A stretch of DNA of 64,000 nt from Fistulifera solaris (Eukaryota): NCBI GenBank assembly GCA_030295235.1, contig AP026150.1:62001-126000 (forward strand), written 5' to 3'. A program made the position numbers and the translations under genes. The number at the start of each line of letters is the position of its first letter. Position 1 is the stretch's first letter. Of the stretch, positions 1 to 64,000 are shown piece by piece. The notes below the pieces were generated by a model, which saw only the letters and a program-made list of their open reading frames with translations, made no database searches and had not been told where the DNA came from.

Positions 1-3000
1 ATAAAATGCCTGGTGTACACAAGGTGGGCGGGTGTACTCGTAGTACATGCCGGGCTCAACTTCGACCAGACGGGGAAGTTCAATGCTGCATTCCTGGCCA
101 TCACATGGCAAGTCCTCGTCCAAGAACACGATCGTTGAGTAGTCACAGGATTCCCCGTCTGTACTATTGCAAAGCTTCGAAAGCAACTGTGACGACCGCG
201 AAAGTACTAGCCTGTTTATGGCATGGTCTCTGTGCCACTTCGGTGGGTCCTCCAAAAGTCGTGGCTCCGGGTTGTTTCCTAGAAATCGATAGGTGGCTCC
301 TTTGCGCAAAAAGTGCTTCTCAGGAAGATCCGCGCACAGCGGGACATGGTCACCAATATACGTTTGATTTAATCCCATCTGTTGATACAGTGATGGTTAG
401 CTCTGACAAAGCTCCATCGATTAATGCAAGGACGGAGCGCCAAACTTACTTTAGGGAACGCATCTTTCATTCTGGCCTTTATTCTCATCGGATCAATTTG
501 ATTTTTAGCGTCGTTATCTTCGATATTCCCTCGTTTTTCCTGGCGACTCAGTCCTGTCCATAAACGCGCCAGTTCAGAGACATCCTCGTTGTTATAAGTC
601 TTGATTGAATTTCCAGCAGCATCTAGTGCAAGAGAGCCATCAGGATGCAATTGCTCCAACCCTAAACAAAACAACTGCATTATTTCTCGAGAAAAATTCT
701 CATTGGCATACTCCACACGACGTAGTCTTCTCCACGAAAATGCCGTGGAATGACCGTTATGGTATGATAACATCTCAGCCATCACAGGACTGAAGGAGAC
801 TTCCTTCAACACATTTCGATAGTTTCCAAATGCATGACGCACGAATATGTCATAATAGTGCTGAGAAATGGAAGAGAAAAAGGTTGTCAGTGGAGGATCT
901 TTTAAACACCATGAGCATTCATAAGACAGACGACAAGATTTAGTCTGTCATCACGGTAACTTACAACAAAAACTTCGGTCTCGAACCAAATTTCTATTGC
1001 CGAAGGAGATACAACCAAGATTTGAGAAAGAATCCAGGCCACTTTTTGCCGCAACTGGTCTTGAGCGGTGAGTGCGATGTCTAACCATATGCTGCTCCGC
1101 TGCTGCTCAAGATCAAGGGTGGACGTTGTACGATTTCCTGGTGTTACCGCATCAAAAGCTCCGCGAAATAAAGCGCCTTGTTTATCATTGGAAACTTCAT
1201 TCGGACTACCGCAGATCAAACTCGAACCAACGTTATCAGCACCATCATCGCCAAATAGATCTTCAAATGCATCTTGCAACTCGATGGATTCGTGGACTGC
1301 AACGGTATCTCCCAATCTACCTAGTTCAATTACACCCCTTTCGATGCTTTCGTACCAAAGAGACATTTTATGGGTTTCAGGAAAGGACAAGGTAAAGTTT
1401 CTATCCACCGCAAATTGCCGAATTACAGCATCACCACCTGGATGACGTCCCACATATTCCGTGAAATCGTACACCTGATAATTTGACCGGTGCGTCTGCT
1501 CCCAGCACGCTCCATTTTCCGTGCGAATGTACAATAGGTCTGAAGCGTCCTGCTCACAGTGAAAAGCCATCACGGGGACAACAATATCCCGAAGAAAAGC
1601 ATGCGAATCCGTGGAAGACTCTATTAATTGCCGTAGATAAGCTTTGGTTTTGCTTTCTTTTGAATTAGTTTTGTCACACTCCATCGAATCGGCGAGGACC
1701 CATCGAGAATGAGCACCTGGTGAACACGGCGCCGTCTCAGAATCTTCGAGTCGCAACCCTGTCATGGAAAACAACAACCGTTCCTTTCCACTGGCGCGAT
1801 AAGCTTTACCGAAAATAGATCCATCCAAACGAATGCGCTTGCTCGTGGGACGTTCCGACGCACAATCGGTACTACTCATAGACACGCGACAATTCGCTTC
1901 ATTCAGAAAATTCGGCAGTGCTGCAACACACAATGCCCGGTATTGCAGATCGGTCGCATTTCTAGTCAATTGCACAAGATGACTACCACCGTCTTCCAAT
2001 GGATGTTCCACTGTATTCTCTTGCAAGAGAAATCGTCCGTCATGAATGTAATATTCTCCCTTATACATGCCCACCACAGTCCGCAACGAGTACAAGTCCA
2101 CTTTTGATAGTTCGATGCAGGAATCGGTATGCGTAATATTTTGAACGAGCATGAGTTCCTGTGGAGTATGCCACGAAAAATACAGATTATCGTATTCCAC
2201 CGCCACGCCCCCGTCCAGCGACACGACGGGTAAATCGGGTAGCGTTTGCGCGTCAAAATACACGGGTGGGACACCACGGGCTTCACCATTGACATAGACG
2301 TGAAGACATCGTCGCTCGAAAACAATGCGAAAATCGGACCCAATACCATTGGTAATATGCCGACACAATTGGTATCTGAAAGACACAATGTTAGAGCATT
2401 AAAAGCCGACCACGTCTCGCCTCGCTGACTTACAATCCATCGGGAATGGGAACATGCTCTTCGGTATCAGGATGAACGACGGTGAAATTTGTCACATTCG
2501 GAATTAAGGTTCGCTTCTGTCCATGAATTCGTATTAATCTTTGATCCTCCTTTACACTCGAAATTTCCAGAATAGCATGCCGATCGGCATCCGTCCAAGC
2601 GTATTTCCGATACCGCGTTAGTTCTTGACACGGATGGGTCGGTATTACTTGTGTCGTGGAGTGCAGTAACCGATGATTCCAATGCTTCCGAAAATGTGCG
2701 CGATGCGATGTGGCGGGTTCGTGCAATTGCTGTTGCAACCACGTGACAGGATGGGTAAAGTCCCATATATCGGATCGTGTGACACCAAACGTGGCTTGTT
2801 CCAAGAATCGTGCCGCCTCTCGATCGTGATCTGTGCCTTCGACCGCATGTGTCATGAGTGCATACTGATAATTTCCGTACTTTTGTGATAATCCGCGTGG
2901 TAATGATACAAGGCATGTGTTGTTGTCGAAACACTCGATGGAAATACGCAATCGAGACGATTGTTGTTCAACAGTCCCGTACAACTCCCAATCATTACCA

Positions 3001-3263
3001 TCGTAACTGCGGACCAAAGGTACTTTGCGTCCCTCCGAAATCAACCAGAGCGCGCACCAGGTCTGATATTGGGTGGTTTTGGACAAGAGGAAACGATCCT
3101 TCGAGTCACTTGTTGTTTTGTTGAAGAATTGAATGGAACTCGAAGCCGGACATACGATTGGATCCTCGGATCGACACCAGGAATTTGTGAAAAGGAAAAC
3201 GAAGAATAGGAACAAAGAACAAGTACATCGTCTGTGAAAAGATTGAGCGTTTGAGGAAAGCAT
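1..3263 (-). CDS. Large DUF1800-family protein with an internal cytochrome b5-like domain; multi-exon, 3' end beyond the window start
   Basis: DUF1800-type motifs: AARFLEQATFG, DQLRQKVAWILSQILVVS, HAFGNYRNVLKEVSFSPVMAEMLSY, NENFSREIMQLFCLGL. b5-like VYDFTEYVGRHPGG. GT-AG introns at about 2376-2433, 862-964 and 380-450 join ORFs 2430-3296, 902-2386 and 369-842 in frame. Hydrophobic N-terminus. Confidence 0.8.
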
Positions 3264-4168
3264 AATGCGAGAGAGTAAGAAGAGAAAGGGCAACACTAAT
3301 TTACCTTTTGTTGTTGTAGTACGTCATGATACCTCTTTCATAGAATCAAGCGAATGAATGATAAATGTTGAAAAGCGACGGCTCTAGGGAGGAAAGTTAT
3401 CGCAAATAGATTTTTTTAGCACTGTTGCCGTCAGAAATAAAGGAATGATTGGCTGAATGTGTCCGTCTTTTGGAAGAAATACTCGGTGGGAGAGATAACC
3501 ACAGCGAGAGAACGTCGATAATCACCACAACTCAAACAATCAACAACAGGTCTTTTTCGTTCGCACTGGTTGTTTTCCTCCTTCAGTCTACAGTATCGGG
3601 CCTTTCCGATGTACAAGGTACTAGGTACTACTCCAAATTTCTTTGTTACTTTGACGGAAAAGAGAAAGACATTTGGTTGCTATACCCTCAACCAGAATCG
3701 CGTGTAACGTGTATGCCGATGATGTCTCGCGTCGGCAATTTTGTCGGAGCTTCGAACAAAGGCCACCAAAAATTTGAATCGGCGCAGCGGTACTCAATAT
3801 ATAAGGGCAGCTTTACGATGGGTCAGGTTGTTCTTCCCATTATACTACGATTGATTTTCAGTCCTGAGTTCATGTCTTCGTTCTCGCTCTTGTCCGTTGA
3901 AAGCGAGTGACAGTGAGCTTATGGGATCTAATTGACGATCTGTTCTATGTCTTGAAGCCACAACGGAAAAATTTGAATGCACATTCTCAACGACATAACG
4001 ATGAAACGACCACAAAAGGACAACGACATCATCATCATCATCATCATCATTTGTTCTTCATCCCTTGCTTCATCTCTCCCCAAAAGATTAATTCAAATAC
4101 TTTCGAGTCCGTTGAACAGTCGTGAGGATACAAAGTAGACAACAATCGAACAAAGAAAGATCTCGCAA

Positions 4169-5000
4169 CATGTCGTCATCGAACGACGCAAAAGTCCTTT
4201 CACCCGTTTCTTTGTATTTCATTCTAGGGAGTGCTTATAGTGCCTACCTGTACCATGGCCTGGAGTTTCTTTCGTACGAATACTGGTTGCCTTTACCTGC
4301 TTTTGGCTATTTGCGATGGGATTTGGCTGTAATGGGTGCTTTGTTTCAAATAGGACTGATGCATCGTTTGTTACTAGTGCTGATGTATCGAAAAGGACAA
4401 TCTCTTTCCTGATTCTTTCTCTATTGACAATATGCTACTACGTCTTACCAAGACCACCGAATTTTTATACACGATCACCGATTTTATTTCATTATACGGA
4501 TCATCTGGATTCGAAACCATTTCATCAAAATATTACGATTCACAATACCGGATGGACTCGAAAGCAAAGCCACGCCGTGGCAGAAACGATTTATAGGGCA
4601 CGTCGCAATTGGACGCACGTCACGACAGCGTACGCTTTCGCGCATCATTATTATGGGAGTTGCTTGCAATACGATCACAAATACGATGAAACGCGTTACT
4701 TTTGTATATTACCAAAAAGGCACAATCGTGCCTACTTTGTATGTTGCCACTGTCTCTCATTATTTCGTCTTGATTGACTCATGCACATAGCCCCACTCCT
4801 GCAATGAAGCCGCTTTTTCGTTATTGCAATGTATGGAAGAAACACCTTGTGTAGTAGAAGAAAAACGCACCGTCTACGATTGTTTACAAGATCCGTACGA
4901 ATCCGATCCTTGTCGCGCCTTTCGGAATGCGTATACGATGTGCAAACATTCGCGAATTGAATATGCGCGGACGCGCATTCGTGGGGTGCGGACGTATTGA
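4169..5000 (+). CDS. Membrane protein with a C-terminal Pet191/COA5-like Cys-rich domain
   Basis: Hydrophobic N-terminal ORFs (4122-4412 and 4316-4777, one frameshift). Phase-0 intron GTATGT...CATAG at 4739-4790. Last exon 4791-5000 reads PHSCNEAAFSLLQCMEETPCVVEEKRTVYDCLQD...CRAFRNAYTMCKHS...RTRIRG, the Pet191 Cys pattern. Confidence 0.6.
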
Positions 5001-5166
5001 AGACTAGGATAATGTAGTAATATTAAGAATTAAGTCATACGGAGTATGAATTAAGAAGAAGAGTCGTAAAATGGGAGTACAAACGAAAACTGAAATGTTG
5101 GTGGAAATGCTGCTCTACTGCTTCTTCTTACAAGTTTATAATAATAATATTAATAATAATACTTAG

Positions 5167-5608
<442 letters not shown>

Positions 5609-5610
5609 TT

Positions 5611-6795
5611 TTATACAATTTCCAAACTCCCCGATCGGGAACTCGGTGCTTTTCTTCGATTCCGTGAATGACTTCGTTCACTGTGTGGTGGTGGTGGTGG
5701 TGATGGTGATCGAGATGTTGGACTGTTCAATGTTTGCATCTCGACATCCTCCTCGTCTCCCAAAAATGAAGAAGAGGAGATTCGTTGCTGTTCGTCCTCT
5801 TCGACATAGACTGTTTGCATTCCAGGATCCCATTCGTATCCCAATACGACGTGCCGTAGACCAGCCGGAAATTCCATAGCATGAAAGGGTGACCATCTGG
5901 CTTTATTGCCCAACACTTCATTGAATGGTACTTCGTGACGATGCCATTCGGTACCGTGTTGTCCAACTTTCATTTGCATGCGAGCAATTTTGTTGTGTCC
6001 TGTTTGTACCGCTTCGAGTTGTTCGTAGCCCATGGCGGAGGTGAAGATTAAAAACAAACAACTAATGCCGGCCAAAATCAAAATGAGAGGATGACTGTGG
6101 TCGTGTAAGGATGATGATGATGATGATGACGATGACGACGGAGCCGTGCTTTCGTGACACGGTGGTGCTTCCGAAGATCGCTCCTCATCCACCTCGGGAC
6201 ACCACCATGCGGCGGCTTCTGTAGGTCCATAAAATTTCAAGCCGAGCAATAACAAGACTTGCATACAACAGAGGGCTGTATAGAGCAAAAAGAGAACAAA
6301 GAATTTATGATTTCCAATGCCGACAGCATTGTTGATCCACGGACAAAAATGATCCAATTTGACAATACATCGTCCCGTTTGACTGTCATGATGCGCTCGA
6401 GATGGTTTGAAATTGTCATGGCATTTCGGACATCTACGGATCGTTCGTTTTGTCGTTGTCGTAGTAGTTGTAGTATTAGTACTATTACTGTCAACGGAAC
6501 GTACGGTGGTCAAGGGACGGGCTCCGAGCGGAACGGCTCCTGGATCCGTCATGGTCGCTTGATACAACGATACGAGTGCGAGAATTGTCGTGGGACAATA
6601 GAGGACCCAAAAACAAGTCATAGCAACGGCAGATTGGGAAATGAGATACAAAAAGGTGACGAGTAATGAATATATATGAATACTAACAGACACGGTCAAG
6701 CCCAACAAACCACCGACATTCCAAGAACACCAACGTTGGGCAGTAAAGGAAGTTCCGTAACGTTTCCCGCACACGGAAATCTCATGGCGGGGCAT
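5611..6795 (-). CDS. DHHC-family palmitoyltransferase (DHFC variant)
   Basis: TDPG motif, CPKC-x4-KPSRAHHDSQTGRCIVKLDHFCPWINNAVGIGNHKFFVLFL, about four TM helices. Confidence 0.9.
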   Translation of the reverse strand: MPRHEISVCGKRYGTSFTAQRWCSWNVGGLLGLTVSVSIHIYSLLVTFLYLISQSAVAMTCFWVLYCPTTILALVSLYQATMTDPGAVPLGARPLTTVRSVDSNSTNTTTTTTTTKRTIRRCPKCHDNFKPSRAHHDSQTGRCIVKLDHFCPWINNAVGIGNHKFFVLFLLYTALCCMQVLLLLGLKFYGPTEAAAWWCPEVDEERSSEAPPCHESTAPSSSSSSSSSSLHDHSHPLILILAGISCLFLIFTSAMGYEQLEAVQTGHNKIARMQMKVGQHGTEWHRHEVPFNEVLGNKARWSPFHAMEFPAGLRHVVLGYEWDPGMQTVYVEEDEQQRISSSSFLGDEEDVEMQTLNSPTSRSPSPPPPPHSERSHSRNRRKAPSSRSGSLEIV

Positions 6796-7293
6796 CCTTG
6801 TGTGTGAATGGTTATTGTTACTGTTATTGTTATTGTTGCTGTATTCTACTGATAGAGAAAGAAAGACGATGCGAGATGCGTTGTTGATTGCAAATAGAGG
6901 CAATCAATCAAACAGAGGCTCATAGCTCATAGTGTACCAGTACGAGGTAGCGGATACCGGTACCGGGTTACGGAGTATTCGTTATTCATTCCTTTGTATA
7001 GGGAACTTTTCCTCCACGATCCAAAGCGACTGTGACGTAGAGTTGTTGGGTACGTGAGAGTATCCGAGTGTTACTCATCGTGAAACCACCGCTTCAAAAC
7101 AAGACTTTGTCGCAACACGACTTCAGGAGATGCTCTGTAGAAAAACGAAAACCGCAGCCGCAGCCACCGCCCAACAGAAAAGCTTCCTACCAGGTACTGA
7201 AGTAGGTATAGAGAGAGAATCTCTTCGATATTCCTTCCTTTCATTATTATTATTTTTTCATTCCTTTTCTTTCTACTATATACCAGGTGTATT

Positions 7294-7348
7294 CAAATCA
7301 AATCAAATCAAATCAAATCAAATCAAATCAAATCAAATCAAATCAAAT
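7294..7348. repeat. (AAATC)n pentanucleotide repeat just upstream of the ATG at 7356
   Basis: About 11 tandem CAAAT units. Confidence 0.9.
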
Positions 7349-7355
7349 AATAATA

Positions 7356-8780
7356 ATGAAATCACACAGTATCATCCAATGGCAAGAACTAGATCAAGTG
7401 GTGGAATCCTTGGAAGCGTTTGCCGGAGATACGGAAGCGGTCGAGCAGGTCGTTCAAAGGGTCGTCATTCACGAAGATGATGAAAATTATGATGATCATG
7501 ATGATGATGATGATGATGAGAATGATAATGATAATGAGGAGGAGGAGGAGGAGGATAAAACGAAAGAGATAAAAGAGAAGGAGAAGAAGAAGAAGGAAAA
7601 GGAAAAGAAAAAGGAAGAAGAAAAACACGAAAAAGAATACGACAGACACGAAGCAGAAGAACGAGAAATCATCAAAGAGTCGTAGATCCTTACAACCCAC
7701 TACTACTTTGAATGCAGCACTGTACGAACACATCCCCCCTCGGCATGGCGGGAGCGCACATGTTGGTGACATTTGGTGTTCTACAACCCCTACCGGAAAC
7801 TGTAGACAAAGCCTTGCAATTAACCCGACACGCTTTAACACAAGTCTTGCAACAAGCCACACAATTGCATCAACAACGTCAAACATCGTTTCGTCAAGCC
7901 CGTCAAACGATACGTTCCGATATTTATAAGTCGCGTCAAATACCGCATTCCCTGGAAACGTATTCGTCCGAATATCAATATCGTGTCTTGCTCAAACATG
8001 ATGCGGCGGCCAAAACGACAACCTGGTTGGATTTGGAAGATTTGCAAGCCTTGTTTCCCGAACAAATATACGCGTATTTGCAGTGGAATCAACGATTACT
8101 CGAATATCAACGCAACAAAGAAGACAACAATGATGATGATGATGTCGATGACGAAGAAGAAGAAGAAGAAGAAGACAACGACGATAAAGACAACAGGATC
8201 ACTCAGCCCGCCACGGGAGGACATTTAATGGAGCGAGCGGCGCATTTCGATCAACGTACGTGTCACATGAAAGAAGATTGGTATTTGCAATTTGCGCAAG
8301 TCATTCGGACGAAAGGATCCTTTTGCCCGCCCGCGATCCGGGATTTCACAGTACCCGCTTTTGGCATTGGATTCGTGTTCCTGCTATCCAAGAAGGGTCG
8401 TTCTGGTCACACGATGATTTCAAAGAACCGCATCCGATCGTTTCCAAGGCCATGGCCTTCTTGGCGTTTGATTTCTTGGGACGCATCATTGAACAAGCCA
8501 TTGTGTACAAAACGCATGATCATAATTGTACCGAATTGCCCCCGGATCAAACCTTGACACCAAACGATTTGTATACTGCGGTCCAACACCATCCCGAATT
8601 GCAGGAACTGACGGCGTCCTTTTTCAAACCACTACCAAGAAGAAACCCCCAAAGGCACCGCAATTGTATTTTGGTCCGGGTTTTGAAGTTCGCTTGGAAA
8701 TGGAGTTGGAAGAAATGTTGGCGAATAGTAAAGAAGAGGATGATACAAAGGAGGAACCACGAAAACGACAGCGGCTTTAA
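7356..8780 (+). CDS. Hypothetical acidic nuclear protein, possible C-terminal histone-fold (Spt3/TAF-like)
   Basis: ORFs 7287-7685, 7712-8557, 8260- and 8526-8780 chain through frameshifts or an intron. Segment VSKAMAFLAFDFLGRIIEQAI...LTPNDLYTAV resembles a histone fold. C-terminal PRKRQRL is NLS-like. Confidence 0.5.
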
Positions 8781-8808
8781 TTCAAATCTCTTTTTACTTA
8801 TAATTATG

Positions 8809-10691
8809 TTAATAACTCGGACTGCTCACAAAACGTTCTTCGTCGCCATCCAAAACTTCTTCTCCATCATCGTGACCTACTTTTTCGTAACGCGCCAAAC
8901 TGCTGCTACGACTGACATCCTTCCCTTCCCGTTTGGGATAAGCCAAGGCGTAAAGCAGATCCAGATGCTTGGACGATTGTTGCGACAATTGACCCGGAGG
9001 AGGCAACGATGCCATGACACTTTCGCGCGTGCGACGCTGAAGCGTCTTGGTCACCAGTCCGGTTTGACCGTCCGTGACACGAACATCACCGTCAGTACTG
9101 CCAATGGAGCGATCGTCGCTGTTGGCATCGTCTGTGGAACTTCCACTGGCGCGACCGCGGACGGCGCGGAGGAGACGGCGGTTCCATTTGTTGGTCACTT
9201 TCATGGAGATCATCGATCGTCCCAAACGGAACTGCACCGGTTGAGATGGAGAAAGCTCCAAGGGTCGTCTTAAATATAAGTAGGATCCATTGGATGACCC
9301 GGCGTCGGTGAAAATGAATTCCCCATTTTTGAAACGAATTGCGGCGTGGCGGGCCGAAACTGTACGATAGTCCAGGACCATATCCGAGCCACTGGACCGT
9401 CCCAACAAAAGAGGACGTGTGGCATTTCTGCCATCCGGCTTCATGAGTGTGCTGAAGGAAAGCTGAAACCTTGTGTTGAAAAGACGTTGAGCCATTTCGT
9501 GTTTCGTAGCCACCAACAAGGAGATGTACGGAGGCTCCAAAGAAGACTTGAAGAGTTTGACTTGGCGACCATCCTTCAACTTGAAATCCGATTTGAACGA
9601 ACTCTTGCATACCGAGCAAGTGGCATCCACGGATGAGAGAAAGCAAATCTGATTGTCTGCTTCTGCCGTGTGCCATTTGCGAAGGCACTCAACGTGCACG
9701 TATTTTGTATCACCACTGCACTTGCAGGGAGTAATCATGGGGTTCTCGTCCGTATCTTCTTCGTCGAAACACATGTAGCAAACCGGATTTTCACCCAAAT
9801 CTCCCTTGCTACTATTATTGGGGAGTTTTCCGTGTGGATTCGTTTCGCCGTCCGAAGAATCATCGGAGTTTTCTGTAAAACAAAAAAATGTGTTTGAGCA
9901 TGCCATTCACTTGATCTGCCTCTTATATTTCATTCCAGCTAACGTACCTCCATCCGTTTCGGCCAAATCCAAAAATCCATTCGAATTGGTCGTATCCTTC
10001 ATAATCTTTTGTATCTTTTCTTCACTCAAGACCTTGTTTTCCAGACCATCGTGCGTTTCAATGACAACCACACCGACCGACCCGACCCGCAAAAAGTCCC
10101 CTACTTGCAAGGTATGCGAGGCGGGCGGATGTTTGCGATCCCCCAACAGACGGCACGTTCCGGAATGTCGCGAGAACGCTTCAGGCGCCGGCACGACCCA
10201 AAAGGACTTGCCGTGCGTCGTGACGAGCAATTGACACGCGCGGGTATCCGACAATTCGTAACGTTGCAACTTGCGACCGACGTACTGGGCGTATTCTGTC
10301 CCCAAATCGACGCCGCTGCGATTGCGGTTGCTGCCCTGAATAATGACTCCTTCGGGTTTGATGGTGAAGGACGTGAACTTCTTTTGCCGCCGGCTTGACT
10401 GTTGTTACAGGGATAGACCTTGACTTCGACTTGTGTATCGAGACGCGAATTAATATCGGACGCCGGATTGATGCAACGTGCGGGTAATTCGGCTTCGCGC
10501 GTGCGGCCACGTTCCCAGTCTTCCACCAAATGCGGTGAAGCATCTTCATGTACAGCCGAAGACGGTGAACGCGGATTCAATTCGATGGGTGACGGAGAAA
10601 TTGTATCGGGACGGTGATGATTATTGCTTTCCATCGGAGGAGATGCACGAAGTAACGAAATATCTCGATTGCTGTTGTTGGCTTCGTCCAT
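8809..10691 (-). CDS. RING-variant (C4HC3) + FHA domain E3 ubiquitin ligase
   Basis: CYMC...PCKCSG..YVHVECLRKW...CSVCK (RINGv). LLGRSSGSD...VSARHAAI...DAGSSNGSYL (FHA). Upstream degenerate FHA-like LQVGDFLRVGS. Intron at about 9875-9945 and one frameshift near 10310. Confidence 0.85.
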
Positions 10692-11881
10692 GATGAGTGA
10701 TTGAATGATTGATTGATTGCGAATGAATAAGAATGAATTAGAATAATAAACGATTGCTGTTGTAGTGAAAGTACGTTCGATTACTTCGAACTGTCGATTG
10801 CTACGTTTTCCGAAAAGAGAATGACAAAGAAAACGATGCCTGCAAAAGAGATTAAAACAGGCACAGATGAGAAGAGCCTCATCAACTCGAACAATCTAGC
10901 GAACGAAACGAGCGTATACAAGTACATCGTTAACAATTTCTCTTTCCCTCTCTTTTGTCGCACATCGAATACACCGATTTATTACAATTAGAACGTACAA
11001 GTTTCACTTTGGAAATAAAAACAAGAAATCAAGTGATAACAAGAAAAGAATGATCAATACAACATTCCAAACGGAGTTGAAAAGCAGCAAAAGCTGTTGT
11101 TGTTGCCAGAGCAGCGAACAAAAAAAAACCGTCCCAGCAACGCTGCTTGCGTCGTCGGCCGGGCCAGTCTTTTTTTTTGCGGGGATGTCTCCTACTTGGA
11201 GGAAGAGAGTCACGGAGCCTTCGCGTCTCGAATATAACATTGGACTGTAAGACAGGTTCTATTTGACACCCAGAAAGGATTGAATTGACTTTTTTCTCTT
11301 TTCTCTTTGGACTGTATTTAGTACAAAGTAGGGCGGGCGGACAAGTCGTTCGTGATATTTAATTAATTTAACCGTTTTGTAATTATTTATTTATCATTAA
11401 GTCGCTCTACGACATCTTTGGTGTACGACATCACCCCGGCTTCCGAAATACGGCAACAGCCCAAGGAAAAACTGCCAAATTTCCCAAGAACCTAGTACAG
11501 TTTCGACGATAGTTATTATAGGAACACTTCAATGGGTGGTTTCTCCGCATTCTTCACTCGTGATTGAATATTGAATACTGCTCGCAAAGGATCCGCCGAA
11601 TCACGAAGTCGTCGCGTCATTCTAGGGAGCATCAAATAATCGAAAAAGCTCGGCCGAACGACATAACACATGTTATTATTATTATTATTATTATTATTCA
11701 ATTCATAGTAACGATGCTTGCAGTATTTTCATCTTTCAAGTCGAACGGACTTTGACGAAAATCATGATTTGATTCTTCCTTTTCACAAGCCACCGTAGAA
11801 ATGATTTCCATTCGATCGGGTGTCATCGAGAGAACATGCCTCTTTGGCCACAATCAAGGCGTCGTCTGCCAGTTGCAAATG

Positions 11882-12602
11882 TCAATCATCATCCAATTGC
11901 AGCTCCAGTGCCCCCGCCGTCACATTTTGATAATATTCTTTGCCCAATTGCAAACAGACGGCATACTCCAATGACAACGGAATCACGCCTACCGCCACAT
12001 GACCACACCGAAATCGCATCAGGACTACCATTTGTTGTTGCGCATCATAGTCGTTTACTGCTTTCTGCAGACAAGTCCGGACGGCGGTCAGTTCAAAATC
12101 ATCCCGACAAACTTCCGCATCGTATTCTCCCAAAGTCAAATAATGCAACAAGACGGAACGATTTCTTCCCGGAAGCGTCAAAGCCACCAAGGTCTGCGTA
12201 CTTTGGAGAAACAAAAACCGCGTCCCAAGGTTTGCATTTGATGAGCAGCGTAAGGCATGGCGTAAAGGCGAATCTGGTGCCACACGTGGTGGCGTGCGAG
12301 TACGGAATAATCATCAACGTCATCATCAACGTCGTTGTCGGGTGTTTTCCAGTGCCCATGAGTGTCAATGCGTTGATAGGCGGCACAATATTTCTTGTGT
12401 TTCTTTCTCCAATCCTGTATTTGACATTCTTTACTACAATAGATGGCTACGTGACATTGACTGCATTGTTTGGGTGTCGTCAATGGGGTATGACAATGAA
12501 AGCACGTGTTGTTGGAAGATATAATACGAATGGGGACACCGGCGTAACCCAATTCCAACGTTTGCAGCCATTCCGTGGATAGGGATGATGATGATGATTC
12601 GG

Positions 12603-12642
<40 letters not shown>

Positions 12643-12660
12643 CGTCGTCATTATTATTAT
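11882..12660 (-). CDS. zf-MYND domain protein
   Basis: CFHC...CSQCHVAIYCSKECQIQDWRKKHKKYC. Continues through a frameshift into ORF 11882-12283. Start uncertain because it lies in a microsatellite. Confidence 0.75.
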
Positions 12661-13154
12661 TTTGCAAAAGAAGAAAAAAAAATACTGAAGAGAATCAATT
12701 GAAATGATACTAGCTAGCTAGTACTTGTGGTAGTCGAATGATTCGAATTGTTGGAATAAAATGAATGGCGTTATCCATGCGCGACGGTCTGTTCTTGATC
12801 GGGTCATTCTGACGTCATCGTCGAACACAATAAACGCCACACAAAAAAAGTGAAACACTAAAAACTAAAATAATAATATGCATTCAGATAGGACAAAAGA
12901 TAAAGGATGATGATATCTTCATGAAGCGAGGAATAAAGAGTTAGCAAGTACGGAGTAGTTAGTACCTGGTACGCAATTCATTCGTTCCTTCGTTTCGCAA
13001 AATCGGCGTAGCAATCCCTTGTCTGAAGAAGAGAAGCGTGATATTTCACCGTTGCTACGGCTACAACTACAACTATTAGTCGCCTTCCTTTGATTCACCG
13101 ACCATTCTTTTTCCGACGAACCAAACGTACAACAAAATTCATTGAAAGTACAGC

Positions 13155-15317
13155 ATGGTCCCCCGAATTCTCATGTTCAGTGTATTACTTTTGTGGCGTG
13201 CGACACGCACTGTGGCGTTTACAAGCCGTCGCAGGATGATGCGGCCCGTGATGTTATTCAGCACCACATCATCATCATCAACATGCACGGAATTCAAAGG
13301 CATGGAATGGTTACAAGATGCTGTCGTAGAAGTCTTGAATGAATTGTACGATCCGAAAGAAGTTGCCAAGGGTAACTTATTGTTGCAATGGCAAAAGAAT
13401 CAAAAAAAAGAACAAGAAGAACAAGAACAAGAACAAGAAAAAAGACACCAGTGACGACGACGACGACGACGACAGTGGTAGTAGTAGTAGTACGATCGTG
13501 TCTGACGCTAAACAAACACAATTATTGGAACAAGCCGCCGCACAGGCTCAACCCTTTCACGACATCAAGCCATGGTGACACCGGCGACACGATCGGAATT
13601 TGGTGATTTTCAAGTCAATGCCGCCATGGGATTGGCGCAAGCCTTGCAACTCAATCCACGAGAGTGTGCGCAACAAATGGTAGAACAATTGCGACCAAAA
13701 ATTGCCCAAATTATGGAAGAACCGGAAATTGCCGGACCCGGATTTGTCAATTTGCGATTCAAACCCTCGTATTTGACGAATGCGGTGGCGGCCATGGCGA
13801 ATGATGCTTCGGGGCGTTTGGCGTTGCCGGCTGTAGCACAAAAACAAAAGATCGTGGTCGATTATTCGTCACCGAATATTGCCAAAGAAATGCATGTGGG
13901 ACATTTGCGTTCCACGATTATTGGTGATACATTGTGTCGTGTATTGAATTTGTGGGACATGATGTCGTGCGACTCAATCATGTTGGTGATTGGGGGACCC
14001 AGTTTGGCATGTTGGTGGAACATTTACGGGATGAATTCCCCGAAGCGTTGCAACCGTCGCAAAAGCCTGTGGATTTGGGTGATTTGGTCGTCTTGTACAA
14101 GGCAGCTAAGAAGCGGTTTGATGAGGATGATGATTTCAAAATACGAGCCCGGGAAGGTGTCGTCAAATTGCAAGCCGGACAACCGGAAGAATTGGCGGCG
14201 TGGGAAACACTCTGTGCGGCCAGTCGAGTCGAATTTGAAAAAATATACCGTATGCTCAACATTCAAGGATTACAAGAACGGGGCGAATCATTCTACAATC
14301 CTTATCTCAAAGACGTAGTCGACGAACTCAAAGCCAAAGGCATGGCCGTGGAAAGTGATGGCGCCACCGTTGTTTACATGGAAGGCTACACCAACCGGGA
14401 TGGTTCTCCTTTACCGATGATTGTCCAAAAATCCGATGGTGGCTTCAATTATGCTACCACCGATTTGGCCGCCATCCGACAACGCACCTTGTTGTCAGCA
14501 TCGGAAGAAGGAGGCGAACAGGCTGATCGCGTCTTGTACGTGACAGATGCGGGCCAAAGTCAACATTTCCAAATGGTCTTTCAAGCGGCGAAACAAGCTG
14601 GATTCGTTCCCACAAACGCACGATTGGAACATGTTCCCTTTGGACTGGTCCAAGGAGAAGACGGTAAAAGTTTGCCACCCGATCGGGTGAAACCGTCAAA
14701 TTAAAAGATTTGTTGAACGAAGCGGTCAAATTGCCGGACACGATCTGCGATCGCGGAATGCCGCCACGACCAATGCTTCCTATTTGGAACAAATCGATCG
14801 CATTGCCCAAATTGTGGGCATCGGTGCCGTCAAATACGCCGATTTGTCCATGAACCGTGAATCCAATTATCGTTTCAGTTACGATCGCATGTTGAGTTTG
14901 AATGGCAATACGGCACCGTACATGTTGTACTCGTACGCTCGTATTTGTGGAATTGTCCGAAAGGGCAGTGGTCAAACCGACGACGACGACGACGATGCTG
15001 CTGCCTTATCATCATTAGAGTGGCCCGCCGCGGCTAACATTGTGGTGTCGCACGAGACGGAACTGGAATTGATGCGCAATTTGGTGAAATTACCCGACGT
15101 GGTTGCCGAAGTCGAACGCGATTTGTATCCTCACAAGATTTGTGATTATTTGTTCGAAACATCTCAAAAATTCAATCAATTTTACGAACATTGTTCCGTG
15201 AATCAAGCAGAAACTCTTGAATTGAAAGCAAGTCGCTTGACGTTATGTGTCGCCACGGCCGGAACCTTGCGACTATTATTGAATTTGTTGGGCATTGAAG
15301 TCGTTGAGCGGCTCTAA
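13155..15317 (+). CDS. argS: Arginyl-tRNA synthetase, organellar (bipartite plastid presequence)
   Basis: [77 protein letters not shown]-terminal LGIEVVERL. Signal peptide ends TVA-F. Several apparent indel errors. Confidence 0.95.
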
Positions 15318-15336
15318 GGAACGGGACGATGGATGG

Positions 15337-15371
<35 letters not shown>

Positions 15372-15487
15372 CGTGAAGCTAAACACATGATTCTTCTTCT
15401 TTTTCTTCTTCTTTTTCTTATTATTATTATTGTTCTTGTTGCTACTACTATTGGAATGGTAGTTCGCACATGTGCATGTGCACTTTT

Positions 15488-16426
15488 TTACATTCCAAGT
15501 TCACACGACGACTCACTCCTCCTCCAAAGGTTGTTTGTTCTTTTTCTTTTCATAATTTGTTCGACAGTATATTCATCCTTACCTTGATGCAAGACGTGTG
15601 CCAACCAATGCAAGGTGTTTGGATCGATTACATCATCCAATAAGGGGGTGGGATTGCATATTAACATGGCACTGCCCTGCAAACCCGTTTTTCGAATCAC
15701 AATGTTGGCATAATATCGTCCCACTTTGGCCTTTTCTTGAGCCAAGGCACGCAATCGTGTCGCAAAGGACCATCGGAATTTGTGTCCTTGTACAAAAGGA
15801 ATCCACACGAGTACCGTCGCGTACGGATTCCGATCAAGAATGCGTTCCAATAAGGCTTGGACCGCCGCATATTCCTCGTCGTGCCCAAAACCGCCATCCA
15901 ATAAGATGACATTGTGTTTGTCACTATTATCACGAGGCATTAAGAAATTTAACGTGGCTGGATCATAACAATCGAGTGGTTGAAAATTGGCTGGATTGTG
16001 CAAACCTTCTACTTGTTGCATGTAACAATCGGTACACCGGTGTTCATCGATGCCGGGCCGGAGTAATGTTTGTGTGAGAAGTGGTGATCCAGGATAAAGT
16101 TCGAAATCATCGTAATTTTCGGCACCGACTGTTTCTAATACCGTTTGTATGTAGGTCCGAATCGGAGCAGGAATTTCGTATTTCTTGGTTGTACTACAAT
16201 ACCGCTGTAAGACTTTCCCAATGCCTTGTTTCCATTTTCCTTCTTGCGAGTCCAGCGCATAGACACCGTATCCAGAATGTGCATCCGCTACCATCAATCC
16301 TTCCGGATGGACTTTTTGCAATTCTTGTAGGACATTCACCAATAATAAATGTTTCAAGACATCGGCGTGATTGCCCGCGTGGTCTTCGTGTTTGTAAAAG
16401 AATGATGTTGGTGGTTGTTCGGTCAT
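15488..16426 (-). CDS. RlmJ-like (23S rRNA m6A2030 methyltransferase family) protein with altered catalytic motif
   Basis: YKHEDHAGNHADVLKH, DAHSGYGVY, YPGSP, VWIP and GSAMLICNP match RlmJ motifs. LLDGGF occupies the LIDPPY position. Single exon. Confidence 0.85.
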   Translation of the reverse strand: MTEQPPTSFFYKHEDHAGNHADVLKHLLLVNVLQELQKVHPEGLMVADAHSGYGVYALDSQEGKWKQGIGKVLQRYCSTTKKYEIPAPIRTYIQTVLETVGAENYDDFELYPGSPLLTQTLLRPGIDEHRCTDCYMQQVEGLHNPANFQPLDCYDPATLNFLMPRDNSDKHNVILLDGGFGHDEEYAAVQALLERILDRNPYATVLVWIPFVQGHKFRWSFATRLRALAQEKAKVGRYYANIVIRKTGLQGSAMLICNPTPLLDDVIDPNTLHWLAHVLHQGKDEYTVEQIMKRKRTNNLWRRSESSCELGM

Positions 16427-17060
16427 TGTGTTTTTTTTTCTTCGTTGTCAAACAAACACAACACAACACAACAAACAAGAACAACAAGATCGTCTCGTTT
16501 GGCTTTGATTATTTGATTTAATTTGATTTGATTATTTGAGTATAAAAAGCAGCGATAATATAGAGTAATATTATAGCAACAATAGAGGGTCACTTGCGTG
16601 TCTTGTTTTTCCAACGACACACACAAGATGGACGGTATAAGAAAGTCATTCTATCGTATCGGTACAATGAAACGAGCTGTGAGGCTCCGCGCACGCTCTC
16701 GTGCGAAGCCGCTCGTCATTGCTGTAGTAGGGTCCAGAAAGTACAAACGAAACAACAAAATCACACACTCCTACCAGGTACTACAGAAAAAACGAACGAA
16801 ACGAAACGAAACGAACGAGAAACGGAAAAAAAAGCCTTCTTCTCGTCAACGCTGCTCCATCGTCGTTCATTCGTTACAAACGAATACGAAAGATATTATT
16901 ATTTGAGAGACGTATACTATTACTATAACAAAATATAGACTTTTCGTCTTTGTTTCATCATCCACTCCGTTGATCTTTTGCAGATAGATAGTGCAATCTT
17001 CACCACAAACAAAACAAACAAACAAACAAAACAAACAAAACAAACAAACAAGCAAGCAAC

Positions 17061-17992
17061 ATGAACGATAAAATGGTCCCCGTGCAAATCGAAAAATACG
17101 TCAATGCAATTGGTGATTTCATGGACAAACATCCTACCACGACCATGAATGGTACGTGTATGTGTGCTTGTGCTTGTGCTTGTATATATATATGCTTGTG
17201 TATGTATGCTTTTGTATGTCAATGATGTAAATGGAAAGAGAAAGTGAGAAAGGAATAACAATAGGAAGGAATGCTAGAAAAAGAACGGACTTGTAAATCT
17301 GCCGGCATGGAATACGAGTGATTCTTGTTGTCGTTTGCCGGATTGTTGAGTGTTACGTTTGTTCTAGAGTCGTCACACCAACAAACAACAATCCGTGTTT
17401 CCTCTCCTTCTTGTGTTACTGTGCAACACTACGTACCTGACTGCTTCTTCTATTGTGTGTGTGTGCCTACCAAAGGAGTTGCTCCTATTCTATTAGAAAG
17501 TCTACGTTCGTTCTTTTCTCATTTCACTCTCGTTCTTCTTTTCTTTTTCTTTTTCTTTTCTTTTTCTTTTCTTTTCTCTTGTAAATTTCAGACAAACTCC
17601 AAGACTTGGAACAGAAAACAGGATACCACAAGGTCTACTTTTTTGTCACGGGCGCGGTCGCTTCTCTCAGTGCCTTGTGGTTGTTGGGAGGCGTCAAACT
17701 CTTGGTCGATTTGTTGGGATTCGTCTATCCCGCCTACATGTCCTTCAAGTCCATGGATTCCGGCAGTCACGATGATACACAGTGGTTGACCTATTGGGTC
17801 GTCTTTTCGTTCCTCTCCATTGTCGAAAATTTGTTGAGTGTCATTGTTACGGCCATTCCCTTTTATTTTTGGATCAAAATGGGAATCATTGTGTGGATGT
17901 ACGCTCCTTCGACGCGGGGTGCCGAAGTCATGTATCAGCAAGGTTTGCGACCGTTGTTGGCGCCTTATTTGGAGGCAGCGAAGAAAGATTAA
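17061..17992 (+). CDS. TB2/DP1/HVA22 (REEP/Yop1) ER-shaping protein
   Basis: GFVYPAYMSFKS...DDTQWLTYWVV...IPFYFWIK...GAEVMY. Exon 1 is 17061-17151 and the intron GTACGT...TTTCAG spans 17152-17591. Confidence 0.9.
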
Positions 17993-18622
17993 TCGGGAAA
18001 GAGAGAAAAAAAGAGTCTTTTCTTTTTTTAAAAGTGAGTAGAGTCGTCACCCGTATTCATCAAAATGATACCTATTAGGACCCACAATCTTTATGAGTGT
18101 ATCTTTTTAATCGATGTACTTGCTTGCATGCTATGGCGTCCCATTGACTAAGACCCTGAGGATTGGGGTCTCTAGCCAAAAGATCGTATCAGTTGCAGGA
18201 TCTCCAGTCACCAGTCACTAATAACTTGCGGAAACGTGGTTTCGGAAATACTCGTACCAGGCTTCCAGGTCATGAGTCATGAATGAACGGAAACAACGAC
18301 TGACTGATGACTGACGACGACTCCTCGTTCCTCGTTGACCGTTGAGACTTCAAAAATCGCCATGTGCAAAATGCGAACTCCGTATCATCAGTCATGCGTC
18401 CGATTTTCGTCATATCCCGTGTGCAAAGAATGGTACCAGGTAGGTCCGGTGAAACCCAACACGGTACAAAGAACAAAGGCAGAATAAGTCTTAATACCGG
18501 TGACCACTAAACTTATATATTGCATTCTCCGCAACTGACCTCATCCATACAAAATACAAAATTGTACTTGTACCGACGAAGAAGAACCCGAAAAAAAAAG
18601 AGAAGAATCATCCAGGGAAGGA

Positions 18623-18687
18623 CGTTAAAATTCTGCCTCCCAGTACAAGATTATACGTAGCGCCCACGACGAGGCAGAATTTTAACG
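18623..18687. repeat. Perfect 17-bp inverted repeat with 31-nt spacer
   Basis: CGTTAAAATTCTGCCTC (18623-18639) and GAGGCAGAATTTTAACG (18671-18687). Confidence 0.9.
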
Positions 18688-19269
18688 CCGTTTCCAGGCA
18701 TTTTCACCGAAAACTGTCGTTTTGCCATACTCCGCGCCCTTCCGCCGCCACCGCAAAGTCTACGAGATTTCTACATAAAAATTGTACCACCCAATGCGAG
18801 CGCAGAAACGACTTTGTTTGTACCGGATTCTACATGCGAGGTACGAGAGGAATTTGCGACGATCGTTGTCACGTAAAATAACACGGGAGACTGCAAAACG
18901 CACCGTACAAACGGAAACATTTGGCCAGAGAGAGACCTCGAGCTCGAGGCAGCAGCAGCAGCAGGAGCAGCGTTGCATTTGTAGGGTGGTGGCGTGTTGT
19001 GTCTTCCCCCTTTCTGTTTTTTCTCTCTCCCTTTCTCTCTCTGGTTGCTGGTTCTTTTCCTTTTTTTCTCTACCAACGACAACTAACTTGAAAAACACAT
19101 TTTCGTTTGTAAATTGAAAAATCATTTACCGACTTGACAAACAGCGTGAAGAAAAGAGAGCTTGCGTGTGCTAACCAGCATTTGTGAGAGCCATTCGTTC
19201 TTTTTTTTCTTCTTTCCTATAATACCCCGGAGTATATTTATATATTTTTAAATAATATTATTTGACACA

Positions 19270-20250
19270 ATGCCACCCGACGCGGAAAATTCTTCCTTCG
19301 CCGATAAACCCATCAAACACAAACGCCGGTATTGTCGTTCGGAAGGATGTACAAATATCGTCAAATCGCAAGGTCTTTGTCAACGGCACGGCGCCAAACC
19401 CCGCATGTGCAAAGTCGAACATTGTAGTAAACAGGCACAGGGGAACTTTGATGGTATGTGCAAATCACATTTCAAGGCATTGAAACGAATTCCGGTCGTG
19501 ACAGCCGTCACACACGCATCCTCCTCCTACTCCGCCGCCTTGGCCTCGGCCACCACCGGACGATCTTCCTCCTCTTCCTATTCCTCCTACTCCTCTGTCT
19601 ATGACACAATCTTACCCGCGAGTATGATGTGGAAACCCGAATCGGGAACACCGATGCCATTGGTACAACATTTGGCGTGTGGTTTTGCGGAAAAACCACC
19701 CGCGTGGCATCGCAATGAAGAACGACACGCTCGAGGATTACCACCCGTCCACAATCCCGCTACACAACTCGAACCGTGGGAAAAGGAACTCGTGTGGACC
19801 GAAATTTTATTATTGACTGGCAATCCCGAATCCAGTTTTCGACATTTGGCCCGGGGATGGGGTCGTGACAAAGGATTTCATACCGTCTTGGCGCAATCGA
19901 TTTGTGAACGACGAGGAAATGTCGAACGCAAGAACAAGCGAAAACGAGCGGAAGAAGAAGAAGAAAATGAAGAAGAAAATGAAGAAGAGAATGAAGAACG
20001 CTTGGTGACGGAACCGATTGGTATTGATGTTTACGATGAAGCTGTCTATGGGGATATTGCCTACCATGAAGCCTTGGCTGCCGATTTGTTTTATTTTCCA
20101 TCGCAACAGAGTCCACCGCACAGCATGTTTTCCACATTGGACGAATCATCATCGTCTCATTTGGAGCCTTTGACGCTGCATTCCACAACAACCACAACAA
20201 CCACAACATCAACAACTCTGAATCGAGCGAATCATGTCAAGGAAGTATAA
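19270..20250 (+). CDS. Protein with WRKY19-like C-x4-C...C-x2-H zinc-finger repeats
   Basis: CRSEGCTNIVKSQGLCQRHG and CKVEHCSKQAQGNFDGMCKSH. Intact 326-aa ORF with basic KNKRKR. Confidence 0.7.
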   Translation: MPPDAENSSFADKPIKHKRRYCRSEGCTNIVKSQGLCQRHGAKPRMCKVEHCSKQAQGNFDGMCKSHFKALKRIPVVTAVTHASSSYSAALASATTGRSSSSSYSSYSSVYDTILPASMMWKPESGTPMPLVQHLACGFAEKPPAWHRNEERHARGLPPVHNPATQLEPWEKELVWTEILLLTGNPESSFRHLARGWGRDKGFHTVLAQSICERRGNVERKNKRKRAEEEEENEEENEEENEERLVTEPIGIDVYDEAVYGDIAYHEALAADLFYFPSQQSPPHSMFSTLDESSSSHLEPLTLHSTTTTTTTTSTTLNRANHVKEV

Positions 20251-20425
20251 CTTTCTTGTGAGTGGAAAAGAGATCACCAGAGAATGTTGTGTAACAACAA
20301 GTCTAGCACTACTATTTGTCGATAACGTATTCTATTACTCCGTATGAGAATCACAACCTAATATCTAATATTGATACGAATACTTCTACTACTACAAGTA
20401 GTATTATTAGTAGTACTATTCTTCT

Positions 20426-20760
20426 TTAGAAACCATGCAACACAATACTTTCGGCATGACAAATTTCTTGCGCCGTCAAAAATTCTTTCACGTTGGTGCG
20501 TTGATCTCCACTGAGTTGAATAACTTCACCGGCATCTTCATCTTGTTGGACGGCTCCGTTGCACGAAAAGGTCTTTTGAAGGCCTTGCAAATGCGTTTAA
20601 TATCCAAATCATCGGCCAATCCAGCGACGGTGGTAATGCATTTCCGTCCGTTGCGTTGTTGGACCCGGACGTGGACTTTTTTCTTCCGTCGTGACGCCGC
20701 CCTTGTCACCGGCGTCTTCGAAGGCGTCTGGAAAAAGAAAAAAGAGAATCGTAACGAATT

Positions 20761-20798
<38 letters not shown>

Positions 20799-21005
20799 AA
20801 TTATTATTATTGTAACAAGAAAATCAGTAAGAATAGTAACGAATGTGTGTGTGTGTGTGAGAGAGAGAGAGAAAAAGAAAAAGAGAGAAATGTTAGAAAA
20901 CACAGATGGCGGTTTCCTTTCCTCGCCCAATCATCCATTCTCTTTGTGCTTCCCCACAAACAAGAACGTACCAAACGCATTGAAATTCATTTGTGCCGTT
21001 GTCAT
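20426..21005 (-). CDS. SUI1: Translation initiation factor eIF1/SUI1
   Basis: KVHVRVQQRNGRKCITTVAGL...KAFK..FSCNG...EVIQLSGDQR...VLHGF*. Intron 20728-20971 (GTACGT...CAG). Two homopolymer indels. Confidence 0.93.
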
Positions 21006-22135
21006 GATGATGTTAGCTTTGATAGTAACTGTATATATAACGAAAGATAGAAAGAAAGAAAGAAGGTGAAAATGTATTGCGTAAGGAGTTTGTTGACTTT
21101 TGTATACCTGGTACCGGTACTGTATATTCTATCGATCGTTATTATTACTACGTATTTATTTTACGAATGCTGTGTTGTCGTTTTGACTTCCACAATGCGG
21201 CGAAATACCAGGTATCGTCGGTCGTCGGTCGTCTAATGGTGGAAGTGCAACGTGCAACCAAAAGGACCAAAGGGGTGCCACACGCTGGCATTGGCGGACC
21301 GACGGACGGACAGTCCGTTGATTCCGATCCTTACCGTTTCTGAAGTCGGATGTCGGATGCTTCCTCTCTCGGTACACTTCACTTGATACCCAACGACTCG
21401 TGTCTTCCATCGAAATCCAGGAACCGTCTCCCTTTCGGACAATCTACCAGACACAGTGTCACTCAAGTACTACATACATAATACATGACACAACATACAA
21501 CATTGGGAAGAATTGGGATCCAGTCAGGCATTATTTTATGATTTTGGAAAACGAAACGAAAAGTAGGATTCGAATGACTCTCGTAGAAAAGGTAGGCGAT
21601 AGGACAATGCAATGTACAAAGTAGGTCTGACGTCTGACGTGAGACCCCCACCGCGTCACATTCGGAGAGGTGGTTCGATTTCGAAAAAAACAAAACAAGG
21701 GGTGTGGGGGTGTGGGAGAGCGAGAGACGTGGGAGACCAGTACGGTACGTAAAACGTAAACGCTAGCTAGCATCGCATGGCGCGCCCCTCCCCATGGGTG
21801 TGCGTAAGCTTTTCTACGCAACAGTGTTCTTTCGCGCTTTTGTCGTGTGTCGTGTGTCTCTTTCCAGCCAACAAAAAACAATTAAAAAAAATAAAAGAAA
21901 CCAAAAAGAGAAAAGAGCGAGACCGTAAAAAAAGATACAAAGGAAAGCCTTTCGATCGATGTTCCTTTCTTCGTAACAACAAATTCTTTTGGTTCAATTT
22001 CTTCTTTCGTTCGATATTCTACCATTTACAAGAAAATGAATGGTAGTTATTTAGCGTTTCCCGGAGAAGGAAGGAACGATAATAACAACTCATCCGCAAC
22101 ACAAAACAACAATAGAAGTAGTGATTTGTATCATC

Positions 22136-24307
22136 ATGCCAGTTCCTTTTGAATGAATCATCATTCCAACAGCAACAGCAACTACAGCAACAACAACAAC
22201 AACAGCAACAAACACTATACGCGGCCTACCATCCGCACTATTCTTTAACGACAGCAACCACACACGATCATCATCATTCAATTTACATGCCCGCTTCTTT
22301 GCCAGACACTTTGACGTTGAATCATCATTCGCTTCATAACAACATCAACAACAACATCAACAACAATTACTCTTTTTCTTCTTCTTCGTCTGTTCCACAA
22401 CACAACAACGCCCTAAAAGAGTATCCGACGACATCGGCGGATTATCATCATTTAGCTCAATTTGCCGCCGCCGCCGCCGCCGCCGCAGCTCCTCTCGATT
22501 CCTATTACAACAATTTACAACAACCACAACCACCGCAACCACCAAACAATCTAGTATTATCGTATCACGAAACCGACGCTGACCCTCTCGTGTTTATGAC
22601 AAGTCTTTTCTCTGCAACGACAGACGTCCTGCCTCCGTGGTTGGAGGAAGTCACCATTCCGTGTTCGGCACTTTCCTTGACGCCTCTTAAAGGGACGGAA
22701 GTTGTGCAACGCGTACAATGGTGTATGAACGATGTTGTAACGAAATACATTCCGTGTGTCGATTTCTTGGTCGAATGTCAACAATCGTTACGGAAAGGAT
22801 TGGCGGTCGCGACACGTCGGACCACCGGAAGACGACAGGAGGCCATGACACCCGTACAGTTTTGTACAACCTTTGTCGAACCATTGCCGGGACAATTTTA
22901 TATCAAAACCGAGTCGACGATGGAACCCGGGGCACTGCAAGAGGCGGTACGGGAATTGCAGACATTGGTAACGGATGCTCGCAATTGTACGCGACAAGGT
23001 TCGGAAGCTGTCAAGAATACGTTTTTGGGGGGGAATGAAAGATGGGGAATCGTGGGGATTGCGCAAATGGTTGTCACGGCACGGCAATGCGTTGCGGATA
23101 TGTACCGATCTCGAGTGTTTGTTGGCGGCGTGTAAACAATTGGAACGCACTTGTTCAAGAACGCAACAATTGGCGCTGTTACTGCGACCCATGGCGCAGC
23201 GGACGTTGGAGAAATTGAAGAATGATATTCCGGTGTCATATCAAGAAGTTAGTGCCGCGCATCCCTATTTGCCCTTTTTTCATCGCTTGGAAGCAGCGCT
23301 CCGGAACATGTCCCAATTTGATCCAGAAGAAGAAGCAGTTATTTGCATTGATGATGATTCAGATGATGATGATGATGATGATGAAATTGAAGTCTACAAT
23401 GCGCCGCCGCCTCCGCCTAGGAAGCGCAAGCAACAAGAAGAAGTGGTTATGGATGTGAGCAGTCCGAAATTGCCGCCTTTGAAGGAAACGAAAATGGATC
23501 CGGAACAACAGACGATCGCGGTGCAAGTACAAAATAATACGAATGACGAAAGTTCTTCGGGAGAATCTGAAGATGATAGTGTCGTGGAAATTGTGGATGT
23601 CAAGCCCGCCTCAGCGACCATTCAACGGCACGTTCCAGTGTCGAGAAGCCCGAGTGATTCGACAACCAACTGGCCGGTTCCGATCGATGAGCCATACGCC
23701 AAAACCACAGCCGATGCTTTGGCCAACAGTATTGAGCAGTTGGCAGTGGCCATGGAAGAAGAAAAAGCTGGTGGTTCCGCGGGTGTTGGAACGAGAAACA
23801 TTTTGGAATCCATCCAGGTTTGCCAGTGCTTTGCGCTTGTTTGCTCTCATTTTGCGACAACCGGAGGCCATCCATTTTGTTGACAATGTGAACGAAGATG
23901 CTTTGGTCGATTCGGGGCACCGACTCTTTTCACATGTCGTGAAACACCCTTTGTGCTTTCGGGATATTCAGGCCGCGCTTATCCAGAATGACAGCCAAAG
24001 TGAATCCTTGGTCCCTCGCACCAACAATGGCAAATTGCTCAGTCCATCGCAGTGGAATATGTGGAAAGGATCGGAATTGTTGCAAGCCATTGATCTTATC
24101 TTCTTGAACTCTTTGGCTTATGGACAAGCCTTGGGGGAAGGGAAATCGCAGCATCGGTCCAAAGTCAATAAATTACGCAAAACGCTGTGGAATGGCATTC
24201 ACGCCATCCTGCAAGCCGAATGTGATGCGGCAGCTCGTCGGCTTTACACTCCCACACGCCGATCCGAAGACAGCGGCTTTGTCGTGTACAAAATACAGGA
24301 GAGATGA
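22136..24307 (+). CDS. Large nuclear protein with polyQ/polyH N-terminus and divergent C-terminal bromodomain-like region
   Basis: ORFs 22149-23135, 22975-23883 and 23543-24307 are joined by frameshifts. ILRQPEAIHFVDNV...FSHVVKHPLCFRDIQ...IDLIFLNSLAY resembles the bromodomain ZA loop and helices. PPPRKRK is NLS-like. Confidence 0.6.
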
Positions 24308-24384
24308 CATACTAATAATAAGCATTATAGTATGATTATAATTTCTATGCTACAATGGGAATGCGTGTTTTCATAAGTCTTTAC

Positions 24385-25866
24385 CTAGGTTTCACTATTC
24401 GTCTCGGACAAGGGCGGTGGTGGAGGCCATTTGCGGGATTGGCGCGTAAATTCGCGGAATTGACGGTCCTGCACTTGCGTATGGGGCCACAAATCCGGTC
24501 GACTGACACTTTGCCTCCGTATCACAGGTGCACCCTTTCTCGCCGTTTGACAGCGATTGTAAAACAAGACGTATGCGGAACTTTGATTCCGTCGAAACGC
24601 GCGTTCTTCCATGGCGTGGCAGTGCGTGTCATTGAATTCGTACCATTGTTCCGAAAATCGATTCAAGGCGTACGCGGTGTAATGTCCCGAGCCGAGTCCT
24701 CCCACGTGATTCGAGAGTGCGTATAAATCAAAGAGGGGATATTCACTGCCTTGGCTTTGGACATGTCGTGATAAGTCCCAATTCCGGACCGGATACGCAA
24801 TGGGAGCTTCATTTTTCGATCCCATGCGACCATTTTCTTTGAACTTGAATCGTTTCAAATGAACAATGAGTATTGGCGGCAGAATCCACAAATCGGTTTT
24901 TTTGGTGGCATCCCGATGTTTTTGACATTGCGAACAGTACCACTGATTTTCTCCCGACAAGGTTTCTTTGGCCAAATACAAACGGAGACAATCTTCCAAC
25001 GACCGACAATGGACCGATATGGGCAAGGACAAATACATGAATGGTTCAAAGCGAATGTTTTTGTGACGGCATTTCAAACATTGCACCTCACTCCTCAACT
25101 GCCCTTGAAAGATATCGACAATCAAGGATTTGTCCCGACATAAATAGTTCTTCCAGGCTTCAATGGCATCTTGTTCATCACTCGTTCCATCACAATCTTT
25201 ATCTTCAATGTAGGGTTTCTTTTTAATGCGATTCAAATCTTCATGAATCCCATCCAATAAAAACGAAAGAAATTCTTGTGCGTCGTGTTGATGATATCCC
25301 TTGAATTGGGGTGCAAATAGTTCCAATTGTGCCTTGAAGGCGACCGGCGCTACGGTCAATTGGCGTCCCAGCCACATGTCTTTCATCAACTGCGCGTAGG
25401 CTTTCACTAATTTCCCACCCGTCCCCAAGAAATTGTCGTGATTGATTTCGGACCGATAATCGTATCCCAAGAAATAGTCCGTCAACGGAATGGTTGCACT
25501 CAAACATTGGATACTGGAATTGAGAAAACAGGTATTTCCCAAATTGGTCAAGCCAATGACACCAATGGGCAAGTGAGAGATTCCCCGTGCCGTTTGCATT
25601 TCTTGAAATTGTGAGGCGACGGCATCGGAAACGTGATTGTAATTGCGGGCGCGTTGTGTCGGTGAATTTGGACTGGAGAGACGTGAATTGACGCGCAGGA
25701 AAGAAGGACGGAACGATCGGCGTCGTTTTAAACTAGTTGTGGCTGTAGTATTGCTTGTGGTTGTGCTGATATTGCGACTCTTGGATCGTGTACGAGGACT
25801 GTTTTGCTTCATGTCAACATCGTCTTTTATATCTTCGACATTCATTTTCGAACATGAATCGCCCAT
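24385..25866 (-). CDS. Ubiquitin-specific protease (peptidase C19)
   Basis: Cys box GLTNLGNTCFLNSSIQCL, QHDAQEF, LPPILIVHLKRF, His box NHVGGLGSGHYTAY..WYEFND. N-terminus MGDSCS. Confidence 0.95.
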   Translation of the reverse strand: MGDSCSKMNVEDIKDDVDMKQNSPRTRSKSRNISTTTSNTTATTSLKRRRSFRPSFLRVNSRLSSPNSPTQRARNYNHVSDAVASQFQEMQTARGISHLPIGVIGLTNLGNTCFLNSSIQCLSATIPLTDYFLGYDYRSEINHDNFLGTGGKLVKAYAQLMKDMWLGRQLTVAPVAFKAQLELFAPQFKGYHQHDAQEFLSFLLDGIHEDLNRIKKKPYIEDKDCDGTSDEQDAIEAWKNYLCRDKSLIVDIFQGQLRSEVQCLKCRHKNIRFEPFMYLSLPISVHCRSLEDCLRLYLAKETLSGENQWYCSQCQKHRDATKKTDLWILPPILIVHLKRFKFKENGRMGSKNEAPIAYPVRNWDLSRHVQSQGSEYPLFDLYALSNHVGGLGSGHYTAYALNRFSEQWYEFNDTHCHAMEERAFRRNQSSAYVLFYNRCQTARKGAPVIRRQSVSRPDLWPHTQVQDRQFREFTRQSRKWPPPPPLSETNSET

Positions 25867-26591
25867 ACTGATTCCTAACAGCAAGGTCCGTACAATCCTT
25901 TTTTAGAGAGAATTTGGCTTGGAAAAGAACCACAACTTACCAACCAACTAACCAACAACCAACATATTCACCGTTTTCTCGTTGGTTGTTTTATGTTTGA
26001 AGTCAACCCGAAAGATCGAAACGAAACTGTCGGCTCTTTACCAGGTACTAACTACTTCGTATCCAGCGAGGTTCGCGGTTTGCTCTTCGTACTTGTTACA
26101 GTATTGTAAAAATAAAAATATAGTGTCGGATGTAAAAGACTTGCTACTTATCCAAATATAGTAAAACAACCATTCAGTGACGTCAAACGAAAGGATCGAA
26201 ACGAAAAGGGATCCATCTTATGGAATCAATCTATTACCATGCTTTGGTAGTCTGTGCGAGGAAAGACTTGTGCGAGGGAAAGAGACGTGGAATGTGCGTG
26301 AATTATTGCAATGGAAGCAAGCCCTCCATGACACAACCTATCTCTATAGAGGACAGGATTACCTGGTATCACTGCCGCTCTCACACGAGAAGGTTCGTTC
26401 GAGCCTATTATTAAACCGAATCAATTCCATCGAGTGGTAAATCCAACACACATCTCTTCTAGATATAAAAATACGGAGTAAGTAGCTATTTTCTACATGT
26501 CAAAGAAATCTAAGATGAGTCTACACGATATCTAGTGGAACCAAAACGAACTTTTACTTTTATCATGGTTTCTTATTTTCCATTCCAATCT

Positions 26592-26822
26592 TCATAGCCC
26601 CGAAGTTTGACAAAATCGCGTATGATTCATCAGATCCTCATTAAAGCACTTTTTGGAACAATAATAGGCCTTCTTGCATTTCCCACATTGCAGCAAACGT
26701 CCTCCGACGGCACTGTTGTGCGTGTGACACAGCGTACACTGGTGGGTCGCAAAGCCCCATTTGTGTAAAAGTGCCGCATCGTCGAGGGGATGCTGTTGTT
26801 TCGCGTGGGGTAAAGGGGTCAT
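26592..26822 (-). CDS. Small zf-MYND protein (possibly the last exon of a longer gene)
   Basis: CTLC...CGKCKKAYYCSKKCFNEDLMNHTRFC. Confidence 0.65.
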   Translation of the reverse strand: MTPLPHAKQQHPLDDAALLHKWGFATHQCTLCHTHNSAVGGRLLQCGKCKKAYYCSKKCFNEDLMNHTRFCQTSGL

Positions 26823-27453
26823 TAGAAAAGACGGGTGTGGTTGGTCGTAGTTTTGGAGGGATACCTTCGTGTTCGAGAGGAATGAATCTTGATGGTCGAT
26901 GAGGAGCGGGTCGCTGGAAGGAGCGACTTGTGCACTTGAAATGACGAAAGACTAAGAAAAGGAAAAGGGTGTCGAGTTTTATGAACACACTACCAGTAAT
27001 GGATGAGAGAAAGCTTGTGCTGCTCTCTTGAGAATAATAGAAGACTGTTGCTTCTTTCGTGTAGGTCAAATGTTTACCTTGATGTTGCGATATCTGAGCA
27101 CTTTTGTACCGTACCGGGCGGTAGAGCTAACAGCTACCGCGACCAGTACTTACATAATGACCGGAAATGACCCTGGCTTGTCTCGTGGCTCGTGGCCAAC
27201 AGTTTGCGCCACACAATGACGTCGAAGTGTCCGCGGGGCGTTTTTAGTCTTGCCAGGTCTTGGGTTTTGAGTCTTGAATCTTGGAGGATGGTCTTTACGT
27301 CGTACGTGAACGACAAAAGCGAGACGAGCAACATCGCAAATCGCAACATAACGACAACAACGACAACGACACCCTAAAAACATGAACACGCTATCCGAAT
27401 ACGTTCTATGACAGTTTCTCCTCATAATTCTCAACTTCTTTCATTTCCATAAG

Positions 27454-28432
27454 ATGGATCTCTTGGATGACGCTTCTTCGACATCTTCTTCCGTAGAAAA
27501 AGTAGAAGAGAAAGAAGTGATCGACGGACGAAAAGCACGGAAATTGTTATCCTTAGCGGCTGTCTTGTCGCAATCCATTTTGGACGAATTGACACAACAA
27601 CGAGGCAATGATGATTCGTCGGACGATGATGAGCGTCCCCAAAGCAAGAGACGACCCGTTTCGAAGGACGGTATTTCCAACTTTTGGCGGAATTACAGGC
27701 AGTTCGGCCAGGAAACTATTCACTGCCCAGTAACAGCAAAGCTAAGGGAACGACGGATTTGGGTACAGCTTTTTTACAAACGAGCACAGTCATACAAAAA
27801 GGAAATACGGTACGGAATATTCATCAAGAAGAGTCTACAAGCACGAGCAACGGTGAAACAGAACTACCCATACGTGCGCCGCACGTGGTGAAACGACTTT
27901 CGACGATACGACCCGTTATCCAGGCTGCGCCTACAATTGCACCGGAAAGTACGGTAAGACCCGTTGTTTCTATAGCTCCGGCTGTCGCGATGGAAAGCAT
28001 GGTTGCCGCAGTCCCAGAAAGTAGTGCAGAATCTGTGACTGAACCGCATCACACCGAATCCACACAAACCAACGACGACACCAATCGCAAACGCTCGCGG
28101 CGAGACATGGAAAAAGCTTTGCGAAAAGGGGACTTTCAAACACTCCAAGTCACACATTACGTCGAACAAGCCAATCCCGACGCTTACGTTCCGGATCCCG
28201 AAACGTATGCGGTCCCCCTAACACGGCATCAAAGTTGTCCCTACGGCCATGTACGATCCCAAAGCGGGCACGGCGACGAATTTGGCAGCCGGCAAAGGAC
28301 GTGGGAAGAATCAAATTCATCATTTAATGGCGTCGGCGGCAAATTTGGAATTGCAACGTGCCAGGGGGGATGGCGGGGACATCGAATGCGTCGAGTCATC
28401 GGGCCAATGCCAAGCAAAAGTACGGTTGGTAA
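27454..28432 (+). CDS. PRCC-like (proline-rich mitotic checkpoint/splicing factor) protein
   Basis: N-terminal MDLLDDASS. C-terminal GKGRGKNQIHHLMASAANLELQR...NAKQKYGW* is the PRCC C-terminal signature. Frameshifted. Confidence 0.7.
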
Positions 28433-28752
28433 GCTGTTTTTCTATGTTTAAACTAGTAAATATTCTTTTTCTGTGTAGAGGTTTGTATAAATATCACCTT
28501 GACGCTATACATTTAGAGTTATTGGCTTTGGTTGCCCAGCGCACATTCCTAATACTTCAAATAAAATTTAGTATTGGTGGACATAGTGATCTAAAATGTT
28601 TAAATTGTAGTGAAACTTTCGACGATGAAAAAAAGTCGAGTGGCTTGTATAATGGTACAATGGTACGGTGGCAGTAGGTCTCAAGCAAAAGAACAAGAAA
28701 GTCGAAGCTTCCTCGTGCCCCAAAAGGAGGTGCGGTGGATTTTTCTTTTCCA

Positions 28753-28977
28753 TCACTCGTAAACTTCGGAAGAATAGTGCGAGCTTTCTACGGAGGCTGT
28801 GCGGACCGAAGAATCATTTTCGAGCAAAGGATGCGGGTGCGCTTGTCGATAACTTCGAATAGGTCCACCGGTCTCTCGTGCCTCTTTCAGCGCTTGCTTT
28901 GTGAGTAAATGAATGCTATCGTCCAACTGGTCAAAGTGGGCGACCGCCGCGGAGGATTTGGATGCTTGACAACCCAT
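28753..28977 (-). CDS. 74-aa MGC-initiated (putatively dually acylated) microprotein
   Basis: MGCQASK...DDSIH...PHPLL. Paralogue at 33870-34108. Confidence 0.65.
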   Translation of the reverse strand: MGCQASKSSAAVAHFDQLDDSIHLLTKQALKEARETGGPIRSYRQAHPHPLLENDSSVRTASVESSHYSSEVYE

Positions 28978-29936
28978 TCTTAATTTTATTGTGGATTTGA
29001 TTGCAAAGAATTTGCGATGCGTTGATTGATTTGTCTTGCACTTTTTGAATGAGAAGTGAAATTATCATGAAAAGCTAATCTTTCGTCGACAGGTTTTGCA
29101 ATGCTTGTTCTCTCTTCTCTGCTCTATGCAGGATTTTTTCTGCCCAAGCAGAATCAACGACGCCACCATTTCTATGAATTAATAGTACAAAGGACGTGCG
29201 ACGTGCTCGCTTTTGTCACGTATTGTCATAGACAATTATTGTGCAATCTGCTATCAATTATCAATTCCGCAGGGACTCTTGCTTCAAACAGTAGGTTAGT
29301 GACACCTGGATCCTCTTTTCTCTTGTTCCCTCAGCTGTTCATTTAACTGTACAGAAAGTAAACTTAAACCTTTCCTGTCGTAATATAAATTTAATTAGAA
29401 CCTTATATATATTCAATCATAAAGTAAAAAGGAATTGCCCCGTCCAGATGAGAGACGAAGGAACATAAAATGCACAAACACTTAAACAACTGTTTTACTG
29501 TAATCTTTCTTCACATGCTTTAAAGTTCCGGAACTTTTGATTTTGACTTGCTGAACGTTGAACGTTGAACGTTGAACATCTAAGATTTCTGTAGACTTAT
29601 TGCAGCGTTTCCCAGAGACAGGGATTTAACAAGTAGACATCGGCGATTGGCGAATGACGAACGTCCAAAGAGTTTTTTCGCTGGTGTGAGAGAAACTTTG
29701 AAACGCGAAAACCTTACTCACTTCAAACAGAGTGAGTCACGAATCACGAATATCATGAACGACGGATTTTGGAATCCTGCGCAGCAAAATATTTCCGTTT
29801 CAGATTCGCAAACAGAGCCATTCGAAAGCAACGAAGATGCAAAGGGAAGCCAAGGACATCCGGTTCATGTATTTGCCTCATCATCAATTGAATATTAAGA
29901 AGTCATCACCTCTTGTTTGAGAAGAGAGGAAATGCG

Positions 29937-30296
29937 ATGGACTTTGGATCAGTGATAGCATTTGGCGCTGTTTGCATTGTGGTGATACCGGTTCTTCTGC
30001 TTTTGGTCGATTTGACAGCTACATCAGTGGAATTGAATCAGAAGGAGATGGCGATAGATTCTAATACTATTGAAGACAAGAAAAAAAGACACCACGGAAA
30101 AGAAGAGCCCGTCGAGACAATTGAAGAAACGACAGACAGTGCCGTCCACACCATAGACACCCCAAATAATGGATGGCGATGCGCTTGTGAAGGCGGATTC
30201 CTGCCGCCCGGGTTTGTTGCAAAATCTTTCGGGAGCCGAAGCGGTGCTGCGAATGAGCGCAGGTCGCTGTTACCACAAAAAGAACGTCTGATGTAA
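29937..30296 (+). CDS. Small single-TM hypothetical protein
   Basis: Hydrophobic N-terminal helix and WRCACEGGFLPPG motif. Likely frameshift near 30210. Confidence 0.5.
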   Translation: MDFGSVIAFGAVCIVVIPVLLLLVDLTATSVELNQKEMAIDSNTIEDKKKRHHGKEEPVETIEETTDSAVHTIDTPNNGWRCACEGGFLPPGFVAKSFGSRSGAANERRSLLPQKERLM

Positions 30297-30867
30297 AGCG
30301 CCTACCTTCCTCTATGGGCTTTGCAGTTGTTCAGGCTTGAATGGATTTCTTCATAATATATCCATGGGAGAGGAAGAGGCTGTGTGCTCGTGACCCGCGT
30401 CCGAAAAAATCGAACTCGAAGGTATGATTATTTGGCGTACTTAGAGCATTCACTATAAGTAGAAAGAAGAACTCGTGAATGAAGTACTTACCCCACCGGT
30501 ACTCAAAATGCCGTCACTATATTCGGATTTGGCAGATAGGGGTGGTAAGAACTTTTGCTTTTTGGAAATTGGCAGCAAGACTCGCCTACCTCCCAAAAAA
30601 ATAGAGTTGTTACCCGCTTTCGGATTTAGGAAACAAACGCCCGACTCACTTGCTCTACGCAATTTCTACGTCGTTTTTGTACTGATTCAGTTTCCCTCCA
30701 ACGTTTGAAAATCAAAACTATCAAAACTCTCCGTTGAAAGAATTTCACCCTCGTAAACATTGTGCTTCCCTCCTTCCGAGTTTCCTAAACACATCTGTTT
30801 GAAATACTTTTCTCGTTTGTGATGTTTTACTATTCTTATTTCTCGTGACTTCTGTTGCCTTCTCGAA

Positions 30868-31428
30868 TTGTTTGGATATTCTCGAACAGTTGCCTCAGTT
30901 CGCCCCGAAGTACAGAGTGATATTGATCATTCGTTGGTAAATGGAAGGGTTTATTCGTCGGTTAAAACTCTTCGCCCTATGGGATCAAAGGTTGCTAAGC
31001 GAGAAAAGGAGGAAAGCATGAAAGCCGAGGCAATGGCAGCAAAGAAGCTCAAAGTTCTTGAGAGTCTTGCTGATTCTGGTCGTATTCTTGCCTTTGCATT
31101 TCAGAGCGAGACATTTACCAACCTGGCTGCTGTTTTCGAGCAACGCGGTGAGAAAAGCCAGGCTCAGGCTTTTCTTAAGAAGGCTGTCGCTCTTGCAAAT
31201 GGAGTTCCTGGTACCGACATGTCTGTTCCCTTGGTGTCGTCCGACAACGAGAATTCTCCTAATGCGACCGAGAAAGACGCAGTCCCACAGAACATTGAGA
31301 TTCGCCGCTCCTGCGAGAAATCCATTACCTGCGATGAATCCGACTTCGATCTTCTCGAAGTCGTAGGACGTACCAACGACAACAACAACAAAAACGACAA
31401 CAACGACACCGACAAGAGTAATGAGTGA
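30868..31428 (+). pseudogene. Harbinger ORF1 (Myb/SANT-type DNA-binding protein) C-terminal fragment
   Basis: RPMGSKVAKREK is typical of the NAM-associated C-terminal region of Harbinger ORF1. Lies inside the TIRs. Confidence 0.55.
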
Positions 31429-31509
31429 AGAGGCTCCAGCATTAGGTCGCACACTTAGATTTTAGGATAAATTTAGTAGGTTTTAATTATTAATATTTCA
31501 TGTTATCAT

Positions 31510-32176
31510 CTACTTTTTGAACTTTGACATAATTGCTCTGTATAGGCGCATATGCTCTTCAAGATTTACCAACTCATGCCATCTCCCACTAATTGCTGGT
31601 AGAGAAGCTTCAGATTCCAAACCTACTGACGGGATCTTCTGCTGCATTCAATTGCGCATCTTGCACCAATTGCATCCAGGTTATGAAGCTCAATTGGTTT
31701 TTTAATGAATTGAAAGCTGCGCTGAAGAACACCGAACGCTCGCTCAATGTCTTTACGCCTTCCTGTCAAGAGGTGTATCGTTTTTCTAAATCGTTTGTCG
31801 GTTCCTTTATGCCTTTCACCTAAACGACTCCAGAATTCATAAAGTCTTCCATTATGCGTTGGAATCGGGCCGGGAGAAATGCGAACATGTTATAAAACTG
31901 TTTGTCGTTGAACCTTGGCTGGGGACCAAAGTAATCAGTAAGGATGCGCTGCAAAGCAGCAGCGTGATTGTAAGAGTTGGCGCTTGGGCCTTGGGTGTTT
32001 CTTGTGACGATGCTTGCGGGCGACAGGGTCGGTTTCGGGCAAAGTGTCCTCCATTTCATCGGATAAAATTTTTGACGATGCTTCCAGAAAATAGTGCGCA
32101 GCAGCAGCAGCCTTTGCCGCTGCTTGCTGCGAGTGATGCGCTGCAGTATTTCAGCTTCGGCAGCTGAAGCCTCCAT
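31510..32176 (-). pseudogene. Harbinger transposase remnant (central region deleted)
   Basis: N-terminal NHAAALQRILTDYFGPQPRFNDKQF...RFQRI is joined at about 31825 to VKGIKEP...Y..*QEG..KDIERAFGVLQ..F and C-terminal RWHELVNLEEHMRLYRAI. Stops and frameshifts present. Confidence 0.8.
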
Positions 32177-32703
32177 GATAAAGGATGAAATGATGAACAG
32201 GAATGTGATTTGAGTTGAACGAGAAATTACGCCAAAAACGAAAATGTCGAGGGGACTCGATCGAACAAGACTGAATCGGAATTATCTGCCACACGGCATT
32301 CACTACTACATTGGTAGCAAGACTGGTTATGAGTACAAAAAAATTGGCAACTGGCAGACAGATTCAGTTGTTGCCATTTCCGGATGTAGTGACTGCTCTT
32401 AGTACCAGTACTTGGAGGACCTTAAATGGTACATCATTGCCGTTTTATCGAAACTCATCCAGATGAGCAAAAGAGTACCAGTGCGTCGTCCGTCATGCAG
32501 CGGTGAGACAATCAAATAAATGAGAACAGGTCGATGATGGATTTTTAAAACGCGACAAAAATTCGAAATGGTGGAGCGAAAAAGATTCTTTTCTCGTTAC
32601 TTCTGGATCGATCGAGTCATCGAGTCCTTGCAGTGATTTTGATAATAGGTCCGCATTCTTTACAGTTTGAAACGAGACGCTTTCCTAGAAACACCAATAA
32701 ATA

Positions 32704-33414
32704 ATGAAGATGATCGGAGACAACGGCAACTCACTGGAGCAATTCGCTCCCGACGCAGCGTCGCTCTTCAACAATATGAAAACACCGGCATCCATTATTG
32801 GCGGTGCGTTGGTTTCTTTGGCCATTGCTGGTCCTTTACCGCTGGAGGGTTCGTCGCGTGAAAGCCGTTCGCTGAAAATGGCTCGAGCTTTGTACAACGT
32901 GATTGGTGTGCTCAGCTTCAGTTCGGAATTGTTGGTTGTCATTTGGGCGACGGTCGCGTCGAATAAACTGGTAGAGACGCATGTGGAGCCAGCGCAAAGT
33001 GTCTGGCATCTGATTGAACGCGATTACAATCTCGAATGGTCGGCGACGAATGCCCATTTCGTTGCCGGCATGTTGGGATTCTTGGTGCTGGTAGCCCTTC
33101 GCATGTTCTTCCACGCTGATGGCGGCTTGTTGGGAATGGGAATCGCGGGTATTCCGCTATCTGCACTTTTGTTAATGATTTCCGTGATCAACCGAGGTGT
33201 TGCCCGAGGTTCCGGCGATGGCCATCGTTATGGTACGAATATTGGGTCACTGTTTACGACTTATGTGTCTTTGTTGACTCAGCGAGCGTGCAACAAGTCC
33301 TGCGTTGGATACTTGGAAGTGGGGTCCATTGTGTTGCTGTTGACGAGTATGGCGGCAACTTGCAAGGGCGTTGCCGAACGATATCATCTTGGCGAATCAA
33401 AAAAGACCCACTAA
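32704..33414 (+). CDS. Hypothetical multi-pass membrane protein
   Basis: Intact 236-aa ORF with about five hydrophobic helices. May have an upstream exon. Confidence 0.7.
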   Translation: MKMIGDNGNSLEQFAPDAASLFNNMKTPASIIGGALVSLAIAGPLPLEGSSRESRSLKMARALYNVIGVLSFSSELLVVIWATVASNKLVETHVEPAQSVWHLIERDYNLEWSATNAHFVAGMLGFLVLVALRMFFHADGGLLGMGIAGIPLSALLLMISVINRGVARGSGDGHRYGTNIGSLFTTYVSLLTQRACNKSCVGYLEVGSIVLLLTSMAATCKGVAERYHLGESKKTH

Positions 33415-33869
33415 AACGAATACAGATGGTCGAGTACGAGATCATCAAGTGCCTGGGCTGTTCAACTTCTAAACCAATTGGTCACTTCACATCAAAAAGA
33501 CGCGTTTCTGTCGAGAGTTTAAAGACTAGAAGAGCCTTAGATTATTAAATGCTCACGACTCACGACTCCTCCGCAGCTGGCGGAACAAAAAGAATCAACC
33601 TGACCGGCAATAGAATCTCAGAGTACCGCTTTCGTACACTGGGACCTACAGTAGTGACTCCAGCCAGTACTAGTTGCTCGGAGTTGACACCGGCATTCCA
33701 GACGCGAGACGCGAAGCTGGTCTGGTCGTTGTTTTGTGTCAATCAATCCGTTGTTCTCGTCATCATTAATTAGAACAAGATGAACATCGCAATAAACGAA
33801 AAGGCTTGACGAAACCTACCACATCTTTGTTTTGTCGACACGGATCGTTTTAACTATTGCCATAAGAAA

Positions 33870-34108
33870 ATGGGCTGCAATAGCTCTCGAGCTGCAGAAT
33901 TTCACGCCGAGTGCGTGGACGACAGCATCCATGCCATGCTGGCAAGAGAATTACGAAAAGCACAACAAAAGGGCAGAAGGTGTGCGGTTACAGACCAGCG
34001 CAACCGCATCCGCTTCTTCAAAAACCACCAGTGACGTGCACAGAAGACGATGACGATGATGAAGTCCAAACAACTCTTTGTTCGGTCAGCGGTAGCATAA
34101 CTGCCTAA
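33870..34108 (+). CDS. MGC-initiated microprotein, paralogue of 28753-28977
   Basis: MGCNSSRAAEFHAECVDDSIHAMLARELRKAQQK, then an indel, then GQKVCGYRPAQPHPLLQK. Confidence 0.6.
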
Positions 34109-35594
34109 AGACGGCACGTCGCCTGCTAGCGATCGAGTTCAGTGCATTAATCTTTGTTTCATTCTGTAAATCCCATAATGATAGAGAAAGTCTTTGACAT
34201 TTTAATGTCAACGGTGTCACCGCCATGGTCGATGGTCGTGTGTGACTGTGTGACGTTTATAGATTTCTTTGTAAAGTACTTTTCAACTGATACTATTTCG
34301 ACCCTTTCCTTTTGGTGTTACGTACTACGTACCTGGTAGTACTTGTAAGTGTAAGCGCATGCGCTACGAAAATGCAATTGCAATTTCGCTCCCTTGAACC
34401 GGTATGACTTTCATTCTCAAAAACTGGTACTAAATACTAAAGAACTAGGTAAACTGGTGCGGAACTCGGTAACTTTTCCGATGTTCGTCCACCATGGTGC
34501 CCTTTGGCTCTCAACTTTGTATTACTTCCTAACAATTGAGATCGACAAGAAGACCTAATCGGCCTTTGAATCATTCTTTAATCATAATCCATATCGCAGT
34601 TTTTCTGTCTTCTGTTCGTTGCTCTGTTAATTCAATTGAAGGCAACGTCCAAGAAAAAAACTACACTTCTTCCACAACAGCTAGTTGAATTGCCTTTTGA
34701 TGGCGATGGCCGACCTATAAATGGTTATCCAGCGTGAATTCTGTCGACGTCGAGCAGCATTGTGTTTGATGAATTGAAAAAGGATATCCGCCACACTAAA
34801 ATTCGAACCTGGTTTCTCGCATTCGCTCAAAATTATCGCTTCCAATCGTCGAACCGAAGACAGATTTGACATTAACAGGCTGAAAAATGCAGACTATTCA
34901 AGATTATTCAAAAGAATGAAGGGAAGAGATACTTGTCGTTTCAAGTCTTTTGTCCGGGACAACTTCCTTCCTGTTTGGACAGAAAAGTAGAGGCGGGCTC
35001 ACGAAGCAGGAAGAGAAGACGCTTCACGAGGCCATTTCCATCGCACGTCTGCGCCCATTTGTGACTTAAGCATGAGAATTGATTGGATCTATGACATTCC
35101 TAAACAAGCGAATGGGATGCAATGAAATGCATTCTTGTTGATTGACTTGCTTTCGTCGCTTGCGCCCCGTGAGCAAGTGGGAAATGGAATGTTGCGATCG
35201 TCGTCTTGCGTGACTGTTAATTCGACTGATATCATACCGGTACCGATACGATAGTGCAACTCAAATGGAATTCCAAATTCCATTGATTTGATTATTTTTC
35301 GAAGTTCCGCTTGCAACTTGCAACACGCACTTCAACTCTCAAAAACACGAATGCCATGCAGCTGTCCGAAACGAGACAACACACAAAATAAAGCAAACGA
35401 AACATTTAAAAAAATTCAAAGAAACACGCGCTAAAGTCTCTTCTTCTAATACCGAAGTCAACGGGCGAGTCACGGCAATCAATCGTTTTTGTAGAGGCAA
35501 ACGAAAAAGGCAGCGTCGAGACTGCACTTATCTCTTGTAGACTTCTCTGTGGCAAACTCGGAAAATCCATACTACACCCAATTAACAGCCGAGA

Positions 35595-36138
35595 ATGAGG
35601 ATGATGATTCAATCGCTTTTGCTACTTTTTTTGCTCGCTGGGCTTCCTTTCGCATGCAGCGTCCTATTACCATCGAGAGTTGAGCGCCACGATGGAAATC
35701 TTGACGAATGACACGGATTCGGAAAGTATTAAGAACGAAAAGGACACGGTAGCCAACACCAATTCCACCGAAACCAGTCCAAGTAAGAAACCTAAGGCTG
35801 CAACGATCGTAGCGAATGAAGACGACGCCAAGTCATCGAAAAAGCCTATTAACAGTTCGACCGCCGTCATCCCCGGACAACAGGAAACAAACTATGTCAA
35901 CACTTCCATTTCGCAGTGGGATATTACCAACAAATCCATGATCTCTATGAATGAGTCTGTTTCAGAAAATAGTGGCTTTCTTCCCAAAGAACGACCACAA
36001 TCGACGGGATGGCTGCAGTCGTGTTTGGGGATTTTTCTGGGCTTGGCAGTCATTCTCTTTGGTCTTACGGCGCATCAGAAATACCGAAAGCGCCGGCATT
36101 ATGAGAATGCTCCCGAAATGCAAACTCTCGTGGTGTGA
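35595..36138 (+). CDS. Small type-I membrane protein with S/T-rich ectodomain
   Basis: Signal peptide MRMMIQSLLLLFLLAG (indel near 35665), low-complexity S/T/N region, TM helix, basic stop-transfer and cytosolic YENAPEM. Confidence 0.6.
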
Positions 36139-36393
36139 TGACAGGCCTTTGCTACGCTTTTTTATAATCTATTCCGCATGCAATACCTTAAACAGCACTA
36201 ACAGGATCTCCTCCATTTTCCTCTTCGCTTTGCTGAAATTATACGAAATAAACTGCACTAGTTATATTAGTGATCGTTGTTGGTATAAACGATATGATCC
36301 AAAAGAAAAAAGATCGATAGCACGTGTTCAATTGATATAATTAACAGAATGTTCTATGTGACTTCACAGCGCGTTTCATAGGGGATTGCGTTC

Positions 36394-36636
36394 CTATTGC
36401 AGCGGAGTGCACGAATCTTTCGAAGATGAAGCATTTACATGATTGCAAGTATCATCGAAGCCGTCCTTGATCAGTTCCAAAGCCTCATCAAGCACACCGA
36501 TTAACAGACGACGGCGCTGACTGATGTCACGCGTATGGGACGGCACTCGGGGTGATGTGCCTTCCGCTGAAGTGCGATGCCGATCGGCGAATGAATTAGG
36601 CGTCGCGGACGGAATGGGGATACTCTTGAGATCCAT
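36394..36636 (-). CDS. 80-aa microprotein with RR..I..LDEAL.L motif
   Basis: ATG at 36636. SQRRRLLIGVLDEALELIKD. Paralogous motif in 37412-37651. Confidence 0.5.
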   Translation of the reverse strand: MDLKSIPIPSATPNSFADRHRTSAEGTSPRVPSHTRDISQRRRLLIGVLDEALELIKDGFDDTCNHVNASSSKDSCTPLQ

Positions 36637-37411
36637 TATTCGAAGGCAAGTTTTGATAAGAAAACGAACGACGGATTCGATTTTTTTGTGGGAATATGAT
36701 GGAACGACTCTAAAGAGGTAGAAGCCTACTGAGCTGGTTTTGGGACTCGAGAAAAGGTGAGATTTGAGTGGCCTCCAGCGGACATGGAAATAATTTCTCC
36801 GCGCCTTGTCACTTGTCACTCCTCCCAAATCACAAACGATGAAGAACTGAACTTTGATCAATAATGACAGTTGTTGTTGGTGACTGAGTTAGTACTAAAT
36901 AATTAAAAAAACGAAGACAAACGTATCAACAAGATACAAGTACAAGTACCGGTACCGGATCCTTACCTACAAAGTAGAGACCTGCAGAGAAGCCACTATG
37001 CACACACTCTACAGCAACCGGAAAATGAAGTGAATTGGAAATTGGGTGCCTGGTGCGTTTTGTGAGTTGCAAACAAGAAACGGACTTCGACATTCGAAGA
37101 GATGACGACGATCTCGAACGGAGTGAGCTATTCCAACATCAAGATTTGGTCTTCGATTGAAAGGGATGGGGTGAGCTGATAACGGTTTGATCTTTACATT
37201 TAAATTTAAAACGAAAACTCGAATTGCTCCTCCATCACGAGGTACTAGGCAATTTAAAGAAAACTGCATCGATTACTAAGCTCAAAGGAATAAAATGTAA
37301 AAACTAGCCCAAGGCTGACAATATGTTTCGTGCCGGAATCGCAAGCATTGAAACTCCAGTCGCGCGGTTCATGTAGCGGCAAGATGCCTCTCAGGGGCAT
37401 GGCTTCCGCCT

Positions 37412-37651
37412 TTACTGATCGTGCTCCACTTGTTGATCTAAACTGGTGTTTTGCTGCGAAACAAAAAATTCTTCACAGTCGTCTACCAAAGCAAGTGCTT
37501 CCTCGAGAAGACGGATAACCCGTCTTGCCGAAAAGTTTCGTGACGACTCGCTCTGACAAGCCAAGCGCCTTGACGAATCAAACGGCAAAGCTCCTGACGA
37601 CATGAAAAGTCGTCGATTCAGGGGTGTAGCGGGTGAATTTTGCTTAGTCAT
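37412..37651 (-). CDS. 79-aa microprotein with RR.I.LLEEAL.L motif
   Basis: ATG at 37651. SARRVIRLLEEALALVDD. Confidence 0.5.
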   Translation of the reverse strand: MTKQNSPATPLNRRLFMSSGALPFDSSRRLACQSESSRNFSARRVIRLLEEALALVDDCEEFFVSQQNTSLDQQVEHDQ

Positions 37652-38186
37652 GGTTTCCAGATTTTTGCAATGAATGATGCAATAATGCCTTTTGATTTTG
37701 TGGTGGAAGCGATTTGGTTGGAAGTCGATGGAACGATGATGCACGTCCAATTGCCGACAAAAGATAAATCCGTCATTTGCCACCTCGGACAAAAACACAA
37801 AACACCTCAGAACTCTCGGATAATATCCCAGAGGGGCATGTTAACGGTCGAAAAACATAAAGTTAACCCCCTTCTAGAGAGTCAAATAGGCAAAAGGTAC
37901 AAGTGTGATGAAGAACATGTTGAAGATGACCGAACGTCATCCGTTCATTTTCTACGTCTTATTTCCGCTTTTCCGTTTCTCCGGGGCAAAGAAGGCCCAG
38001 AGTCGCACCCGACACCCTACTCTGACATCAAGTAGGTACCGGTATTCATGTGACGCCTGATACGTGATTTGGAGATTTGCGATCCGCGATCTGCGATCGT
38101 CGGCATGTCGTCGGTCGTCGCTGCGTTGTATCGCTTAATGCAGGTGTAGAATGTAGAAGTAATACTAATATTATTCAAAAGATCTA

Positions 38187-40187
38187 ATGATTGTTATCTA
38201 CCGGCTACTATTAATTCTTCATATATGCGCTCGGCTTGCTAAATCATTTTTTATTCAAGAAATTAGCGCTCTTGCTTCGAGGCCACTCACAAAATGCACG
38301 TTAATAAAGGAACAGATCTCTTTATTTGCAACCCACGAGCCGCGCATTCAAGGTCTCATGGAGGATGATGATTTTCATCGAAAGAACGTGTACAATGAAG
38401 TCCTCAATCAATTGCGACAGGAATTTCCCTACTTGTTGCAAAAACCGCTTTCCACTTCTTTTCTGGCCCCCGATATTGAATTGAATATCGGAGACTCGTC
38501 CAGTATACCATTAGCTTCCTCTAGAGAGGAGCTGCTTCGTCTCCAACAAATAGTGATTTTGACGCTTCGGGCTGGAAATTTGGTGCAATTTCAGCCACCT
38601 GTAGTCCAGTGTCAGTTCGGGTGTCTTCTAAACAATACGAATTTTGCTAGGGTACGCTGGCGAGTTGACTTGACAGCTTCTCCACAACAACCAGTTTTGT
38701 TTGATGGAGAGTCAGTAGTCCAGCTCAATGGAACATCGATTGATACGCTTCGTCTAGAAAGTGTGAATTTCAATGGTCAACCACAAGATGCCGTCACAAT
38801 CGGCCGCTTTCTGTCGTCGAGTCGAAGAGCGGTGCAGCAAGTACAAAATTCACCGCTTCTGCAGCCGTTCCTGACTTCACTGTCTCCTTTACTCGATACT
38901 CTCATGCTATCTTCGTCTTCAAATAGTTCTCGTGGAGAGTCTTTGTCGGAAGAATCCTCGTCTACTTTCTTGATATGCTCAATCAACTCGACGAACGGAG
39001 CAAATACAACTACAAAAAGTAACACGGGAACAGATTGGGTACCATTACAGGAAAGTTCTAGCAACTCGTCTCTCTTTCCTTTACCAGGCACTGAATCTTG
39101 GTACAAGTACGCAGCATTTCACAAGCGTGCTCAACAATTTTGCAAGGAAGTGCTACCAGCTCTACAAGATGGGACAGTCGACGAAACGTGCTTTGCCAGT
39201 GCAGCATGTCTTAGCACTAATGATATACGTGTCAGGAATCCACGACGATTTTATCAAACTTTGGCAATTGGGCGACAACAATCGGGTGCGCAATTTCAGT
39301 GCACGAAAATACGGGCTTTTTGGAAAAACAACATTGTGGAAGTCTCGTATACGACTACTATTCCATCTCTACCTTCGCCGTTGCGATTCCGAGGTGTAGA
39401 TATATTTCAATTGAATGATAAGGACCCCGTCCAAATAGCAAATATTCGCCAAGTAAAGTTTCAAAATGAGGACCCTTCGAGTACCTGGGACGGTACGCTC
39501 GTCATGAAAAGTTTAGCCAAAGCGGTAGAAACGGGACGTCCTGAAACGTGGGCGGACTTTATTTTGTTGCCCAAGGCGGGAAAATCCAGGTCTCTTTCTA
39601 CAAAATCGCGATCAGATACTGCAGCTGCGATAATCTACCGCATCATGGAACGGCTACATATTGACTTAAGGCAGCTGGTTGTGCAAAATAAGACGGCGGT
39701 GGTGCCAGCTAGCAATTATCTTGATGAGACGGTGCAGCTTACAGGTTATTTAAATGAAACACTGGTCAAAGGATCTGTACTATACTCAAGAAGTATTCTA
39801 CTTGCCGTGCAATCATTGAAGGCAGCGCTTGGTAGTAATCAGATAAAGTCCAAAAGAACGCCAGCTGTACGGATTGAATTGACCGATAATGGCAATGTCC
39901 GATGTGCCTTGACATTATTCTTGCAGGTCGTTGGAGTTCCTGCGTCAGTAAACGTACCGGTGAAGCTGCAAATCGATTTCGAATATGTTACGGACCCTGA
40001 CTCGGGTAGAATCATCCAGCATCGGTTGCTCGAATCACGCATCAATGGTCAGCTAACACCGGGAGACGTCATCTCGCGTTGGATCCGACGATTTACAGAT
40101 CCTTCATCAAAGCGATCGGAAGAGGAAGACTGGCTAGGTAGTGCTCTTGATACCATCAAATGGATGAGATCATTACGTTCTGAATGA
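38187..40187 (+). CDS. 666-aa probably plastid-targeted protein, possibly repeated NTF2/SnoaL-like domains
   Basis: Intact ORF. Signal peptide ends AKS-FF. Three segments end in beta-rich motifs (FDGESVVQLN, FRGVDIFQLN, EYVTDPDSGRIIQHRL) reminiscent of DUF2358/NTF2. Confidence 0.65.
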   Translation: MIVIYRLLLILHICARLAKSFFIQEISALASRPLTKCTLIKEQISLFATHEPRIQGLMEDDDFHRKNVYNEVLNQLRQEFPYLLQKPLSTSFLAPDIELNIGDSSSIPLASSREELLRLQQIVILTLRAGNLVQFQPPVVQCQFGCLLNNTNFARVRWRVDLTASPQQPVLFDGESVVQLNGTSIDTLRLESVNFNGQPQDAVTIGRFLSSSRRAVQQVQNSPLLQPFLTSLSPLLDTLMLSSSSNSSRGESLSEESSSTFLICSINSTNGANTTTKSNTGTDWVPLQESSSNSSLFPLPGTESWYKYAAFHKRAQQFCKEVLPALQDGTVDETCFASAACLSTNDIRVRNPRRFYQTLAIGRQQSGAQFQCTKIRAFWKNNIVEVSYTTTIPSLPSPLRFRGVDIFQLNDKDPVQIANIRQVKFQNEDPSSTWDGTLVMKSLAKAVETGRPETWADFILLPKAGKSRSLSTKSRSDTAAAIIYRIMERLHIDLRQLVVQNKTAVVPASNYLDETVQLTGYLNETLVKGSVLYSRSILLAVQSLKAALGSNQIKSKRTPAVRIELTDNGNVRCALTLFLQVVGVPASVNVPVKLQIDFEYVTDPDSGRIIQHRLLESRINGQLTPGDVISRWIRRFTDPSSKRSEEEDWLGSALDTIKWMRSLRSE

Positions 40188-40587
40188 ATCAACGTTAGTC
40201 TGCTACGACTAACCGGCTTGAAATCACGTTGATTATTCCACACCATCGCACCTAGTACCATCTTTCATCCCTTTTGTTCTTACAAAAACGTCAAGAATAG
40301 TCTAGCTACTGTTATGGTTCGATTGAGACGAAGGACAAAGAGCCGTCTTCAAAACTTCCCTCCGATTGTTCAGAACTTGCGGGATGGGTACACTCTGACT
40401 GACACTACCTTATCGAGAACACGAACAACGTCTTGATGTCGTCTTCTTTGGATGTGACCCTGCCAAGAGCAAGGATTCCTTTTTTCTTTCATTCATTTGC
40501 TCTGATACTTTTGAAGAAAACGCACCTGCACTAACATCCCTCCACGTGACTCTTGTATTTGCGGACTGAAGTTACAAAGATTATAGC

Positions 40588-42523
40588 ATGGGAGTCTTTA
40601 TAGATTCGATCGACGAAGCGGTCAACGAATCACCCGTCGGGCGCTTCTTTGAGCTCAAAGAACGAGGCAGCAAGTTATCGATCGAGTTTCGTGGAGCATT
40701 GGCCACTTTTATGAGCATGGCCTACATTCTTGCCGTCAATCCGCGCATTATTTCCGATAGTGGCGGCCCGTGTCCCGTTCCGGAAAGCGGGAACTTGTTT
40801 GATCCAGAATATTCCTCATGCATTGAGGGCGTCAAAAAGGAATTGATTACATCTACAGCTCTAGCCAGTATGTTCGGCTGCTTCGCGATGGGACTCGGTG
40901 CAAACTTGCCAGTGGCTTTAGCACCGGGTATGGGCATGAACGGTACGTATAGTCTTAATAAAATGCCGCTTTCCATCGGCATTTCTATTCTTACTGGTAC
41001 TTGCGATGTATCTTTCAGCTTACTTCACGTACAGGTCAGTAGACTTTGCGTTTTTTGAAGTCGTTGTTGCTTGCTTTCACTGACAAATCTGCCTCCATTT
41101 TCATACAGTGTGGTTGGATTCCGCGGAACAGGCAATATTTCTTATGAATCCGCATGCACCGCTGTCTTGATTGAAGGCTTTATTTTCCTTTTCCTTGCTG
41201 TTACTGGTATTCGTTACTGGATCATCAAGTTTATTCCTGAACCGGTTCGCTTCGCTACGCCAGCGGCCATTGGAGCGTTTCTGGCGCATTTGGGATTGCA
41301 AACAGCGGAAGGAATCGGATTGGTGGTCTCGGACATTGCGACGGCTGTGACGTTAGGAGCGTGTCCGCTGTCGAAACGGACCCCGATTGTGGCGCTAACA
41401 CCTGATTGTGCGGCCAATACAAACTTTTGCGTGACGAGCGATGCTTACACTTGTGACGATGAAGGGGGAGTCATGACATCAGCCATGACATGGCTTGGAC
41501 TTCTGGGTATGGTTATCATGCTCATCTTGCTTGCGTACAGGTAAGAGAAGCAACATGTATCTATACAAATATTTGCTAGAATATAAAGGTAAAAAGTCTC
41601 ACCATTTTCACTTCACTTCTCTGCAATCACAAGATGGCGCTCGGCTTTTATTGTTGGTATCTCGTTTGTCACATTTATCTCGTGGTTCCGTGACACTGCT
41701 GTTACATATTTCCCGAATGACGACATCGGTGATGCACGATTCGAGTATTTCAAACAGGTTGTCTCGATAGAGCCCTTGGATAAAGTTTTAGCACCCTTCA
41801 CCAATGAGTTGAGCGACGCCGGTGTGGCTTTATTTACCTTTCTTTACGTCGACTTTCTTGACACCAGTGTAAGGCTTATGTTTGTCTCTATTCAGTCCAT
41901 GTCCAGACACTCATCGTGCTTTTATTTTCAGGGAACACTTTTAGGAATTGTGTCAGCAATGGGCTACGTGAACGAGGAAGGAGACTTCTCCAAATCGCAT
42001 TTTGCCTACAGCGCCGATGCTCTTGCTACCATTTTTGGCAGTATTTTTGGCCTCAGCCCTGTAACATCTTACATCGAAAGTGGCAGTGGTGTGGAAGCTG
42101 GCAGTCGCACAGGTCTGACTGCCGTATTTTGTGGCTTTTTTCTTCTTTCTGAGTTTATTCTTTGCGCCGATTATTGCCAGTATTCCAGCCTGGGCCATCG
42201 GAGGTGCTTTGATCATTGTAGGCTCCCTGATGGCACGCAGTTTGGCTAAGGTCAAATGGTATGATATCACTGACGCGGCGACGGCTTTTATAACGGTGAT
42301 GGTGATGCCCTTGACGTACTCTATTGCGTATGGGCTCATTGCCGGTATCGGAACATATGTCGTCCTACAAGGAACCTTCCATTTTCTTACTCTGTTTGGT
42401 ATTGAAAAGCCTGTATTCGAGGATCCTGAGCTTTCGCAACAAGAGAAATCAGTCGACCAGACGAACTCTACCAAGAAAGACGAGAAAAGCGACGAGGAGG
42501 ATGCTGATGATGAAAATGCTTGA
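40588..42523 (+). CDS. AzgA/AZG-type adenine-guanine permease (NCS2-related)
   Basis: FFELKERGS...EFRGALATFMSMAYILAVNPRI, NLPVALAPGMGMNAYFTY, DFLDTSGTL, SPVTSYIESGSGVEAGSRTGL, MPLTYSIAYG. Introns at 40943-41018, 41035-41108, about 41541-41634 and about 41868-41931. Confidence 0.93.
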
Positions 42524-42881
42524 GATATATGTACTTGGAAGCGAAACCTCAATGTAATGCAATATGATTTTTATAGGTGTCAGACGTTTCTGTATAACAA
42601 ACAATCCATGAAGCAAAAAAAATAAGGATGTGGACGTCGTGATCATGATTGCTTTGGATTTAGAACTGTAGGGGATTACACCGATAATGTAAAACACCTT
42701 CTATCTGTTGTGACTTTTTTGTAAAGAATAATGTACACCGAAGCGGTCTGGCGTGCCAACGAGTACCAGGTAGTTTTCACAAAAGCATTTCTTGACATCA
42801 TTTGAAATACGGAGTACCTCGGAGTAGTTCTTATCACAACGTCGAGAGAGAGAGAGAGAGAGAGAGAGGACAGCATGCAGA

Positions 42882-44577
42882 ATGAACCAGCTTCAACACG
42901 AGGAGACAGAAAGCCTCACTAAAAATCCGAAACTGTTGTCGTTCTACGTTCGGGGGCGACGCCGTGGTGCTGGAGCACTTGCTTTCCTTGTTGGCCTTTC
43001 TATCATCGTTTTTCGTACTTTTACGAGACTTGGTCCGCGGGTTGACTTGGTTGTGTCTAGAAATGAGGAAACAAACTCTGGTCGGCATTACGATGATTCG
43101 TTCTGTTACATGGCTGGCAAGGCACCACTTGATCGAGCGATTGATATAATCGAGCTTGGACGACGCGCTAAAGTAGGTCTCAATCATTCCAATCCGCAAC
43201 AAGCCGTTACTTCGTTAAACCAAACGGCCGCAGCATTCCCACAATCACCGGCAAAAATCTTGGAAAAGTGGCCGAGAGACCACAATAATTGGTTCTTTGC
43301 GGTGACGTTTGATTTTCTAGCAATCGATACTTCCGGACACCCGATGAATGGGGGAGGGGATGAGTTTGTTCTGACTCTTCAGGGCTGGTCCTCGGAATAT
43401 TCCTTCAAAACATCTGTATACGCAAAGGATCTTCATAATGGAACTTATCAACTTACAGCCACTCTACCAAGACACCGAATCGAGCATATGAATGCCACGC
43501 TGATGCATTATTATACGGGTTACGAGGGATTTGGCTATTACGGTATCCAAGGCAGCAACTATAGAGGCATATCAATTGATTTAAATCACGGTCCACTGAT
43601 GGTTGAATTGCCGGAAAACATTCTTGTCTTTCTACAAAACTTACATGAAACGAAAACTCTACCATCCGCGTTGCAAGCTCGCCCTCTTTGCCAGCCGACA
43701 CAGGAAGGTGTTGATCAGCTCATGGCTGGCATGTGGATAGAGCAAGGGGTGCTTTTCTACGATGATTTGTCGCTCGAAGCTAAGTGGGAACCATTTTGCT
43801 GCCAACCTCCGACGGCAAAAAAAGTCGGACGAAATTCAATTTTTCCGGATTGGATCGTCTACAATGCCATTGCCGTCCGTGCACGTGGGTGACGCTTACA
43901 ACCTTCAGCGTCCGTTTCATGAGCGATGGGTCGATGCTTTGTTGAGTACGCTTCCGCCCGCCACCGTCAATGATACAGTTTTATTTTCGGCTGGACTTCA
44001 TCAAATTCTGTACGGATACAATACAGAGACCGCGGCGATGCTCGTAAAACGTATGATATGTCAGATTGCTGCCGTTTTTCCTGGGAAAATCATATATCTT
44101 GGACCGTGCCCTATCCAGCAACAACTTTTTCGCAAGATTGACATGACGGATCAGCACGTGCTTCTTTTGAATGCAATGCTTAGAAGTGAACTCTTTGATG
44201 ACCATGGCGGTCAGTTACACTCGTTATGTCACGGTGTTGACTTGGCTACAATGGTTTCCTATCCCGACACAGAAAGCGGTGCTCTTTTGGATCCAGAAAA
44301 GACACGGGGTGCGTTGGAAAGACTGCGGCAACGAATACCGGAGACGGAATCGGAATTCACATTGGTTAACAAACTTCGTTCATCACAGACAGATTACTCC
44401 AACCGCACGCTTTACTTCGCTGAGATTCACGACTTTTTGCGTCCTAGACCCGAGACCTACCGCGAAAACGACAAAGTCCACGATCTTCGCCAATTCGACA
44501 AGGGCATGCTTTTCTTTGGTGCTCATTCGACGGTAATTGAACACTTGATGATTCTGAGGACCTTAGGCGACTTTTAG
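42882..44577 (+). CDS. Type-II membrane protein, NXPE/PC-esterase (SGNH)-like
   Basis: N-terminal TM. Ig-like GGGDEF...DLHNGTYQL as in NXPE proteins. C-terminal IGSST, FSAGLH and DKVH (DxxH). One homopolymer indel near 43820. Confidence 0.55.
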
Positions 44578-44856
44578 AAACCAGGAGCCTGTGCAGCTCT
44601 GTTGTTGTTTTCGCCTAAGAGAGACTACTACGTAGTGAAAGGCTCGTTCAGGTCTGTAAAACTTAAGGCGAGGAGAGAAAATCCGCCCTCGATGACAGTT
44701 ATCTCATAGCCTTAGTCGACCAGGGGTACTGCAGATGTCTGGCCGCCGCCCACATTTTTACCACGATCGTCGTCGTCTCTTTTGGTGTAATAAAATACAA
44801 GATACAAGTACATTTCCTCCCAATTCAAATCGTCTCACCATTATTCTTTTTACCAA

Positions 44857-45329
44857 TGAGTTCACTAAAGAAGCTTCCTCCTGAAGTCGTGCGCGAGCTG
44901 TTACGGCACGTTAATAAGGCGCCGAAAAAGGCGCCCCGCCTCAGCCGTCACAAACGTCGTCCACGATGAAATGGGTTCTTGGGGGTTGTCTTACTTTGAC
45001 AGCAGCAGCAGGCTCATTTCCACTCGTGGCACATTGGTGGATAGGAAATTTAAACGAAAAGGATGAAGCATTGACGGCGCCTCAAGTACGAAGGGGTGCG
45101 TTTATGAATTCGGGGTCCAAAGATGTCGGCAAGGACCCAAATTGGGATTTTCGAACAGGACAATATAAGAAAGATGCAGGATATCATGCCATATACCAAG
45201 AGGATGAGGAGCAAAAGAAAAAGAAAAAAGCTATCTGCTGAGTTCTATGCTTCTTCAAATCTGGATAAACATCAAGAAGCAATGGAAGCTTTTGCGAAAG
45301 GAGAGCGACGAAGAAACCAACTCAGTTGA
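44857..45329 (+). CDS. Small conserved hypothetical single-TM protein
   Basis: TM followed by LTAPQVRRGAFMNSGSKDVGKDP. Frameshifted. Confidence 0.55.
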
Positions 45330-45799
45330 TTTGTTGCATTGCTGCTTGTTCAAATCGTCAGCCTAGCCTTTTCTTATAGAATTGCATTGCAAAGCGGGAA
45401 CGTTTCGAAGCTTGTTTCATCAACCATGAAAAAAATTGGAGAATGCTCGATCCGTAAACGTCAAAGACAGAGAAAATACTATAGAGCGGCTACTCTCTAC
45501 TTGGTTTACTTTAATAAAACTAATGTGACCTTTAGGACTAGTAAGTTGGACTAGGCGTATAAATTGATTTACCTGGAACGCCGAAGGCCTTCATAGCGGC
45601 ACTGAACGTTCTCGAAGATGTTCTAAAACTTAGCGTGACTGACCGTGTGACGTGGAGTGGAGAAACCGAACCCTTTCGTTCGAAGGCGAAGAAGCCGCGA
45701 AGTTGACACTTTCGAGATTTTCTTTGCGGACAAAAAAAAAAAAACAAAAAATCCCTCACATCGCATTCTTTCGTTCCAAACAGTTGAATGAATCCGAAA

Positions 45800-47754
45800 T
45801 GAAACTCAAACATCTTCTATTGCTACTCTCCGTTACTTCGGTTACTCCTTTCGTTGTGCTGAATCGAGAACGAATTCACACGAGCAGCCTCATTCTCAGG
45901 AGTAGCACCAAACTACCTCCTGTCAAGAATGAAACAAAAACTTCTTTAGACGACAACTTCCAATCCAGTCCATCTGGTGAACTTGACTTTCAAGAACCGA
46001 GCTTTCCTTTAAGTTTAGAAACAACTAAAATCAAGTCCGGACGAAAAGAGTTGTGGTATGATGAAAATTCGGGACGCTTCTACGAAGCTGGAGGCAACGA
46101 AAAAATACCGATTGCGACATTATTTGAAAGAACATTAGATACCATCGAAGATGCCGCTATTCATGCTCGACGTATACCCTATGACAAAGGGTGGATTGAT
46201 CCTCCGGAACTGGAACAAATGAGTCGCAAAACAGTCGCCGTTCTCGGAAGCGGATGGGCTCACACGCCCCTGATGAAAGTGGCCGACACTTACAAGATTC
46301 GTCTCATTGTCGTGTCGCCGACCAATCACTTTGTCTTCACACCCAGTAAGTCTTTCTTGAAAGTTGGCACTGTAATTCTTCTTCCATAATTCTGACAAAA
46401 ACTTTTCGGTATTCCTACAGTGTTGGCTTCGGCATCGGTCGGTACCATCGAATACCGAAGCATGACCGAAGCTGTTCGTGCTTCCAATCCTTTAATGGAT
46501 AATTACATCGAAGGCAAAGCTATTGATGTCAATGTAGAAAACAAGTTACTAACGGTTCAGTTGAAAGACTTGCTGAAGGATACCCGCCAAGAAGCGGCGG
46601 CTATTCAACAGATTCCTTACGATCATCTGGTGGTAGCGGTTGGGTGTCGCGTAGCGAATACCATCGCTCCCGGTGCCAAAGAATATAGTTATAAGCTAAA
46701 GACCTGCGAAGATGCTCGGAAGCTTCGGTTGGCGGTAGGGGAGTGTTTGGAATACGCCAGCCGGCCCAATGTGGCACCGGAAAAGTTCTTGCCAGATAGT
46801 GTTGCCCTCGCCCCGAGAACAAGACCGACGGAAGCGATTGACTTGGGTAATTGTAGGTGGCGGGCCAACGGGGGTAGAACTTCGCTGGAGAGTTGTCTGA
46901 TTTTGTTCGGGACATAACGCGTGATCGAGTTGGTCCGTATCACAGACTGCTTGGTGAAATTCAGATCATTTTGGTTCATGGTGGCGACCGACTGGTGCAG
47001 GCGTTTGAGGAGGAGCTGAGTGCACATGCGTTATCATCGCTCAAAAAGCAAGGTGTTCAAGTTAGATTGAATACTCGTGTCAAAGAAGTTGGGGACGGTT
47101 GGATTCGCCTCATCTCTAAGGACTCAAGACGATGAAGAAATTCCAATTGGTCTCTCCGTGTGGGCTGCAGGAATTGCACCCGTTCCTTTTATTGAAACGC
47201 TGCTATCCAAATTACCACCTGAGGCTAGAGGAGTGAATGGTCGTGTTAGTGTGGATAAGTGGTTGCGCTGTCCAACTTATTCACCTGAGACTTTTGGAAG
47301 TGTACTAGTTGTGGGAGATGCAGCAGCCTTCACTCGTGAGCGACGACGGATCTGATCTTTTGCCACAGACCGCTCAAGTGGCTGGTCAGCAGGGAGCGTC
47401 GTGAGCGAATGCTAGACAGGGGATATGATCTATCGCTTACACCTCCGGGAATTCCTTCTCACCACAAGCACGAGGGTTTTGGTGGATGCATGGCTCCGTG
47501 CCCGTGGCTTGCAACAAGCATCTGGTTTTTCATTCCTCAACTTGGGTTTGTTGGCATACCTTGGCCAAGGGCAAGCTCTAAGTCAGGTCCAGCTAGGAGA
47601 CCTACCTCTTTTTAGCTACGCAGGTAGCGTTTTCTTTTGTCTTGTGGAGATCAGTCTATCTGGTTAAGCAAGTTGCTACACCTAAATCGAAGTTTTAGTC
47701 TTGTTCGACTGGTTCAAATGCAAAATTTTCGGAAGAGATATCACAAGGTTCTAG
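45800..47754 (+). CDS. Type II NAD(P)H dehydrogenase (NDH-2) with bipartite presequence
   Basis: [27 protein letters not shown] (intron about 46346-46420), [65 protein letters not shown]. Signal [18 protein letters not shown]. Confidence 0.93.
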
Positions 47755-49553
47755 TTAAGGATGAAATGTGGCTAGAAGTTGCTGGTTTATCCATCTACTA
47801 ACCACAGTCTAAGTACTATGGCTTCAGCGATCTCCCTCCCTTCCGAGCTAACCTGATTAGTCTGGGCAAAATGCCGTTCTAAGGCCAGTAACAAGAAAAA
47901 ATACAACTTTTTACTTGCTTTATGACATTAGACTGAATTTTTCATTTTAACTTAATTTAATCAAGTCAAAATGCAATTTTGACATTCGGAAAGCTTGTTT
48001 CGTAATCCATTTTCATATTCTAGGAAATAGCTCAATCTGGCTCCTTGCTGAGTACGCTCTAGCTAGTGCAATAAAAAAGAACGAGTCCTGAACCCATGAA
48101 AAGAGGGATATGCAAGATTCTCCTTCTTATAAATACCGAAAATATACACTAAATTACAAGACGAGAAAAAGAGTCTGGCAAGCCTTCATGACAAAGGTTA
48201 GCAAAGTGTCCATTGCAGCTTATAAAGCAAATTGATATCTGTGATGATCACATAAAGATATAATCTCAATGCACTTTGATAAACCCTAAAGCAGCATTGA
48301 CTGACAACTCTCATTTCACGCTTGATCTATCGATAACGCACCGTGTTATACTGGCTCTAGGATGTGCATGTAAAAAGCGAGTCCTGAATCCGTTTTTCAA
48401 GTAGGACTACCATGGACCCTTTTTCTCTGATCTTGATCAAGCGAATTCAAGGATCGGACCAAATGATCATGAACAATCCCTCCCGAATTGACGGAAGTGC
48501 GACAAAGCACAAAAAAACAAAGATCCGTTTTTGGCTTTTTGTACAATTGTTCTTTTACATATCAAATAAAAACGACATCAATCAAGGAACTGGCCAGCAG
48601 TAATCAATGGATTGTTACAACGGCAAACGAGCGCCAATCTTTCATCTCTGCCGTTGTCATAACAGAAAGGGCCCTGAAGAGGAATACTTGCAACAGATGA
48701 ACACATTATGGAAAGGGTTCAGCTGCTTCATAAACCGAAAAAAGCAAGCGCGGACCACATAATGTCGAGGACAATGTCGCCAAAGAACAAGATGACAGCG
48801 ATGACTTCAAAGAAGGAAAAGTCGCCATGTCACCACAACTCTATCGTTCTGTATGCAAATGGCTTGTTGAGTTTGGTTCAAAGAAGACTATTGCTAATCA
48901 AGCCATCAGCTGGTATCCCGTTAAACTCAAGAACAACTCTTTTATTGTGTATTCCCTTTTTCCTCCTTCTGCTTCGAACAGCGTCGCGGCCTTTTTCTCT
49001 TCCAGCCATAATGCTGCAAGAGCATTTGACAACTATACGGTGTTCCTAGTTGATTCAAAATAAGTTTTTGATAATTGAATTAGGAAAATTGTGGCTTTTC
49101 AAAAATATAGCATAATTTTGCTTGGAACTATGAAAGAACGTCAATCGACCAGTCCCGTGAAAAATAAGATTTAATGACTCGCATCATTGAGATTTTCTCG
49201 CTTATATTTTCTCTCTATCATTGACAAAACATGCATCAATTTGAAAAGCACGGCTCTTGTTAAATCTATGAGCGTGCTGGGAGTTTATTTGCATTTGTAT
49301 TACTCATCATAAAAAAAGTCGAGATTATTTTCCATATCTTGCTAATTTACAACAGTTAAAACATGGTTGACGGCCCGTTCGGTTTATTGTAGCAAACATG
49401 ATTTTCTTTATTGAGGGGAATTTTTAAAAAATTTAGATTAAATACAATGGTCTTCAAAGGATACTATCATGTGAGCACGCGTACGGTTCTTGGTCCATTT
49501 TTCATGATTTCTTGGGACATCATTAAATTAAGAATCGGGGTTTGATTGAATGA

Positions 49554-50536
49554 AATGTGGCACGGGAAAGTTCTTGCCAGATAGTGTTGCCCTCGGCCGA
49601 GAACAAGACCGACGGAAGCGATTGACTTGGGTAATTGTAGGTGGCGGGCCAACGGGGTAGAACTCGCTGGAGAGTTGTCTGATTTTGTTCGGGACATAAC
49701 GCGTGATCGAGTTGGTCCGCATCACAGACTGCTTGGTGAAATTCAGATCATTTTGGTTCATGGTGGCGACCGACTGGTGCAGGCGTTTGAGGAGGAGCTG
49801 AGTGCACATGCGTTATCATCGCTCAAAAAGCAAGGTGTTCAAGTTAGATTGAATACTCGTGTCAAAGAAGTTGGGGACGGTTGGATTCGCCTCATCTCTA
49901 AGGACTCCGAAGACGATGAAGAAATTCCAATTGGTCTCTCCGTGGGCTGCAGGAATTGCACCCGTTCCTTTTATTGAAACGCTGCTATCCAAATTACCAC
50001 CTGAGGCTAGAGGAGTGAATGGTCGTGTTAGTGTGGATAAGTGGTTGCGCTGTCCAACTTATTCACCTGAGACTTTTGGAAGTGTACTAGTTGTGGGAGA
50101 TGCAGCAGCCTTCACTCGTGAGCGACGACGGATCTGATCTTTTGCCACAGACCGCTCAAGTGGCTGGTCAGCAGGGAGCTGCATCGTAGCGAATGCTAGA
50201 CAGGGGATATGATCTATCGCTTACACCTCCGGGAATTCCTTCTCACCACAAGCACGAGGGTTTTGGTGGATGCATGGCTCCGCGTCCGTGGCTTGCAACA
50301 AGCATCTGGTTTTTCATTCCTCAACTTGGGTTTGTTGGCATACCTTGGCCAAGGGCAAGCTCTAAGTCAGGTCCAGCTAGGAGACCTACCTCTTTTTAGC
50401 TACGCAGGTAGCGTTTTCTTTTGTCTTGTGGAGATCAGTCTATCTGGTTAAGCAAGTTGCTACACGAAATCGAGTTTTAGTCTTGTTCGACTGGTTCAAA
50501 TGCAAAATTTTCGGAAGAGATATCACAAGGTTCTAG
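49554..50536 (+). pseudogene. 5'-truncated NDH-2 copy 2
   Basis: Duplicate of 46768-47754. Lacks the presequence and FAD-binding N-terminus. Confidence 0.85.
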
Positions 50537-52338
50537 TTAAGGATGAAATGTGGCTAGAAGTTGCTGGTTTATCCATCTACTAACCACAGTCTAAGTACTA
50601 TGGCTTCGCGATCTCCGCCTCCCTTCCGAGCTAACCTGATTAGTCTGGGCAAAATGCCGTTCTAAGGCCAGTAACAAGAAAAAATACAACTTTTTACTTG
50701 CTTTATGACATTAGACTGAATTTTTCATTTTAACTTAATTTAATCAAGTCAAAATGCAATTTTGACATTCGGAAAGCTTGTTTCGTAATCCATTTTCATA
50801 TTCTAGGAAATAGCTCAATCTGGCTCCTTGCTGAGTACGCTCTAGCTAGTGCAATAAAAAAGAACGAGTCCTGAACCCATGAAAAGAGGGATATGCAAGA
50901 TTCTCCTTCTTATAAATACCGAAAATATACACTAAATTACAAGACGAGAAAAAGAGTCTGGCAAGCCTTCATGACAAAGGTTAGCAAAGTGTCCATTGCA
51001 GCTTATAAAGCAAATTGATATCTGTGATGATCACATAAAGATATAATCTCAATGCACTTTGATAAACCCTAAAGCAGCATTGACTGACAACTCTCATTTC
51101 ACGCTTGATCTATCGATAACGCACCGTGTTATACTGGCTCTAGGATGTGCATGTAAAAAGCGAGTCCTGAATCCGTTTTTCAAGTAGGACTACCATGGAC
51201 CCTTTTTCTCTGATCTTGATCAAGCGAATTCAAGGATCGGACCAAATGATCATGAACAATCCCTCCCGAATTGACGGGAAGTGCGACAAAGCACAAAAAA
51301 ACAAAGATCCGTTTTTTGGCTTTTGTACAATTGTTCTTTTACATATCAAATAAAAACGACATCAATCAAGGAACTGGCCAGCAGTAATCAATGGATTGTT
51401 ACAACGGCAAACGAAAGCCAATCTTTCATCTCTGCCGTTGTCATAACAGAAAGGGCCCTGAAGAGGAATACTTGCAACAGATGAACACATTATGGAAAGG
51501 GTTCAGCTGCTTCATAAACTCGAAAAAGCAAGCGCGGACCACATAATGTCGAGGACAATGTCGCCAAAGAACAAGATGACAGCGATGACTTCAAAGAAGG
51601 AAAAGTCGCCATGTCACCACAACTCTATCGTTCTGTATGCAAATGGCTTGTTGAGTTTGGTTCAAAGAAGACTATTGCTAATCAAGCCATCAGCTGGTAT
51701 CCCGTTAAACTCAAGAACAACTCTTTTATTGTGTATTCCCTTTTTCCTCCTTCTGCTTCGAACAGCGTCGCGGCCTTTTTTCTCTTCCAGCCATAATGCT
51801 GCAAGAGCATTTGACAACTATACGGTGTTCCTAGTTGATTCAAAATAAGTTTTTGATAATTGAATTAGGAAAATTGTGGCTTTTCAAAAATATAGCATAA
51901 TTTTGCTTGGAACTATGAAAGAACGTCAATCGACCAGTCCCGTGAAAAATAAGATTTAATGACTCGCATCATTGAGATTTTCTCGCTTATATTTTCTCTC
52001 TATCATTGACAAAACATGCATCAATTTGAAAAGCACGGCTCTTGTTAAATCTATGAGCGTGCTGGGAGTTTATTTGCATTTGTATTACTCATCATAAAAA
52101 AAGTCGAGATTATTTTCCATATCTTGCTAATTTACAACAGTTAAAACATGGTTGACGGCCCGTTCGGTTTATTGTAGCAAACATGATTTTCTTTATTGAG
52201 GGGAATTTTTAAAAAATTTAGATTAAATACAATGGTCTTCAAAGGATACTATCATGTGAGCACGCGTACGGTTCTTGGTCCATTTTTCATGATTTCTTGG
52301 GACATCATTAAATTAAGAATCGGGGTTTGATTGAATGA

Positions 52339-53322
52339 AATGTGGCACGGGAAAGTTCTTGCCAGATAGTGTTGCCCTCGCCCGAGAACAAGACCGACGG
52401 AAGCGATTGACTTGGGTAATTGTAGGTGGCGGGCCAACGGGGGTAGAACTCGCTGGAGAGTTGTCTGATTTTGTTCGGGACATAACGCGTGATCGAGTTG
52501 GTCCGTATCACAGACTGCTTGGTGAAATTCAGATCATTTTGGTTCATGGTGGCGACCGACTGGTGCAGGCGTTTGAGGAGGAGCTGAGTGCACATGCGTT
52601 ATCATCGCTCAAAAAGCAAGGTGTTCAAGTTAGATTGAATACTCGTGTCAAAGAAGTTGGGGACGGTTGGATTCGCCTCATCTCTAAGGACTCCGAAGAC
52701 GATGAAGAAATTCCAATTGGTCTCTCCGTGTGGGCTGCAGGAATTGCACCCGTTCCTTTTATTGAAACGCTGCTATCCAAATTACCACCTGAGGCTAGAG
52801 GAGTGAATGGTCGTGTTAGTGTGGATAAGTGGTTGCGCTGTCCAACTTATTCACCTGAGACTTTTGGAAGTGTACTAGTTGTGGGAGATGCAGCAGCCTT
52901 CACTCGTAGCGACGACGGATCTGATCTTTTGCCACAGACCGCTCAAGTGGCTGGTCAGCAGGGAGCGTACGTAGCGAATGCTAGACAGGGGATATGATCT
53001 ATCGCTTACACCTCCGGGAATTCCTTCTCACCACAAGCACGAGGGTTTTGGTGGATGCATGGCTCCGTGCCCGTGGCTTGCAACAAGCATCTGGTTTTTC
53101 ATTCCTCAACTTGGGTTTGTTGGCATACCTTGGCCAAGGGCAAGCTCTAAGTCAGGTCCAGCTAGGAGACCTACCTCTTTTTAGCTACGCAGGTAGCGTT
53201 TTCTTTTGTCTTGTGGAGATCAGTCTATCTGGTTAAGCAAGTTGCTACACGAAATCGAAGTTTTAGTCTTGTTCGACTGGTTCAAATGCAAAATTTTCGG
53301 AAGAGATATCACAAGGTTCTAG
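52339..53322 (+). pseudogene. 5'-truncated NDH-2 copy 3
   Basis: ORF 52335-52997 MKCGTGKFLP...[12 protein letters not shown]. Confidence 0.85.
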
Positions 53323-54176
53323 TTAAGGATGAAATGTGGCTAGAAGTTGCTGGTTTATCCATCTACTAACCACAGTCTAAGTACTATGGCTTCGCGATCT
53401 CCCGCCTCCCTTCCGAGCTAACCTGATTAGTCTGGGCAAAATGCCGCTCCTAAGGCCAGTAACAAGAAAAAATACAACTTTTTACTTGCTTTATGACATT
53501 AGACTGAATTTTTCATTTTAACTTAATTTAATCAAGTCAAAATGCAATTTTGACATTCGGAAAGCTTGTTTCGTAATCCATTTTCATATTCTAGGAAATA
53601 GCTCAATCTGGCTCCTTGCTGAGTACGCTCTAGCTAGTGCAATAAAAAAGAACGAGTCCTGAACCCATGAAAAGAGGGATATGCAAGATTCTCCTTCTTA
53701 TAAATACCGAAAATATACACTAAATTACAAGACGAGAAAAAGAGTCTGGCAAGCCTTCATGACAAAGGTTAGCAAAGTGTCCATTGCAGCTTATAAAGCA
53801 AATTGATATCTGTGATGATCACATAAAGATATAATCTCAATGCACTTTGATAAACCCTAAAGCAGCATTGACTGACAACTCTCATTTACGCTTGATCTAT
53901 CGATAACGCACCGTGTTATACTGGCTCTAGGATGTGCATGTAAAAAGCGAGTCCTGAATCCGTTTTTCAAGTAGGACTACCATGGACCCTTTTTCTCTGA
54001 TCTTGATCAAGCGAATTCAAGGATCGGACCAAATGATCATGAACAATCCCTCCCGAATTGACGGAAGTGCGACAAAGCACAAAAAAACAAAGATCCGTTT
54101 TTTGGCTTTTGTACAATTGTTCTTTTACATATCAAATAAAAACGACATCAATCAAGGAACTGGCCAGCAGTAATCA

Positions 54177-54480
54177 ATGGATTGTTACAACGGCAAACGA
54201 GCGCCAATCTTTCATCTCTGCCGTTGTCATAACGGAAAGGGCCCTGAAGAGGAATACTTGCAACAGATGAACACATTATGGAAAGGGTTCAGCTGCTTCA
54301 TAAACCGAAAAAGCAAGCGCGGACCACATAATGTCGAGGACAATGTCGCCAAAGAACAAGATGACAGCGATGACTTCAAAGAAGGAAAAGTCGCCATGTC
54401 ACCACAACTCTATCGTTCTGTATGCAAATGGCTTGTTGAGTTTGGTTCAAAGAAGACTATTGCTAATCAAGCCATCAGCT
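54177..54480 (+). mobile_element. Crypton-like (tyrosine-recombinase element) ORF relic; also at about 48607-48910 and 51390-51700
   Basis: YNGKRAPIFHLCRCHNGKG...LWKGF...FKEGKVAMSPQLYRSVCKWLVEFG resembles the N-terminal part of stramenopile Crypton-type recombinase ORFs (EGK.PMS..LY..C.W). No catalytic domain seen. AT-rich context. Confidence 0.5.
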
Positions 54481-55123
54481 GGTATCCCGTTAAACTCAAG
54501 AACAACTCTTTTATTGTGTATTCCCTTTTTCCTCCTTCTGCTTCGAACAGCGTCGCGGCCTTTTTTCTCTTCCAGCCATAATGCTGCAAGAGCATTTGAC
54601 AACTATACGGTGTTCCTAGTTGATTCAAAATAAGTTTTTGATAATTGAATTAGGAAAATTGTGGCTTTTCAAAAATATAGCATAATTTTGCTTGGAACTA
54701 TGAAAGAACGTCAATCGACCAGTCCCGTGAAAAATAAGATTTAATGACTCGCATCATTGAGATTTTCTCGCTTATATTTTCTCTCTATCATTGACAAAAC
54801 ATGCATCAATTTGAAAAGCACGGCTCTTGTTAAATCTATGAGCGTGCTGGGAGTTTATTTGCATTTGTATTACTCATCATAAAAAAAGTCGAGATTATTT
54901 TCCATATCTTGCTAATTTACAACAGTTAAAACATGGTTGACGGCCCGTTCGGTTTATTGTAGCAAACATGATTTTCTTTATTGAGGGGAATTTTTAAAAA
55001 ATTTAGATTAAATACAATGGTCTTCAAAGGATACTATCATGTGAGCACGCGTACGGTTCTTGGTCCATTTTTCATGATTTCTTGGGACATCATTAAATTA
55101 AGAATCGGGGTTTGATTGAATGA

Positions 55124-55820
55124 AATGTGGCACGGGAAAGTTCTTGCCAGATAGTGTTGCCCTCGCCCGAGAACAAGACCGACGGAAGCGATTGACTTGG
55201 GTAATTGTAGGTGGCGGGCCAACGGGGGTAGAACTCGCTGGAGAGTTGTCTGATTTTGTTCGGGACATAACGCGTGATCGAGTTGGTCCGTATCACAGAC
55301 TGCTTGGTGAAATTCAGATCATTTTGGTTCATGGTGGCGACCGACTGGTGCAGGCGTTTGAGGAGGAGCTGAGTGCACATGCGTTATCATCGCTCAAAAA
55401 AGCAAGGTGTTCAAGTTAGATTGAATACTCGTGTCAAAGAAGTTGGGGACGGTTGGATTCGCCTCATCTCTAAGGACTCCGAAGACGATGAAGAAATTCC
55501 AATTGGTCTCTCCGTGTGGGCTGCAGGAATTGCACCCGTTCCTTTTATTGAAACGCTGCTATCCAAATTACCACCTGAGGCTAGAGGAGTGAATGGTCGT
55601 GTTAGTGTGGATAAGTGGTTGCGAAGAAATTCCAATTGGTCTCTCCGTGTGGGCTGCAGGAATTGCACCCGTTCCTTTTATTGAAACGCTGCTATCCAAA
55701 TTACCACCTGAGGCTAGAGGAGTGAATGGTCGTGTTAGTGTGGATAAGTGGTTGCGCTGTCCAACTTATTCACCTGAGACTTTTGGAAGTGTACTAGTTG
55801 TGGGAGATGCAGCAGCCTTC
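55124..55820 (+). pseudogene. Doubly truncated NDH-2 copy 4
   Basis: Ends at GDAAAF. Contains the internal duplication. Confidence 0.85.
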
Positions 55821-56527
55821 GGGGTTTGATTGAATGAAATGCTTTCTTATCATCGGAACACCTGTACGGTCTCTGGTTGTTTTATCATGGCTTCTTGGAA
55901 TCCGAGAATAGAAGGATCACTGCGGGAATATTGAGGTTGTTTTTGTATGTCGCCTATTTTCATAGCTGTACAACACTGGTAAACTTATTTGTTATAAATG
56001 GTTTTCAATTTTGTTGCTTTTTGATTTTCCTTGTTTTTTTGTTTTGCAGTAGATGTATTAGAAATGATTTAGCTGTGAAATGCAAGGTAAGACGTCCTGT
56101 AGGGATTTTTGCGGACTATGTTGTTTTTGTCTTTTTACTTAAATTGCAAGCGTCATCATAAAACAACTGGGCATGCTAGGCAAGGCTGTTCAGAAAAGTA
56201 GATAATTACGAATAGGGCTTGATTCCCGCTTCTTCCAGGGCCGGTCTACTCCCGTCCGAACGCCGCACGGATTTTTTCTTCACAGCGCTACTTAAACCTT
56301 CAACAATGTATTGAATAAACTTACTTAAATTAAATTCGCTATTGATTCTGTAAAGATCGCCGTTTTATAAGTATTTTTTATAAATATTCTGTTTGCTCAA
56401 TTGCTTCCAATAGTGGCTCACGACTCTTTTGTTAGGTCTTAAGTGTTGGCTTACCTTGGAGCTTTAACTGGGTATAATTAGTTAGCCCTAGCCTTAGTAA
56501 TGAAATACCAGGTAATAGTTTGGTCAG

Positions 56528-56741
56528 AGCGATAATAAACGAGATTCTCAAGCGAATATCACAACAATATCCGCAAACAACGATACAACTTCGAATAACA
56601 AAGTCAATCCTAACACATTAAAGATTATCTACGATTGGTGTTGCATCGCAACAAGTCATTGCAATGACGTCGCACTTTTCTACTAACTCGTGTATCAGTC
56701 AGTCACGTATACTTGAACGAGATTGCCCATTCATCTTCACT
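56528..56741 (-). repeat. 3' LTR (214 bp)
   Basis: Matches 60851-61064 except for two substitutions seen. Preceded on the minus strand by PPT GAGAGGGAG (56742-56750). Confidence 0.95.
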
Positions 56742-56835
56742 CTCCCTCTCAATCGAAGTTCATTCTCTCACAAATTCCTAAAATCCTAAGTTCTCTAAAC
56801 ATGTAATCTCTCTCTTGATATGTCATAGGATCGAA

Positions 56836-59800
56836 TCACCAACCCATCAACATCTTTCGTTTCGCTTGAAATTCCACCTTTGATAACCCTTTAGTGAAAA
56901 TATCAGCCTTTTGAAGTTTCGTATCAATGCGCTTTGCCTCAATCTCTCCTTCACGTAAATGCTCAATAAACCACCAGTACTTGCAAGCAATATGCTTCGT
57001 TCTTGGTGTCATCTTTGGATACTCATTGTTCATCATAATCAATGCTCCATTGTTGTCCTCCCATACGGTAGAAACTGTAGAAGCAGAATCTCTGTCAATC
57101 CCGAAATGAATAGTAAGCTCTTCCATCACCTCTCTGATAGGCAATAGCTGTCTCATCGCAACCGATGCTGCAATAAACTCTGCTTCTGTAGTAGAAAGCG
57201 AAATTTCCGTCTGTAACTTTGAACCCCACAACACAGGAACGTCACCAAGTGTGATGACATATCCCGTTCTACTCTTCACACATACCGGATCATTAGCATC
57301 TTCCGAATTCCACAATCCAGCAAAATCAGCATCCACAAACAAATCCAATTTCAGATCATTCGTTGGACGTATAATCATTCCTCTCGTTCTCGTAGCCTTT
57401 AAATATCGACCGATCGTCTTCAACGCCTTCTCGTACTCGCTTTCGGACAATGAGTGAATCGCGCGCATTGATGAACAGCAAATGCAATGTCGGGTCTCGA
57501 ATTTGACGCTAAATACATCATCATTCCAACAACACTCGCATACGACCAAGCTTCGACGCAATCTTCACCATTCTCATCCTTTCCAAGTGTAGTCGGGCTC
57601 GCGGGAATCTGATTTTCTCTACTATCCTGCAATCCCATCGTCGCAACAATTCGATCAATAAGCCCAGTTTGCGACAACTCCAGAGTTCCGTCTTCTTTTC
57701 GCTCAATCAATATACCAAGAAATCCAGCAACGCTCTCATCTTCGACCTTAAGCTGAAATCTCTGATATTTCTCATTGTGACATAGATCATGAATGACCAC
57801 ATCGATATCAGACAAATCGCGTGCAAAGAACAAGCAATCGTCCACATAAGTCAAGCACACAACCTTATCAGAAAGAAACAAGCACGGCTCATTCTTCCGA
57901 CTGACGAAATCCTCTGTCTTCCAATCCTTTCTTCAATGTCTTAAAGAAATTCAGTGGGCTTTGGGCGTAATCCATAAACACTCTTCTTCAACTTGAAAAT
58001 ATACCCTGGTCTATCGTGAACGCTTTGGCATCTCACAATAAACCTCTTCGTCAAGATCGGCTTGAACAAAGGCTAACGTATAATCAACCTGTCGTGGTCG
58101 CCAATCCCAAAACTATCGACATAATCAACAACAGACGCACTGTACTCCACGAAACTACCGGTGCATACGTTTCAAAGAAATCAACTCCTTCAATCTGTCG
58201 GTCTCCTCGAATACACCAGTACGCTTTGTACTTCTTCACCGTTCCATCGGGATATCTTTTGCATTTGAATGCCCAGGTACTCGGCAATATATTCGCTCCC
58301 TTTTCTATCGCCCGACCTCGGTACTTCATCCCACGGATCTAATGCTTTCAACGAATAATACTCTTCGTCCATTGCTTTCTCATAACCAATTGCATCCCGG
58401 ACCATTCATCGGCTTGATAATAGTTTGGTGTATCCTCATTGTTCGCCTTCGCAGCAAAAGCAAACGGATGCAAGTCCTCAATCAAGTTGTCATCGTCGCT
58501 GTGTTTGCATCATCGAAACATATGCCCAATAATTTCCAACAGCCAACGGTTCCTCATCAAAATCCAATGTCGACAAGAACGCGTCATTCGAAGTCAGCAC
58601 TCCAAATTCAGCTTCAATCTCATTCAACAGTCTCTCTTCTTCGCTCAAACCAAACTCAGATTTGACAAAGTTTGCATCATCTTCGTCTTCGGGACCATAG
58701 TAACGATCTCCTTTCACCGGCTTATTCGCATAATCGGGACCGTAAAACTTTCGATTCCAATGACGATTTCTTCCACTTCTCCTTGGTGGTTGGGGTTCCT
58801 CATCTTCATCCACTATGTCATCATCTCCCTCTGGAAACAATAACGGTACGTCTACTTCCACTTCATTCAAATCATTCTCCACAGCTTGTACATTTCTCAC
58901 AGGGCGGGACCAGACTCCCGACTCTGTGCTCGTCGCTTAAGAAACTCTTCTCTCTTCAACTTTTCTTGATCGGTAAGCCAATCTTTGTGCAACAGAGGCG
59001 GTTCATCATCCAGATCCACTTTGTCTCTGCTAAATGTCAACAACTCTTCCCAATTTTTAGGCTCAGGCTCGTCGGCATTTGGATTCTGTACCAACGGAAT
59101 TGTCGTAAACCTTTCATCATACACCACATGAAATTGTGATGATACTGCACCAGTCCGCAAGTTCCTTATCAAACCAATCGTACTCGCGTGGCTGCCGACA
59201 TACCCAAAAACTGTCCTCTTCGGCTTTTCGGGTTGCCAACGAGGTAACTTCTTTCCGTCCTGAACTTTCGCATCCAAAACGTAACACGGACATCCAAAGA
59301 CTCTCATTTTCTGCAAAACATCCATGTTCATTGTAACTCCTGAAAATAACTCAATGGGTGCCAAACCAGTGTCCTTTTTCAGAAGTCGATTCCAAAGATA
59401 GACTGCATAGTCCACTGCAAATGGCCACAAATCAATACTTGTCTCAGCTGGCCAGTGAATCATTGCATGTAATAGCATTGTTCTTGCACTCTCGGTAATC
59501 GTCAGACGCGTTCTCTGCAATACCATTTTGATGATGCGCTCCAACGCCAGAAAACTCGACACTCTGCCCTTTCAGCTCTAAATCTCTCATGAATTCTCGC
59601 GACTTGTAAACTCCTTGATCGGTACGGTATCCCTGAATTTCAACACCATACGATCTCGCTTCCTGCTCAAATGCATGCTTCGCTCTGAGCTGCCTCTGCA
59701 GCCGTCGTTGTAATTTGATTTCGGCACAAACATGTAACTCGTTGCTGTATCAACGAATATAGTTCCATAGCCATATTTCTCATTCTCTTGCTCTTTTCCA

Positions 59801-60480
59801 CGAAGTCTCCAATCGTCGACCACGTTCAGTTGAAGTAAACTGATCAGATGAAACGACTTGGCCTGGCTGTAGGATGCCGGCCTTCAACACGCCGTCTCGA
59901 CTCGGAATTTTCGACTGCTTTTCGGTCTCAATTGCACGTCTTTTCGCTTTTCCGTATTGACATGCAGCACAAATCGGCGGCTCGCACGAGGACGTCTTTT
60001 CATATCAGCGTAGGAATAATTGGTACCGATGCCTTATCCCCCTCTCGAACTCAGCGTGAGTCGCTGAATCCACTGAAAGTTAAAATGCCCCAAACGATCA
60101 TGAATCAACTTCAATTCACGTTGCGCGGGCGTCAGGTTCAAATTCTCTTCCAAAGTAACTTGAATAGAGCTAGGAGCCACAGCAAATGCTTGATCGACCA
60201 TCGAAGCATCACACGTTGTTGGACGTGCAATAGGAAGACGATCTTTGGTAGCGTAAAACGTAAGCTTGGACTTCGTAAATGGAAACCGGAAAACACATCC
60301 ATGTTCATTGACCATGAATGATCCATTGCCCCCTCTGGCTTCAACCTGGAAATGAACTTGAGGGCTGAACAATCGTACCTGCGCCGAAGGAACATACAGC
60401 TCGATGACGGATCTCTTGAACTTGTCCATTATCATCACGAATTTGCCACCTAACAAAGCCCCATCCTTTCACTTTCTTTG
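56836..60480 (-). pseudogene. Copia pol (INT-RT-RNaseH), fragmented
   Basis: ORF pieces 60034-60456, 58897-59562, 58084-58329, 57420-57881 and 56836-57561 carry canonical Copia motifs. Confidence 0.92.
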
Positions 60481-60836
60481 GGAACGGAATATTCCCTTCT
60501 AACTGCTCAGCGACGCTTAGAACTGTCGCCGGAGGCGCTTCTCCATCCAAATGATTGCTCAAATAATCAAACTGATCGGCCATGTTGTCAGTTCCAGTCG
60601 GTTCGGTCAACAGTTCCAACTGTTCAGGTTCCAATTCGCTCGATTCGTTTACGTCTTCAAAAGACGACAATTCGCGCTCTTCAAAGACTTCTTCCTTTTC
60701 CTCTTTACCCACTTCTTCTCTCAAAGCAGGTATTTCCTCTTGTTGCCGAGCTCGTGGTGGGTCAGCACTTCTTGTTCGGCCGTGTTGGCATTCAATATCT
60801 CGTCTATCAAAACAGATCCAGCAATCGCGCGTGAAT

Positions 60837-60850
60837 CTGGGCTCATAACC
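60837..60850 (-). promoter_or_regulatory. Primer-binding site complementary to the anticodon-arm half of tRNA-iMet
   Basis: GGTTATGAGCCCAG directly abuts the 5' LTR. Its complement CTGGGCTCATAACC is a CAT anticodon stem-loop sequence. Confidence 0.85.
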
Positions 60851-61064
60851 AGCGATAATAAACGAGATTCTCAAGCGAATATCACAACAATATCCGCAAA
60901 CAACGATACAACTTCGAATAACAAAGTCAATCCTAACACATTAAAGATTATCTACGATTGGTGTTGCATCGCAACAAGTCATTCCGATGACGTCGCACTT
61001 TTCTACTAACTCGTGTATCAGTCAGTCACGTATACTTGAACGAGATTGCCCATTCATCTTCACT
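60851..61064 (-). repeat. 5' LTR (214 bp)
   Basis: Direct repeat of 56528-56741, followed on the minus strand by the PBS. Confidence 0.95.
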
Positions 61065-61260
61065 GTCAGTGCTGGTCCAGCCCCGTCCGAACGCCGACAC
61101 GAATTTTCCCTCCTAGCGCTACGAACCTGGTAAGCCTCCGACAACTGCTATTTGATTCTGTTCAAGGCCGCCGTTGGTTCGACAACAAAGGTAGAGAGAT
61201 CCGCGACGACAATAGAACAATGATAAAATCTTGCCAAGAATGCGTTATTTGCCAACTAAG

Positions 61261-62676
61261 ATGATTTTAGGGTTTATACGGCGCGTTCTAAGTCGACATT
61301 CGGTCAACGCTTCATGCCGACCAGTACAACTGGATGGTCTGATTGCACGGCGGGGACAGAGCAATACTACTGCTCACTCTAGGTCGTTATTTGAAGTTTA
61401 CGATGATATGATTATGAAGGGGAATATACAGTCGGATCCACATCAAGTGGTTGCACTCAAAGAGCTAGAACGATTACGAAAGAATTTAATGCAGCATAAA
61501 CCTCCCCAATTCACGAAAGCGACGCCTAGCACGCCTCCTTCCATCAACAATACATCATCGTGGTGGGGGTTTGGAGCCTTATCGACAGAAGTGTTTACTC
61601 TAAAGAATCCCTTTCATGGTGTATACTTACACGGGGGTGTCGGCTGTGGCAAGACTTTCTGTATGAATTTATTCTACGATTCGATCGACAACAATTGTTC
61701 CTGGTCGAAACAGAAGGTTCACTTTCACAAATTCATGTTACGTGTACATCAAGAAATGCATGCAGCTAGAGGTAAGGGAAACGCTGACGCTATTATGCCC
61801 ACTGTCGTTAATTCGGTGGCGGCTCGTGGGGCGCTGATATGCCTTGATGAGTTTCAGGTAACCGATGTTGCGGATGCGCTTATCTTACAGCGATTATTTA
61901 CGGGCCTTTGGGACAAGGGATGTGTCCTAGTAGCAACATCGAACCGGCCTCCGCAAGATCTGTATTTGAACGGCTTGCAGCGTGCAAGGTTTCTGCCCTT
62001 CATTGATCTTCTTCGCGAAGAGTGTAACGTGGTTAGCATGGACGAAAGCGAAACGGACTATCGGTTGGTGCAAAGTTAGAATCCGGAAGTATACCGGTAT
62101 ATTTCACAAATGAGGCTTCCGAAAAGAAAGCGTTTGACAAACTGTTTTATGACTTGGTGGGAAGCAGTGCCGTGGCCCCTACGCAGCTAGAAACGTGTGG
62201 GCGAAAAATTGTTGTTCCACAAGCCACACTGAAGAGAGGTATCTGTCGGTTCGACTTTACGGATCTATGTAAAAAAAGCTTTGGGTGCAGCAGATTATTT
62301 AGTGATTGGGCAATCCTTTGACACGGTATTTGTGGAAAATATACCGACTCTGACCCTCAACGAGATTAATTGGATACGTCGCTTCATTATTTTTGTCGAC
62401 GCCATGTACGAAAGTAATGTGAAACTAATCCTTCAAGGCGCTAAACCAGCACAGGAATTGGTGCAAGTAGATAAATCTGACACGGGAACAAGTCACGATG
62501 AAATTTTTGCGTTCGATCGAACAGTCAGCCGACTGATGGAGATGTCCAGTGCATCGTACTTGAAGCGAAAATGGAAGTCACACACATCAGACAATCCTGC
62601 TGCCATGCTCTCTCAAGCTCGTGCAACAGTCTGCGTTCAACCTAGCTTGGGGGATTCTAAAGAGCGCAGGCAGTGA
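61261..62676 (+). CDS. AFG1: AFG1/ZapE-family (LACE1) mitochondrial ATPase
   Basis: GVYLHGGVGCGKT, VHFHKFM, CLDEFQVTDVADA, TSNRPPQDLY, LGAADYL, RRFIIFVDAMYE, FAFDRTVSRLMEM. Arg-rich presequence. Indels near 62075 and 62275. Confidence 0.93.
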
Positions 62677-62728
62677 GTTATTCCGAGCTAAGTAGTTTGT
62701 AATGTCGTTGATGTTAAATGAATCGGCG

Positions 62729-63259
62729 CTATTGGTGAAGAACTTCATTTTCTTGTAGCAATAATAGTTTCTCAGACAAAACTAACATGGTCTTTTCGTA
62801 GTGTTCCAACATCTGATCAAGCCGCGCCGTTAATCGTCTGGTACGCTGCTGGGTGTCGCTTAACGTAGCTTCAACCATTTCCAAGCCGGCCGGATAGTCG
62901 TCAGTAGGCTCCAGCAGAGGGGAACCAAGTATAGTGCTGTGATTGGGATCCCTTGTGACCAGTTGTGAAATCAATTGCAACTGCTCTAAAACTGCCTTGT
63001 AGTCTTGAGCAGATGCTAGAATTTCTTGTTGCCGGTAAAGTAGAGGAGCAATTCCTCCGGACGCATTGTGAGATAAAGCCGTTTTCGGGTCTAGCTCTTC
63101 CATCAGTGATGCAATGAAATTCCAGTCTTTAGGTTCCTCTAATGAACTAGTTTCTAGTGCCTGCAAACGTTCCTCGAGGTCGGCATCATTGTTGGAGAAA
63201 CCTGACACTGCCTCCAACTGTGCAATGCGCTGTTCTAGCTTCATCAACCTTTCTGTCAT
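62729..63259 (-). CDS. Coiled-coil protein, possibly dynactin p24/DCTN3-like
   Basis: LEQRIAQLEA...RQQEILAS...LDQMLEHYEKTMLVLSEKL follows the DCTN3 pattern. 176 aa. Confidence 0.5.
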   Translation of the reverse strand: MTERLMKLEQRIAQLEAVSGFSNNDADLEERLQALETSSLEEPKDWNFIASLMEELDPKTALSHNASGGIAPLLYRQQEILASAQDYKAVLEQLQLISQLVTRDPNHSTILGSPLLEPTDDYPAGLEMVEATLSDTQQRTRRLTARLDQMLEHYEKTMLVLSEKLLLLQENEVLHQ

Positions 63260-63570
63260 GTTTTTAGCCGAATGATGATTGTTAGATGATACGGAGTACT
63301 TGGGTAAATTATTGATCGAGAAGAATGCAAATAAGTAAAAGACGAATGATACCAGGTAGATCGAAGCAACAGTTAAATTTAGGTGTTTTCGCACCTCGCG
63401 TCTGCGAGATGCGACATGCGACGAAAAATATGGAGCATTTTTGTTTCAGGGTCGTGAGTCACGAGGAGTCATGGAAGAACTATTTATTTATTTGCTAGCA
63501 CAATCAAAGTATCGCATTTGTTAGTCGGAACGCTTCGATAAGCTAACATTTCCAATATGTTATATGTTAC

Positions 63571-64000
63571 TTAACGTGATGCCAGTCGTTGCTCCACGTA
63601 CGATGTTTGAAATGCGGAGACACGAGATGCAATAAGCTCATTCCAAACGTTTAACAAATTTTTGGGCGGCTCGTGTCGGCCGCCCTCAAGTAGCTGTCGC
63701 CGGTTGACACCCGCAGAGAAATCCCACAAACACTGTTTCAGCACTGATGGTAATTGCGAAGAAGAAATCGCTGAGGGCTCATCAAGCTTGAGTAAGTCTA
63801 AACATAATTCACGAAACGGTTCATCGCTGAGCAAATGTTCGATAATTGAAGAACAGTGAAAATCAATCCCCTGTACGGAAATATCCTTTAGCATCAGTTG
63901 ATGAAGCTTGTTTCGACAAAGTTCAGACACAAACTGATGGGCTTGATATCTCGTCCGCTCGTGTATGGTCGCTGGCACAAGAGCCCAATTTAAATTCAAT
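63571..64000 (-). CDS. C-terminal part of a hypothetical protein (5' end outside window)
   Basis: Open frame to the window edge, with a GIDFHCS motif. Confidence 0.55.
   Translation of the reverse strand, partial: LNLNWALVPATIHERTRYQAHQFVSELCRNKLHQLMLKDISVQGIDFHCSSIIEHLLSDEPFRELCLDLLKLDEPSAISSSQLPSVLKQCLWDFSAGVNRRQLLEGGRHEPPKNLLNVWNELIASRVSAFQTSYVEQRLASR

What the first reader, a model, noticed from the sequence alone, without database searches (positions are those of the whole stretch)
56523..61069. Copia retrotransposon with non-canonical 5'-AG...CT-3' LTR termini
Seen: the two 214-bp repeats (56528-56741, 60851-61064) are bounded exactly by a 5-bp duplication GTCAG outside, the PBS abuts one inner end and the PPT abuts the other. 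All four boundaries agree. On the element strand each LTR reads AGTGAAG...TATCGCT, not TG...CA, and keeps a short imperfect terminal inverted repeat (AGTGA/AGCGA). Established: LTR integrases almost always process a terminal CA-3', and detection tools often require TG..CA. Inference: this is a Copia lineage whose integrase joins a CT-3' end and that standard pipelines would miss. Only two LTR differences were seen, so the insertion is recent.
Basis: partly seen in the sequence, partly recalled or inferred. Interest (0 to 1): 0.8.

Follow-up and report, generated by a model that had tools for sequence, protein, structure and literature searches.

The report
Diatom Copia retrotransposon with AG...CT ends
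This is a recently inserted, cut-down copy of a diatom jumping gene whose end repeats read AG...CT instead of the usual TG...CA, and its relatives appear to have swapped the outermost base at both ends together several times.

Summary
Confirmed. The 214-bp LTRs read AGTGAA...ATCGCT inside a 5-bp duplication; PPT and PBS abut them. Two more full-length copies in the genome have the same ends with their own TSDs; a diverged solo LTR reads GG...CT with a TSD. Public-run contigs match both junctions, slightly short of the tool's bridging rule. This copy lacks about 2.15 kb including gag.

AG...CT is a swap of the outermost base pair, not a 2-bp shift. Two unrelated families in this genome and four environmental relatives share it. 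First and last base co-vary in 43 of 44 labelled elements; one further doubtful case would break the rule. A-starting elements are not one clade (AU p=0.003; at least 4 changes), but three independent contrasts are too few for significance. The family seems to prefer CTGAN targets (3 of 4 complete TSDs).

Published diatom and plant non-canonical Copia ends that I read all start with T; the nearest parallel is Drosophila errantiviruses (AGT...AnT, Gypsy). This scan already noted AG...CT Copia in another diatom genome. Integrase specificity is inferred, not shown. New variant of a known kind.

The parts
56523..56527 (.). Target-site duplication, 3' side (GTCAG; CTGAC on element strand)
56528..56741 (-). 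3' LTR, 214 bp, AGTGAA...ATCGCT
56742..56750 (-). Polypurine tract GAGAGGGAG abutting the LTR; same register before TG- and AG-starting LTRs of relatives
56836..57435 (-). RNase H, open frame to the stop; 81% identical to protein P0002 residues 1248-1446
57441..58497 (-). Reverse transcriptase, in several frames in the assembly; RVT_2 hit on one piece (E 1.6e-4, below gathering score). Run X1 shows other indel states at several places, so part of the breakage is probably assembly error
58903..60399 (-). Integrase region with pre-integrase and SH3 hits (both below gathering score), in several frames
60463..60475 (-). Junction of an internal deletion of about 2.15 kb relative to the C12 copy, removing gag and the start of pol; short shared letters on both sides
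   Evidence: runs X2 and X5 have loose ends at 60472-60474
60837..60850 (-). Primer-binding site, 14 nt complementary to positions 27-40 of a host tRNA-Met(CAT) gene (internal, half-tRNA type), abutting the LTR
60851..61064 (-). 5' LTR, 214 bp, AGTGAA...ATCGCT
61065..61069 (.). Target-site duplication, 5' side (GTCAG)

Best explanation
A recent, gag-deleted (non-autonomous) copy of a small diatom Ty1/Copia family whose true ends are 5'-AG...CT-3'. SHOWN: boundaries, TSDs, PBS pairing to the anticodon arm of a host tRNA-Met, PPT, other copies. INFERRED (about 0.9): reverse transcription from a half-tRNA primer and the PPT gives a blunt cDNA whose ends are the LTR ends, and integrase joins both CT-3' ends without 3' processing, with a 5-bp stagger, as Ty1 does with CA-3'. 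INFERRED (about 0.9): AG...CT arose by substitution of the outermost pair (T...A to A...T) in the same register. INFERRED (about 0.55): the integrase of these lineages has shifted its preference to a terminal T, which keeps the two independently encoded ends matched, on a clade-wide permissive background in which His replaces the Pro seven residues before the catalytic Glu. INFERRED (about 0.6): this family also prefers CTGAN-like targets.
For: Three full copies and one solo LTR with own TSDs. Same ends in two unrelated families of this genome (L061 AGTCAA...TTGACT, L078 AGTCAG...CTGACT, each with a 5-bp TSD) and in four environmental loci by PPT/PBS register. First/last base T...A in 27, A...T in 16, A...A in 1 of 44 labelled rows. 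A-starting elements rejected as one clade on RT-RH (p-AU 0.003, 60 rows) and integrase (p-AU 4e-51, 30 rows) trees; at least 4 changes on each. D(35)E spacing in homolog P0002 (D516, E551) and a predicted integrase fold matching retroviral intasomes for L061. HH at E-7/E-6 in 84 of 95 homologs with a readable motif, none with Pro; PFV Pro214 (E221 minus 7) starts the loop that stacks on the terminal adenine (PMC6784120, passages). Target sites: 3 of 4 complete TSDs share CTGA (simulated p 0.0002), 5 of 6 genome flanks start CT (p 0.0006).
Against: Only 3 independent contrasts on well-supported branches; sign test median p 0.25. Asymmetric ends integrate: AA...CA (L056, intact TSD), AA...CT, TG...GA, AG...TT, and L180 may be AG...CA (left unlabelled). 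The His loop is shared by T...A and A...T elements, so it does not explain the switch. No integrase column separates the two types cleanly: the best (two before the second Asp; His in 15 of 18 T-type, 0 of 10 A-type; 0.83 against a label-shuffle 95th percentile of 0.75) is not corrected for kinship, and the window family carries Arg there like 3 T-type elements. Environmental labels lack TSDs. Target preference rests on 4-7 sites and was noticed after seeing them. No cDNA ends or integrase activity observed.
Confidence: 0.75

Rival explanations
1. Relaxed integrase: the clade's integrase tolerates any terminal base and ends drift; the AG/CT symmetry is inherited from a few founding events rather than enforced.
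For: Only 10 of 49 TSD-readable Copia elements sampled in this genome have TG...CA; AA...CA, AA...CT, TG...GA, CG...CG all integrate; Pro-to-His loop is clade-wide; independent contrasts too few.
Against: First and last base match in 43 of 44 rows across at least 4 changes, and no T...T row was seen; ends are fixed within families (20 of 20 TG...GA copies of the large family).
Confidence: 0.3
2. Register shift: the canonical TG/CA lies 2 bp inside (AG|TG...), and the element integrates unprocessed retrovirus-like ends.
For: The left end reads CA-CT-3' on the joined strand.
Against: The right end has CG or TG, not CA, before CT; the sister family starts AACG and other AG families start AGTC or AGCA, with no TG at positions 3-4; the PPT GAGRGGGAG abuts TG- and AG-starting LTRs in one register.
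Confidence: 0.04
3. Assembly error or post-insertion mutation of a TG...CA element.
For: The assembly has many indels in the coding region relative to run X1.
Against: Six LTRs of three full copies on three contigs carry the same ends; X1 contigs match the junction letters; an unrelated metagenome run (X2) covers the LTR to its CT end and goes on into a different flank.
Confidence: 0.01

Closest known systems
CoDi elements (diatom Ty1/Copia; Maumus et al. 2009, PMC2806351; Filloramo et al. 2021, PMC8147415)
   Same: Copia domain order, 6.7-6.8 kb full length, short LTR, 5-bp TSD; non-TG/CA ends are reported for CoDi3.2, 4.2 and 4.3.
   Different: Tables S10 and S11 of PMC8147415 (read whole) list TGCA, TACA, TGTA, TATA, TTCG, TGAG, TGGA, TGAT: every motif starts with T, none is AGCT, and most non-canonical CoDi3/4 entries have 4-bp TSDs. 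Assignment to a numbered CoDi group was not tested.
Drosophila errantiviruses gypsy, ZAM, Idefix (PMC5408687, PMC3601003; passages)
   Same: AGT...AnT ends (here AGT...GCT; AGT...ACT in L061 and L078) and sequence-biased target sites.
   Different: Those are Ty3/Gypsy-group elements; this has Copia order (IN before RT). The likeness is convergent.
Plant non-TGCA Copia (Tos17 TG...GA, lotus TG...CT and others; 10.1101/137141, PMC9804982; passages)
   Same: Copia elements with altered ends, including CT-3' on the right; same end types not monophyletic.
   Different: Both papers state the first nucleotide is always T; plant variants mostly break the terminal symmetry, whereas AG...CT keeps it.
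Ty1 (PMC2939329, passages); half-tRNA-primed Drosophila copia and yeast Ty5 (recalled)
   Same: Blunt cDNA joined with a 5-bp stagger; PBS to the tRNA-Met anticodon arm abutting the LTR (copia/Ty5 type, recalled).
   Different: Ty1 integration depends on terminal CA-3'.

Membership tests
Ty1/Copia LTR retrotransposon | pol order PR-IN-RT-RH | tested here: met
   tblastn of P0002 along the element and full copies; Pfam pieces
Ty1/Copia LTR retrotransposon | Copia-type RT (RVT_2, PF07727) | tested here: met
   Weak on the window fragment (E 1.6e-4, below gathering); all 120 listed homologs of the sister-family RT-RH carry PF07727
Ty1/Copia LTR retrotransposon | LTR pair, TSD, PBS and PPT | tested here: met
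Ty1/Copia LTR retrotransposon | DD(35)E integrase | tested here: met
   Second D and E motifs in L010 of this family; spacing 35 in P0002; fold of the related L061 integrase matches intasomes (model pLDDT 60)
Ty1/Copia LTR retrotransposon | TG...CA termini (typical, with known exceptions) | tested here: not met
   AG...CT
Autonomous element (this copy) | gag present and pol open | tested here: not met
   About 2.15 kb with gag missing; pol in several frames
Half-tRNA-primed Copia (copia/Ty5 type, recalled) | PBS pairs with the anticodon arm of initiator tRNA-Met | tested here: met
   14-nt pairing with positions 27-40 of a host tRNA-Met(CAT) gene; initiator status not tested
Numbered CoDi groups 1-7 | RT clusters with named CoDi reference elements | not testable with these tools
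   No named CoDi sequence was returned; supplement of PMC2806351 unreadable
Errantivirus (Ty3/Gypsy group) | RT-RH before IN | tested here: not met
   IN precedes RT
Errantivirus (Ty3/Gypsy group) | AGT...AnT ends with sequence-biased targets | tested here: inconclusive
   Ends AGT...GCT; CTGA in 3 of 4 complete TSDs, small n

The most novel reading that the evidence does not exclude
A large diatom-type Copia clade has repeatedly switched integrase end specificity between A-3' and T-3', changing both LTR ends in concert, and this family has also gained a sequence-biased target (CTGAN), converging on the errantivirus pattern. Matched TG...CA and AG...CT sister lineages would then be a natural series for finding how an integrase reads the otherwise near-invariant terminal base.
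Probability: 0.35. Interest if true: 0.75.

Novelty: new variant of a known kind. Interest (0 to 1): 0.52.

Why it matters
The terminal CA is among the most conserved features of retroviral and LTR-retrotransposon integration. Copia lineages that join T-3' at both ends, with close A-3' relatives, give test pairs for what fixes that base. Practically, in this genome only 10 of 49 sampled Copia elements with a readable TSD have TG...CA, so motif-bound LTR annotation would undercount them.

Tried and rejected
Empty allele: the right flank has one match in G000 and none of 4 laid runs shows a joint across the element; contigs show presence, not absence, so this is open. No RNA holder listed. X3 and X5 cover only pieces. 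Viral contigs: 155 pattern hits, none a relative. Sequence search of the PDB with the integrase profile found no integrase (3 chance-level hits); the fold search did. Naming a CoDi group failed. Idea that the family targets a repeated element: the 56-bp flank repeat has no further copy found in G000 and flanks of the other insertions are unlike it by eye. Idea that A-starting elements share one integrase lineage: rejected. A single specificity residue: not found. Table S12 of PMC8147415 has no terminal-motif column (part 1 of 4 read). Literature searches for A-starting Copia ends listed no such report; I opened only the papers cited, the library lacks most subscription journals, and Repbase or GyDB entries were not searchable. 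The LTR_retriever motif table (bioRxiv supplement) and Additional file 1 of PMC2806351 could not be seen and may bear on novelty.
Full report
1. Observation. The window is G000:C37:62001-126000 of a 51.7-Mb, 62-contig assembly. A diatom host is inferred: a homolog cluster at 56% identity holds proteins that NCBI lists from a diatom, and earlier notes say the same. The repeats at 56528-56741 and 60851-61064 are 214 bp with two differences, at 56661 and 56663. GTCAG flanks both sides. On the minus strand the order is CTGAC, AGTGAAG...TATCGCT, PBS GGTTATGAGCCCAG, pol, PPT GAGAGGGAG, AGTGAAG...TATCGCT, CTGAC. The PBS pairs over 14 nt with positions 27-40 of a host tRNA-Met(CAT) gene. A 5-bp match at fixed ends has a chance of about 0.0013.

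2. The family. The LTR has 9 matches in G000. They form three full copies with AG...CT and their own TSDs (window CTGAC, C43 AAAGT, C12 CTGAA), a diverged solo LTR at C5 (GG...CT, TSD CTGAC), and a C1 copy whose 3' LTR is partial and whose flanks do not match (CTACT, CTGAG). Against the 6.7-kb C12 copy the window copy lacks about 2.15 kb including gag, so it was moved in trans or lost gag afterwards. Four runs were laid as contigs. X1 matches both junctions without other letters but reaches only 26 and 30 letters into the LTR, under the tool's 31-letter rule, and may be the source strain. X1 also shows different indel states in pol, so part of the frame breakage is probably assembly error. X2, a wetland metagenome, covers the LTR to its CT end and continues into another flank. 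No joint across the element was listed, so the empty site was not seen.

3. Other Copia in the genome. I fetched 60 stretches around RNase H and PBS hits and examined them with the window and three family copies, 64 in all. 49 gave an LTR pair with a TSD: AG...CT 5 (three of this family, plus L061 and L078 of two distant families), AA...CT 4 and AA...CA 1 (sister family, RNase H 75-82% identical), TG...GA 20 with 5-bp TSD and 8 with 6-bp TSD, TG...CA 10, CG...CG 1. Nine had no LTR pair and six were unresolved. The sample is biased to relatives of the query. L061-like solo LTRs also read AG...CT (L204, L205; TSD imperfect or absent).

4. Relatives elsewhere. 80 metagenome and 14 genome-collection loci were fetched; many are collapsed single-LTR contigs, so ends were read from PPT and PBS register without TSD. 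Both ends were labelled in 25 of 94: TG...CA 16, TG...GA 1, AG...CT 4, AG...TT 2 (identical rows), AA...TT 1, and one A?...CT with an ambiguous start (L108). L173 was relabelled TG...CA after inspection. L180 (AG start, candidate CA end 610 bp on) was left unlabelled at its right end and would be a second A...A case. The PPT GAGRGGGAG abuts TGT- and AGT-starting LTRs in the same register, and other A-starting families have no TG at positions 3-4, so the change is a swap of the outer base pair.

5. Evolution. An RT-RH tree of 60 rows (20 chosen genome representatives, 40 of the 94 outside loci with a readable end) places the window family with its AA...CT sister inside a supported clade otherwise TG-starting, and other A-starting elements in at least three further places. 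At least 4 changes of the first base and 5 of the last are needed; one clade of A-starting elements is rejected (p-AU 0.003), also on an integrase tree of 30 rows after dropping 5 frameshifted or redundant rows and rows under 230 filled columns (p-AU 4e-51). First and last base match in 43 of 44 rows (T...A 27, A...T 16, A...A 1), but there are only 3 independent contrasts on starred branches (median p 0.25). Direction of change is not determined.

6. Mechanism. With PPT and PBS directly against the LTR, the cDNA should be blunt at the LTR ends, as described for Ty1 (PMC2939329, passages), so integrase would join CT-3' at both ends; this is inferred. Across the clade the integrase loop reads GAHHQNG.AE: HH at E-7/E-6 in 84 of 95 homologs with a readable motif and no Pro, whereas a distant TG...CA element of the genome keeps TPQMNG (L073). 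In PFV, Pro214-Gly218 stack on the terminal adenine and Glu221 is catalytic (PMC6784120, passages); the match is by residue count, not by structural superposition. A predicted model of the L061 integrase (pLDDT 60) matches retroviral intasomes. The His loop may permit varied ends but does not separate A- from T-starting elements. The best separating column of 334 is a weak lead only. Target sites of this family look biased: CTGA in 3 of 4 complete TSDs (simulated p 0.0002), CT first in 5 of 6 genome flanks (p 0.0006) and 6 of 7 with the X2 flank; the sister family shows no such bias and the 20-copy TG...GA family little (4-mer p 0.79, dinucleotide p 0.02). The pattern was noticed after seeing the sites.

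7. Known cases. PMC2806351 (results part 1, section 9, methods part 1) reports TG/CA missing in CoDi3.2, 4.2 and 4.3. Tables S10 and S11 of PMC8147415 (read whole) list only T-starting motifs. 10.1101/137141 and PMC9804982 (passages) say the first base of plant non-canonical LTRs is always T, and TG...CT is common in lotus. PMC3601003 and PMC5408687 (passages) give AGT...AnT ends and sequence-specific targets for Gypsy-group errantiviruses. 10.1101/2021.07.27.453949 (passages) added nothing. Searches listed no report of A-starting Copia ends; curated repeat databases could not be checked. This scan has noted AG...CT or AG...GT diatom-type Copia in other genomes.

8. Verdict. Real, family-wide and widespread among diatom-type Copia; a new variant of a known kind. 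The repeated matched switch at both ends and the possible target bias are the interesting parts, and both rest on few independent events. Interest 0.52.

Noticed in passing
L035, L036, L038, L040-L051, L053, L055, L059, L060, L062: A young family of at least 20 copies with TG...GA ends (TGTCAC...GTGAGA), about 452-bp LTRs, 5-bp TSDs and PBS GGTTAYGAGCCCAG.
   Followed up: partly
L052, L057, L063, L064, L066-L070, L079; also L071-L073, L076, L081: Copia families with apparent 6-bp TSDs and a different sequence after the 5' LTR (CGCTTCCTCTGCGC or CGCTTAT); the first looks complementary to the 5' part of the tRNA-Met gene printed, not tested further.
   Followed up: no
L032, L033, L034, L037, L039, L056: Sister family with AA...CT ends (one copy AA...CA in both LTRs); 5 of 6 TSDs contain CG against 22% of host 5-mers.
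   Followed up: partly
L090 (G000:C40): Copia element with 88-bp LTRs, CG...CG ends and a 4-bp TSD, also reported by earlier notes.
   Followed up: no
window 56236-56291 and 61067-61122: A 56-bp direct repeat (75% identical) on either side of the insertion; the right copy starts inside the TSD; no other copy found in G000.
   Followed up: partly
window 61216-62079 (+): Host AFG1-like ATPase frame (PF03969, E 5e-53) begins about 150 bp from the 5' LTR, pointing away from it.
   Followed up: no
window 55490-55756: Exact tandem duplication of about 133 bp inside a broken coding stretch just left of the insertion.
   Followed up: no
L012 (G000:C1:2455610-2461417): Family copy with a deletion from RNase H into the 3' LTR and non-matching flanks: recombinant of two insertions or an assembly chimera.
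   Followed up: partly
L172-L185: Fourteen contigs of prokaryote genome bins carry these diatom-type Copia sequences, most likely binning contamination.
   Followed up: no
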